Positions 1 to 64,000 of a DNA stretch of 64,000 nt are shown piece by piece. Each line of letters starts with the position of its first letter. Within the stretch, counting starts at the first letter, position 1. The stretch spans positions 1-64,000 of the forward strand of contig JAMDHS010000043.1 of the NCBI GenBank assembly GCA_029717555.1, given 5' to 3'. A program made the position numbers and the translations under genes. The stretch comes from Peribolospora baueri (taxonomy: Eukaryota). The notes below the pieces were generated by a model that saw only the letters and a list, made by a program, of their open reading frames with translations, did no database searches and had not been told where the DNA came from.

Positions 1-365
1 TTTTTCCAAAGGCGGGGAGAAAATAAAGATGTGAGGTAGAGCATGGACAGCGGCGGGGAGAAGGCGAAAGAGGGCTCACGAATGGTCATGCTCTTCCAGT
101 TGGTCGCGCCGCTCGTGTCGGCGTTCCACTGGATGGGGCACTTGGTGCCGACGTTGTACACGCCGGACGCGTCGGGCACGGTGGGCACGACGCCGGCGGA
201 GGGCGAGGGCTGACCGGCGGAAGGGCCAGCGCTGGCGCTGGGGCCGGTGGAGGGCTGCGCGCGGGGGTGATGCGGGTTGTGCGGGGCGATGGCGGCGGAG
301 GAGAAGGGGGCGAAGAGGAAGCCGATGAGGGCGAGGGCGGTGGCTGTGGTGGAAAGGGAGGGCAT
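1..365 (-). CDS. Secreted Ser/Thr/Pro-rich cell-wall protein, Kre9/Knh1-like (GPI-anchored family) N-terminus; 5' part only, runs off the window
   Basis: ATG at 365 (frame not in the ORF track) gives MPSLSTTATALALIGFLFAPFSSAAIAP (signal peptide) then GVVPTVPDASGVYNVGTKCPIQWNADTSGATNWKSMTI, which resembles the family start PT.P.....+.G..C.I.W..D....WK.M.I. GTGAG donor at 79, so exon 1 is 80-365. Confidence 0.75.
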   Translation of the reverse strand, partial: MPSLSTTATALALIGFLFAPFSSAAIAPHNPHHPRAQPSTGPSASAGPSAGQPSPSAGVVPTVPDASGVYNVGTKCPIQWNADTSGATNWKSMTIREPSFAFSPPLSMLYLTSLFSPRLWK

Positions 366-1235
366 TTTGGCAAAAGGGGAGGGGGGGATGGGGGGAGGAG
401 GGTAGAGGAGAAGGAATGGAGTGGAGATGAGGTGGTTATGAAGGGGAAGGGGAAGGGGATGGGAGGCAGTGTAGGTGGGGAGGAGGGGGAAGAGGCAGAA
501 GAGAGTGTGAGATGAACGAGCGTGGGGGAGCGAGGAAAGAAGGAAGGAGCCGGGAGGAGGAGTGGAATGGATCTTGGATGATGGATGGAGATGGAGGAAG
601 GAGATGATGGGAGATGGAAGATGGAAGGAAGAACGGAGGAAGGAGGCGTCAGTCAGTCAGCGCCGGTCCAACGACGACGCCGAGCCGAGCGAGGACGTGC
701 TCAGCTGAGCGCCACCAAGGTCAGCAGACCTCGGTCGACCTCACACGACGGCAAGACGCGATGTGACACCGCACTGCACTGCACTGCACCGCGCACAGGG
801 ACGAGAGAGAGGACAGGACGGGGTGCAAGACAAGGAAGAATATAAGAAGAGAGAAGAGGTTCATTCGTTCATTCGACGCACCACGTCACCCGTCAACGCG
901 CCGTCGCATCGCCGCTGGACGGCCGAAAGTGGGGGAGATGGGAGGAGAGGAAAGGGAGAGTATGGATTCTGTTATGTGGTCCACTCGGCTCTTCTCCTGC
1001 ACCTCCCTCCCGCCCAACTGACGACTAACCACGTATCCGACCGCATATGCCTCCATCCCACTTCAACGCCCCGCCCATCGCCTGCACCCGCTCGCTCCCG
1101 TCCGCCGTCCAGCGCGCGCAGTGGCCGGGGCCATGGCCGTGCTGCAGCGCCTTCATCACACACCGCGTAAACTGCAAGTTGCTGTACATGCACCGCAGAG
1201 TGTCTCAGCCTCTCCGCTCGCACACGTGTGACGAC

Positions 1236-1236
1236 C

Positions 1237-1275
<39 letters not shown>
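1236..1275. repeat. (ACAG)n tetranucleotide microsatellite, about 10 units
   Basis: cagacagacagac... read directly, just upstream of the ATG at 1321. Confidence 0.95.
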
Positions 1276-1276
<1 letters not shown>

Positions 1277-1320
1277 GGACGGGATGGCAGGCAAGGTTGA
1301 AGCCGCCCAGCCGTCCGACC

Positions 1321-2175
1321 ATGTACGGCAATTCTGCCTTTGGCAGCGCGTTTAATCAGCAGAATCAAGCTCAGCAACAGCAGCAGGCTGGCGGCGGTAT
1401 GTTCGGTAGCGGCGGCGGCGGTACGGCAGGCGCGTTTGGGTCGTCTGATAGGTCGTCTCGTCGTTGTATTTGTTTTTTCTATATGACGAGGCGAAAGGGA
1501 TCCGTGTGTTTCTCGTTCTCAGGTTTCGGGCAAACGTCTGCCTTCGGACAACAGTCGCCCAGAGGCCCAGGCATTTTCGGATCTGCGGCTCAGCCGCAAA
1601 CCACCGGCGGCTTCGGTAAGTAGCGCCGCGAAAGGGTGCTCCATGCGTTTGATCGTCACACGGTTATCCATCCACATCTGTTTTATCCATTCTTGTTTGC
1701 AGGCACGTTTGGCAGTAGCAATACCGACACGACTTCGGTTTTCGGCTCACAGCCTACCAATCCCACGTTTGGTACGAGCGGAGGGTTCGGCAGCTCAAGT
1801 GAGTCATTTACGTGTGGATGGATAACGAAAACACGTCAGCGATGGTGGCGCAATGATTCCTCTGCGGGCTCCTGACCTCCCTTGGCTAATTCTTTTGTCG
1901 ATTGTACCGCAGCCGCAACGTCGCAACGTGCCAGCGGTGGATTTGGAGCTTTTGCATGTGAGTTCGTCATTCGCCTTTTTCCGCCCTTTCCTGTCTGTGA
2001 TCGTCTTCCCCGACGATGGTATCCTCTTCATTTCTATCACTTACACCGTCATCTCCCTCTCATCTTTAACGCAGCGCAAGGCACCCAGTCCGGCTTTGGT
2101 TCTGCGACGAACACTGGTACCGACGCGTTTGGCTCCAAACCTCTCGTGGCGGCACCGTGTTTGGTGCCGGCCGGA
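1321..2175 (+). pseudogene. 5' fragment of an FG-repeat nucleoporin (Nup98/Nup189/Nup116-like), truncated after about five exons
   Basis: Spliced reading MYGNSAFGSAFNQQNQAQQQQQAGGGMFGS.../GFGQTSAFGQQ...GGFG/TFGSSNTDTTSVFGSQPTNPTFG.../ASGGFGAF/QGTQSGFGSATNTGTDAFGSKP with GTAAGT/GTGAGT...CAG introns (the first donor is weak). FG character ends at the hairpin 2146-2210; no GLEBS or autoproteolytic domain follows, and the frame stops at 2422-2424. Confidence 0.7.
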
Positions 2176-2210
2176 GGCCTTCCGGCCGGCACCAAACACG
2201 GTGCCGCCAC
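2146..2210. repeat. Perfect inverted repeat, 30-bp arms with 5-nt loop
   Basis: gtggcggcaccgtgtttggtgccggccgga (2146-2175), ggcct, tccggccggcaccaaacacggtgccgccac (2181-2210); the arms are exact reverse complements. Confidence 0.97.
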
Positions 2211-2235
2211 CACTACTGCGAGGTCTCTCGATGGG

Positions 2236-2242
2236 TATATAA
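2236..2242 (+). promoter_or_regulatory. Probable TATA box of the small secreted-protein gene
   Basis: TATATAA followed by a CT-rich stretch, about 210 bp upstream of ATG 2455. Confidence 0.55.
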
Positions 2243-2454
2243 GGGCCTCGCCTGCCGCCCACACCCTTCCTCTGAACTCCCAACCCCATTCTCGCACACT
2301 CCTCTTCATCGCCTTCTACCACCCTTATTCGCGCAGGACGCATTTGGTCCCCCTTTCGACTTTGTCACATTCCTTCCTTCCTCGTGCCGGTCACGTTTTT
2401 TATTCATTTTTGCCTTCTTTTTAAAGCACCCACCCTCGTTGCTCGATCTCGAAC

Positions 2455-2898
2455 ATGCAGCTCTCCAAGACGCTCATCCTCGCGATTTTCGTCGCCGGCA
2501 GCGCTTCCGCTTTGCCAGTGGGAACCTGGCCTCTCGCTCGCGACTTGTCGGCGCCTGAGGCCGCTCTTTACGAAAGAGCTTTCTTGGACGTGCGCGGCAT
2601 TGGTGTGAGTGATCGGTTTCTTGCCCGCCCTTTTACAGGAAAAAGTAGAGTTCCTCATTCTGTATGACGTTCTACGTCTCGCTAGCCGTCCAAGATGCAG
2701 CCGCCGCAGCCGAAGCCGGCGCCCGCTCCCGCGGCGCCCGCTCCCCCGACCAACTATGGTAAAAGTTATCTCTCAACCGACGGCCGGCAGATATATGGTG
2801 CGGCGCACGTACCAGGCGGCAACCGCTATGCGCAATATGTTCCCGACTCGCAAGCTGGCGTAGACCACAGCTTCAACATCCCTTACAAAGTATGGTGA
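2455..2898 (+). CDS. Small secreted protein, about 120 aa, Cys-free, with a pro-region and Pro-rich linker; unknown function
   Basis: Exon 1 2455-2604 MQLSKTLILAIFVAGSASALP (signal peptide)...LARDLSAPEAALYERAFLDVRGIG; phase-0 intron 2605-2685 (GTGAGT...CTAG); exon 2 2686-2898 is in frame: PSKMQPPQPKPAPAPAAPAPPTNYGKSYLSTDGRQIYG...NIPYKVW*. Confidence 0.8.
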
Positions 2899-3568
2899 AG
2901 CGCATGCCGACCCCGTCGAGGAAGAAGGACGTGTTCATCCCTCTTTCCCCTCGATGGCTGTGAGCCCTTTGAACTCGAGGCGTCATGTACGGTATTTCGG
3001 CCGGCTGGCCCTCTCGTATTCGTTCATTGTCTTGCGAACGCTGTTGTGTCGTTATGCCCGCGGTCGAGGTGATCGAGCGCGCGAGAGCTTTCGGCTATAA
3101 ACATGACTGCACGACTGAGGGCCGTACAGGGATAGGGTTCCCTCAATGAGTCTCGTTTACTCCTTGTTGATGCTTGACCCTTTGCCCAGGACAACCGCAC
3201 ACCGCATGGCCCTTTGACATCGACCGATACCAACGTACTATCGGCTCCAGTCTTGAAAACAATTGGGCACCCTCGACACCACATCAACGTGGTCGATACC
3301 GATAGCGTCTTTTCAAGATGCCAACACCTTTACAGCCGCAGCGAATGGTGGGCATCCTCGCGCGTTGATCTTCATGGCTCGAACAAGCGGTCATCGAGAT
3401 AACGAATCTAGATCATGCAGTAGTGCGCTACTCCTGAGGGAGCATGCATGGCCTTGCCAGGGCGGGTAGTGATTCCGAACATGTATTTGGTACGGCCCTA
3501 GCGCTGAGGCATGGTGGAAAAAATAGAAGGCCGCGACGGTGAGAGTAGAGCCGGTTCGAGCCACGTAG

Positions 3569-3769
3569 ACAGGGATCGAACCCTCTCCTGAGCCCTAACC
3601 TCTCCTGGGCCCTAACCTGGACGAGTTGGGCACTCGTTTCCCTACCATATCCGATGCGTACGACTTTGACCTTCGTCTCTCTGCCTTTCGCGCCGCTCGG
3701 GACATTGGTCTCGCCGACGACGCTCTCGCCGAAGGGACCTACGCGTGGGTCACCGGGCCTACGTACGAA
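3569..3769 (+). pseudogene. Isolated internal fragment of purine nucleoside phosphorylase (PNP)
   Basis: Encodes NPLLGPNLDELGTRFPTISDAYDFDLRLSAFRAARDIGLADDALAEGTYAWVTGPTYE, matching the PNP motifs NPL.GPN...G.RFP.+SDAYD and EG.Y....GP.YE. No start, no flanking PNP sequence, and a 17-bp tandem duplication at its 5' edge. Confidence 0.8.
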
Positions 3770-3989
3770 GTTGACCGAACGACAAACAACCTCCCGCGGA
3801 TACGGACGGACGGACGGACGGCGTCGTCGCACATGCCTCCTCCGGCTTGGTTCGCCGGCATGTTGGATCAAGTCACGAAATTTACTACGCGAAGAGAAGG
3901 GGGACGAGGACGAGGACGAGGACAGCAAGGACGAGATGAAGAAGAGGAAGAGGAAAACGAAAAGGAGGACGAGGCGAGACAAAGCGTCG

Positions 3990-4330
3990 GATGAAAGTCA
4001 TAGCCCGCCGTCGTCTCCTGTTCCCTACTGCGGCGATCCATCTCACGTGGCCGTCCGTGCTCATCGCGATCATCGCTCGCTGCGTGCGAACCGCCTCCCT
4101 GTCAATCGTCACGCTGTCAGTCAGTTAGTCGGCTTGAACGACCACCGAGCCGGCCTGGCCTCCGGCCCGGCGCCCAGCGCTGCCCCCCTTTCACTCGTTG
4201 GCCCTGCTTCTGATGCGCACCCACATGTCCTCGATCTTGTCCACGATCGTGCACTCGGTCCAGAACGCCACCTCGTCGCTCAACCGCCCCTCCGCACCTC
4301 TTCCGGGTCGTCAGGGGCGGTGCCCAAGGC
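3990..4330 (-). pseudogene. Possible decayed spliced gene fragment, resembling a final WD40 blade
   Basis: LSDEVAFWTECTIVDKIEDM / intron (~4224-4099, GTGGGT...CTGAC...CAG) / EAVRTQRAMIAMSTDGHVRWIAAVG; flanking frames are broken at G runs. Family assignment is tentative. Confidence 0.3.
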
Positions 4331-4688
4331 GTGGTGGTGGTGGTGGTGTCCGCGTCCGCCGTGCGCGGATGCGAGTCGGAAGACGAAGACAAAGATGACC
4401 GGCGTGGGACAAAATAATTTTCCCAAATCATGCCCAGGCGTGCGCGAAGAGCGGCAAGGCAATCACGGACAGTCACGACAAGGATCGCTGAGTTTAGCTC
4501 TCCGTGCGTCAGAAGTACGGCTGCAGATCAGGGACGAGGACGAGGGACACATGGGATCCCTGGGGAGCACGGGTCCTTCGTCTGAAACGCCTTGCTCATC
4601 CTCGGGGAGCTCGCTCGTCCGTTACTTGCGTGCGTGGAACCTCCATGAGAGAACGATATGCATGCCTGGTCCACCTATCGAGTCGACG

Positions 4689-7523
4689 TCAACTCGCTTC
4701 CTCCGACCTTTGCTTCTTCTTCTTCTTCCTCTTCGCGTCCTTGTCCCCCTCGCTCGCGTCTTGGACGCCGTTCGACACTCCCTCTGCAACGCCATCCCGC
4801 GAGCCATCCCCGCCTTCTCCGGCGGCGGTCATCTCCGCCACCTTCGCTTTCGCCCGCTCTCTCTCCTTCTTGCCCTTCCTCTTTTTCTTCGCAGCCCCCT
4901 CTCCTCCGTCTCCCACCTCCTCTACCTTGTCCCAAGCCCGCTTCTTCCCTTTCGCTGCGCCTTGCTCTCCCTCCTTCCCCCACTGACGATCCTTGATCGT
5001 CTCCCTCAAGTCCCTCAGCCGCTTACCAAAACCAGCCGCTTTTGCGCTCTGGCCCTTGTCCTTCCTGTATGGCGCTAGCTTGCGCAGACCCACGAGCTGA
5101 TTCAGCTCTGCGTCGTCAGCGAGAAGGATCTCGACCGCGGAGAGGCCGTAGTCCTCTTGTGCCGTCTTGGTGTATTTGAAGCGCGTCGGCATGTCGCCAA
5201 TCTGGGAGATGGAAAAGAAAGAAAATGGCGCCGAGTTAGATGGATCTTGCACGCATAGATAGGCCGACAATGACGAATTGGCTTACCATGTCTTCATAGT
5301 CGAGCTTGTAGTACTCGTCCAAGTACTCGTTCACTTTCTCCTTCCTCTCCTCAGCGGTCGTCGGCATGTCCCCTTCCATTCTCCCTGCCTTCTCCGCGTC
5401 CATCTCCTCTTCGTCCACACCATCTGCATTCACATCCTCCCCATCCACCGCCCCCTCGGCAGCCTTCTCCTGCGCCTTTTTGGCCGCCTTCTTGAGCCGC
5501 TTCTTCTCCTTCTTGCGCTCCTCCTTGCTCAGCTTGACACCTGATGCCCCGGCATATGCATCACCGCCAGGGAGAAAGTCGGCGTCCATGTTGATGTGTT
5601 CGTCCCCATCGCTTTGCGCCACACTGTTCGCTGGCTTCGTGGGCCCAACAAGGTTTGAGATGTCAACGTCGTCCACCCACGTTGGCTTCTCGTCGTCATC
5701 CTCCTCCCGGGCGTAGTACCCATCGTCGAACATCTCCTGCATCTGCTTATCGTGCGCTTCCGGATCAAAGTCGGTCTCGAGATCGACGTTCTCAAAGTCC
5801 ACATCTGCGCAGAAAGTCGATGCGATCTCTTGTCAAGACGTGCTCCTGAAACACGTACGCTCGCCCATCTCCATTGACTCACCATTGTTGCCCGTGAGCT
5901 CCTGAAGCTGTTTCAGCTTATCTAAGATCTCTTTCTTCTTCAAATTCTTCAACCTCTTAAGCTCCTCCATCTTCTGCATCTTCTCCGCCTCCTTGCGTTC
6001 CTTGCGCGCCTCGCGAGTGCGCTTTCGAGAATCGTCCTTGCGACGGACGGTGTTGGGAAGGTCACGAGCATAGGTCGAAACGGTGGCGGCATCGCTGTAA
6101 AAGCAAGATGAGAGAGGAATAACAAGCCGTCAGATTCCCTGCCTCTCTGCTCAATGCTTGTACGCCACATTCGCCTTCACTTACGGCTCCTGAAAACGAA
6201 AGTTGTACCGCGCCTCAAAGTCGTCCACCTTCTCATCATACTCGTCCTCCTCGTCGATCTCGTCCAATTTCTCCACCTCGCTTTCTTCCCCCTCGCCCTC
6301 CTGCGCATCTTCTTTGTCCGGAGAGGCGGACCGTTCCTTGATACGAGCGCGACGGTCACCAGTGATTTCGGCATAAGAAGGCACATGCTTCGCACTGTGG
6401 TCGACCCAGCCTCGATTAAGGACATAGCTGCAGAGGGAAAAAAAGAAAGTTAGCAATCGTGCAAAACATTCAAGTGGCAATGGCCGTGAACCGCAACGAG
6501 ACGGACGCACTTGAGTAAGAACTCGTTATCACGCTCCGCCTGCGCCTTCTGCTTCTCCTTTCCCTTTCCCTTTCCCTTATCGCTCTTCTTCTTTTTCTTC
6601 TCCTTCTTTCCCTCCTCGTTCTCCTCCGACACGTCTTCGCCTCCATTCCCCTCCTCAGGTGCTAGAAGCGGGTTTGGAGCCATTTTGAGCGCCTCTCTCA
6701 CGGCCGCCTCGTCCTCATCGCCCAACGTTTCCAAAAGAAACCTCTTATAATCCTCTTCCTCCGCTTTCACCTCCTCCTCCGGCTTGTCTCGCAACGTGAG
6801 CAGGTCGTCGTCCGAATCGTCCGCTCCGCCGTGAAACGCTCGCGTCACTTCCTCTCGGAGCGCTGCTTGCTCTTGAACATGCGTCCGTGGCTCTTGGGCG
6901 GATGCGCCATCGTCCTCTCCTAGTCCCCTGCCTTCCAATTTTAGCAGTTCCTCCATGTTACGTCGGTGGTAATCTCGAAGATGTAAAGGCTTCTCCTTTT
7001 TCTCCTTCCCTTGTGACGGCAACAGCTTTGTCGCTGATGAGCTGGCTTTTGCACGCTCGTCTGATGACACAGCGGTGGTATGAACACAGCAGTTTGGACT
7101 CAGACTTCAAGATAGACATCAGGAAAACAAGATAAGAAAGAACTCACCTTCGAATATTTTTACCTTTGCGTCGTAAATGGTCGGATCACCCTTCCGTATC
7201 CTGGCCAACGTGCGCAGGATAGCGGCGTCCACGTCGACCGTCAACTGCTCCCCCTCGTCATCCTCAGTCTCATCCGAAGAGGAACTTTCGTCTGACGGCT
7301 CATAATCTGATCCATACTTGTCTTTGACTGCGACGTGGACGAGGAGCGAAACGAAACCCTTCATTCAGTGTTTCCCAGGCTGACGCGTGGAGTGAGGATG
7401 GTCGGAAAGCTGCCCTCACTCACGCTTTGACAGCTCCTCGTGCTGCTTCTTCGCCCTGTACTTCTCGGCAAACTGCTTGTTGACGGTGAGCTCCGGGGTG
7501 TAGTCTCCCTGGAGAAGATCCAT
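4689..7523 (-). CDS. KRI1: KRI1 family 40S ribosome biogenesis protein, multi-exon
   Basis: ATG 7523 MDLLQGDYTPELTVNKQFAEKYRAKKQHEELSK; motifs VDAAILRTLARIRKGDPTIYD, YVLNRGWVD, FEARYNFRFQEP, FDPEAHDKQMQEMF, YYKLDYEDM/IGDMPTRFKY...YGLSAVEILLADDAELNQLVGLRKLAPYR; stop at 4689. Confidence 0.93.
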
Positions 7524-7759
7524 GGCGGACGGCTTACTGGAAGCTGAAAGGGTAGCAGGCTGCCTTCCAATCGACTTTTCCAGTCCGCCGCAAGCGAAGG
7601 GGTACGAGATGAAAGCTGCGGTAAAGCAATCGCTCTGAAAGACTGCGGCAACGCGGATTTTCTGGCTGGACATCCAACATATGCTGTTTCCGTGAACCTG
7701 ACGAGGACAGGCGAAACGTCAACCAACCCCCTCCAAGCCCGTCTTCGCTCGCATCAGCC
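7524..7759. promoter_or_regulatory. Compact bidirectional promoter between KRI1 and UTP20
   Basis: Only 236 bp separate the divergent start codons at 7523 (-) and 7760 (+). Confidence 0.7.
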
Positions 7760-10700
7760 ATGGCCAAGTTGCCGACCTTGGCAGCCCAGGCCAAGTCCAA
7801 GGCCAAGTCCAAGGGAAAGTCCAAGGCGAACGGACAGGGCTCCAAGATCGCATCTTCGACGTCTTCCGCTTCCAAGGCCAAAGGCAGGGCTGGCATCAAG
7901 CCCACGCCACTTGAAAAGGGGTTCAAGGTGAGTGGCCATGAGAATATGATACTATAAAGAGAAAGAGATGTTGAATTTGAAGCTTTTGCTTGCCTCTGCA
8001 CGCCACCGGCAGTATCGCTCCTTCAACGACCGAGTCTCCTCTATCCACATTGACATTACCCGTCGCCCGACAGCAAGTGCAACCACCGCCACGCTCAGTG
8101 GTCTGGCCGGCTCGACAGCAGAACTCACAGAAGAATCTCTGCAAGAGACTCACTTTGGCTCCTCTCTATCACAATGGCGCGAACTGAATCTGTCCGTGCC
8201 TTTCGTCGAGTTTGCGAGCACGGTCGCGCGTCTGGTGCGGAGCCTGCCTTTGCTGCTGCACCACAGGGAGGAAATCGTGAAGGAAATTGAGCTTCGTTTG
8301 ACGGCTGGGAAAGAGGCAGAACTGGCTCTTGAGCCTGTGCTGGAGTGAGTCGAGATCAGCGTGCCGCCTGCTCGGCCGCTTCATCCTCTTGGTCGTCCAG
8401 CTGACACCACGGTCACTCCTACCCCCAACCAGGCTCACCGCCCACCTTTCCCTCGATCTTTCAGACGAGTTCCTTCCATTCTACCCTCGCATTCTCTCCC
8501 ACGTACTTCGACTCTCCTTCGTCTACGCTCAAAATGCAGACATCCTTGAGAAGGCGTTCACTTGTGTCGCCTGGATCTTCAAGCATCTCAGTAAACAGCT
8601 CGTCTTCGGAGCTGAGGAGAGCGAAGGAAGAGGTTGGCTCATCGAGACGTGGAAGTTGATGTTGCCGTATTTGGGTGCGGTTGAAGAGCGCGACAAGCGC
8701 ACTATGGTGGTGGACGAAACGGGCTCCGAGAGCGGGGACGAGGAGGAAGGGGAGGAGTCTGAACACGACGAAGACGAGGGACCGGTGGAGCCAGAAGCGA
8801 GAGAGGATCAAAGCGAAGTGGATCATCCCATGGCACGTCCAGCCAGGGCAATTCCCAAGGACGTACCAAGCAGCAGGCCGCACATTCGTCGATTTGCCGC
8901 CGAAGCGTTCGCCTTCCTGATCCGCAAGACGAAGGGCCGTGAGCTGGAGCATATTTTCTCTGTCATGCTTTCGGATGTGGCAGAAAGGAGCGGAAGAAAG
9001 AACGACCTGGCGGAGAGCGTGGCCATGGTCATCTGCGAGGCCATTAAGTCCGTCGACCATCGGCTTCATTCTCGTGGGCCTGCCGTCCTCACTGCCTTTG
9101 TTCGAACCCCGTCGCCGGAGACGACGTCACGTCTCTTCGTTCTACGACTCGTCTTCACGGCATTGGTGCACCATTCGCGGGATGAGCATTTCGCCGAGGT
9201 GTTCGACGTCGTCGAGAATCTGGTGGACGAGAGGTTGGATGGCTTTCTGGCCGCTCCCGTCGGATCTCCAGAGCGTGCTCGAGCAACCGACGAGTTGGCA
9301 GAGTCGCTGGATTTGATGGGTGTGTGTGTCGGGGTGCGGAAGGGTAGCCGGATATCAGGTAAGCGTATCCCGACCTTGAATGCCTATTTTGTCTCGACGT
9401 ATGTTGACCATCAATGCCCTCTGCGTGATGTCCATTCCGCCCTCGACATGCCCCGACGTTCAACAGATGCCCAGAAGCCCCGCCTCTTCACCCTTCTGCT
9501 TCGACTCGCCCAGGACGACAAAGTCACAGACTGTCCGCTGCTGATGGACAAGCTCGTGGCACTGCTCGTGTTCTCGTTGCCGGTGGGACGTCTGGAGGAT
9601 TTGGTCGGGAAGGGTCTGACCATGATCGATGGCATCGCCTCCCGGCCCGGGTGCTTCGGCCATTTCGCTGCCCTCGTCACCACACTGGTTCAAGCGGGAT
9701 GGCCGGGCTTTAAGCAATATCTCTTACCCTCTCTGCTCAAGTGAGTTTGTTAACTGGCCCAATTGACATGGAGCTCCGAATGACGCATCCTGATCTGTCC
9801 ATGACATGTTGCAGGATCACTGGTGACCGGTGGAAGACTCATAGGCGAGCCGCCCTGGAGCTCCTTTCCACCCTGGCCGTCCACGGCGTTCTCTCAGACC
9901 TTCCAGTCAACCCTCATACCTCCCGATGGATGCAAATTGTTGGACAAAAGTTGACGGAGGAACTCGACGCTTTCCGAACATCAAGCGGCGGGAACAATTA
10001 TATTTCTCTGACGGAAGACGTTCTGCCCATGCTCGATATTGCCGCTCTGCTACCCAGCCATAGCAATACGCTCGCAAACCATCTTAGTGACATCATCAAC
10101 TACGTATCGAACTCTTGCCCTTCGGACGCCGAAGCTCGCGCAGCCTTTCAGGCCTCTCCGTCTAACCCGGCTTACATGGTAGGCCGTTGTCTCCTCACAC
10201 TCACAAAGCTCGCTCGCTCCGAGGCACAAAGGGCCAAGACTAGTCGGATGGGCAAGGAGGCCGAGCACGCAGCATCGAAAGTGTTGCAGCATGTGATGGG
10301 CGGCGTGGAGGCGTTGCTACGCAAGTTTGGATGGCACAGGACAGTCACAGACGCAGTCGCTCAAGCGGTTGCTGTCACCGCAGAAAGGTAAGTTATTGGA
10401 CAGGGCTTATGTGGTGACGACTTGCGCCTCATAAAGCCATTCGTACCCGTTTCAGGTCCATCCTCCCGCAAACTTTGCTTGCAGAAAACCTTTACGCTTT
10501 CCTTCAGGAGAACCTAATTTCCGAGGACTCCACGCTGAGGAGGTCCACCTTGCAGATCCTCCAGGCCTGCACACGAGAGCCGGTTGTTTCCAATGACGGA
10601 GAGACGATCAAAGACGATGTATTCGTTCGTTGTCTCGAAGTTGAGGAGACGGAGCTGAGCGTGCAGGCAGTCAGGGACCGCATCATGAGAATGCGGCGCG

Positions 10701-13700
10701 CAGCGTTGTTGGCGCAGACGGCGAGACTCGACGGCATTCAACTTGATGCTCTGCTCCGCTACCTCATAGGTGAGTGCTTCGCCCAATGTTGATTCTTAAG
10801 GGGGTCTGGTAAACTTAGCACCTTCACCCTTTACCTTCTAAGCCTCGTTCAAGATCAACTTTAAACCAATATGGTCCGAGAACATCAAAATTGTATCAGA
10901 GCTGGCCTCACGACACGGAGAGTCTCTCTGGCAACGAGTATTCGCTGAGCTGGATCCGGCCAGCCGGCGCTCTTTGCAGGTGCTTTATCCGACCTGGAGT
11001 CCATCGCAAACTGGGGCGGAGGGACATGTGGAAGGCGACGTGTCGACCAAGGACTTCCGTTGTCCGAATTGGAAAAGGAGAAGTGGCCAGGTTCAGACAG
11101 CTCTTGCCACGTTCAAGGGCTCTACCGAGCTTTCTTTGCGAAACCACGCTCAGGTGAGATAGCAATTACGTTTATCGGGCTTTGAAATACCTGTCTGACT
11201 TGCTCCCTTCTCGCGACGCAGGCCCAAATGTCGGACGGTCGCCTAGATGTCTCCAACTACGAACTTCAGCTCCTGCAGCTGCTCAAGGCCATACCATCCC
11301 TTGCCGAAAGGCACAGCCGGCAGCTAGTAGCCCTCTTCTTCGACGTTCTTCGGCCGGCCGCTGATCTTGCCGAGGCTGTTGAGGAGACGCGGATGAGCCT
11401 TCCAAAGTCCTCACGACAACAGCTGTGCGCCTATCTCGAAGTCTTTACCAAGTTCGTCAATCCCAAGGCCCTTTACAAATCGGCCGATCTGCACGCTTTT
11501 TATATGGATCTTTTGGCCATAGGCGAGGTGAACATTCAGCGATCGGCGCTTGAGTGTCTTCTCACTTGGAAATCCCCGTCGCTGGCCCCATATGCAGATA
11601 ACCTGGACAATTTGCTCACAGAGTCCAAATTTAGGGACGAGCTGTCCAGCTTCTCTCTCTCTTTAGGCTCTGAGACCATCGACCCAGCTCATAGATCCGA
11701 GCTCATCCCTACGGTCATCCGGATTCTGTTCGGCTCCATGACGTCTAGGAGGGGGAAGGCAACGTCTGGCGCAGGACAAGGTGCTAGGAAATCAGCGATC
11801 CTGAGCGCAGTGGGCGGTTGCAGCGCTGAGGAGCTCTCCACTCTCCTCGACCTCATGCTTGGCCCATTCGGAGGTTTGCAAGCGAACATGCCTGTGTCTC
11901 CCGGGTGCTCACTCTGGTCTGAAGCTCCACGAACGTCAATGAAGCGTCAGGGCGGCTACCTCTCCCTTCTGGGAGACGTTCTAAAGCATCTCGGAACACA
12001 CGTTGTCGCATATTGGCCAGCCTTACTCAATGTGAACCTCAATCTCGCTCACCACGCGCATCAGCAGATCACCGCAGGCGAGGGAGTGCTACCGGCACTT
12101 CGGAACATACGTCAAGCTGGCATGCGACGTCTCGCGGACTTTTTCCGCAAGTCCTCAGACTTCGACTTCGGTCCCTACCTCAGCTTGGCCTTCAGCTCGT
12201 TCATCAGCCCTCGCCTGCCACTCCTGTCCCAAGAAAATATCCAGGCGCCCTCTGCGCTATTGGAGCTGTTCAGCGTCTGGTCCATACGCTCGGCCACCGT
12301 ACCGATTCTCACGGCCTACGATCGTCAGGTGCTGCCCGAACTGTATAAGTGTCTTGAGGCTCCAACGGTCAAGGCACCGGTCATCTCGAGGATCTTCGAC
12401 ATCGTCGAGCGCATGCTCGTATTTGCTAACGACGATCAGGACGGCCGGATAACGGAGGAAATGCTCAAGCCCTTCGTGCCTCAACTCTTGGCTGGCCTGT
12501 CCTCTCTAGTCAAGGCCAAGACGGTGGAAAATCTAGGCAGGGAGGATCTGTTCAAGCGTCAGATAACCATTCTTGCCGACATCGCTTCGTATGTGACCGA
12601 CGCCGATGCTGCGTCCAAGGTCCTGGCGCTTCTGTCACCGATGATGCGCAAGTCCCATCGGCAAGTTCCAGAAAAGGTCAAGGCTGACTTGTTGAAGATC
12701 TTCAAAGACTTGTTCGCCTTGGTGCCCGAGTTCCGTGATCCGAAGAGCACTTTCTTCACCCATCACTACGACATGTTCTCCAGCCTCTTCGCAACCCTCC
12801 GTGGCCGGGTGAGCCGCGTGATGCTCGTCGGAGCTTTTCGCCAATTCTCTCTGTCGGACCCCTCCTTGACCTCGACTTGCGATGTAGTCGAAGACCTTAA
12901 CTCCTTTTCGGAGCGCCGGATCGAAGAGCCAGATTTCGATCGCAGGCTTGCTTCGTTCGCTAAGCTCAACGATGGCCAAATATCGTGGAATGCGACTCAG
13001 TGGCTTCCTATCGTCCACAACATGCTTTTCTTTATCCAGGATGTAGACGAGCTCTCCATCCGGACCAATGCTGCGGCCGTCCTCCGGCGCTTCGTGGACC
13101 TAGCTGCACAGGTTCAGGAGACCGCGTTTGACGCGATCTTCTCTCGTGTCTTATATCCAGGCCTCCTGAAGGGGCTTCGATCGAAGGCCGAACTGGTCCG
13201 GACGGAGATCTTGCACGTTCTTGGCGACGCCGTCAAGAAACTCGGTAGACTGCAAGCCCTCGATGAGCTTGTCGGTCTCCTCGCGGGGGGGGACGACGAA
13301 GCCAGCTTCTTCAACAATGTTCACCACATTCAAGTCCACCGCCGAATCCGGGCTCTACGTCGCCTCGGAGATCAAGCAGAAGAAGGCGCCATTCGAAGTC
13401 GTACTCTGGCGGATGTGTTCGTGCCTCTGGTCGGTCACTTCGTTGCGGGCAATGCCGACATTTCCGACCACAACCTCCTCAACGAAGCGATTTCTTGCCT
13501 CGGTCGCATGTCTCGTCAACTGCAATGGTCTTCCTACAATGCCCTTCTCTGGCAGCATCTCAATGCGGCCAAAGCTGGCGCTGAGAAGGAGAAGCTTTCG
13601 ATTCGGGCGGCTACCTCTGTCTTGGATAATTTCCACTTCGACATGGAAGCGGAAACGGATGTCGTCGCCGAACATGAGGGTGGTCAGTCCGACATGGAGG

Positions 13701-16700
13701 ACAAAAACGCTCCCAAGTCGATGGCGATCGATTCGATCAAGGTTGCAAACGCCGTCACCAGTCGTCTGCTGCCATCATTGATGCGATATATCGAGCAAAA
13801 GGACGAGGCTGATGACGTCGTCCGAGTGCCCATCGCAGTCGGGATCGTCAAGGTCGCCCAGCGTCTTCCTGAGGCGAGCCGCAAGCTCCATGTTGTCAAG
13901 CTTGTCCGCGCCCTCTGTCACGTCCTGCGAAGCAAGTCCCAGGAGACCCGCGACATTGCCAGGGAGACCCTCTGCAAGATAGCAATCCTTCTCGGTCAAG
14001 ACTATCTGCCGGTGTTGGTGAAGGAGCTTCAGGGCGCGCTGACTCGTGGACCTCAGAAGCACGTCCTGGCGTACGTCGCACACGCTCTTCTCGTCCATGT
14101 GACGACTGCTCCCGAACCCTTCACCAATTTGGTCGGCGGGGTCGACGATTTCGTCCATATTGCCGCAGACGACATATTCGGCGCTGGCGGCCAAGACCGC
14201 GAAGCGATCGATATGAAGTCAAAGATGCGTGAAGTCAAGACGTCGAAGAGCAGAGACACTTTCCAACAGCTTGCAAAGGTCGTCGCGCCGCATCGCACGA
14301 GCGCCATTTTGCTGCCTTTGCGTGACATCATGCAGCAGACCGCGTCGTTGAAGACGATGACTGAAGTCGACGACGTTCTCCGACGCATCGCTTCGGGCCT
14401 GAACAGCAACCAACACTTCGATGCCGAGACATTCCTTGTCCTGTGCCATACTCTGATCAGCCGGAACGCTCAATTCCTCCGGCCGCCTCGACGGACTCCT
14501 GGCAAAAAAGGAGACATGCGCAACCGCTTCGTAGTCAAGCTGAAGTTGGATGAAACCGCTAAAGATTCCGATCAGGGCCACTTCGCTCAAAATGCTCACC
14601 GTTTTGTGGCGCTCGGCCTCGACCTTTTCGTAACCGCTTTCCGCCGAACCCGCTTCGATTTCAAGGATGCCGAAATCCTGGCACGGCTCGAACCGATGGT
14701 GTCTGTGGTTGGCAACTCTCTGTACTCGTCCGATGGTGGCGTCGTCAGCTTGGGTTTGAAGGCGACCGCAGCCCTTCTTCGATGCCCTCTATCGAACTTG
14801 GATCACTCGCTGCCCGTCTTCATCAAGCAAATCTTCAACATCATCGATCGGTCTGGTAGCAGCGAGTCCGAAGTCGTCCAAACTGCCCTCAAGACGCTCG
14901 CCGTCGTCATCCGTGACTGCAAAGCCGCCAACGTGACGGAGAGCCAGCTGACGACACTGATGCAGCTTATTTCGCCCGATCTCGAGGAAACCGACCGACA
15001 AGCGACGCTTTTCTCTCTGCTTCGTGCTATCGTGTCTCGCAAGTTCGTCGTACCCGAGGTATACGAGGTGATGGACAAGGTTTCCGAAATCATGGTCACG
15101 AACCAATCAGGCCAAGTGCGCGAGCTCTGCCGAACGGTGTTCCTGCAGTTCCTTCTCGATTACCCGCAGGGTCGGGGACGGCTCAAGAATCAAATGAACT
15201 TCCTGGCCAAAAACCTTTCGTATGTCTTCGAGAGCGGACGGGTGTCCGTCATGGAGCTGCTCAACGCCATCTTCACGAAGTTCAGCCCGGAGATCATTCG
15301 CGAGTACGCCGACCTCTTCTTCGTCGCCCTCGTCATGACACTTGGCAACGACGATTCAGCGAAGTGCCGAGACATGGCTTCCGAGTTGCTCAAGATGCTG
15401 CTGAAGAGCTACGACGATGAACAGCGTGACAAGTCTTTGTCCATGGTTCACACCTGGGCCACCCAGTCCGATCACCCTCAGCTCGCCAACGTTTCTGCCC
15501 AGCTCTACGGATTAGTCATAGATGCCTTCCCGGAGTCTTCAAAGTCCTGGTCTCATGTCGCTTTCCAGGACCTGGGCACCATACTCATAGAAGTTGCGGA
15601 CGAGGTGCAGGAGCTAGAACAAACCGAAGTCGACCCTGTGCAGCTCGGCCTCGATTGGAAGTCTCCACATCAAACCCTCGTCACGCTCGGCAAGCTGCTC
15701 AAAGTAGCGGCGAAACACTTCGACTCCGAGACAGGCGCGGCCGTGTGGCGGTCTGTCCGCGTGCTCCTCCTCTTCCCGCACAATGCGGTTCGCACTTCGG
15801 CATCTCGCCTTCTCGGCGCCCTCTTCGGTGCCTCCGAAGTACGACCGCCAACGACGGCTGATCCGTCGGACCCTCTGTCGCTCGCAGCATTGATCGAAGT
15901 GGCGCGCAAGCTATCGCTTCAACTGCGGACGGATGATCTGGACGAGAACATGAGTCTCCAGGCGGTGAAGAACCTCTTGTTCATCGGCAAGTGTTTCGCT
16001 AAGCTTGCGCCCGTAGACGAGGACGGCGATGGCGAAGATGGCGATGGAGCCGGTGAAAGGGAAGGAGAGGACGAGGAAGAGGAAGAGGACGAGGAAGAAG
16101 AGGAAGACGAGCAAGAGGGGATGGAGGGGATGGAGGACGAAGGAGGGGACAAGAAGGCCGAGGAAAACCCTCTGCCTTGGTTGTTCTCCAAGCTGTCCCA
16201 TCAAGCCAGAGCTGCGCATACGGCGCGGCCATTCGCCGTTACCTCTTACGTGGGTGTCGGTGTCTCCCTCATCTCCGTGACGTTTATGCTCCCCCTTTTC
16301 CTAATGCCCAACTGACTGACAGCGATCACTCATTGCCGTCTCGGCCCTTCCAGACTCCGTGGTCCCAGCAGCCAGCGTCCATCTTCCGGTGGTTCGCGGC
16401 GATGGCGTCAGCGCTCGAGCCGGCCGTGCTCGAGAAGTACCTTCCTCACATCCTCGGGCCCCTGCTTCGCGTCCTTGATGACACCGCGGTGAAGGACAGT
16501 CAGATGGGTGAGTGCACTGACCCCTTTCGGACGAACCTTGCCCGTCCGTCTCCTCGTCCGAACCTCCGAGAAAGGACTGACGGGAGCCGCTCGAAACCTT
16601 CTCGTTCGACTCAGACGAGCTCCGCACGCTCGCCCGCGAGGTGCAAGAGCTTGTCCAAGGCAAGGTGGGCGCGACGGCGTTTAGCGCGGCGTACAACCGG

Positions 16701-17051
16701 TGCAAGCAGAGGATGCTCGACGTGCGGCGCGAGCGCAAGATGGCCAGGAGCATGCTGGTGAGTCCCGCGGGATTCGCCTCTTTGTCTGTCATGAGCGTTT
16801 TCACGTTTTCGAATCTCCCACCGGATCGGGCGGCGGGGCAGCTGGCTGAGATGAGACCACTTTTTTTCGTTCCGTTCGTTCCCTTCCACCCCGTCCCGTC
16901 ATCCGTTCATCAGGCGGTGACCAACCCAGAAGCGGCTGCCCGACGCAAAGTGAGGCTAAGCGAGAACAAGAAGGCGAGCCGGAAACGCAAGGAGCGCGCG
17001 TTCGCGGAGAGCAAGGGCAAGGGAAGGGCGAAGAAGCGCCAGGTCGGTTGA
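7760..17051 (+). CDS. UTP20: U3 snoRNP / SSU processome HEAT-repeat protein Utp20, multi-exon
   Basis: N-terminal YRSFNDRVSSIHID...HFGSSLSQWRELNLS...SLPLLLHHREEI; one exon of about 5 kb with FVNPKALYKS, FRDEL, EEPDFDRRL, ASFFNNVHHIQVHRR, LRSKSQETRDIAR, QFLLDYPQG, NLSYVFESGR; C-terminal AVTNPEAAARRK; stop at 17051. Confidence 0.95.
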
Positions 17052-17307
17052 TGAGGTGGGATGGATGCGTATCGTAGCACGCGTGCGTGTCTGGCGGTCA
17101 CAATTCGGGTTTCTCGTCCCATCCTCATTCCTTACGTAGATATACGTATGTGTCCGAGCAAAAGAGTCTGTCGCACGTCGGCTTCCGCGGTAACATGTCA
17201 TGCTACGCTACTCATCTTGAACACGGCGACAAAAAAAGGGACAGAGTGAAAGAGCCCCCCACCCCCCCCCCAGCCCCCGGTCCTCGCCACGAACACGCGG
17301 AATCTGA

Positions 17308-19410
17308 TCACATGTGGGGTTTCAACGCCTCTGAATCGCCGCCTTCCGGAGCGTCTGCCGGCTTCACACTCGAATCAGGCTCGCTCGCGGCGGCGGAGGA
17401 CTCGGCGGGGGCGGCAGTCATCGGATGGGTCTCAAGGTCAGAAGCGGCGGATGGGGCGGGAGAGGTATGCTTGTCGAGCCAGTCGATGACGTCGGAGAGC
17501 ATCTCCCTCTTGCACAAGTCGTTGTGCAGCTCGTGGTAGCCGCCTTCATACGTGCCTGTAAGGGGAAAAGAAAAGGAAGGGTAGGAGGGGGTAAACGAGC
17601 GGACCCGGTTCCAGTGTCGAACGGACGGACAGACAGACGGTGCCGATAGGGCGGAAGGCAAGGGAGGGAGAAAGGCTCACGATAAATCTTATCGTCGGCC
17701 GTGATCTTGCCAAAGAACTCCTCGGACGCAGGTTGGCTCGTCACGCCATCGTCGGCACCGTGATAGAGGAGAAGGGGTAGCGTGGCGGGGTAGTTGACGT
17801 AGTCCTAAGGAACACATGAGGAAGAAAGAAAGAAAGAGTTGAGGCGAGAAGCGCGAAGGAGGCGGGTGATGGTGGCGTGGGAGGAGCCGGGAAAACGGTC
17901 GCTCACCTCGGTCACGAGGCGCAGACCACCGTCAAGGGAATTGGCGAGGCATCCAAACTAGATGAGGCGGAGGGAGGCGAATTTGTTTGTGAGTTGCATG
18001 GAGGCGCGCTCGCTCTCCGACGAGGACGATGGAAAAGGCCCAGTTCTCACGGTTACCAAGCCCTTGCTGCGTGCGGTGCGAGGACCAGGTGGGACAGAGG
18101 CCAGGATGTCAGTCACGACGGAACACCAAGCAATGGTTCGGTTGCGGGCATTTCTTTTTTCAAGGCCACGCCGAGCCCGACTCGAAGGAGACCGTAGAAA
18201 GACGGCGGAGATGAAGGCTCACCAGAGAGGATTGTTCCTGAACTCCTCCCTGACCTCCGGGATCCTGCTGACAGCCTTGGCGTCGATATGGGCTGTGAAA
18301 GGCATGTGAGGGAAGAGTTTCGCAAAGAGAACGCCGGCCCATTTTACGATGGGCAAGGGAGGCTCGGAAAGGCGGATCCAAGGAGCGGAGGAGACGACGC
18401 CGGTGAGGAGGGACACCGAATCTTGCGACGGGATGGTGGGAGAATAATGCGAGTGCGAGGAGCGAGTGACGAAAGCCAGGACGAGAGCGCCTCCCATCCT
18501 GAGGTGGCATAGGGGGGGTAAGGAGGTGAATGGAAAGACCGAGTGGAGGTGAGAACGGGAAGAAGAAGGAAGTCTTGGCCATTCGGGTTCTGTCTGTCGG
18601 GCTGGCTAGACGACTCACGAATGGCCATACAAGAACAGCGGTACATCAGGCCGCTCGCTCTTTTTCTCTTTGACAAAGTGCTCGATATCGGCCAACGCCT
18701 CGGGCCAGGACGTCTTTCCCCTGTCTGAGGTGAACTTGGTGTAGTCTGGCGGGCTGGCGGCTGATTTTCCGAAACTGGATGAAGGGAGGAGGGGGGGTGC
18801 TGAGCCGGGGAAAGACGGCGAGGTTGGAGACTGGAGAAAACTCACCCTCGTTGGTCGAATGCAAAGACCTTTGTAAAACGTCATGGCAGCGCCGGACGGA
18901 GGGGAGGTGAGCGATGCCGTTCCTTCCATCCTACCTCTTCGAGCACGCACGCCCTTCTCACAAATGCTCACCTCGTACCCGCGCTCAGCGAACCTGGGAA
19001 ATACGTCGTCATAGCGTTCGATGAACTCGACGAAGCCTACGGTTCGGAAGAAAGCGAGCCGCAAGGCCGGCGTGGTGAGCGAAGGTGGTCGCCGGTGGGA
19101 ACCGACGCGGTGACAGACGCCATGGTCCGATCCGGGCGTGGGAAGGCGAAGCAGGAAGAAGCGAGCACATCTCCGAAAGCGCAGCACGAGTGTGCGAGCG
19201 TCTACAGCGGGGCCGACGGACGGCGGCCTACACCGCTTAGTGGGTGACGCACGAACGGGGCACTGAACTCGACGCACCGTGGACAAAGACGAGGACGGCG
19301 CGCGGAGGGACGCCGTCGGGCGGGGACCAGGTCTTGGAGAAGAGACTGGCGCCGTCTGGAAGGCGGATCCAATCAGATTTGACCTGAATGGGCGAAGATG
19401 GCGAGGACAT
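17308..19410 (-). CDS. Alpha/beta hydrolase, monoglyceride lipase / lysophospholipase (Yju3-like), multi-exon
   Basis: MSSPSSPIQVKSDWIRLPDGASLFSKTW...AVLVFVHG/FVEFIERYDDVF; nucleophile LYGHS/MGG split by an intron; PLLLYHGADDGVT; YEGGYHELHND. Confidence 0.9.
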
Positions 19411-19840
19411 GGCTAGGGCCCGACGAGAAGGGGAGGGGGGATGGGGGGAGAAGGTGCAACGCGGGGGGTGCCCGTGCCCGATTCCATCCCCATTCACGTG
19501 AAGTAGTTGGCTCTCCGAGCTGCGGCCATCCGTCGGGTCGGCGGACGCGGTCGGTTGCGAGGTCCGACGGTGCTTCCGGCCAGTCCACCTCCGTCCCCCT
19601 GGCGGCGGCCAATTATTAGCCGTCGGCGGTAAGCGAAGAAGGGCACACGTCCGCTCGGGTGCACGGGCAGGGCACATGCGCTTGGTTGGTTGGCGACGCC
19701 CACACACGCGAGCCAGAAGACGGCGCCTAGCCACCTAACCTGTCCATGTCCCCAGCTGGAGCGCTCGAATGCTCCGCTCCTCCGCTAGCGCAGCGCAGCT
19801 CGAGAGGAGAGCGGAAAAGAAGCGCGATGCGACGTGTGAC

Positions 19841-19938
19841 GTGGGGTGTGGGATGTGGGGTGTGGGATGTGGGATGTGGGATGTGGGATGTGGGATGTGG
19901 GATGTGGGATGTAGAACGTGGAACGTGGAACGTGGGAC
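19841..19938 (+). repeat. Heptamer tandem repeat (GTGGGAT)n grading into GTGGAAC, 14 units
   Basis: Ten GTGGG(A/G)T units at 19841-19910, then gtagaac gtggaac gtggaac gtgggac. Confidence 0.95.
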
Positions 19939-21072
19939 GTCCTAATCCATCTCGCGGTGCGCAACATAGTCCGCGAGTTGGGACTGGCGGAGAGGACAGG
20001 CGGGACGAAGAAAGAACCATTCTCGCGGGCCATCGCATCGCATCATTGCATAACCTCTTTTTTCGCATCCCTCGCACCTCGCTCGATCCGGCCCGCCTCT
20101 TAGGTTGAGCCGGCGGCCGGCCAGGCTAGGCCAGGCTAGGCCAGGCTTAGCTTGCTTTTGTGCGAGGATCAGCTGGTTGAGCGGCTGATCAGCTGCTAGG
20201 CCACGGCAAGCAAGCCACCGCGCGCCGGTCCGTGTCCGCCCTTTCTTCCATTTCCTCCAAGTCGCCGAAATTCGTCATGCTCATGCTCGTTATGCTCGTC
20301 ATGCCCTTGACTCAGCCAGGCCGGCCGGCTCGGCCCGGGGCAGGGGCACGATGGCACGATGGCACGATGGTACGGTGGGGAGATGTATGGGTTGGGACCA
20401 TGTGGTAGCGCCCGGCAGTGCCGGACGTATGGACGAGGCTTTCCGGGCGCGCTACAGGAGTCTTGTTGTTCCTCTATCTTATGATGCTCCCATTTCTTCC
20501 GCGTCTGAGCTCGTGATCAGCTGGGGCAGCCGAAGAGGGATCGAATGCGAATCAGAGCCGAGCGGCGGCTGGAATGTCAAACACTTCCAACGTGCGCTCC
20601 TCGTCCTCCACCTCGGTCGCCGTCGCTGCCACCGCCGCCCCCCGTGTTTCCCTTCTAGCGAGCGGCTCGCGCTTCCTGTTGCAGTATCGTATACCAGAAC
20701 GCCGCTGGGCGTCCCACGTTCGAATCGATCCGTCCTGCTCCCCCCAACAGAGACACGGACACGGACACGGACACGGACGCGGGCGGAGGGGCGGACGACG
20801 AAAAAGAAAGAGGACAGGGCAAGACAGGACGGGTGCGCTGCACGCTCGGCTTGGCCTGGTCTGGCGGCCTCGCCTGCCCCCGTCCTGCCATCCCTTCCGC
20901 CTTGTCTGGGGGGGACGAGTAGATAGATAAGACAAGCCGGTCGCCAGCCAACTGGCGTCCCCTGCTTCGCCTACTTGCTCCTCTTCTCCCTTCCAGCCGC
21001 CCTCATCGACGTACGCTGCCCTCTCCATACGGCTGACGATCCACGATCAACCCGAATTCACTGCCTACCACC

Positions 21073-24000
21073 ATGGCTCCTCCCGCCGCCGCCGCCGCCA
21101 CCACCAACTTGAACGACATGACACCTGCGCGGGTCGTGAAGCACGGCGACGTCGCCCGTGCCAACCCCTCCCCCGTCGGCGCTCTGGCCACCGAATGCGT
21201 CGTCTCGTGGGACAGACTGAGCGCCTTGAAGGCCCCGGGCGCCGCCGTCGCGCCGCAAGTGGATGGGGAGACGATGACCATTGCCGATGTCGTCGGCGTC
21301 GCTCGGTGAGTGTCGTCTCGTCTCAGTCCGCGGGCGGCGCTCGACGAGACACCGCATCCAGCCGGTTCGAACCGAACCGCCATGCCGTGAGTGCGACGTT
21401 GGATCGACATGTCCCTTCCTTCCCCCCGCTTTCTCCCTCTTCAGCTACCATGTCGTACCCCGTCTCTCCACGTCCCGCTTTGTGCGTGCCCGCGTCGATG
21501 CGTCGGTCAAGAGCCTAGCCACCAAGCTCGCCCGCGGTGAGAGCCTGTACGGCATCTCGACCGGCTTCGGAGGCTCCGCAGACAGCAGGACGAGCGACAT
21601 GCACTCTTTGCAGGTGAGCCCAAACCGAGGGAGGCGCACCGGTGCGGTCGAGAGGACAGAACAAGCGGCGCGCCAACACACTTTTCCATACATGTCGCAG
21701 ATCGCCCTCCTCCAGCACCAACAAATCGGCATCCTTCCGTCCTCCGCCTTCGACCCTACTCCCACCAAACCTCTCACCAACGGCGACGATCAAGAAGGCG
21801 AGACTACGCTCAAGCGGCCCCTCGGCCTGTCGACCGACGACTTTGCGACCCTGTCTATGCCTGAGAGCTTTGTTCGTGGCGCTATCGTCGTCAGGATGAA
21901 CTCTTTGCTCAGAGGCCATTCGGGCGTGAGGTGAGCGAGCGACCTACGTCCTGTCCATCCTCTTTTCTTTCTTTTCTGACTCGTCGGCCATCTCCTACCT
22001 ACGTTAACCCTGACAGATGGAGTGTCGTGGAGAGCATGGAAGAGCTTTTTTTCGCCTCACCCCTCGGGCCCGTCACCCCGCTCGTCCCTCTCCGCTCTTG
22101 TGAGTCTCCCTTCGCACCCCTCGTCGAACTACGAGGCCGTCCGCCTGGTGGCTGGCATGAAGATGTGAACGAATCCGATTGGTTCATCCTGCCCGCCTGC
22201 CTGCCTTTGCCATCCCACATCGTAGCCATCAGTGCCTCCGGGGACCTTTCACCCTTGTCGTACGTCGCCGGCACCCTCACGGGCAACCCGGGCCTTCGCG
22301 TCTGGCACACAGCGTGAGTGAAGGCCCACTGTCGGGGAGCCGCATACGCCCCTCCTCCCAGCCAACAAGCATCCACCCTACGGCTACATAGACAAGCCGT
22401 CAGTCATATACGTCCCGTTGAAACCTCTCCTTCCTTTTCGACGTCCGCCCGCGCCCCCTCGCCTGCCATCTCCTTTCTTTTCCGAGCAGCAAGGACGGCT
22501 CTCGCACGCTCCTCTCCTGCGACCAGGCTCTCAAGATGCACGGCGTCGATCCCATCTCGTACGAGCCCAAGGAGGCCCTAGGCATCCTCAACGGTGAGTG
22601 CCGCCATCGAATCCGTCATCGCGCCGTCGTCGTCGTCTCCCTCGTGTTCCAGTCGTCATCGTCTCCGACGTCGGTCTGACGTCCGAGCGATCTCACCCCG
22701 TCTTCGACTGGACGATCGGACTCGATTCGACTCGGACACGCACGCGTTCTCAGGTACGGCTTTCTCGACCTCCGTCGCCGCTCAGGCGGTGCACGACGCG
22801 AGTTTCCTCGCCCTCTTCACCGAGTTCACCACCGCCATGGCCGTCGAAGCTCTCTCTGGCACCGACGCCTCTTTCGATCCGTGAGTACTAACCACTCACT
22901 GGCCTTGCCTCATTGCGTCCATCCCACGCCTTCCTTCCACTTACCACTTCTGGACGCCGCGCCGTCCTTTCTCGCTCCATCCCTCGCCGGCTTCGTCCCC
23001 GTCCACCGCTAGCTTCATCCACGACATCGCCCGACCCCACCCGGGCCAGGTCGAGAGCGCGGCGACGGTGCTGAGCCTCCTGAAGGGCTCCCGCCTCGCC
23101 CAGCACATCGCGGACGAGAAGGTGGCCCTCATCGGCGAGGACGACGGTATGCTCAGGCAGGATCGGTACCCTTTGCGTAAGTCGTCCCCGACTGACGGCA
23201 CTTGTCCCGCATCCCGTCGATCGAACCCGACTCGCAGGCTAATTTCCTCTTGACCTCCTTTCCCTCCCTGGGCTTCGCAGGCACCGCCGCGCAGTGGATC
23301 GGACCGCAGCTCGAAGACATCCTCGCGGCGCGCCGGACGATCGAGGTGGAGATCAACAGCACGACGGATAACCCTCTCATCGACGTCGAGAGGGACCACT
23401 GCGCTCATGGAGGTAATTTCCAGGTGAGTGCATGGCCGCTGGCCAGGATGATGGAGGAGGCGGATGAGATCGGCGCTCTGACAACCCTCGCCTCGCCTGT
23501 GTCGCGACGCAGGCCATGGCGATCACCAACGCCATGGAGAAGGTCAGGCTGGCGCTCGCCCACTTCGGTAAGTCGCCTCCACCCGCGCAAATTCGTCGGG
23601 GCGGGCAAGCTTACCTTGCCGCCTCCCACCTCCGTCGCGCAGGCAAGCTCACCTTCTCTCAGCTCACCGAGCTCATCAACCCCGCCATGAACCACGGACT
23701 TCCGGCCAATGTGAGTTTGACCGTTCCGAAGGGAAGGCCACGTCTGGAAGGACGTCTTGATTTGATTTGATGTCGATGTCGCGTCTCATGTCCGTGTAGC
23801 TCGCTGCGACCGATCCGTCGCTCAATTTTCACGGCAAAGGCATCGACATCGCCATGGCCGCCGCCACCGCCGAACGTGAGTCGTCCTCAACGTGCCCAGA
23901 GATCGGGACGAGAACCGGAGCTGACCTGTCGCCGTGCTTACCTATCCTTGTTTTCTGCAACACCTCCTTGGGTGCTCGAACGGGTAGTCGGCTTCCTCGC

Positions 24001-25045
24001 TTCGCCCGTCTCGACGCACGTCCAAAGCGCCGAGATGCACAATCAGGCTGTCAACTCGCTCGCGCTCATCTGCGCGCGCAAGACGGTCGAGGCGGTCGAG
24101 GTGCTGTCGATGGTGAGTTCGGGCGGCCGTTGACATTCGTTCAGGCGCTGGCTGGAATGATTTAGATAGGCATTTCAGCTCACGCCGATCCATCGTTTGT
24201 CCTACCTGTCGCTAAGCTCCTCTCGTGGAGCGTCTACCTCCTCTGCCAAGCCTTTGACCTCCGCGCGCTCAACTACGAGGTGGGTCGCCAACTGGAGAGG
24301 TACGTCATCGAATCTGTGGGGACCCGGTTTGGCAGCAGGCAGCTCGGTGCGGCTGTCTACCATCGGCTCGACCGGCGGCTCGCGGAGCGCACGAACATGG
24401 ATCTGGACGCGCGCGTGGAGGAGGCTTGCGCGCACGCCAGCTATGCGCTCATGGATGGGTGAGTCTCGGTTGGCGCTAGCGGTTCGCAGCATAAGAGTTT
24501 TGGCGGGGGGGCCGTTCGGACTTACTCTGCTCCGTTACCTCCGTCGTCGACGAGAAGCTTCGACAGTACGTCCGTTTCCAAGTCGAATGGACTGGATCAA
24601 ATCATTGCCTGGCGGAACGAATGCGCCGCTTCCACCAAGCGCCTCTTCCTCTCCACCACCGAGACCTTCCTCACTTCCCCGCACGCGTGCCGTGCCTCTC
24701 CGTTCCTCGGTAAAACGCGGGCGGTGTACGAGTACGTGCGCAAGGACCTCGGCGTGCCGATGCATGGATTGGAGAACTTTTTGCGCTTCAAGGGGGAGAA
24801 GGGACAGGTGCACGAATCGATCGGCGAGCGCGTGTCCAAGATCTACGAGGTACGTCCTCGGGTCCTCCTTGTTTACCGTGATTTGCAGTCTCGGCGGGGC
24901 GCTGGGAGACGGCTGACGCGCCCCGCGATCGCTCCTATCGTCCTTTCCTGCATCCGCGTCCCCCCTCCCGTCACTCGCGACCGACCAGGCCATTCGCAAT
25001 GGCGACCTCTACGCTGTCCTCGTGACCACCCTCAAAGCCGCCTGA
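21073..25045 (+). CDS. PAL: Phenylalanine/tyrosine ammonia-lyase (MIO-dependent aromatic amino acid lyase), about 15 introns
   Basis: [59 protein letters not shown] (MIO Ala-Ser-Gly at 22234-22242), [58 protein letters not shown]; stop at 25043-25045. Confidence 0.96.
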
Positions 25046-25765
25046 GGTCGCCTGCACAGCTCCTCTTCGGCTCGCCCTCGGTGAGGGTAATGGCCGAGTT
25101 TCGGCTCAGGGGGGCAGAGTAATGGGAAAAGGAGAGGGGAGATGATTATACGTTCAGATCAGCACCTCATACCTGCTAGGGACGGCTCACGGCTCGCCCG
25201 CGCTTCCTGTTTTTGAAGTGCATGCGCCGGCGTCATGGGGTGCACACTGTACCGTAGGTCATATTGAGCTTCACCCGGTCCGCAGACCAACTATCCATCC
25301 ATTGAGTGGAATGGGACAAATAGTCTAGTCAATGCTTCATCCACTCCCAACGCAGACGCAAGAGAGGAGGAGCGCGGGACGTTCGAACGCCCGCCTGACC
25401 CTGACTCTGACTCTAACCCGCCCGCCTCCTTCTCATAGCCCCCAGGTGAGGTTGGACAGGGCTCCTTTTGCGAGAGTAGCGAATGATCATGCGAGAGCGA
25501 GCCAGCTTTTGGCCAAGAACGATTCGGGTGAAACGAGAGTCAGGACGCGCTCCTGCCGCCACCCTTCGTCCAAGATATTGGGACGCGTGATCGTTTGTGA
25601 GATCACGTGATGAAACCGGAGCGGGTGATGGGTGTCCGTGCTCCAACCCGGGCCCGCTTTTGTCGACGACGTTCCTTCGGCCTTCGGGCGATTCGCTCCA
25701 GGCTTTGACCTCACCAACCCGTCGTCGCTCTCAGTTGCTCGCACTCTCGTTTATGCGACGACGTC

Positions 25766-27149
25766 ATGTCCTCTTCTATTCCCCCTCCGCCTCCGACGAG
25801 GCAGCTCTCGCCCGATGACGGCCCCCTGATCTGGATCGATTGCGAGTGAGTCGCACGATCGACGGTTTCTCGATTGCTTTCGTTGGATTCTATTTCTTCC
25901 ATCCCCCGATTTGCAGGATGACGGGACTCGAGACGACGGATCGCATCCTCGAGATCGCCGTGGTCGTCACCGACGGCCAGCTCGTGCAAGTGGACGATGG
26001 GGTCCAGTACGTGGTCAAGACGGACAAAGCGTTATTGGACGGGTAGGCGTTGGTTTGCCTTTGTTGAATTTTTTTTTCCCACTCGCGCCGTCCCGATTGA
26101 ACACTAACTCTCGTCGTCCTTTCACGAATCTCTCTTGGGGCCGTCTCCCGCGCAGGATGGGCGAATGGTAGGTCTTGTCCTGTTCCGTCACTGAGAACGA
26201 GGAAACGAGCGTGACTCAGGATTGACTCCATCGACCTTTCCCCTTCCCTCAGGTGTGTAAGTGACGCCCAGCATGCGGATCTAATGTTCCCTTTTTTATT
26301 TCTGACACATGCCGCTCCACGTTGCTTGGAATCTCACTGGTTCGTCCCGTAGACTGCCCAACATGCAAAGGTGAAACTCTAAGCGTTCTACTGGCCATCG
26401 ATCAATCGGACGGCATCGGTGAACTGGGGGCGTGCTAACTCTCTTCTCTTTCGCTCTCCTCCGTCTTACTCCGTAGTCTGGTCTCACCAACCTCTGCCTC
26501 TCTTCGCCGCACTCGCTTGAGGAGGTCAGTGCCGCCGTGCTGAAGTACATCCGAGACCGAGTGCCAGCGAAGGGGGTGGCGTGCTTGGCCGGCAACACCG
26601 TCCATGCTGACAAGGCATTCCTTGCCCGTGAAATGCCAGAGGTGAGCGATCGTCGCAAGGAGAGTGGCCTCGCTCGTCGCGGGCTGACCTCCCGCTTCGT
26701 ACCGGTATGAGCCCCGCAGATCATCGACCACCTTCATTACCGCATCGTCGACGTATCGTCCCTCAAGGAGCTGTCGCGAAGATGGTATCCATCGGTCGAA
26801 TGGCGGAAGAAGGGCGGAACGGCGCATCGGTGAGCAGATGAACGGTTCCGATGTAGACCTAAGGGATGGCTGGAACACGAGACATTCGGGAGTATTGATG
26901 GGGTGATCATCCGACTTGTATTGGTGTGACTGGTCTAGGGCGTACGACGACATTCTCGCCTCCATTAAAGGTACGCTGTGCGAATTTTGAACGACCATAC
27001 TCTCATGCCACTCTCTCGATGCATTCTCAGCTGACCCTCCGGCCCCGTCTTACTTGACAGAGCTTAAGTTCTACCGACGAGCCCTGTTTCGCAACATCGA
27101 GGAAGAGGAACGGAAGCGCCTTGTTGAGCTTGCGGAGGAGTCGATTTGA
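25766..27149 (+). CDS. REX2: Oligoribonuclease (Orn/Rex2, DEDDh exonuclease), with micro-exons
   Basis: [14 protein letters not shown]...[25 protein letters not shown] assembled from 12-, 4- and 18-nt exons; [35 protein letters not shown]...ELKFYR; stop at 27147-27149. Confidence 0.93.
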
Positions 27150-30100
27150 AGGTTGTGTCTGAGTTGTGTGTGCACGAGCAAGCTAGGCGCGCGGCGGGGC
27201 GTGGTAGAAATAGTACGAATGGGAGCGGCTAGGTCTCGACGGGTATCACCAAAGGATGCATGGGGCCCTGTCGCGGTTTCGAAGGCCGTGCGTCGGATGT
27301 GGCGGCGAGGGCGGTCCGAGATTCTTATTGTCCTACGGTTGGAAGGCGACGCGCGCATACCCGTTCTTTTCTTCGCTACGCATCGCTAGACGTTGCGTAC
27401 GAGCTTGAGAAGGGAAGGCAAAGTATATTGCCATGAGCATGAGCATCAAAGGAAGGAAGTCATCTGTAAACGTTGCATTCAGGGAAAGGACGTGTACGGA
27501 CTAGGACTCGCTTCGATTACGGTTTGAGACTGGGCCAAGTAAGCAAAAATAGCACACCACGGATTGCGACTGCGCGGGTGTACGTGCGGCCACCGACGCA
27601 GAGGAGCCTTGTTTGTGCTTGCGCCGAGAAAAGGAATCGTTCGGCACCGAGACGCTGGGGAGGGGAGCCATAACTCGTGTGCGTTGATGGAAAGACGTCG
27701 GTGTCTCTGGCGAAGAACATAGTTTTGAGTTTTCGTCGGTCGACCACAGCCTGTGGCCTCGTGAGGACCTTGCGGCCGAGAGAGCATGCGCCGCCTTGTA
27801 TTGAAGTTGCCAGGCAAACTTATTTTTTGCTGGAAAGCGCGGGACAATAACTTGCATACTAACGTCAGCCCGCACGAGCATGGGGGCCAGCATCGTCGTC
27901 CTGCCACGATGCGACGACAGCCATGTTCCCGTGTAGTGAGTGCTGTGGCTCGATAGAGGGCACGAGGTAAACGAAGTTTGTCGCGAGGTCAAGTGCTTGT
28001 TCGTACGTGTGTACGAAAGGAGAGAGCGTCGTGCGACACAGGCCAGGTCTTGGGCTGCCCGCAGGGAGAGACGCAGCAGACGTTCAGTTCACTCACACTC
28101 CGTCACACGCGTGCCCACGCCTCGACCTCAGGGGGGTGAGCGAGTTGGGATGGCGCGTGACGTGAGCAGCTGTGGGGGCGGGAAAGCGAGCGCAATGGCA
28201 ACCACGCTCGTCGTCATCCAAGCACCCTCTGTCCGAGCAGAGGTATCGCCCAAGAACCGGGCGCCGTCCAAGGTGTGGCCCGCTGGAGCCAGCGCCGGAT
28301 CCTCCTCCTCTCGTCCTCTCGGCTTCCAGTGCCAACGAACGACTCGTCTCCCTTGTCATTCGAACACGTTCATCTATCTCCACGTCGCTGCTCTAAAGTG
28401 GGCCGCCGCCGCCTCGGCCCCGGACGGCGTTCATGTCCGTCGGACATGGCAGCAACAAAAAAAAACCCGGACCCGTCGTACATGTCTCAGAGAGAGAAGG
28501 AGACCCGATCGCTTGGACGTCGACGCACTCGGGATTCTTTCGGTGTCTCGAGCGGACCGGAAAGATGGTTATTCCGGCAGTTCCCCGCTGTCTTGCGCTC
28601 GGGTCTGTGTCGCTCGGGCTTGACTTAATATCACCTCGTTTCGTCTCTTGTGCCAGGCTCATCCGAAGGACCGTCACACCCGTTCCAGCGAGCTCAAGCA
28701 CGTGGATCTGTCCACAGAGTCTGGCGCGGCTCAAGAAGGGCACCGGGCTCATCCGTCCCAAGCCATGGAAAAACTTGGCTTACACCATGACGACAGACAG
28801 CCAGTGGGGCTCGAGTAGTGTCTCGCAGCCGAGTTATCTGCACATACACATTTCGCATGCATGACCTCACGGGCTAGTCAGTTTCTCGTCGTGACGCGTC
28901 CGCGCCCGCTTTCCCAGGCTGGTTTGGCGCGGCGCGTACATAGGCGCGTGCTGAACCGCGCAGCTCACCTCTTCACCCCATACCACAGCGCCCGCGAATG
29001 GCGGCCAGATACACCAGGTAGTGCGTTCGTCGCGGCCGAGAGGAGGCTTGGCTGGAGTCGGTGCGCTATCCAGTCTCGACATCACGATGGTGTGGGCCGT
29101 GGGTACCTCCTCGTCAACCGATCCGTCGCGAGCGGCAACAATCGATCGCCTTCTATTGTACTACTTGCAGTCAGCGCAGTCAACGTTTGGGCGGATGGGT
29201 GGCGATGACGACGAGCGTGCGCGTTCGGCGGTCCCGGCTAGCTCCACCTCAACCTTGGCCTTGCTTTCGTTGTCTGGGCCGATCGATGATCGGCCGAGTC
29301 GTGCAGTGCAGCATGAACTCGGTCTCGGGCAGAGTTTGGATCGATCGTTCGACAAGCTTCGGTCCGTCGATCGGTCTGGACACGCAAAACGCACATGCGT
29401 GAATCGAGTCTCTCGTCAGCGTATCGACTTCCACGTTGTGCATTCCCTGCTGCAGGGAAAGCTAGCGGAAAAGGATCGATCGGGCAGGGCGGCTATTCTG
29501 TTCGCGCTCGGCTCGCGAGAGAAGGGGCGTACAGCACCGTGTGGGGCAAAGGCGACGAGGAACAAAAAAAAAAGGAAAAGGAACGTGATGCTCGGTCCAC
29601 TTTTTCACTCGGTACGGTACACGAGTTTGGGGGGTACGGTAACCGACGCGCGCTCATCCCATCGCGTACACAAGCCCATTTCAGCCTCGGCCCCACTCTC
29701 ACCTAACGGTGTCCTGGCTGGCCTCACCGATTACTGATCATGAAGGGCCGTGCATCGCCAACGCCGTTCACCGGCGCCCGTCGATGCCCCCCGTCTGAGC
29801 TGAGCTAATGAACGCCTTGCTCTCCTCTCCCTGGCGGACCCAAAAGGCGTCCAAGGTGCTCCTGCTCACCGTACTTTCGTCCTTTTTCTTACTCGCTCGC
29901 TTGCCCTTGCCCTCGATGTCGCCCTTTGCCATCCGCATTCGCCTTTGTGTTCGCCTTCGCGTTCGCCTTCTCTTTCCGTCGCTCGCTTTTCGGAAGCGAG
30001 AGGAAAACGGAGGCCGAGAGACCGACGTGTGCGGAGTGGAGGCGCTCTTTCTTTCCACCTTGGTTCCGCGCTCGGAACACATTATCGCGGTAAGCCTATG

Positions 30101-33100
30101 CCAAACTAGCCAAGGTTTCGCGTATGGGCGCGGAAGCTTCGTTCGGAGCGATCGGATAGGGAAACGAGGGAGGGATGAAAGAACGGGAGGGGAGGGACGA
30201 CTGGAGTGCGTGGGTGGCTCCAGTTCGACAAGCGTCATACATGTTCAATGACGGCTCTAATTAACGAAGGCCCGACCGGACGGTCCCACCACGGTGGGTA
30301 CTTGCGTACGCGCAACTCAGTTGCTCGGCAAGAACTACCGTACTGTATACGGCATCGCCGGAAGCTCGGCGAAAGATGGAACGGGTTGAACTCGGCTATC
30401 TATGCAGTCGTTGCGTCTTGCGTCTGTAGTCTTCGGCATCAGACAAGCGGCGCTCGCAGTCGAAAAGGTCGTTGAGACAGGGGCTCGCGCCGACGAGACA
30501 GACGTGGTCGCCTTCGACGGAGGATCGTCGGCGAGGCTTTTGAGGGCGCGCCCAGCAAATCGCCCGTCATATGTACATACTGTACATACATACTCTTCCA
30601 TCGTTGGAGTCCGTTGGCCGCGGAGGCTGACGTGCGGAGAGAAAAAGCGCGGACGACGCGAGTGGGTGGAGGGATGATGGATGGATGGTGGCGAAGAGCG
30701 GCGTCGGAATCTGCGGCGTTCACGCAGGCAGCTAAGCATAGATAGCGACAGATCCGCTTCGCACGCAATCAAGCAGGCGCCCGCGCCGCGCCTGAGACGA
30801 GACGAGACGGACGAGATTGAGACCGGCGAGCGTCCAGTCAGTCTACTGCACGCTGCGCGCATGGCACCTTTGCCCGCGATGGTGGTTGCGCCCTACAGAC
30901 CGCGCGCGCCCGTGTGTATGTACTGTATATGTGTGCGTGGTGCACACACAAGCCACGCAAGCACAGTTAGTTGCCTGCAGCATCGTCATCGCCAGTCCAT
31001 GGGCTTCATCTCGGACTGCGGGTGGATATGGACGCAGACACATGGGCGTGAAGGACCCGGGGGAGGCGGGGTCGAACGAAATGAACGCCACGATGGCCGT
31101 GCGATGGTGATAGATACATAGAGTATGTACATACGTACGTATACTTGCCCGTCGTTCGTTCACCGGTCGTCGCGTAAACGGAAGCCCATCTTCTTGTCCG
31201 CCGCCGATTCCCCTCGCGGTCGGTGAGCGTGGAGTGTGGAGCGTGGATATTTACCGAGTTCGAGCAAGCACTCGATTACGCAGTGACGTAAGTAGCCGCC
31301 GTACGCTGTCCCCGGCCACGGACGTGGGCGCGGGCGCGGGCGGCGTTGCGCGCTGCGGTGACCGGCCGGCAACGGGAAGTATGGAGGGACACCGAGCGCA
31401 AAAAGAAAAGGTGCAACGACGGTCTGTCGCCTTGTTCCTCCACAGTCCGCTTGGACGCACAAGTACACGCAGCGAAATGCTCCACCTCCACACGACGCCG
31501 GGGAATGTGTGGGTGCACATGCTGTAGAGGCTGGACGCGTCCGTCGAAGGAGGCGCCTCTCAGGGAAAGCGATCCACGGAGCCGTTCGTCGGACGCGGCG
31601 GGAGGCGCGCCGACTGGCTACAGGTAGCAAGCAGCTCATCGCAACGTCGGCGGCCGAGTAGAGTGAGAGGCCTGCTCTCCAATTTGAACGCGCGCTCGCT
31701 TTCTTGCTTTCTCGCGCTCGTGTTCGCGCGAGCTTGATGAAGAAACCTCGAGGCGTCGCCAACGTATACGCCGGCGCTGGGAAAACCTACTCTCGTCACT
31801 ACTCTCTCCTTCGCTTCCTCGCCCACGTCCCGCTTTTCGAACACAGAGTTAAGATATACTCTTCTCACCGCGGGCAACCTTCCCGCCGCCATTCTTTCCC
31901 ACCTGCCCTCGCCCAGACGAGAACCCCCTTGCCTGGCTGGGCGGGCGACTTCTCTCTCTCCTCCGGGCTGCCCATTCCTTTCCTTCGAACCGCCCGTGGC
32001 CCCTTAAAGGCCGACTGTATTCGCTGGCCCCATTCGCGCCCCCACCTCTCCTCCCCACCGCCTTCTTCCACCCCACCCTCTCTACACCGCACGAACGAAG
32101 CTTCTGAATCAGATCTCGCCTTGTCGCCTGTCTCGTCTCGCGTTGCTCTCTGAAACGTACCAACGCAACGCCCGTTCGACCTGCGTGCCAAAGTCCGATT
32201 GGACGAGGACGACGCGCGATAACACGACGAGAGGAACTTCGTTGACACACTGCTCTCCGGTCGCCGAGGTGAGTGCCCGTTTCGCTTCTCCTCTATCCTC
32301 TCTCTTCCCCCTCGACCTCTCCCCTCCCGACATCGACCTCGACCTCGATCCCGACCACGACGCGGTGCTAACGCGGCTCCGAATGTCGACAACGACCTCG
32401 CGTCGCCCTGAGCGCGGAGGAGGAGCACGGAGCACCTCTCCATACGTACACACGTGTACGAGCGTGCGACCGTGCGTCCAGGTACCCGCACCCCCCCACC
32501 CCCTTCATTTCCTTGCCTTTCTTCATCAAACCCTTTTTCTACACCCCATCGTTCCCACCTTCTCATCCTCCTTGCCGGCGGCTAGGTGGTCCCGACGGGC
32601 GTTCGATCTCGCATCTCGCATCATCTGTTCCTGCCTCCTTTCTTTCTTCCTTTTCTTTTCTTGGTTTCGGACTGGGGCTGCTAGGCGAGGGGGGGGGGCA
32701 GGCAGGCGTTGCGGATCGGGGGATCGCATCGCATGGAGACAGACGAAGCTCAAAGTTGGGATGGGAAGGGGAGGGCGATCGATCGGATGGCCGACGGCAG
32801 CCCTTTTTCTCCCATGCTGGCAGGCAGGCAGGCAGGCAGGCAGCAGGCAGCAGGCAGCAGGCGGGCGGGCAGGCTGGCTAGGCTAGGCTAGGCCAGGCAC
32901 GCCCGCGTCCTGAACGGGGCTGGCTGGTGTCATGTCATGTCATTTCATGTCATGTCAAGGTCAGGTCAGGTAGGCCAGGTTGGGTTCGGGAGGCCACGCA
33001 AGGCACGCGGGCGTTCTGAAAGCTTAATCAAGCTAAGCTTGATTGATGGGAGGGACGTGGCGGGCCTGACTAGACAGGCAGGCAGGCAGGCGATCGGTGA

Positions 33101-36100
33101 CGGCGGTGGTAACGGCGACGGCGAGGAAGACCAGTGCGGGTCATCATGGTAGCGAGTGACGGCGACGGCGACGCGGCGGCTATGATGATGGTGATCGAGG
33201 CGCGTCCGTCCATTCTCATTTCTCCCTTCGGTCCCTTCTCTCATTTCGGAAGCTTTTCTCTCGCCTGGGGCCTCTTTTTGGTTGTCGACCCCCGCTCCCT
33301 CGCTGCGCTCCGCTGCTTGTTTCCCGAGCGGTGCGAAGTTTTAGTTAGCGCTACACCGGACCGCTAAGAGGCCGACTCTTTAGCGAGGGGACGCTAGCCG
33401 TGGTGTGGTGGTCCACCGGGTGATCCGTTTTCGAATCTCTCGTCGCGACCGCACGGCGAACGGACGAACGAACGAAAGCTGGACGGTCACCTAGACGGAC
33501 TTTATTTTCCGGGCGTCGCATCTTCTTTCTCTTTTCGTTTTTTTTTTTATTTTCTTTTTATTTTTCATTCCATGCGACCCGAACCCGACCCGACCGAAGC
33601 GGTTCGCGTCTGCGTCCGTCCCTTCCTTCTGTACGGGGAGGGGCCGCCTGCTCGGTCGGTCGGTGCTCGTCCGTGTCATTCGCGCACGCGCTCGTCGTCA
33701 CGATGGCTCACGTTGGCCGCGGTGTGTGCGAGTTGGTTGATTGGGTGTCCGTGTTCATGTTTCGGGTCTGTGTCCGTGTCCGTCGTGATGGCATTGCATG
33801 CATGCGTGCATGCGCCGTCCCTCATTCGTCGCCCCATTCGCCGCCAGGCCATTGCGGAATCTCTCCTTTTCCCCGCCAGCCGGCGTGGCGTGGCGTGGAT
33901 GGAACGAGTCGGATATCTGTCGTCGGGTATCCGTCGTCGTCGTCGTCGCCGCCATGTCTCTCGGTGATGATGGGGGCTCGGACGAACGATCTACGGTCAT
34001 CGTCGCCGTTCATGTCTCTCGGTGATGGGACTCTAGGTGGACATGATCTGCGCCCGTGTTTCGCTTCGCGCCGACGCATTGGAGCGTCCGTCTATTCGTC
34101 GACGCTTTCTTTCTTGTCCGTCTTTCTTGTTTGGCTTCTTCGTCCTGCTTGCTTGCCTGCCCCTCGGTGCCCCCGCCCGCCCACGTTCGTCGGAGGATGG
34201 CATGCATGGCGTTACGCCCGAGACACGACGCCCGCCCGCCCGCCTCGTCCGTCGTCCGTACCTCCGCCCCCTCCGTCCCGCCCGCCCTCGTCCCGATCCG
34301 AGCCCAGCGCGCTGGCTGCGTGTGTAGTGCACGCAGGTGAGATAAGGGGCAGAAGGGGCGGGCGAGGATGGGGGATGGGCAGGAGACAGACGTACGTACA
34401 TGGGTTTGGCCGCAAGCCAGCGCCCACGGCGATTCGGCCCGTCGGCGGCGGGTCGGGTCGGCAGGTGCCTGACGCGCCATCTCATCTTCCCACGCGCCAT
34501 CTCATATCCTCTTTCTTTCATTCAACATGGGATTGACGGGACCTTGACCGCTCTCTCGGAACGGTGGCGACGGACGGTGACGTAGCCGCCGTCTCTCGGC
34601 TTCCTTCTGGTTTTTTTTGCCCGGCCCCTCGCCCGCCTCCGCTTAGCTGCCCTGCCCGCCTCGTCCGCGGGCAAGGCCTTGCTTGTTCTGCTTGTTCTGT
34701 TCCTGCCGGCGGTCGTCTCACATTGAGCGGACATCCGCGTGTGTCTGTGTCTGGTGTCCGGTGTCTGTGTCTGGTGTCTGTGTCTGGTGTCTGCGTCTGT
34801 TTTTGTGTCGCCGTCGTCGTAGTCGTCGTCATCATCGCCGGTCCGCTGGAACGGGGAACGGTGTGACGCACGTCGGTCGGACCGATTGCGGCTCGGGCAG
34901 GATCCGTCCGGCATGGGCTCGGTCCGGGATCGATTCGGTGGATCGGTTCGGTGGCTCGTCCGTTTCGTTCGTTTGTTCCTTCCTTCCCTCGCTCGTCGCC
35001 CTCCTGCCTCCGTGACTGCGGGCGGTGGGGTGGTGTGGTGTGGTAGTGCGATGTGCTGCGGTAGTCGCCGTAAGCGTTGGTGGGTACCTCCGTTTTTGCC
35101 GCTTGGGCTGCACGACGGGTAGAATGGGGCGGGGCTAGCGGCGCTAAGGGCGGGGGCTTGCCAGCGTAGGCGAACGGACGCGGATGCGGCCCCACGCACG
35201 CGCGCACCGCACCCGCACTCGCACACGCACCCGCGCCGGTTGGCTGGCGGCTGCTGTGTCGCTTGCTAGTTCGGGCCCGGCGTTGCTCAACGTCTTGCCG
35301 AGGGCAGCGATTGGTATTTTCTTCTTTGCGTTTTATTTTCTTCCGCTCCGCTCGCCCCGTCCGTCCCTTTTCCTCTCTGTCGGCCGTCCGGCCTGACCTG
35401 AACGGGTCAAGCCGGACGGAGGCTGTCTGTGTCTGTCTGTCTCGACAAGGCGAGTGAGGCGGCGAGGGAGCGAGACAGGACGAGGATGAAGGGACGAGGG
35501 ACAGATGGGATGGGATGGAGGATGGTTGGATGGGCAATCTGGTCCCATTCCTCTTCCGTCGTCGTCACCCTCTCTTTTTCTCTTTCTTTCTCCTCCCTAT
35601 CCGACGACGGCCTTTCTCTTTCTTTCTCTTTATCTCCGCTCCCTTTTTCCCTTTCCTTTTCCTTTTCCTTTTCCTTTTCATTTTCCTTTCCTGGTCCGCC
35701 TCCTCCGCCTCCGCCTCCGTCCCGTCCCCTTCGCCGTCCGCCCACTCGAGACACGGACGGCGAGCCGAGCCGACTGACTTCGGCGTCCTCCGCGGTCGAC
35801 GACGACCAGGAAGGAGGATCCAGTCCAGTCCAGTCCAGCGCCGGTGATCATCTCCCGCACCTCCTCCCTCCCTCCCTCTCTCCGCTCCGCCCCTAGGAGG
35901 TAGAAGAACCGCGATAGACATGCACATGTCATGTCCATCCAGATGCTATCTTAAATAAATCCCCTCCCATCACTTCCTTCCCCCTTCTCTGCCCCCTCTT
36001 CCCTCCTCGCCCTCACCCACCCTATCTATCGCCCCCTTCCCCTCCCTTCCGCCCCCGCCCCTCCTCCCTTCCCTCCCTTCTTCTTTCTCTATCCCCCTCT
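27150..36100. other. About 9-kb gene-poor, microsatellite-rich region upstream of the cyclin gene
   Basis: No ORF with recognisable protein character; many simple repeats, including (GGCA)n ~32820, T tracts ~33525-33570, (GTGTCT)n ~34741-34800 and (TTTTCC)n ~35645-35690. Confidence 0.6.
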
Positions 36101-36103
36101 CGC

Positions 36104-36304
36104 ATGTCCCTGACGTGCCCCCCTTGATCCTCCCCACCCGACACCCGCCAGCCCGACCTCCGGCACCACCTTCGTCGCATGCCCATCCCCGCCGCCAGCC
36201 CCTTCCCCGTCTCGACTAGTGTCGTAGCTGAGCTGACCATCGCTTCCCCCCCATCGGTCCGACGACACGACGACGCCGCCGCCACAGCCCGCTTCCACCC
36301 ATAG
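36104..36304 (+). promoter_or_regulatory. Two putative upstream ORFs in the cyclin 5' leader
   Basis: uORF1 36104-36127 (MSLTCPP*) and uORF2 36179-36304 (41 aa), lying between a TATA-like TTAAATAAAT (~35951) plus CT-rich tract and the main ATG at 36348. Confidence 0.5.
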
Positions 36305-36347
36305 AGCCTATTCTCATCCTTCCCCCTCCTTTTTGCCCCTCGCCACC

Positions 36348-38173
36348 ATGACTGCCGAAGTCGCGCGACGGCCCCATCACTCCACCGGGTCCAGCTCCAA
36401 GTCGAGCAGCGGTAGCAAGAGGAGCGAGTCGTACGACCGCTTCTACGGCCATCGAGGTGAGATCCGCGTTCTTCTTTCTTGCCTCTTGCCTCTTCGCTCA
36501 CACAGACTCCCCCCTATTCCTTCGCAGAGCTCTCCGAGATGTGCGAGCAGTTCATCACCGCCCTCTTCGCCTGTCCCTTGGACTCCACCTCGTCCTCCGT
36601 CTCCGCCGCCTCCGCCCCCGTCACCCCTTCCGGTCGACCTGCACCTAGGCTCGCCGAGTTCATCGCCTACGCCCTCCATCGCACCCGGCTCCCCCTCGCC
36701 GTCACCCATCAGGCCCTCTTCTTGCTCCGCCGTCTCAAGTCTCGCTTCCCTGCCGCCCGCGGCTCCTCCGGTCATCGCCTCTTCATCTCCGCCCTCATGC
36801 TCGCCAGCAAGAGCACCTGCGACGACACCTACAGCAACAAGAGCTGGACCATCGTCGGCCAGGGCCTCTTCTCCCTTCGCGAGGTCAACCAGATGGAGCG
36901 TGAGCTCTTCGGCTACCTCGGCTACAAGGTCAACGTCGACTACGCCGCCCTCCAGCGTTTCGTCTTCCAGCTCGACTCTGGCATTCTTCCCGGCGCCGAG
37001 GCAGACGTCTCCTCCTCTCCTGACCTTTCCTCCTCCTCCTCCTCCTTGCCCTCGCCCGCCGCATCCGTCGCCTCGATGCCACCCTCGCCCAAGTCGGCCG
37101 TTACCGCGCCCGTCGTGCCCGTCGCCGCCACCACAGCCGCCGTCTCCACCTCGCCCGTAACCTCCACCTTCCCCAAGGCTGCCGCCGTCACTGGCCCCCA
37201 CCGACACTCGCCCTCGGCCTCCCTTTCCATCAAGAGAGCCGGAAACCGGATGAGCATGAGCGCCATCCCTACTTCGGGCGCCCCCTACCACCTCCCCCCC
37301 TCCCATCATCACCACCTCGACTCCTCCCACCATCACCCTCACACCCGCGCTTCCTCTCACCCGCCACCGATCTCGGCGGCTCCGAGCTTGACCCGGTCCC
37401 AGAGCCTCACCCACAGCCAAATACGCCATGCTGCCTCGTCTCCTCACCACTGGGCCTATGGCTCTACGGCCGCCTACGCTCGGGCCGAGAGGGCAGCTTC
37501 CACAGTCGCTCCCGCCGCCGCCGCCGCCACCAACGGCGCGCGCGTCGCCTCTTCCTCCGGTGCACCGTATCAGAACGCGTCCTACTCTGGCTCGTCCTCG
37601 TCCTTGAGCTCGGCCGGTTGTCCTTCGCTCTCCTCGTCCGCCACCGCGACCAGTAGCGGCGGCGCCGGCTCGTGGGCGATGAGCGTGTCCATGTCCGCGT
37701 CCGGCTCTTCCTCGTCCATGTCCTCCTCCTCTTCCGTCGCCACCCCTTCGCCCTCGGCCTCCAGGTCCGTCTCGTCCGTCGCCACCACCCCGATCACTCC
37801 GTCATCGAGCGAGCTCGCGGGCGACGAAGACATGTCGAGCCCCATCTCCTCTTGCGTTGTCGGATCGACCGCCGCAGTCTCGCCCACCTACGTCTCCCGA
37901 CGCAAGTCCCATCACCCCGTCGTACGACCGCCGGGGCTCGGTCGGACGCACCGCGGCGGGGAGGCAGCGACGGCGGACTGGACGGCACCTGCGGACCGAC
38001 GAGGGAGCGCGCCCGCTTGTGTCGGAGTCGACAGCGCTCAGCGACAACCGAGGGCCAAGGCAGACGCTGCCGCAGCCGCCGCCGCCGCGTGGGCGCCGAC
38101 GCTGGCTGATGAGCGCGCCTTCTACCGACACGCGCACGAGCGATCTTCGCGACCACCTCGCGCCGGCTGGTGA
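36348..38173 (+). CDS. Pcl/Pho80-family (Pho85-type) cyclin with a long Ser-rich C-terminal tail
   Basis: Exon 1 36348-36456 (...YDRFYGHR), intron 36457-36527, then cyclin box RLAEFIAYALHRTRL...SRFPAARGSSGHRLFISALMLASKSTCDDTYSNKSW...LREVNQMERE. Confidence 0.92.
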
Positions 38174-39270
38174 ACCCGGCCACCCGTCCTTCTTTCGCAC
38201 CCCTTTACCCACCTACCGCCCCGCCCCGTATCGCATCTGTTCCGCCACCGCCCCGCCATCGCCCCGCCTCTGCTACTCAACACGCCCTCGATTATATTCA
38301 TCCAACCTCCGCCCCGTCTGGTCTCCGTTCAATCCGCGCCTCGACACGTTCACCTTGCATGTACATCAACCCACCGCCCCGCCGTTCGACTAGTTCGTCC
38401 CTCCCTCTCTCCCTCCATCATCCCCTTTTCCCGCCGCCTTCCTTCGTCTTCTCGGCCTGGTCGCCTCTTCGAACGATGATCGCCAGCCTGCCTCCTTCGT
38501 CTTCGGACAGTACTTTATTGCCCCGTCCACCCGCGGCCTGGCTTTGGTCCCACGGCTCGGTGGACGCACCATTCGATTCGATATTGGACTCGCGTTTTAG
38601 TTACCCTTCTTGGATCAGATCGCCTTGTCTTCCCTCCTTCCTTCGCCCCTTTCACTTTCCTTTGCTCTTGATTGAACTTTTTTTTTTCTTTTCGCCTTTT
38701 CGTCTTTTCCTCTTTACGACAACAAGTACTATAGTCTCGATTTAGCTAACTAGCTTGGCTTCGGTTTTGTGAATCGCCCTCCCTCCCTTTCACTTTCTCT
38801 CTCCATTTGGTTTTTCCAGATGGACGGGATGGGGATGAAGGAGGGCGAAGTGGAGGAGGAGGAGAAGAGGAAGAAGAAGAGGGGGAGGAGGAGATGTGGA
38901 GAAGAATGGAATGGTCAATTGAAATGTACACCGCGATATTTAGAATGCCTCTTGCTTGGTCCGTGCGGCGGTCTTGGTGTTGAGATTGGGAGGTGGGCGT
39001 TGATGTCGGTGTCCGTGTCTGTTGGGAGTATGAGAGTCGGTTTAAGTCTACTTTTGACTGTCTGAGGGCCTGCTCGTTCGTCGTCGACGGGCCCTTCGCT
39101 CACCTCACCTCACGTCGCCGCCCCGCCCAAGCCAAGCACAGGCGACGAACGGGCGTCATTACAACACGGCATATTACTGTACCGTATCATACAAGGACCG
39201 TATCGTATCGTATCGTACGCGCCAACACAAACGCGAGGAAGGAAGAAAGGAAGAGCACCGCTTCGCTCCA

Positions 39271-40129
39271 TCAACCCTTCTTCCCACCTCCGGACCCGCC
39301 CACTCCTTCCCCCCCGTTTCCTCCTCCTCCTCCTCCTTCGCCCCCGCCCCCGCCCCCGCCTGTCCAAAACCTCCAAACCCTCCTAGGTAGCTCCTTTGCC
39401 GCCTCCCAGCTCTCGCCGGTACGAGCCGTGTGCCAGACGCGTCGGAGGAAACGCGCGTGCGAGCCGTCTGTGACGGATCGATGGTAGGCGTCTAGGAATC
39501 GCCGTGGAGGGCCAACGAGGGAGGAGAGGCGCGCGCGGATCGTTGAGGTGGCGTTGAGGTAGACGTTGTCGAGGGAGACGTGTATCGCTATCGGCGGTCT
39601 GCGATCGTGCATGTGCGATCGAAAATAAAAATAAAAAATCGAGTCTGGAGTGAGGACGAGGACCTCCGTCCGTCTGAAACAACCGGCTTCGATCACCCCA
39701 CCTAGCTATCACCTCCCGGCCGAGCGCCCTCGCTGCCTTACGCTTGCGCCCGACATCCTCTTTCGACTCGCCTCCCACCCCGTCACCGCCGGCCTCCGCC
39801 CACCTCACCGCCTCTGTCCCACCTCTCGCGTACAACACCTCACGCCCTCGCAAGAACCACGGCACCCAACCGATCCTCGTCTCTTCCTTTCCCCCCTCCG
39901 CCCGTCCGTCCCCGTCCGCCTCGGCCGCCGTCGCCGTCGCCGTCGCTGTCGCTGTCGTGTGCAATCCACCGGCGGAGGCGCACTGGGAGACGCGCCTCCA
40001 GCAGAGCACCCGGCAGTCTGGCTTGGACGAGTGCGCGCGCTGCCGACACCACGACAAGCACGAAGACGAAGACGAAGACGTAGACGTAGACGTAGATGTC
40101 TCGCCGGGCACGGACCCGCCAGACGCCAT
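39271..40129 (-). CDS. Hypothetical protein with an N-terminal twin CX3C motif, two exons
   Basis: Exon 1 40129-39702 (MASGG...CLSWCRQRAHSSKPDCRVLCWRRV...REVIAR), intron 39701-39599 (GTGGGG...CAG), exon 2 39598-39271 in frame (PPIAIHVSLDNVYLNATSTIRARLSSLVGPPRRFLDAYHRSVTDGSHARFLRRVWHTARTGESWEAAK...). Confidence 0.6.
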
Positions 40130-40419
40130 GCTATGACCCTCGCTTCCGCTGCGTGGAGCGAGACGTCGTCACCGGGGGTCATGCGGGAGAGTCGAACGAC
40201 GGCGACGCCTTGCGCAGCGGGAGAGTGGACATGAGGCAGTCGTCGCTCCACACCCTCGTGCTCCGATCACGGGCCGCCGCAGGCACGCTGCGGTGAATCG
40301 TGCACGGGCCACCTGTGCTAGGCGGGCAGTGGGCTTCGACCCTTCCTGGTTACGCATGAAGGAGTTTAGCTGCCGGCGCAGCGATACCCGCCTCCGTTCT
40401 TTCCTACACGACGCTGACA

Positions 40420-41830
40420 CACCCAGCTTTCATGCTTTCTACATTCAGGAACCCTACACTCGTCCCCACTTCCCAGTCGCAAACCATTCTACCCTAACTG
40501 GCGACCCTCCACGCCAACGGTCTACGCCCCGCCCTTCCGGACAAATGCACACTGGCGTAGGGTATGAGTCGTAGAGGCACAGCGGGCGCAGCGTGGAGTA
40601 GCTGTGCAGTGGTCATACACGTGGTCCATCGAGCAGCACCGGTAGCAGTGGCGAACCGAACGGCGCGCACAAGAGCACCGTACCCAACCGCAGAAACCTC
40701 CGCCACGCCCCCCATCGACGTCGACGGCTATACAGAGTACGAAGTGGACAAAGTCCTCGACTGGGGGTGGCAGAGGTTGTCTGCGGTGTCGGCGTTGTCA
40801 CATTGGCTGGCAGTATTCGGGGCGGTGGAGCCAGTGCCAGTGCCGTCAGGCGTGGCTGGGGTACTTGCGGAGGAGGTCGGAGTTGGTGGTGGAGACTCGA
40901 AGATAACGAGGATGGCGGTGAACCCGTCGCTAACCGGGAGTTGGACGGTCCGATCCATGGAGATCGAGCTCCAAGGAAGTTCGGGGATATCGACTGGCTT
41001 CGTTGTGCCTCGTAGGCTTGGACCGCACACATTCGTTGCAGGACCTGACGTAGTCCTGGACGTAACCCTTGATACCCGGCCATTAATACATTCTGGTGAC
41101 CAGAGTATACGTCCGTCGTTGGCCTCGATGCCCGGCTAGCTTCGCCTCGTGCCCGAATTCGAGTACTCGAAGCCGCAAGCCGTCTGCGTCTGGTACGTAG
41201 ACCTTGCCGTGCTTGAGCAAGACACCGACCCTCCGGCCCCGCCGTGGCAGCGTCGATCCCCAAGGTAGAAAGAAAGAGTCGCAGGAGACAAACGCGACCT
41301 AAACAGGCAGCAAGAAAAAGAGGCCTGCTCCCAGCATGGAAGACCTCCGCGATACCGGAAGCGCGCAACAGCAGCAACGCCCAATGGATGAAGGCCATAT
41401 ACCGTTCAACACAGGCTGTCTTTTCCTTGTCCTCTTCCGTGATGCGGATTTGCTAGTACCCCGACTTCAGGTCCAGGGAGGTGAGTGTGTCTTGCTTCGT
41501 TGAGCGTTTGATAACAATCATCGATCCGAATGAGCGGTTCCTTGTGACTGCGTTGAGTGCTCGGTAATCGATGCAGACCCGAATCTGGTTGTCCTTTTTC
41601 CTCGCCAGGGTGATCGGAGAGCCCCATGGAGAGCCGTTGGCTGGTTCGACGATTCCATCCTTCAAGTCTCCCTCTATGAAGCGTCGAATCGTCTCTTCTT
41701 CATCCACGGTTGGCCCAGGACGAGGTCGAACGTTGCGGGCGGGACTACGTCCTGGAGACAGGCCAGACAATCACCCCCGTCGGCAATTTGCATACCGCCA
41801 CCAAGACCGAGAGTGATCACGTCCACCGCC
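40420..41830. mobile_element. Fragmented Ty3/Gypsy (chromovirus-type) LTR-retrotransposon remnant
   Basis: Minus strand: protease tail FDLVLGQPW (~41700-41740); RT SPWGSPITLARKKDNQIRVCIDYRALN...LDLKSGY*QIRI (41389-41686); integrase HEAKLAGHRG..Y*WPGIKGYVQDYVRSCNECVRSK and PWSSISMD..VQLPVSDGFTAILVI (40895-41230). Plus strand: HPAFH..EPY (~40420-40460) and chromodomain start PPIDVDGYTEYEVDKVLD (40708-40764). Stops, deletions and frameshifts throughout. Confidence 0.9.
40522..40665 (-). mobile_element. Double CCHC zinc-knuckle fragment, LINE (Tad1-like) ORF1/gag type
   Basis: Translates RRSVRHCYRCCSMDHVYDHCTATPRCARCASTTHTLRQC: two CX2CX4HX4C knuckles five residues apart. Confidence 0.7.
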
Positions 41831-42593
41831 ACCTCGACGCCCTTCTTTCTTCTCTGCCCTCCGAAAACTCGCCGATTCTTCCCCGTAATAGTTCCAGTAG
41901 GCAAGCATAAAACCATAGATCATCACACATTGTATAAACATTCATACTCAAAAAAGTAGGCGCTCATAAACATTACCGTTAACATTCCCGTATTCATATG
42001 TAATATCAAAAGTATGGTGTAGGTCTCCATTCGTGACGTTCACACATCAACTGTGGAGTGCTTTGGGGCTCGATATCATACAGCTACGTCGTTGTCCAAA
42101 TGCCAGACCCTTCAATCGTCAAGGACTGACTACCTATCCAAAGTTCATCATGGCCATGTTTGCCGAACCTCGCTACGCCAAGAACATCAACTTCGCGCGA
42201 GGTCTTTCACGACCCCGGTGCGCCTAGCTAGCATCCAAAGAGACTTGTTTAGAACAACAGTCCGGAATACTGCCCACTAATGAGGCACGCGTGCGCATAG
42301 TTGAAGGTTTCTACTTAAGATAGATGTTTATGTTAATATCAACAGATCACGCGATAGATGATCGGCAAGCTCTGGCACGTGACAAAACAGCTGACTTACC
42401 GCGACGACTTGCGCTGACCCTTCGTGTTCTCCGCACTCGTTCTCAGCGACACGTCCCTCCAGCGACTGCACATGCCCCATCTCATCGCAGGTCTGGCCGG
42501 ATGTTTTGACAGATATTCACTTCATGCACGAGGTGGCCTACAACATGGTTCACATATTCCTCGGACTATGTAAACGCCTCGTACACCTCGGTG

Positions 42594-43203
42594 TCATGCG
42601 TTAGGAGACTCGTCCTTCCGCTTGTCGAAGCCATGAGGACGGAAGCCGTGGCGGAGGCTATCAAAACCTCCATCAAAGCCGCCGTCGAAGCCGAAACCTC
42701 CCAAGCCATCGCCGCCACGTTTGGCATTCTCCTCGACTTCCGCGTCGCGCTTGTAGAAGCCATCGCCGAAGCCGAAACCTTTGCCAAAGCCGAAGCCATC
42801 AAAGCCGCCATCGAATCCGCCACCACGCTCGACGGCGTTGGGTGCCTCGTCCTCCCGCAGCGGAACCCGAACCCTAGCTGCCGCTTGTCGAAGCCATGAG
42901 GACGGCGGCCGCGGAACTAGCCCTTCCGTCCTACTAGGCTCCAGAAACTCTCGCCATCGACGCGAACTCGGGGAAGACCAAACTCACATTGCCACTTCCA
43001 GCGCCGTAAGCCGCCAGATTCCCATACTGGCGCTTGGAGACGTCAAGGCCATCCGAGCCCGAACCGGCATCGCCCAAGGCCCAGCTGCGCCGCACAAGGG
43101 CGCTGTCATCACCTCGCTCTGCAGGGCCCTTCACGGGCGTGGCGCTCGCGGAGGCAGTGGGAAGCGCAAGAGCGACGAAGAAGGCCGTGCACCGCATGAT
43201 CAT
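42594..43203 (-). pseudogene. Secreted Gly/Phe-rich Kex2-processed repeat peptide precursor (KEP-like), with an apparent frameshift at ~42860
   Basis: Signal peptide MIMRCTAFFVALALPTASASATP; RR/KR-delimited blocks SWALGDAGSGSDGLDVSKR, QYGNLAAYGAGSGN/(intron 42987-42917)/FRGRRPHGFDKR, QLGFGFR; then in a shifted frame EDEAPNAVER GGGFDGGFDGFGFGKGFGFGDGFYKR DAEVEENAKR GGDGLGGFGFDGGFDGGFDSLRHGFRPHGFDKR KDESPNA*. TATATA at ~43363-43368. Confidence 0.75.
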
Positions 43204-43656
43204 TGTTGCGAGTTTCTGGGATAGGGGAGAGCGAAAAGAGTGGACTGCGCAAAGAGTGAGAGGTTCGTCTAAGGACAAGGTGTTGTCGATGCTGTTGTCG
43301 GTGTCGAAGTTCGTCAGCTGAAGAGATGGTGGAAGTCAGCCAGAACGCTCGGCGAGGAAGAGCTATATATCTTGCTGGCGAATCTTGCTGGCGAGCGCCG
43401 GCCTCGCGTGCTCCCAGGCGACCCCAGTGTAGATGGTGTCGGTCGACAACGTCAAGGGACGGGAAGGTGAGACAATTTTTGATGAGCCTGGCGTACAAGA
43501 TGAGAATACAAGATGAGAAAAAAGCACGGTCAGCTATTCAGCGGTAAGGTCGGTCATCCCAAAGCGCCAGTGGGGATCACAGGATTGACACGGGTAAGGC
43601 GGTCGGGTTCCACCAGCCCATACGATCCCACTTACCTCTCGAACATGAAGGGTCGA

Positions 43657-44240
43657 AACGCTTCATAGAGGAAGGCCTGAAGGATGGAATCATCGGACCG
43701 GCCAACGGCTCTCCATGGGGCTCTCCGATCACTCTGGCGAGAAAAAAAGACAACCAGATTCGGGTCTGCATCGATTACCGAGCGCTCAACGCAGTCACAA
43801 GGAAGAAAGTTCGGATCGACGATTGCTATCAAATGCTCAACGGAGCAAGATGCTTCACCTCCCTGGATCTGAAGTCGGGGTACTGGCAAGTTCGCATCAC
43901 GGAAGAGGACAAGGAAAAGACAGTCTTTGTCAATCGGTATATGGTCTTCATCGGATAGACTGGTAGCTTTCAGGAAGGCATGGGAACTTACCTGGGGTGG
44001 AGAGAAGTCGATGGCCTGGATAGTCTTGACCTGGTGTTGCGCTGCCAATTGATTAAGGGATTATGACGACGCAGCCGAGGTATCCCAAGGACAGGGTAGA
44101 AGGAAGGGCGTTGAGGATGAAGGGTTCTAGAAGGGAGACACCCTAAGGCTGATATTTTCTTGTCAACGTGAAGATGTTTTGCCCTTGGTATCTTGATAAA
44201 CAAACGTGAAAGGATCAGCCTATGTAGCGAAAGGAACAAG
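43657..44240. mobile_element. Second Gypsy remnant: RT fragment (+) and protease fragment (-)
   Basis: 43657-43950 (+): RFIEEGLKDGIIGPANGSPWGSPITLARKKDNQIRVCIDYRALNAVTR..RIDDCYQMLNGARCFTSLDLKSGYWQVRITEEDKEKT. ~44040-44100 (-): VLGIPRLRRHNPLINW (retroviral-type protease C-terminus). Confidence 0.88.
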
Positions 44241-45196
44241 TGAAGTCCGGCAGAGGGCGCCTCGACTCGTACAAGAGTGGCTTTGTTTTGTTTTGGTTGT
44301 GGGTTGATGAGAAAGTGAAGGAAATGAAGAGGGCACCGTGGAGACTTTCAGGTGGTGAAGCCGACGCTGAGCGCCTTGCCTCAATGAAATGTCCCAACGG
44401 TTTCTCCACGAGTGACCCTATCAGCCCAACTCACCGTGCACCGGTCTCGCAACCTGTCTCACTGTCTTTCTGCATCAGACCCCTTCCTGCATCAGACACA
44501 GACCCGGAAAGAAGCGTTGAGTCGTCATTTGCCTAACTGGTAAGTAAATGAAAGCAGACAGACACGGAGCTAATGCGTAGAAGAAGCGACGCGATAGTCG
44601 GAATCTGCGTTGCCCGCGATAGTCGAGGCGACCAACACCTGCTGCGGCGGGGTGCTCGCGGACCGCGACGACTGCGTCTCCCCACTACGGACTGAGGCGA
44701 CTCTTTAATCACACCTCCGCCCCTGCTAAGCTGCCCTGATTCACCCTCGCCTTGCTCAATCAATCAATAGGCGGTGGGCTCTCGGACTGATTTCCGAGAA
44801 GGGCATGAGAGCGAGAGCGAGAAAAGTACGTCTCCAAGCTGGGCGGATCCTGTCTGCCTTGCTCGAAATGGTCGTTTCCTTCTTCAATGCCTCCCTCTCC
44901 GCCTTAAACTGACAACTTCGTTCCTGGCTTTGCGCCGACCCCCGTGGAGGCAGGGCTGTAGACGGTGGATGCAGGGAGAGGAGGAGGGGGGACATCGTTC
45001 GGAGTGGAGGTTAATTAGGCTATCGATTCGAATTATTGGGGAGAAGGGGGAGATGAGCTCAAGCTCAAGGTTCAAGGGACTCTTAAAGTTCATCAAAATA
45101 CTGAACAACTGAACAGTTATTTCTGAAGGCGTTCGACAACTGAGTTTAAAGGTTCTGCAAACGGGATGGGGCGACGTCCGATCTGAGGGCACCTTT

Positions 45197-46957
45197 TCAC
45201 TTCGCCTTGGCCTCGCGCTCCCTCTTGCGGAGGGCACGGCGGCGAATGTCCTGCAGCAGAGCTGTTGTATACAGGAAGGATCCACCCAACTCATCAGACG
45301 ACGATCGAGACGGGAATGATGCAGAGAAGATGGGATGGACGCCACCTTCCTGTACTCACCGTAATTGTAGGAAATGAGAGACGCCTTGCCCGCGTGACCG
45401 AGAGTCTCGATGAGCCAGTCGAGCAGCGCGTGGCTCCAGTAGGGCGTCGAGGTGAAAGGCCTGCCGACTGCGCCGCACGCGTTGCCGAGCGTGGAAAGGA
45501 CAGAGCGAACGTGGGCCGACGGTACGGGGATGAACAGTGACGGGCGACGGATCTTGGTCATGGCCGACACCTGCAAACCGTCGCGGTATGTCCATCACGT
45601 CAATTTCGAACCTGGGAAAAGGGCCGTTGACGGAGTAAATCACCCACCACAAAGTAAGTGTTGATGTTCCGCACGACGACGCCCTTGGGCTTCAGCTCTG
45701 CTCCCAGAGCCTGCGAGAAGATGGCGATGAAAGCCTTGGTGCCGGCGTAGGTGGCCAGGAAGGGGCTCGGCACGAGCGAAGCGAAGGAGCCCATGTTGAG
45801 GATGAGGCCGCGATGGCTGCACGAGTGTCCCGCATCACGTCCAAGACACCAGCGGAATGAACTAGGATCAGCTTCTGCTCGCACAACTCGATGGGGCGGT
45901 CGGAAACGCTCACTCACCGCTCCACCATGCCAGGAACGACGATTCTAGTGACGCGGAGCAAAGAGTTGACGTTGATCTCGACGATGTTGTCCATCTCGTC
46001 CACAGGGGTATCCTGGAAGGGCACTGGCATGTCGTGCGACTTTCCGACGTTGTTAACTGCGCATGTCCAATTCAAGAATTGCACACGATGAGCGAACGAA
46101 TGAAAGCTTTCCAATATTACGCTGATAAGAGACAACAGCACACTCACCAAGGACGCCAATGTCGAGATTGTTGACAGTGTCCGCAAGGGCGGAATACGCC
46201 GTGGGTTCGCCTTCGGCAAAGTCCATCGCATGCGTCTTGGTCTGAACCGAGTACTTCGCCTCTGTAACGGTGATGATGGACGCGGCCGAGACGCATTCAG
46301 TCTACGAAACTCTGGTTTTGACTCAGTGGGCGTAGCAGGACGTATACAAACCTATCTCTCCCGCAACCTTTCCAAGCTTCTCGGGGCTCCGGCTGACTAG
46401 GAAGATGTTGAATCCGGCCTTGGCGAGCTGAAGAGCGAACTCGCGCCCAATGCCATCCGTGGCTCCAGTCACGACTTTGGCAAAAACCGGGGCATCGCCA
46501 GGGAACACACGACGACAAGTCAGCCAGGCTGCAACACGGTCGGCTACAACGTCATGTAGTGCACACTCACGAGCCCAAGAGCCTTTTCCCGCGCCGAACT
46601 TCTTCAACTGTACACGACGGAGCCAATTGCGGCCCAGCACAGGATGGGGGAAAACGTCAGGCCAAGTCCCAGCCTCCTCCAAAATTACGGTGTACGAGGA
46701 AAACGCCGCCCACTTACGCTGTAGCCGGGAAAGATGAACAAGCCCAACACCATCCTAGCCCAACTCAACGCATAGCCGCCAACGACGGCAGCGCCGAGAG
46801 CAGCCAGAAGCAGCGTAGGCAGAGGCGCGTCTTCTGCGCGGCATGAGAAGGGCAAGATGCTAGGTGAATAGATCATGGTAAGACGACGTGGATGTGCTGG
46901 CACACCTCACTCACTGAGGCCGATCTGGTGGAGGATCTCCTGGAGCTGGGCCGACAT
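45197..46957 (-). CDS. IFA38: Very-long-chain 3-oxoacyl-CoA reductase (SDR family, Ifa38-like), multi-exon
   Basis: [81 protein letters not shown] (YxxxK); TPYWSHAL; C-terminus [17 protein letters not shown]. Confidence 0.92.
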
Positions 46958-47135
46958 GATGCTGGAGGGGTGTGAGGGTTAAGAACAACAAAACGTCTAG
47001 TAAGTCCACTTCCAAGCCCGCTTCCGACCTCGTGCCGCAGCAATTTGTACTGGATGCGCGAAGACTCATTCCCGTCTCCTCCGACAACCGACTCGCCTCA
47101 GCCCCCCTTCCCCGGCGCTGGCAGCTTTCCTCCAG

Positions 47136-48306
47136 ATGTTAGCAAGAAGGTCATTGCCCATCATTCGCCGCCAGGCACTCAGGGCTAACTCTACGGCGAC
47201 GGCCTCCACAACCACACCATCTCCTGCTTCCTCTTCATCCTCGTCGGCCGCCCTCGACGCGGCGACTTCGGAGCCCGAGGATCAGCCCTCGGTGCACGCT
47301 CCGTCTTCACCCCCTCCGCCCCCGACTCCATCAATCTTTCGACCCAAGTACGCCAGACGTCCTTCATTGCCAAAAGTGTCGTTCGCAGACCGGACCGTCT
47401 TTGTGCGCCCATATCACGGCGTGTCGTCCATGCTCCAAGCGCTGGCCATCGTCCGGTTCTTGGAGGGCAAGTTCGGAGAAGTGGAGTCCTACAACTTCCC
47501 CAGGGTAAGCATCCTTTCTCCTTGTCGGTAACAAGGCGAACGAATGGAGAACCGTGATCCGTTGGTCAGGTTACCTGAACGTGTTGAGCTTACAGCCGCT
47601 GACTTTCCGGTTTCTAACGCATCCCACCCTTCTTCAAGTCTCCCGATAGCCTCCATTACATGGGCTGGGGCTGGTTGACCTTCAGCTCTTCCTCATCCGC
47701 TAAACGTTGCCTGGACGTCGAGCACTTTAGCATTCCTGAGCCCTCCCCGCCTTCTTCTCCGAAGACCCCGGATTCCCCGTTCTCGCGCCTCGTCTCCCTC
47801 CGCTCCGTCTCTCCCCTCCTCCGATCCTACCGGGATCGTCAGGCTCGCGAATTGGATGCATTGGTAACGAAGGAATTGGAAAGGCGCGACGCCAAGAGTG
47901 AATCAGAGGACAGTGTCGGCATTCGCTTGATGGATTTAAAAGTCGAAGCGCTGGTTTCCGGTGAGCACGCCGACCGCAGAAAGGGTACCGGAGTCTGCTC
48001 TTGACATTTGCCCGAATCAAAGCTTCCTCACACGATCGCCTGCTTTTCTTCATTGCTGATCTTCTCGCAGAAAACCGGGACAGATCCCGTATAGTGCAAA
48101 ATCGAATTGTGCATGACCCGGACATCGCCCGTCCCCTTCCGATAGGAGGTATGGTCCTAGCCCTCAGGAAGTTCACCGGCTTTCATGGAGGACTTGAGGA
48201 CGCATTAGCAGCGCGAGAGGAGGAGCTGCAGAAGCATCAGGAGCGCTCCGAGCGTATAGCATCGAAGAGTTCCAGGAAGGGTCCTTCTACGGTGGTTGGT
48301 GGTTGA
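47136..48306 (+). CDS. Hypothetical protein with probable mitochondrial presequence and an RRM-like segment, three exons
   Basis: MLARRSLPIIRRQALRANST (Arg-rich, acid-free N-terminus); RTVFVR...FLEGKFGEVESYNFPR/...HYMGWGWLTF resembles RNP2/RNP1; GTAAGC and GTGAGC donors; divergent from the reductase across 178 bp. Confidence 0.65.
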
Positions 48307-49047
48307 CCGGTCTCCCTCGGAGCAAAGGAAACCCACGAGTGGGGAAAGTGCTTAATCCGGGGGAACGTAATAGAGAGAAGATTTGCCGATGAAGTGCGAA
48401 CGTTACTTCTCGTTCTTTCTCTGTGGTTGCGTCCTGTCTGAAGGCAATAGAACTTTGCGGCTCGCAAACGGTGGTGGCGGTGTGGCACGCGCAAGATGCG
48501 TCTCTCGGAAAGGGACTTCGCAGATATACTTGCACGCACAGCGATTTTTCTCAGAACCGGGACATGGCGTCAGCATTTCCGCGCCCAATGGCGAGGAAGG
48601 GACGGTGCGTTCGACTCAACTCACGTTCCAGCGAGTCCATTGCCCTTCATGAGCTGATGGCCTGCAGGAAAACGCAGATAACGCATCCGTCAGAGCTGCG
48701 ATGTGATAACAATCGTTCGTGGGCGAGCAGTGCACCTCATCTATTATTACACTTACTATTCCACCGCGCGCCGACCGTACGGTCGTCCTCGCAAGCAACC
48801 AAAGTTAAACATCGTACGAAAACGAGGATGAAGGGGATATGCCGAAAATGTCGTCGATACGTTCTGACCTTGTGCACCGGCCGCAGAAAGAGCATATATG
48901 TGCATGTATGTACTAATGTGGACGAGACAGCGAGAGTATGATGCATGAAAATATCAATTCCCCCACTCCTTCTCTTCGAGCTCCCGACGATCATCCCCGC
49001 GGACCGGTCCTCGTGCGAAGTAATGGCGGAAGGAGGGAAAGAGGGAC

Positions 49048-51625
49048 TCAAGCCTTATCATCGCCTTCGTCCTCCAAGCTCACGTCGGCGCTCTTGTCCG
49101 CAAGCTTCCCAGCCTCGCCGTCCGTCTCGCGGCCCTTAGAAGGCCCGGTTGCCACGACGATGGAGTCCTGCATATCCTTGTCCTCCTCTTCGACCGCATG
49201 TCCGTTCGCCGCGGGCGAAGAAGCACTTCTAAGACCTACTCCGTCCTCCGTCGCACCTGCACCGCTTGCGGGAGTGGAACTGGCCGAGCGCGAGTCGACG
49301 ATGGTGCCGTTCGAGCGCCGGGCTCCAACTCGAGGTCGAAGCGCGATCTCATCCTCCTCCTCGTCCTCCCCATCGACTTCTTGGCCCTCATTGCGCATCT
49401 CCACGTCCTCATCTTCCCCGAATCGACGCCTGTTCTCCTCCTGCTGCTGCAGTCGCCCGCTCCTCCTCTCCCCGCGCGGTGCTTCCGTCGCCCTCGCCAA
49501 ACGACCGCTCCTTCTCCTCCCTGTGTCGCCCTCAACCCCGTCATCCCCGCTCGCACCTCCGTCGCCGCCTGCAGAGTACCGAAACTCACTGTCGTCCTCT
49601 CCATCCTCACCGCTGCCTCCCGTCCGCCTCCTCTTCCCCGAACTCTCTTTCTTCACTTCTTCGTCATAATGCCCCAACATCTCCTCGAACTCATCACTGT
49701 CCACCCCGCCGTTGCCAAATTGCGCGTAAGAGTAGTCCACCGCTTTGCGCGTCGAGCGTCGTGAGCGTGTGGGACGGAGCTCGTCGCGCTCTCGGGCTCG
49801 TTGGAGCATCCGGGCAGCGTCCAAATCGCGCTTGAGGCGGCGGGCGTGGAGGGCGGCGAGGCGCTGCGGGTAGCAGTGTAAATATTATCAGCACAAGCGC
49901 GGAGAGCGCACAACACGGTCGTCAATGGTTCTCTCTTGAAAGCTGCGGCCCAGCTCACCTTTTCCTCAGCCTCGATCGCGGGAAGAACGGCCTCCTCGAG
50001 CCTCTGGGCGATCTCCAAATCTGCCTTAGGGGCCTTTGGTTTGTCATCCGCTACGCCGCCAGCGCCCCCTTTCCTCTTGCCCTTGGCTTGCTTTTCCTTC
50101 TTGGCAGCAGCGACGCGCGCCCTCCTCTCCCTCCAAGCCTCGAGGTCCCACTCCTCCCCCTTCTCCTCTGCCTCCCTTTTCGCCTCCTCCTCCTCCTTCC
50201 TTGCCGCCTCCCGTGCAACCCGAGCCGCTGCAGGGTCCTCGCGCCGCAGAGAACAGATAAAGTCGAAGACTTCCGACGTAGTCGACGTGCACGCCGACCA
50301 GAGTGACTTTTTCTTGTTCGGATTGCCAGAAATGTAGACTCGGGGAGAAACTGGAAGGAATGACGGACAGGGTTAGGAACCATCGGTTTTTACATAAGAT
50401 TCTGCGGCCCCACGCCGCGTTTCATTAGCGTGCTCACCGTCCAACACCCAGACCCTCCTTTTATCGCTCGTAATACCAAATGGTTCGATGAGCAAAGGGT
50501 TCGACTCGGCGAGAGCGTTTCTTTGCTTGGTGGCGGCGAAGTAGCAGTCGTTGATGTACCCACGGACCACCTCGCTGTGAACTAGCGTGAGATCGACCAA
50601 GATGTGCATGAGTCCGAGCTGTACATCGGCAGGACAGAGGTAAAAGAGTCAGATTTCGAGAGCTTGGAAAAGAAACACATGTGAAGCTCGACTCACCTTC
50701 TGTTGCCAGTCGAGCGCCCAGAAGCCCTCAGGCTGCGCTGCCGCCAAGAAGTTCTGCTCCCAAATGTCCTGCTGGTCGAAGTTTTCTTCCAGAAGCTGTT
50801 CGGAGGAATATCAAAGCTGATCAGCATTGCCATGATTATGATAACGCGCAGCTCGGTGATGCCGTACAAAAACACACCGAGACTAGCTGCTTGTTCATAT
50901 TCTCGCCGCTGGGGCAATTGACGCCAAAAGGGAATGCCATAGCAAGAATGAGAAAAACATGTCTTACCAAATGGCCAAGGTCAGCGAGCTGTCAGCTCCG
51001 TTCTCGTAACTTACCTCACGACCTTGCCGTTGGGCTTGAGTAGCGCGAGCATCGCACAAATGACTACCTCCAACCACTTGCTCTTCCTCTTTGCCCCCTC
51101 CTTCCCCGCCCCGTTATCGAGATTCTCGCCCGAAGAGGGATAATCGCAACCCAACAGCTCCCTCTCAAGGTCCATGGCACTCCACAGCTCCCTCACATAA
51201 CTCTTCTCCAATTCGGTTCCGTTGGCCGCGCTCGCACCGGCCGTCGTGCCCGTGCCGGCGGCCCTGGTCGAGGCCCCCCAACCACCCTGCGGGTCCTTGT
51301 ATTCCTCGGTGACGGAGGAAGGGTCGAGCAGGTCGGCTGGGGAAACCTCTTCGTAGAGAACGCGGGAGAGACGGTCGCGAAGGAAACGGTTGAGGAAGGC
51401 GTAAACGTACGCCAAGGAGAAGGATTCGCGCGGGTGAGGATCAAGAGGCGGGAGCGTGCGGCGGGTTTTGGAAGAGGAAGAAGGGGAAGACAGGGGCGGA
51501 GAACCCTTAAGGTAGGAAGAGGAAGAAGTCGACAAAGACGGGGAGCGCTGTTGAGTGTGGGTGCGTCGGGGAGCATCGTTCTCGATGTCGCTCAGAGAAG
51601 TGCTGCTGGCGCTGGAAGAGTGCAT
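49048..51625 (-). CDS. WHIM1/WSD-like domain chromatin-associated protein (ISWI accessory-like), multi-exon
   Basis: HPRESFSLAYVYAFLNRF (DDT-like start); GFWALDWQQK/LGLMHILVDLTLVHSEVVRGYI (WHIM1-like); IEPFGITSDKRRVWVLD/SPRVYISGNP (WSD-like); charged low-complexity C-terminus. Confidence 0.7.
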
Positions 51626-52194
51626 AGCAGCGTAATCGGCCCGTCGCTTGGTCCGTCCGGCGAACGTCGTCACCTTTTGCTCGCTTCTTGCTTTTTTTGT
51701 CCGCCTTCTTGTGCGAATGTAATGCAATCTTGTGAGACCGACGACCGCTGTTGTTCTAGGTTCCTTATACGCTGGAAAACATCGATCGGCACCGGAAGAG
51801 CAGTGAGAGCGGACAAAAAAGCGGCGTCTGCGTTTTGTAAGGACAAGAGTGCGTGCGTCCAAAGGAGGAGTTGGAGGTGAGATGACAAGATGCGAAGGAG
51901 GGAGACGCGAAAGAGTGAAACGCGAACGCCGGATACGAAACGCGTCCGCCTCTTTGCGCGTAGACGCGATTGGAGGGTGATTACAGCGATTACAAGCGCG
52001 AGTCTTACGTCAGTTAGTCACTGGTTAGAAATGACGGACTGCATAACCCGGTGGCCGGTCCGAAGCGGCGATAGACGGAGTCTTGATCGCGCGGGCACGT
52101 GAGATGACGATCGGCGCCAAGCCCGCTCAGATCACACCCCACGTCACCGTCAGTACTCGGCTGCCTTTTCTCCTCCCACTGATCTACAACCGCC

Positions 52195-54154
52195 ATGTCA
52201 GACCACCAAACGTCCCCCGCCGCGTCGGCCCCGCTACGCTCCGCTCTCAAGTCTTCCTCCCGCCCGAGCACTCCAGCTGGTGCTGGTCCTGCCGGAGGGG
52301 GAACAAGAGCAGGCGGCGGGGACGGATCGCTTGGTGCAGGTATGTCGGTGGTTGTAGACACTGATGCCAACGGCGGTTCGCCTCGGTATGATACGGCAGC
52401 GGCGACACGAGGCAGCCCTAGCTCCAATACGGACGGCGGCGCAGGTGCGGGGGAGAAACAACCTTACCCCAAATCCGCTCCTCCCGCCAGCATCACCTTC
52501 GACCTCTCCCACACCCCGTCTCGTCCCGGCAGCGCTGCTGGCTCGAGCATAGCTACGGGGACGGGCGTGGGGAGCAGTGACAAGACGGGCTCGATTGCGA
52601 GTGGTAGCGGGATGAATACTTTTAGGAGCAGGATAGGGAGTGGTTCTGCTGGGGACCTTGTGAGACCAGGGTACGAGAGGAAGGCGAGTGCACGGTCTCC
52701 TTCGGACAGGCGGGGCGCCCCCTCCTTCGCGGGTCTCTTACATGTCACCCACTTTCTTTTTACCTGCACTCTCATTAGGTTGGCTTTGACACAATGTCAG
52801 ATGCGGGAGAGACGACGAGCGCGACTTTCTCATTCACCCTGCAGGTGAGCATTCTGCATTCGCTCCACCAGCCTCTCGCGCTGCCTGCTTGATTCTTTCA
52901 TGCGTGTGGCGGCAGATTGTGGTAGGGCGTAGAAGAATACGGATCTGACGCCATGTTTACGTCTTGTATGCCTCGTCGTTGTGCGCCGCGTAGGTCAAGT
53001 CGAAGGACTACCGGCGGACGAAAAACTCTCGCACTTTCCTATGCGCCGTCGACATGCAAGCTTACAGGTGGGCCTGGGTCGGAGTGTCGTTTTTTGAGAG
53101 ACATTCTGCTTGCGTTCTGACTCATACGGATTTTTTCTTTGTGCTGATCTTCCCCAGCCAACACGCTTTAGACTGGCTAATGGAGTCTTTGGTGGAGGAC
53201 GGCGACGAGATCGTGGTCCTGCGCGTTCTTGAAGGCGATGCGGATGGTGAGTGCGATGTGTTTGTCAATCACGTCTACGCGATCTGTGGACGATCGCACT
53301 CCTTCCGCCCTAATCTTCCGCCCCGTTCTTACCGCCACTTTTTTTCTTCTCTTTCTGCAGAGATTGACCAAGGCGAGGCGAGGGAGGAGGCCAGGAGTCT
53401 TATAGAGAAGATGCAGGAATTGAACGAAGATTTTGAAGATCGCCCGGTGAGTGCTTGTGACTGCACTCTTGATCTGCGTGGAGTCATGTTTCTTGCGCTA
53501 GCTTCCGACCCAACGGCTGTCCTTATCGCTACCTCCTATGTCGTCTCCTGCAGATCTCCATTGTAGTCGAGTTTATCGCGGGGCGCGTCACGTCCACGAT
53601 CCTGCACATCATCGCCATGTACCGTCCGGACAGCTTGATCGTGGGCACGCGAGGCAAGTCGAGCAACGTGGTGCAGAAGATGTTTGGCGGGACCAGCATG
53701 GGAAGCGTCAGCAGGTGAGTGGGCTCCCGAGGCCTTCGCCGATGTCGACACTTTCTCTGTCTCCATGCGCGGACGCTATTTTAACTGCGATTGGCCAATC
53801 TGACCCCCTTCCCATCCTCGTTTTGGAAAGGTTCGCCGTGTCGCACTCTCCCGTGCCCGTAGTGGTGGTACGGCCGGAGGCAAAGGTGAAAAAGGCTAGG
53901 GAGAAGCGACAGGGGGATCCGAAGAGGAAGATCTACCAGTGAGTTGCCTATGCAGATGGTGGATCGATGTTTCCAGGTGTCAAGCGTCTCTCTGTGTTCG
54001 GAAAGTCCTGCTTGTTTGAAGTCTATCAGTTCCGGGAACGTGCTGCTCCCTTACTCCCTCGTCGCTCGCTCTTGCCATCCATCCGTCCAGGTCCCTCATA
54101 CGGGGCGACAAGCACCTGGCGATGTCACGCACGAAGAGCTGGCAGCCGTCATGA
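52195..54154 (+). CDS. Universal stress protein (USP) domain protein, multi-exon; first intron is GC-AG
   Basis: GYERK/VGFDTM...FSFTLQ/VKSKDYRRTKNSRTFLCAVD...ALDWLMESLVEDGDEIVVLRV; ISIVVEFIAGRV...MYRPDSLIVGTRG...GSVSR/FAVSHSPVPVVVVRP; stop at 54152-54154. Confidence 0.9.
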
Positions 54155-54793
54155 ACTGTCGAACGCATGTCCGCTGAGCCTCATGCGTCGCAGAGCACAT
54201 CAGCAAGGTCGTAACGGCAAAGACGCCCAGTTCGTCTTTTCCATCCGTCGTATTTCCCTCTCCTTTGCCCCATATCGCTACTTCCATGCACGTCTTTATT
54301 ATACCTTTTGCTTCGTCGTCTCTAAGACGCCACCTTGTTCTTGGCCCTTGTCCAGTCAGGTAGACTCAGGTCTGGGTTGTATTTTATGTCATGCGTTTGC
54401 TCTGCTTTTTTCGCTAGAATCTATGGTGTCCCTTTGGTCGGTCTGGTATCCGAGCTGGCGCGAGAGTTTATGAGTTCGAGCGTGTATCCGGGGTTCGCGG
54501 GGGACATCCATCCATCCTCTGTGAGAGAAGCACTCGCAAGGCTGGGCGACGGCCGCGTTACGAGTGTGCTTGGCCGCCTCCCGGTCGCTCCGCTCGAATG
54601 ACCCCCGATGAAGCTGTAGAATGGGACAAGGGAAGAAGCGAGCTGGACGGGGGGCCGGATATATCGACGTCATCCTCGGACAACCTCGCCGACCCGCCGA
54701 CTATCCAGTGTCTCAAAGCGCCCTCCAGTCACTGACTTCTTCGGCAAGACGCACATCTCGACTCGAGCAGACAGACCATCGACGTCGACGAAC

Positions 54794-57700
54794 ATGGCGA
54801 GCAGCACGACAAAAGTGCGAAGGGCCGGCAAAGCTTGTGAGTTATCGTCCTCCGTCTTACGTCGACCGGCCCCGCAACCCCCTGGCCACCCGTCCATCCG
54901 CCCACACCCGTACTTCCGCTCGCGCTCCCGCTCTCTGTTCTGTCATCCCCCTCATGTCATCTCCACTCTCATCCTCATATCCTCGTCCCCGTCCCCACCC
55001 CCATCCCACGCTCGCCCTCGCTTGCATCCTTCTTTCTCCCTCCAGGTGAACCATGTCGATCCCGAAAGACTCGCTGCGTCAGGACGCCGGCGCGAGAGCC
55101 AAAGACCGCATCCGTATCCGGCTTGTTGGCGTCCGCAGAGTTGGGAGAGCTCGCAGAGGGGGCCATGGACAAGGAAGAGGAGGCACTCAAGGAACCGCCA
55201 TGTCAAGCTTGCGTTGAGCTCGGCACCGAGGCGCTATGCCGTTACAGGGAGAAGGCGAGACCGAGGAGGTGAGCACGCCAACGTGAATGGAGACTATGCG
55301 GCGCCATGCAATGCACACCGAGAAGAGGAATGAGAGAACAATCATCGCACCTATTCCACCTCTGCATGCCGCCCTGCCTGCACAGGACAAGGTCATGATG
55401 GCTGACCATCACACCTCCCTGTCCCAACACCAGAGTCCGGCGTGCAAACCCCCCCTCCGCATCTTGGGACTCGCACAAAGAACCAACTCGTCAAGCGTCC
55501 TTCACCAGCCTTTCAGACTCGCCACAACAGAGCGCCTCAGCAACGGCCCTCGATACGTGCAGACGGTTCACGCCTGTTCTTAGTCTTTCCCAGGCCGTCA
55601 TCGAGGAGGGCAGGAGACGAGTAGGTGAGTCGCCTAAGAGTCCATCTTGGCGCACGTGCGGCGGCCTATATCGTACTGATGTTTGGACGGGACATGCACC
55701 TTGTCGGCGGCCGTCCCGCAGGCTTTACCGTCCAGCTCCTCCCAAGAATCAAAGACGAGAAAGAGCTCCTAGTGCATGACGACCCCCTCCCCCCACTGTC
55801 ACAAATCGGTCTTGGTCAATGGTCGCGCGAACAGGTCGAATCGTCCGCCAAGCTCGCGGCGCGCTGGGTCGATAGCTTTTTCAAGGCCTACACCCACGTT
55901 GTCCCCTTTCTCGACCCGACAAAAGTTCAGGCCCTCGCCACTTATGCGTTCCCCATGCCAGACGCCTTCGTGGAGCGTGGTGCGCTCACTGACGAGGGAC
56001 ATCCCATCCCGCCAGACGAGAGGGCGCTCTTGCTCATCGTCCTTGCTTTCGGCGCCATGCGAGCCTTGGGTTTGGACATCTCGACAGCCCACCAGTCCCA
56101 CGGCTCCGCCGCGCCCACGACCGCCCCCTGTATCCTTTTCCATCACGCCAGCGACCTCCTCGACACCATCCAGGCGCCGAGTGAGACTTTGGTAGAGGCA
56201 GTCTTCCTTCAGGATCTCTACATTTCTGGGATGTTCGTCGGACAGAGGGCTCACGAAGGTGAGTTGCTGGTGCTCCAATGTCCTTTCTCTGTGGAGCGTC
56301 GAATCCTTACGACGAACTGACGGCTGATGCGATCGGCGTTTCGCCGCCGCTCCTCTCAGTGATACAAAGGGCGGCCAAATTAGCCAAAGAAATCGGTCTT
56401 CATCTGCCGCCTACGCCGAGCCAGGAGGCCATTATGGGCGAGCGTACGAGGCGCAGGCGGGCTCTCCTGTTCCTGTACGTGTATCACGCCGACATGTGAG
56501 TTGTGCTCCTCTATCCCTACGGCTCTTCCTCATTTCGCCACTTGGTCGACCTAACCCAAACACCCGCGTTTCCGCCTCCTATCCTCTCTCGTCGCAGCTA
56601 CTGGTGCCTTCTCGCGGATAAGCCCCCGGTGTTCCACGTGGCGGATGTGCAAACCAGCATCTTCGAGCCGCTGGCGGAGAAGTCGTCCCCGATGCCGGTC
56701 TACTTCCACAATCGATCCGGTTCGGAGGGCTTGCACGTCGTCATGACCAACATGCGTCCCTTTCTCGACCTCTGCCACGTACAAGCAAAGTTGCTCAATT
56801 GGATATGGTGTCCCGATCGTGGCAGCCCAGACGACGTCGTCCTCAGCACCTTGAAGTATGAGGCAGAGCTGGCGACGTGGCGAGCCAACCAAGATAACGA
56901 TGAGCCGGAGGAAAAGCCGAGCTCTTCTGGTGATAAGCTCAGGAAACTGGCCAAGAGGGGTGATCAGCTCGCCCGCGACGTTTATTTCTCTTGGTACGTT
57001 GCGAACTGAGTATTCGGCGTGGCTCCCGATTCTCAGGGCTGGGCTCGATGCTGATGCTGACCGACTCGTCGTGATCGGTTATTTTTGACCAGGGCTCGCT
57101 TAGCCATCAGAGCTCCGTTTCTCTCCCACCCTCTCCTCGCACACTCCTCCCTCCTCGTCTGCCTTCGCTGCGCCGTTCGCGGAGTGGACATTCTCACGGA
57201 GGTGTACAAAAGCGCCGTCTTGCACCCGTCGTGGGTACACCTCTATCGCGTCTCCATCTGCGCGCAGGTCTTCCTGCTCGGGTTCTGGAAGAACGAGCTG
57301 TTGCGTGATGAGACTAGAGAGTACGTGTGGAAGGTGGTCATGCTGTGCGACAAGATGGTCCACAAGGTGACCGCTGCGCGGGAGGTTCGTGACACTTTGG
57401 CCCAAGTGGCTACAGCGGCGGGTGAGTCTGCTGGTCACTTTCATCGTCGGAACCACCCGTCGGCTAATCCGCTAATTCCCATCGTATATTTGTTTCACCC
57501 ACCTCATCATTGAAAGGCCTCGAGCCGCCCAAGGAGTACGCTTTAGTACATGACGTACCCTGCAAGCCGGCGTCCGACACGGCTCAGAGCCGAGCAGGAC
57601 AGGATTCAGGTCACACTCAGCGTCTCGTCGAGCAGCCGGCTCCGCATGCGCATCAGCAACAGCACCAGATGTCCGCAGAGACGTACCCGGTACACACGTC

Positions 57701-58754
57701 GTATGATTACCATGCTCTGCCCCGTATTCCCCTCGCGACCCTCCCCTCCGCCGACGAGGTCCCCGGTGGGGAGGCCCCCAGGATGGAGCAAGCGTCGACG
57801 ACGCGCCTCGATGCCGCCGCTGCTCTGGTCGGCCTTTCTTCCGCTTCCTCTCCAGACCATCCCGGCCATTCCGACCATTCCGACTTACCCTCCGCCGCCG
57901 CTGTCGCCGCCGCCGCTGCTGCTGTCACCGCCACCGGACCGGTATCAATGCACGACATTTCCGACGTCTATCAAATCCCACAAATGAACCTTGCTGACGA
58001 TGTCCAAATGTCTGTAGGGACCGCGACGGCGACAAACGACGCGGCGTTGGCGGCCGTTCCCGCGGAGCACGTCCTGTTCTCCACGGAACCGGTGGGCATG
58101 TGGTTCCTGAGCAACATGAGTGTGTTCGATAACGACGATCCAGTGGACATGTTTTTTAACTGGGGGTGCGCGGCCGATTCGGGGACCGGGAATGCGGCCC
58201 CGGGAGATGGAGCTGGCGGAAGTGGGAGTAACGATGGGAACAGGACCGTTCATGGCCACGCTGGCGGTGAGAATGGTCCCGTTGACGAACACGGAACCGG
58301 AGACGGGATGGGGAGCTATGGTGGGGAGAGAAATGGAACGGCCGGTGCCGTCCGTGGAGCTGGGGAGGGGTTGGCATACGACCCAGTGCAGGGACATTCG
58401 GGGCAGCAAGCGCACCATGCCTACCACCAACACGACGATCACCAACATTCGCATGGGCTACCACAACATCAACAGTCTCAGCAACAGCTTGAGCCCCAAT
58501 ATCCAAAAGCTCCTGCACAAATGCACGCGAACCAGCAGCACCGTCCCCAGCCCGCTCCTGCTCAGCCTCCCCATTTCCCTCCGGCGCAGCACCAGCACTC
58601 CGAAGCCCACGCGCATCAACATCAGAACCTGCATACGCGTATCCACCCACCACCACCCTTCCTTCTTCCTCTGCCTCTCCCATCTCCGCATGCCCCATCT
58701 TACCCGCACGAGTACCAGCACCAGCACCAGCATTCTTCCTATCCTCAGCACTAA
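54794..58754 (+). CDS. Zn(II)2Cys6 fungal transcription factor with middle-homology region and Gln/His-rich tail
   Basis: Exon 1 54794-54836 plus exon 2 55046-55268 give KACEPCRSRKTRC-x41-CQACVELGTEALC; later WVDSFFKAYTHVVPFLD, RALLLIVLAFGA, AAKLAKEIGLHL...RRRRALLFLYVY (Fungal_trans-like). Confidence 0.88.
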
Positions 58755-59367
58755 TTTAATACACCACATTAACACCGTGCGGTTCCACATATTCCCACCG
58801 TCTTCCTCGTCTCCGTACCATTTTGGCCAGGGACGGTAGAAGACGCACGAGCGCGCTCGTTCTCTTACTCCCTTTAACTGGCCATCATCCCGGACATCGA
58901 AGGGCGGGAGAGTCGCGCTTTGAAGTTTCGTCGGCTCCCTCGCTCCTCCCCGTCCTTCTTACGTAATTAGATTGTCACACGTCTGCATCCTTTTCTGTCT
59001 GCAATGGGATATCAGTCTCCACTTTCTCCTGTCTACTCTTCCTTCCTCCCCGTTGCGGTCCGTGCCTGGAAGCACCAACGATCCTACGTACACGCTGCGC
59101 CGTCCTGCCTGCCCAGTTCGTCTTCATCCCCGCGCAGTTGCGTTTAGCTTACACGCATGGCCGAACGGTGCTTGGAAGATCGGCGTCGGGATGGCCGCAG
59201 CTACGGCTACCTAATATCAGTCACGTGGCTGGGAACGTACCGCCTTGTCATCGAGCGACGAACGATGGACTGAAACTCGAACGAGGTTCCATCGCACATT
59301 CTTGCGCCTTATCTATACCTAACTTCCTTCTTTCTTCACGCCGGCAGGCGATAGAAAGCGAAGCAGT

Positions 59368-62044
59368 ATGGACGACCTCCTCGATCTCGATTGGGACGCC
59401 TCGTCGAGCGTCAAGCCGCCAGCTCGCCCGGCCGACAGCGCGCCTTCATTCGACTTGCTTTCTTCTACCGCGCGATCCTTCAATACCCCCTCGCCCTCTC
59501 TGACACAACAGCAACAGCAACATCGACCGCCCAACACAGGCGCGCATAGAACTCCGGTTAGCCACGCTCCCAACTACTACTCTTCCTCTCAGCAACCGCA
59601 AAGTTCCGCCACTCAGGCAGCAGCTCCGCCGAGCGAGTCAGCAGACGCCTTCTCGTCCCTCCTATCGTTTTCTACCTCCTCTTCCGCCAACCTCAGCATG
59701 GCCGAGCGCCAAAAAGCTCTTTCCGAAGAAGCGAAACGCAAGGCGGAAAGGGAGAAGAACGAGCTCGAGGCGCTCTACGGTGGCACCAGTGGGGGAAGCT
59801 TCTGGGACAGCATGGGCGGCACCAACGGTGCCTCACAGACGCCGGGCTCGGCTCTCCCGCCAAATCCCTCTCGGCCGGCGAAGTCCTTGCAACCAGTGAA
59901 GCCACAATCCTCTCCTCTCGATTCTCCGTCGTACCCCACTCAGAATCTTGCCACGTTTTCCTCGGAGGGCACCGGTGGCCAACTAGCGGTTGCGGAGGGC
60001 GATCTCTTTGGCTCAGAGGCTCCCGTTACGACGGCGTCGGTTTCCACACCTTCTTTGGTCAGCGCTAGTGGCCAACTAGAGGTTGCAGAGGGTGATCTCT
60101 TTGGCTCAGAAGCTCCCATTACGACGGCGGCAGTTTCCACGACTTCCTCAGCCAGCGCTACCGGCCAGGCAGAAAGGGAGAAGAACGAGCTCGATGCTCT
60201 GTATGGAGGCTCCAGTGCGGGAACCTTTTGGGACAGCATGGGCAGCACCGACGATGCGCTACCGGAACCGGACTCGTCTCTCCCCTCAAAGCCCTCTCGG
60301 CCGGCGAAATCCTCACAACCAATGAAGCCACAATCCTCTCCTCATCCGTTGTTACCCCCTCGGCGTCTTGCCACTTCTTCCTCGAAGAGAGCCGGTCACC
60401 AACGAACGGCTCCGGAGGACGATGCCTTTGGCTCAGAAACCCTTGTGACGACGGGGACGGCTTCCACTTCTTCCTCGACGAGCGCGGGTGGCAAGCTAGC
60501 GGCCAGGATGGGCGATCTCTTCGGCTCAAAGGGTTCCATGACGACGGCGGCGGTTTCCAAATCTTTGTCAAAGGGTGCCAATGGCCTGCTAGCGGCCGTA
60601 GAGGGGTATGTGGGCGGGTATATGGGCGATTTTTTCGGCTCAAAGGACTCTGTGCCAGAGGCGGCGGAATCGTCTTCCAGGGCCGCGACTCCTTCAAAGC
60701 GCCGACCTTACGTCTCCTCAGCCCGACATCGCGTGCCCCAAAGGACTGGCACGCCGTCCGCTTCTGCGTCCCAACCGGCGGTGTCGCCGTCCTCGCCCGA
60801 GCCGTCCCCACTCGAGTCGTCCCTTCTCGAGCCGTCCATGCTCGAGCCGTCCCCGCCCGAGCCGTCCCCGCCCACTCCGCCGCTCCCGATGCTTCAGCGC
60901 CAGCTTGTCGCCGCCTCTCCGTCCGCGCTCTCCGCCTCGCTGAGCCTGAAGGAGAAAGGCAACGCCGCTTTCAAACTAGGCTCATATGCCGATGCTGAAG
61001 TGGCCTACACCTCCGCCATCAATGCCCTTCCCGACGGCCACCTGCGCTTGGTCACACTATTCAACAACCGCGCAAACGCGCGGCTCAAGAACGGAGACCA
61101 CTCGGGCGCTGCGGCGGACGCTTCGGCAGCGTTGGGCATCATCGTCATCGCTCCCGAGTCGAGCGCCGAGCAGCCGACGTGGAACGAGAAGGACGAGGCG
61201 CCGCTGCCGTCGGGAGCTGAGTATGAGGACCTAAGTCTGCGGGACGCGTACGTCAAGGCGCTCAGCAGGCGGGCGATGGCGAGGGAGATGAGTGAGAAGT
61301 GGAGCCAGGCAGCCGAGGACTGGCAGAGGCTTCTCGACTCTGAAAGGGAGGCCGGTCGCGCGGCTGGCGCGGGGGCAAGGGGCGCGAGGGAGGGTAAAGC
61401 GAGGTGCGACAAGATGCTGGGTACCGGCGGAGCGTCCGCCTGTCTCCCTCCATTTTCCTCCTCCTCTTCTGCCGCTGCCGCGGCCGCGGCAACATCCTCT
61501 CGCCCCCGACCTCAGGCGCGACCGCCAGCACGGAGACCGGACCAGCCGGCGTCAACGGACTCTTCTGAAGCGGTCTCTGCCCTGCGCGCCACCGCTGCGG
61601 CAGCAGATGCGGAGGACAACCAGCGTCTCTCACTCAAGGACGGGGTGGACGCCAAGGTCAGCGCGTGGACGGCGGGCAAAGAAGGCAACTTGAGGGCGCT
61701 CATCGCGAGCTTTGACTCGGTCGCCTGGGAAGGTCTCGGGTGGAAAAAGGTGGGCATGCACGAGCTCGTCACTGACAAGCAGCTCAAGGTGCAATACACA
61801 AAGGCCATTTCAAGGTTGCATCCTGACAAGGTGAGCGGTCGAGCGATGGGAGAAGAGAGGTCACCAGCGATGCGACGGCAGCTCACGAAACTCGTTTGTA
61901 TATTTCCCCTTCCCCACCTGTCGCTGGGACGCCTCAACACGTGGCATCTCGCAGCTCAAGTCGAGCAACACTTCTCTGGAGCAACGGATGGTTGCGGCCG
62001 CCGCTTTCAGCGTGCTCAACGATGCGTGGAACGCGCAGAAATAG
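59368..62044 (+). CDS. SWA2: Auxilin-like clathrin-uncoating factor (Swa2-like): low-complexity N-terminus, TPRs, C-terminal J domain
   Basis: MDDLLDLDW start; DAFSSLL; TPR KEKGNAAFKLGSYADAEVAYTSAI...NNRANARLKNG; W..GKEGNLRALIAS...WKKVGMHELV...YTKAISRLHPDK; intron 61831-61954; last exon EQRMVAAAAFSVLNDAWNAQK*. Confidence 0.9.
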
Positions 62045-62248
62045 TTCTTATAGGGTATAATAGAGGCGACGGAGAGCGGGAGTAATGGATGAATGGACAT
62101 GTGGGGATGTGTGCCTGAACGTGGAAGGCCGGGCGGCCTGGAAGGGCACGGTAAATGTATTCTGAGTGGGCTGAGTGTCTCTTAGCTAGAGGCGAGAGCG
62201 ATCTCTTTAGTTTCGAAGGCGGAACGGAGCGATTTTGGATTTCCTCGC

Positions 62249-63806
62249 CTATACGAGCGACCGTCTGACAAACAGAATGCTCAAGGGGTAATATACATCT
62301 ACTTCATCCTCCCAGTCAATCAACTTTGCTTCTTCCTCTTCTTCGCTCGCCCCCACGTCGGCATCGGCCTTGGCCTGAGCCCATCTGGCTTCGTTGAACC
62401 ATTTCCCCATCAAGTCTTGGTTTTGCTCCGCCCGCCCTTTGTCCTCCGGGTGTTCGGAAAGGTATGACACATATCCGGACGAACTTCGGTACATATCGAT
62501 GAATTTAGCAAAGGTCATCTTCGTCCTGAAGACGGCCTGTGGTTGACTCGCACCCTCCTGGTCGGAGGGGTACAGGATGCGTTTCGCCCACGCCGGCAGA
62601 GGCTCAGGCTCGGTACAATTCCAGAAAGTGGGATCGACGTCCAACTTGAGGTGGAGGGTATCCGAGGGGACAAAGGGCGGAGGCGATGGCATGGGAATCG
62701 AGTCAAACAAAGTCGCTTGCAACACATAACCCGACGTCGGTGACTGGAGGCGTATGTCCGAGTGCGAGCATAATGGAACGATTACGAGCGGGAGCAAAGA
62801 ACAGGAGCAGGAGCCGTGAGAATGGTTGAGATGTCCATCAGCCATGCCTTTCGTTCCTCCTTTCTCCTGGTTCCAGAATAAGGTGCATTCTTCCTTTCGG
62901 AACCCTCACCGTATCATAGTAATTTCCGAGGCCATCTGGATCGTAGAATAGATCGTGAACATATCGGTTGAGAACGGGCTTGCCGACGACCAGCCTCGCA
63001 GGGTAGCCCTGTCGTAGATACGAAACAAACGAGAAGGATAAGAGGATAGGGACAAAAGGACTGAGTGACAAGACATTTCGACCCCTCGCATCTTTGATTG
63101 ACGACTATGCTCACCCAGAAAGCGAGCGTCCCGCCTTTCCTCACAATCCTGGCCATCTCGTTCCAGACCTTGGCGCCGCCGGGTTCACCGAACCAGTCGA
63201 ACCAGTGTACAGCGGTGGCTGCGACGACGAGATCAACGCTCTGATCGGGCAAGCCAGTGGCCTCGCCAGAGCCCTCCTTGAAGGCTATAGTGTGGTGAGA
63301 AGGAAAAGGGGGAACGCCGGGGATGGAGGATGGGTCTAGGGAACTTGCGGTGGAAACCATCGCGGCGGAAAGGTCGACGCCAGTTACGGTGGAGAAGCGA
63401 GAGAGAAGCGGAAAGGTTCCTTGCCCTGCGCATCCATTTGCAAGCAACGACGGTGACGAGAGGAGCGGTCAGAAAGAGATGGGGTGAGATAGATGGTGGA
63501 TGATCCGGCTGCCATAGACAGCTCCGTCTATCGAGCGTACTTATAAGACCCATCGGCCTTCGCCGCTTGCTCACCAATCCCACAGCCCACGTCGACAGCT
63601 GCCTCCCATCTAGCGAGATCGAGATTGGCGACTGTATGAACTTGGTTTTCTGTCTTTTCTCCTCCTGCTTGACCGAGGTTGGCAGCACTGCTTGCAGCAC
63701 CTTGGGCATGATAGGCGAAGACGAGATCAAAGATGGTCTGGGGATAGAAGGGCCGAGCGCGGACGTAATCGCGCGCGTCGAACGTCTTATGTGAGAAGGA
63801 GGCCAT
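62249..63806 (-). CDS. Class I SAM-dependent methyltransferase (Crg1/Tmt1-like), multi-exon
   Basis: MASFSHKTFDARDYVRARPFYP; AVDVGCGIG/QGT; VTGVDLSAAMV; SVDLVVAATAVHWFD; RIVRKGGTLAFW; C-terminal YYPLSILFVRR. Confidence 0.88.
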
Positions 63807-64000
63807 GGCGGAGAGTCGGGCATTGTGAGGTGGGTTAGGTGAGCAGATCGTAGAACGCCTGCTATCTTATCACATCGCGGAGCGGATCACGCCATTGACC
63901 GCAGCAAGAAGACCGGCAAGTGGAGGTCGACGTCGTGTTGGACGACGTGGAAGTCGGCTTCTCGAGCGGCGTCGCCGAGTCGTCTGATGGCAACATCGAC

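Follow-up and report, generated by a model that had tools for sequence, protein, structure and literature searches.

The locus considered here raises the question of whether a Gly/Phe-rich frame on the minus strand of a 64,000-nucleotide stretch of Peribolospora baueri DNA (the window; contig C373 of the 22.7-Mb, 668-contig assembly that was searched) encodes a working Kex2-processed repeat protein (KEP), as an earlier note had proposed from the letters alone. The frame starts with an ATG at 43203 and ends with a TGA at 42596-42594. We read it as a broken, inverted and displaced member of a KEP family that is young and multicopy in its smut-lineage basidiomycete host, and the combination of a KEP family with a pseudogene copy in the window is highly probable. 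The features of the copy and its surroundings are collected in Table 1.

Table 1. Features of the Gly/Phe precursor copy and its surroundings (window positions)
Feature	Position	Strand	Remark
Inverted retroelement remnant: RT-like copy plus Integrase_H2C2	41086..41684	-	Integrase_H2C2 E 3.3e-4, below cut-off
Pieces of the array upstream spacer, downstream of the window copy, opposite orientation	41875..42508	+	
Truncated spacer-like tail and stop	42594..42617	-	TGA at the matching place in paralogues C50B and C45
GF core 2 (31 aa, net -3) plus KR	42618..42716	-	second 24-nt unit inside
Acidic spacer type B (DAEVEENAKR)	42717..42746	-	
GF core 1 (24 aa, net -2) plus KR	42747..42824	-	
Acidic spacer type A (EDEAPNAVER)	42825..42854	-	non-canonical ER end
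26-nt stretch private to the window copy	42855..42880	-	frame shifts across it; not in aligned paralogues
Short His-containing block ending in KR	42881..42916	-	resembles Gln/His blocks of C45 and C138
71-nt intron remnant	42917..42987	-	donor kept; lacks the branch site and pyrimidine tract seen in the C50A intron
Start of first Gln-initiated peptide, end of exon 1	42988..43029	-	family-variable cassette position
Conserved pro-region with PAER, LVRR and VSKR sites	43030..43140	-	after codon 16 unchanged among five copies except for one in-frame indel
Probable signal peptide, about codons 1-21	43141..43203	-	hydropathy; presumed cleavage site
Upstream region common to the copies	43204..43475	-	TATA-like word 43371-43362; putative promoter
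Reverse-transcriptase remnant	43548..43955	+	Pfam RVT_1 E 1.3e-7

The GF frame is not a product of chance, because its 90 residues contain 13 GF dipeptides, against at most 4 in every other six-frame segment of the 64 kb, and because its 3' part has 23 matches on 13 contigs of the genome. Exon 1 comprises 72 codons, from the ATG to a GTGAGT donor at 42987. The N-terminus has Arg at position 4, followed by a hydrophobic run (best 11-residue Kyte-Doolittle mean 2.09) and Ala-x-Ala; the N-terminal hydrophobic part forms a helix (4-19) in the structure model of paralogue C50B. After a CTAG ending at 42917 there is a short His-containing block closing in KR, then 26 nt (42880-42855). In the remaining 86 codons, spacer A precedes a 24-residue GF core and spacer B a 31-residue one, each core closed by KR; a 7-residue tail and the stop follow. 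The hydrophobic N-terminus, the ATG, the GTGAGT and the CTAG were all confirmed at these positions, and both GF-rich blocks and both acidic spacers are present. Its 24-nt unit is real and occurs twice, in the His block (42904-42881) and in GF core 2 (42641-42618), and the peptides it listed are encoded. The delimitation of the blocks by KR/RR stood in part only: the GGGFDGG block is preceded by AVER, so its release would need a non-canonical cut.

The frame change suspected near 42860 is there. With the intron as first proposed, the frame leaves the GF repeats at 42880-42855, and these 26 nt are missing from all four paralogues aligned over the region; the first 23 of them have a single genome match at up to three mismatches. 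What had been taken for a second Gln-initiated block, as a family peptide, is this private stretch and the site of the frameshift. The intron at 42987-42917 had been called canonical, which is right for the donor but not for the 3' half, where neither a branch-site-like word nor a pyrimidine tract of the C50A type is present. In alignment with the 122-nt intron of C50A, the part holding the branch site and pyrimidine tract has been lost, and the 71 nt appear to be a remnant of that intron, which is complete in C50A. The branch-site pattern and the splice consensus words used here come from general background. No branch-site-like word was found in the window intron with a pattern that also missed the putative C128 intron, which is suggestive only of a non-canonical 3' half.

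We considered whether the copy might be intact in the organism, the shift being an assembly error or bypassed by other splicing. Among the run contigs listed none was shown bridging 42855-42880, and 196 single-intron options open the frame, eight of them from a consensus donor. However, all eight use GAG or AAG acceptors, and none of the 196 combines a YAG acceptor with a branch-like word; no consensus splice alternative opens the frame. Moreover, the 26 letters are non-repetitive, occur once in the genome and lie inside a contig of more than 174 kb, and the gene is also inverted and sits amid retroelement remnants. An intact copy is improbable on this evidence. The lack of cover at 42914-43014 in the run contigs of X3 and X4 carries no evidential weight. 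As it stands the window copy does not itself encode a repeat protein, release of the listed peptides from it is not supported, and it is most likely a pseudogene, displaced and inverted.

Contigs of four public DNA runs (one study, two organism labels) contain family variants; the assembly may itself derive from two of the runs, which do not count as independent. The joint 42505/43475, on opposite strands, is present in run contigs of X1, X2 and X4, and the gene is inverted against pieces of its own upstream spacer. It is flanked by two retroelement remnants that are mutually inverted (43658-43952, within the reverse-transcriptase remnant, has an inverted copy, 89% identical, at 41387-41684). 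The 'retrotransposon graveyard' of the earlier note holds for a local patch at about 41.1-44.6 kb; the 87 frames of 39-46.5 kb gave one reverse-transcriptase match and one weak integrase-zinc match, but the 30 frames scanned elsewhere in the window gave ordinary genes (among them UTP20, cyclin, TPR and SDR). In contigs of organism label B (X3, X4) window position 43274 is joined to 43753, as if the same RT-flanked locus existed there with less upstream sequence; in other organism-B contigs Gln/His blocks follow VSKR immediately (a single study, contigs alone). A multi-exon short-chain dehydrogenase (SDR) gene lies at 45600-46754 (minus strand), about 2.4 kb upstream of the copy, and was not seen beside other family copies (119 of 176 listed neighbour frames scanned). 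Farther away, the window contains a 65-nt near-perfect palindrome at 2146-2210 (95%) and internal tandem duplications of about 90-430 nt (73-85%) at 59738-60605, within a 920-aa TPR-containing frame.

The intact paralogues that had been predicted were found. With the first 55 residues of the window copy, seven places in the genome matched; these probably stand for six genes, as there is an exact 70-nt overlap between C375 and C573. One gene, C50B, is complete, with 192 aa in a single exon. C50A is interrupted by a phase-0 intron that shows the donor, a CTGAC word, a pyrimidine tract and the final CTAG; its exon 2 remains in frame to the contig end. C138 has one exon and is likewise open to the contig end. 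In C45, also of one exon, a 1-nt gap occurs close to the 3' end, and C530 has a stop codon in its tail. Family members range from about 170 to 240 aa or more. C50A, C50B and C138 lie in a head-to-tail unit of approximately 2.65 kb (85-91% identity), and small contigs are collapsed repeat units joined through exact end overlaps; contig depth was not taken as copy number.

Several observations were made around these copies. The 27.8-kb contig C50 seems to carry family units at both ends, pointing outward, its right end (L039:9425-9823) being spacer sequence with 93% identity to window 41875-42270. Its array spacer contains a dispersed repeat of about 525 bp (L030:1806-2331) with matches of 259-523 nt on seven other contigs; no terminal inverted repeat was found in it, and it may have helped the array unit spread. 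In C128, a 94-nt GTGAGT...CAG interval (L033:135-228), in which no branch-like word was found, follows the last KR-Gln of the C138 copy, and the frame beyond it would give a poly-Gly peptide with an aromatic tail, which may be a last exon for another type of peptide. The 3' part of an ABC-transporter gene (C128, L033:1250-3079, minus strand) lies directly behind this C138/C128 copy, and the 127-mer at the transporter's end recurs on C75 and also where C45 begins, immediately before the C45 copy. A linkage of C45 to the array via C128 was dropped, because C75 has the same 127-nt end. Besides the ABC transporter, the genes next to the other copies (119 frames scanned of 176 listed) are of the housekeeping kind: shugoshin, HDAC, GH5, WD40, CPDase, JSN1 and HAT1.

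The family layout consists of a probable signal peptide, a pro-region, a variable Gln-initiated peptide, and acidic spacers alternating with GF cores. Among five copies the pro-region shows no amino-acid change after codon 16, except for a 12-nt in-frame (4-residue) indel. The slot after VSKR contains a similar Gln peptide in C50A and the window copy, different ones in C50B, C45 and C138 (two in C138), and none in C573. There are 24 complete cores of 20-31 aa, 15 of them distinct. The distinct cores contain 174 Gly and 98 Phe in 374 residues (47% Gly, 26% Phe, 11% Asp), and 14 of the 15 end in GFY. Net charge is between -3 and +1 in the cores and between -2 and -4 in the spacers. Core GRAVY is -0.5 to 0.0, not hydrophobic overall; GGGF is present at most twice per core, and many cores carry GF(H/N)R. 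Phe directly follows Gly in 98 of 98 cases (0.49 in shuffles), a rule that is descriptive, since the cores duplicate one another and give no independent test of selection.

Three comparisons give modest evidence of constraint on the coding part, with a weak selection signal. Coding N-termini are 96.3-98.8% identical and differ in length by the 12-nt indel only; the upstream 230 nt are 91.7-95.6% identical, with indels of 1, 4, 9, 13 and 16 nt; and the changes in 54 codons are 6 non-synonymous per 118.7 sites vs. 4 synonymous per 43.3 sites. By inspection (not with the KEP authors' pipelines), the 192 aa of C50B contain, bounded by KR sites, three GF units and an 8-mer present twice, and C50B falls inside the published definition of KEPs, which is given as at least three repeats of 8-100 aa between KR/KK/RK/RR sites in a protein of <800 aa (PMC7329392, PMC9769878). 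The KEP architecture proposed for this locus is supported by the paralogues. The AlphaFold model of C50B from a single sequence (mean pLDDT 51.7) was uninformative on its fold.

The proposal of a family without known homologues agreed with all the searches. No relative of C50B was found by the word-seeded protein search (0 of 8000 candidates scored, proteins of 105-336 aa), with its residues 1-58 (0 of 57 at E<=10, same protein sizes), by phmmer against 1.84 billion representative proteins (0 at E<=0.001) or by exact look-ups. Pfam gave no match at E<=1 for three paralogues, MF_alpha included, and among metagenome contigs 0 of 399 pattern matches were confirmed and the spacer DNA pattern gave 0. 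Low-complexity queries lose sensitivity, and distant GF-rich KEPs could escape such searches. No Gly/Phe-rich Kex2 repeat protein was found described in the open-access literature. Homology to Rep1 was not found either, with no match at E<=0.001 among the 1.84 billion representatives or in the word-seeded search.

The host is probably a member of Ustilaginomycotina, placed to subphylum. The closest named protein to a JSN1 fragment from C45 is that of Tilletiopsis washingtonensis (60%), and in the JSN1 tree (19 homologues chosen of 70) the host groups with Ustilaginomycotina with support 90/88. Hydrophobin matches are present at about five loci on four contigs of the genome, including C208 (two loci), C329, C646 and C472. 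At C208:1-1007 (L042) there is a Hum3-like frame, with Gly/Leu-rich repeats ending in Arg before Gln and then a hydrophobin domain.

In line with the earlier note, no UstYa/DUF3328 (PF11807) gene was found nearby: there was none in the 87 frames surrounding the window copy, nor in the 119 frames scanned, of 176 listed, at the C50, C128 and C45 copies. These observations bear on a dikaritin-type RiPP precursor, in which the Tyr-ending cores would be cyclised by tailoring enzymes encoded elsewhere. Tyr cross-links occur in dikaritins, the distinct cores nearly all have Tyr before KR, and an ABC-transporter gene adjoins the C138/C128 copy. On the other hand, a genome-wide search gave no PF11807 candidate (the control was blank too, and introns may hide the gene), no tailoring enzyme was found in the 119 neighbour frames, the SDR was the only metabolic-enzyme match among the 87 window-copy frames, and the cores are long and variable. 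Such a precursor is very improbable here.

Contig C659 contains a Kex2 gene (P-domain match E 1.5e-18, subtilisin catalytic exons and transmembrane tail). The residue after KR is Asp or Glu at the family spacers, in agreement with the P1'/P2' preference described for Kex2, which favours these residues there (PMC2515848). The AVER of spacer A lies within the extended Kex2 motif, in which Glu at P2 and Ala/Pro at P4 are reported as tolerated (PMC8528282). If AVER were left uncut, the products would be acidic-headed peptides of 30-39 residues, and if the protein were barely processed it could be an intact disordered wall or matrix protein. ER rather than KR ends 19 of the 27 spacer units counted (tiny contigs overlap, so that the units are not independent), and predicted sites left uncleaved have been reported (PMC2515848). 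However, the ER of spacer A stands where spacer B has KR, ER recurs as PVER/PAER after the signal peptide, and the extended motif accommodates it. We consider poor processing to have only a small chance of being correct.

A signalling or host-directed role, in which the variable Gln peptide would be the message and the GF cores carriers or decoys, is quite unlikely. The best cluster by features in the Atlas was the alpha-factor precursor (0.80, recognition below threshold, later no usable match, and hence a lead only), the cassette after VSKR varies between copies, and the Kex2-type repeat proteins Hum3 and Rsp1 of U. maydis are reported to have in planta roles (PMC4617103). By contrast, no STE13-type XA/XP dipeptide run (as defined in PMC6339444) follows KR: the spacers begin ED-EA-P and DA-EV, so that spacer A starts with ED and spacer B has one DA and then EV. 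In addition, long low-complexity cores take up most of the coding capacity, and the Gln peptide is missing in C573.

We give even chances to the explanation that we prefer, in which KEP processing of the intact copies yields surface-associating Gly/Phe peptides. Precursors would enter the secretory pathway, Kex2 would cut after KR/RR and probably after (A/P)xER, and Kex1 would trim the basic residues, as in established KEP processing. Processing would give a variable peptide starting with Gln, which probably becomes pyroglutamate, acidic 8-mers of two kinds, to be discarded, and several Gly/Phe peptides that are linear, near-neutral and 20-31 residues long. In the basidiomycete Coprinopsis, KEP peptides that start with Gln are reported to carry pyroglutamate (PMC9769878). 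The acidic spacers would keep the precursor soluble, and the freed cores would associate via Phe, coating the cell surface with fibrils or a gel, or acting there as an adhesive. The amount of secreted peptide would be amplified at two levels, by repeats per gene and by genes per array.

Surface assembly of the cores, taken separately and argued by analogy, has slightly less than an even chance. It is suggested by the Rep1 repellents, a precedent from the same subphylum (PMC3133707, PMC4617103), by the reversible fibrils and hydrogels described for Gly-rich aromatic low-complexity segments (PMC8551513), and by the presence of Phe at about every fourth residue, set in Gly. Our best guess is that the cores would act like the Rep1 repellents, without relation to Rep1. 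Against surface assembly, the cores are hydrophilic on average and shorter than the Rep1 peptides (34-53 aa), and a surface-coating role may already be filled, since the genome has hydrophobin matches, one of them Hum3-like. The weak selection signal and the lesions in at least two other copies (C45 and C530) count against the preferred explanation as a whole, and so does the report that deletion of kep genes in Coprinopsis gave no phenotype (PMC9769878).

A further proposal is that of a protease-triggered secreted glue, in which the acidic spacers would hold a Gly-Phe sticker-and-spacer polymer in solution until its release by Kex2, after which the cores would condense into an extracellular, reversible kinked-beta hydrogel or coacervate that serves adhesion or surface coating. 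This is unlikely; if true, the smut lineage would have a second repellent chemistry of independent origin, adjustable through repeat number and exchange of the pyroglutamyl cassette, and the cores would be peptide-sized equivalents, outside the cell, of FG/LARKS low-complexity domains. Rather unlikely, too, is a role of the cores as linear Gly-rich antimicrobial or competitor-deterrent peptides, convergent with the armadillidins of isopods, with the variable Gln peptide diversifying the mixture. The conserved pre-pro region with a variable peptide and the amplification in tandem copies would fit such a role. So would the composition, as armadillidin H is described as having a GGGF(H/N)(R/S) motif six times over and contents of 47% Gly and 13% Phe (PMC5031766), compared to the Gly and Phe contents and the many GF(H/N)R of the cores. 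However, armadillidin H has a net charge of +7 and a pI of 12 (PMC5031766), against a net charge of -3 to +1 in the cores, no sequence homology was found, and the literature presents armadillidins as single peptides, each with one motif array (PMC7017220), and not as spacer-separated cores.

The window copy alone is of little importance. Most KEP peptides are without known function, and this family stands out by an unusually simple chemistry (Gly, Phe, Asp, Arg), with 15 natural variants of the core. Self-assembly of the cores would mean that surface peptides arose at least twice in smut-lineage fungi, and would supply short natural gel-forming sequences; antimicrobial cores would be near-neutral counterparts of cationic Gly-rich peptides. 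The family also illustrates the birth and death of KEP genes, through tandem amplification, cassette swapping, intron presence and absence, and a displaced dead copy.

Compared with known systems, the architecture is no surprise, because KEPs are abundant, often orphan and sometimes multicopy per strain: Umemura 2020 (PMC7329392) counted 7878 KEPs, spread over 1345 of 1461 strains; 2560 had no homologue, and some multicopy types were specific to one strain. The family shares with described KEPs (PMC6339444, PMC7329392, PMC9769878) the signal peptide (probable in the present family), the pro-region, the KR-separated repeats and the Gln-initiated peptides, as well as a lineage-restricted multicopy occurrence without DUF3328. 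It differs from them in that no sequence relative was detected, in its two alternating acidic spacers, one closed by monobasic ER, in cores that are about three-quarters Gly plus Phe, and in a variable Gln cassette before homogeneous cores. What is notable is the Gly-Phe chemistry, the alternating spacers and the variable cassette.

With Rep1 (and Hum3 and Rsp1) the family has in common probably the subphylum, the absence of an STE13 signature and, as predicted here, a secreted precursor cut by Kex2 into linear peptides; self-assembly at the surface is also shared as a proposal, made for the present family by analogy. Rep1, however, is one 652-aa gene product with 12 amphipathic repeats of 34-55 aa, whereas here there are about six genes for much smaller precursors, with shorter Gly/Phe cores, separate acidic spacers and no homology found. 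Armadillidins are alike in their 47% Gly, their Phe content, the GGGF and GF(H/N)R-like motifs, their linearity and, in the cores, the lack of Cys. Armadillidin H is strongly cationic and has six motifs, but the cores are neutral to anionic, Asp-rich, poorer in GGGF and many per precursor, and the likeness is compositional only. LARKS domains (FUS, hnRNPA2 and TDP-43; PMC8551513) resemble the cores in their Gly-spaced aromatics, which could in principle make kinked, reversible cross-beta contacts; these examples are intracellular RNA-binding protein domains, while the cores would be free secreted peptides after proteolysis. Dikaritins of the ustiloxin and asperipin-2a types also have KR-delimited repeats with acidic flanks and Tyr in the core, and the present family departs from them in its long variable cores, its basidiomycete host and the lack of any UstYa/DUF3328 or tailoring gene among the frames searched. 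Set beside these systems, what the window presents through a broken copy is a real gene family, in all likelihood a lineage-restricted addition to the KEPs.
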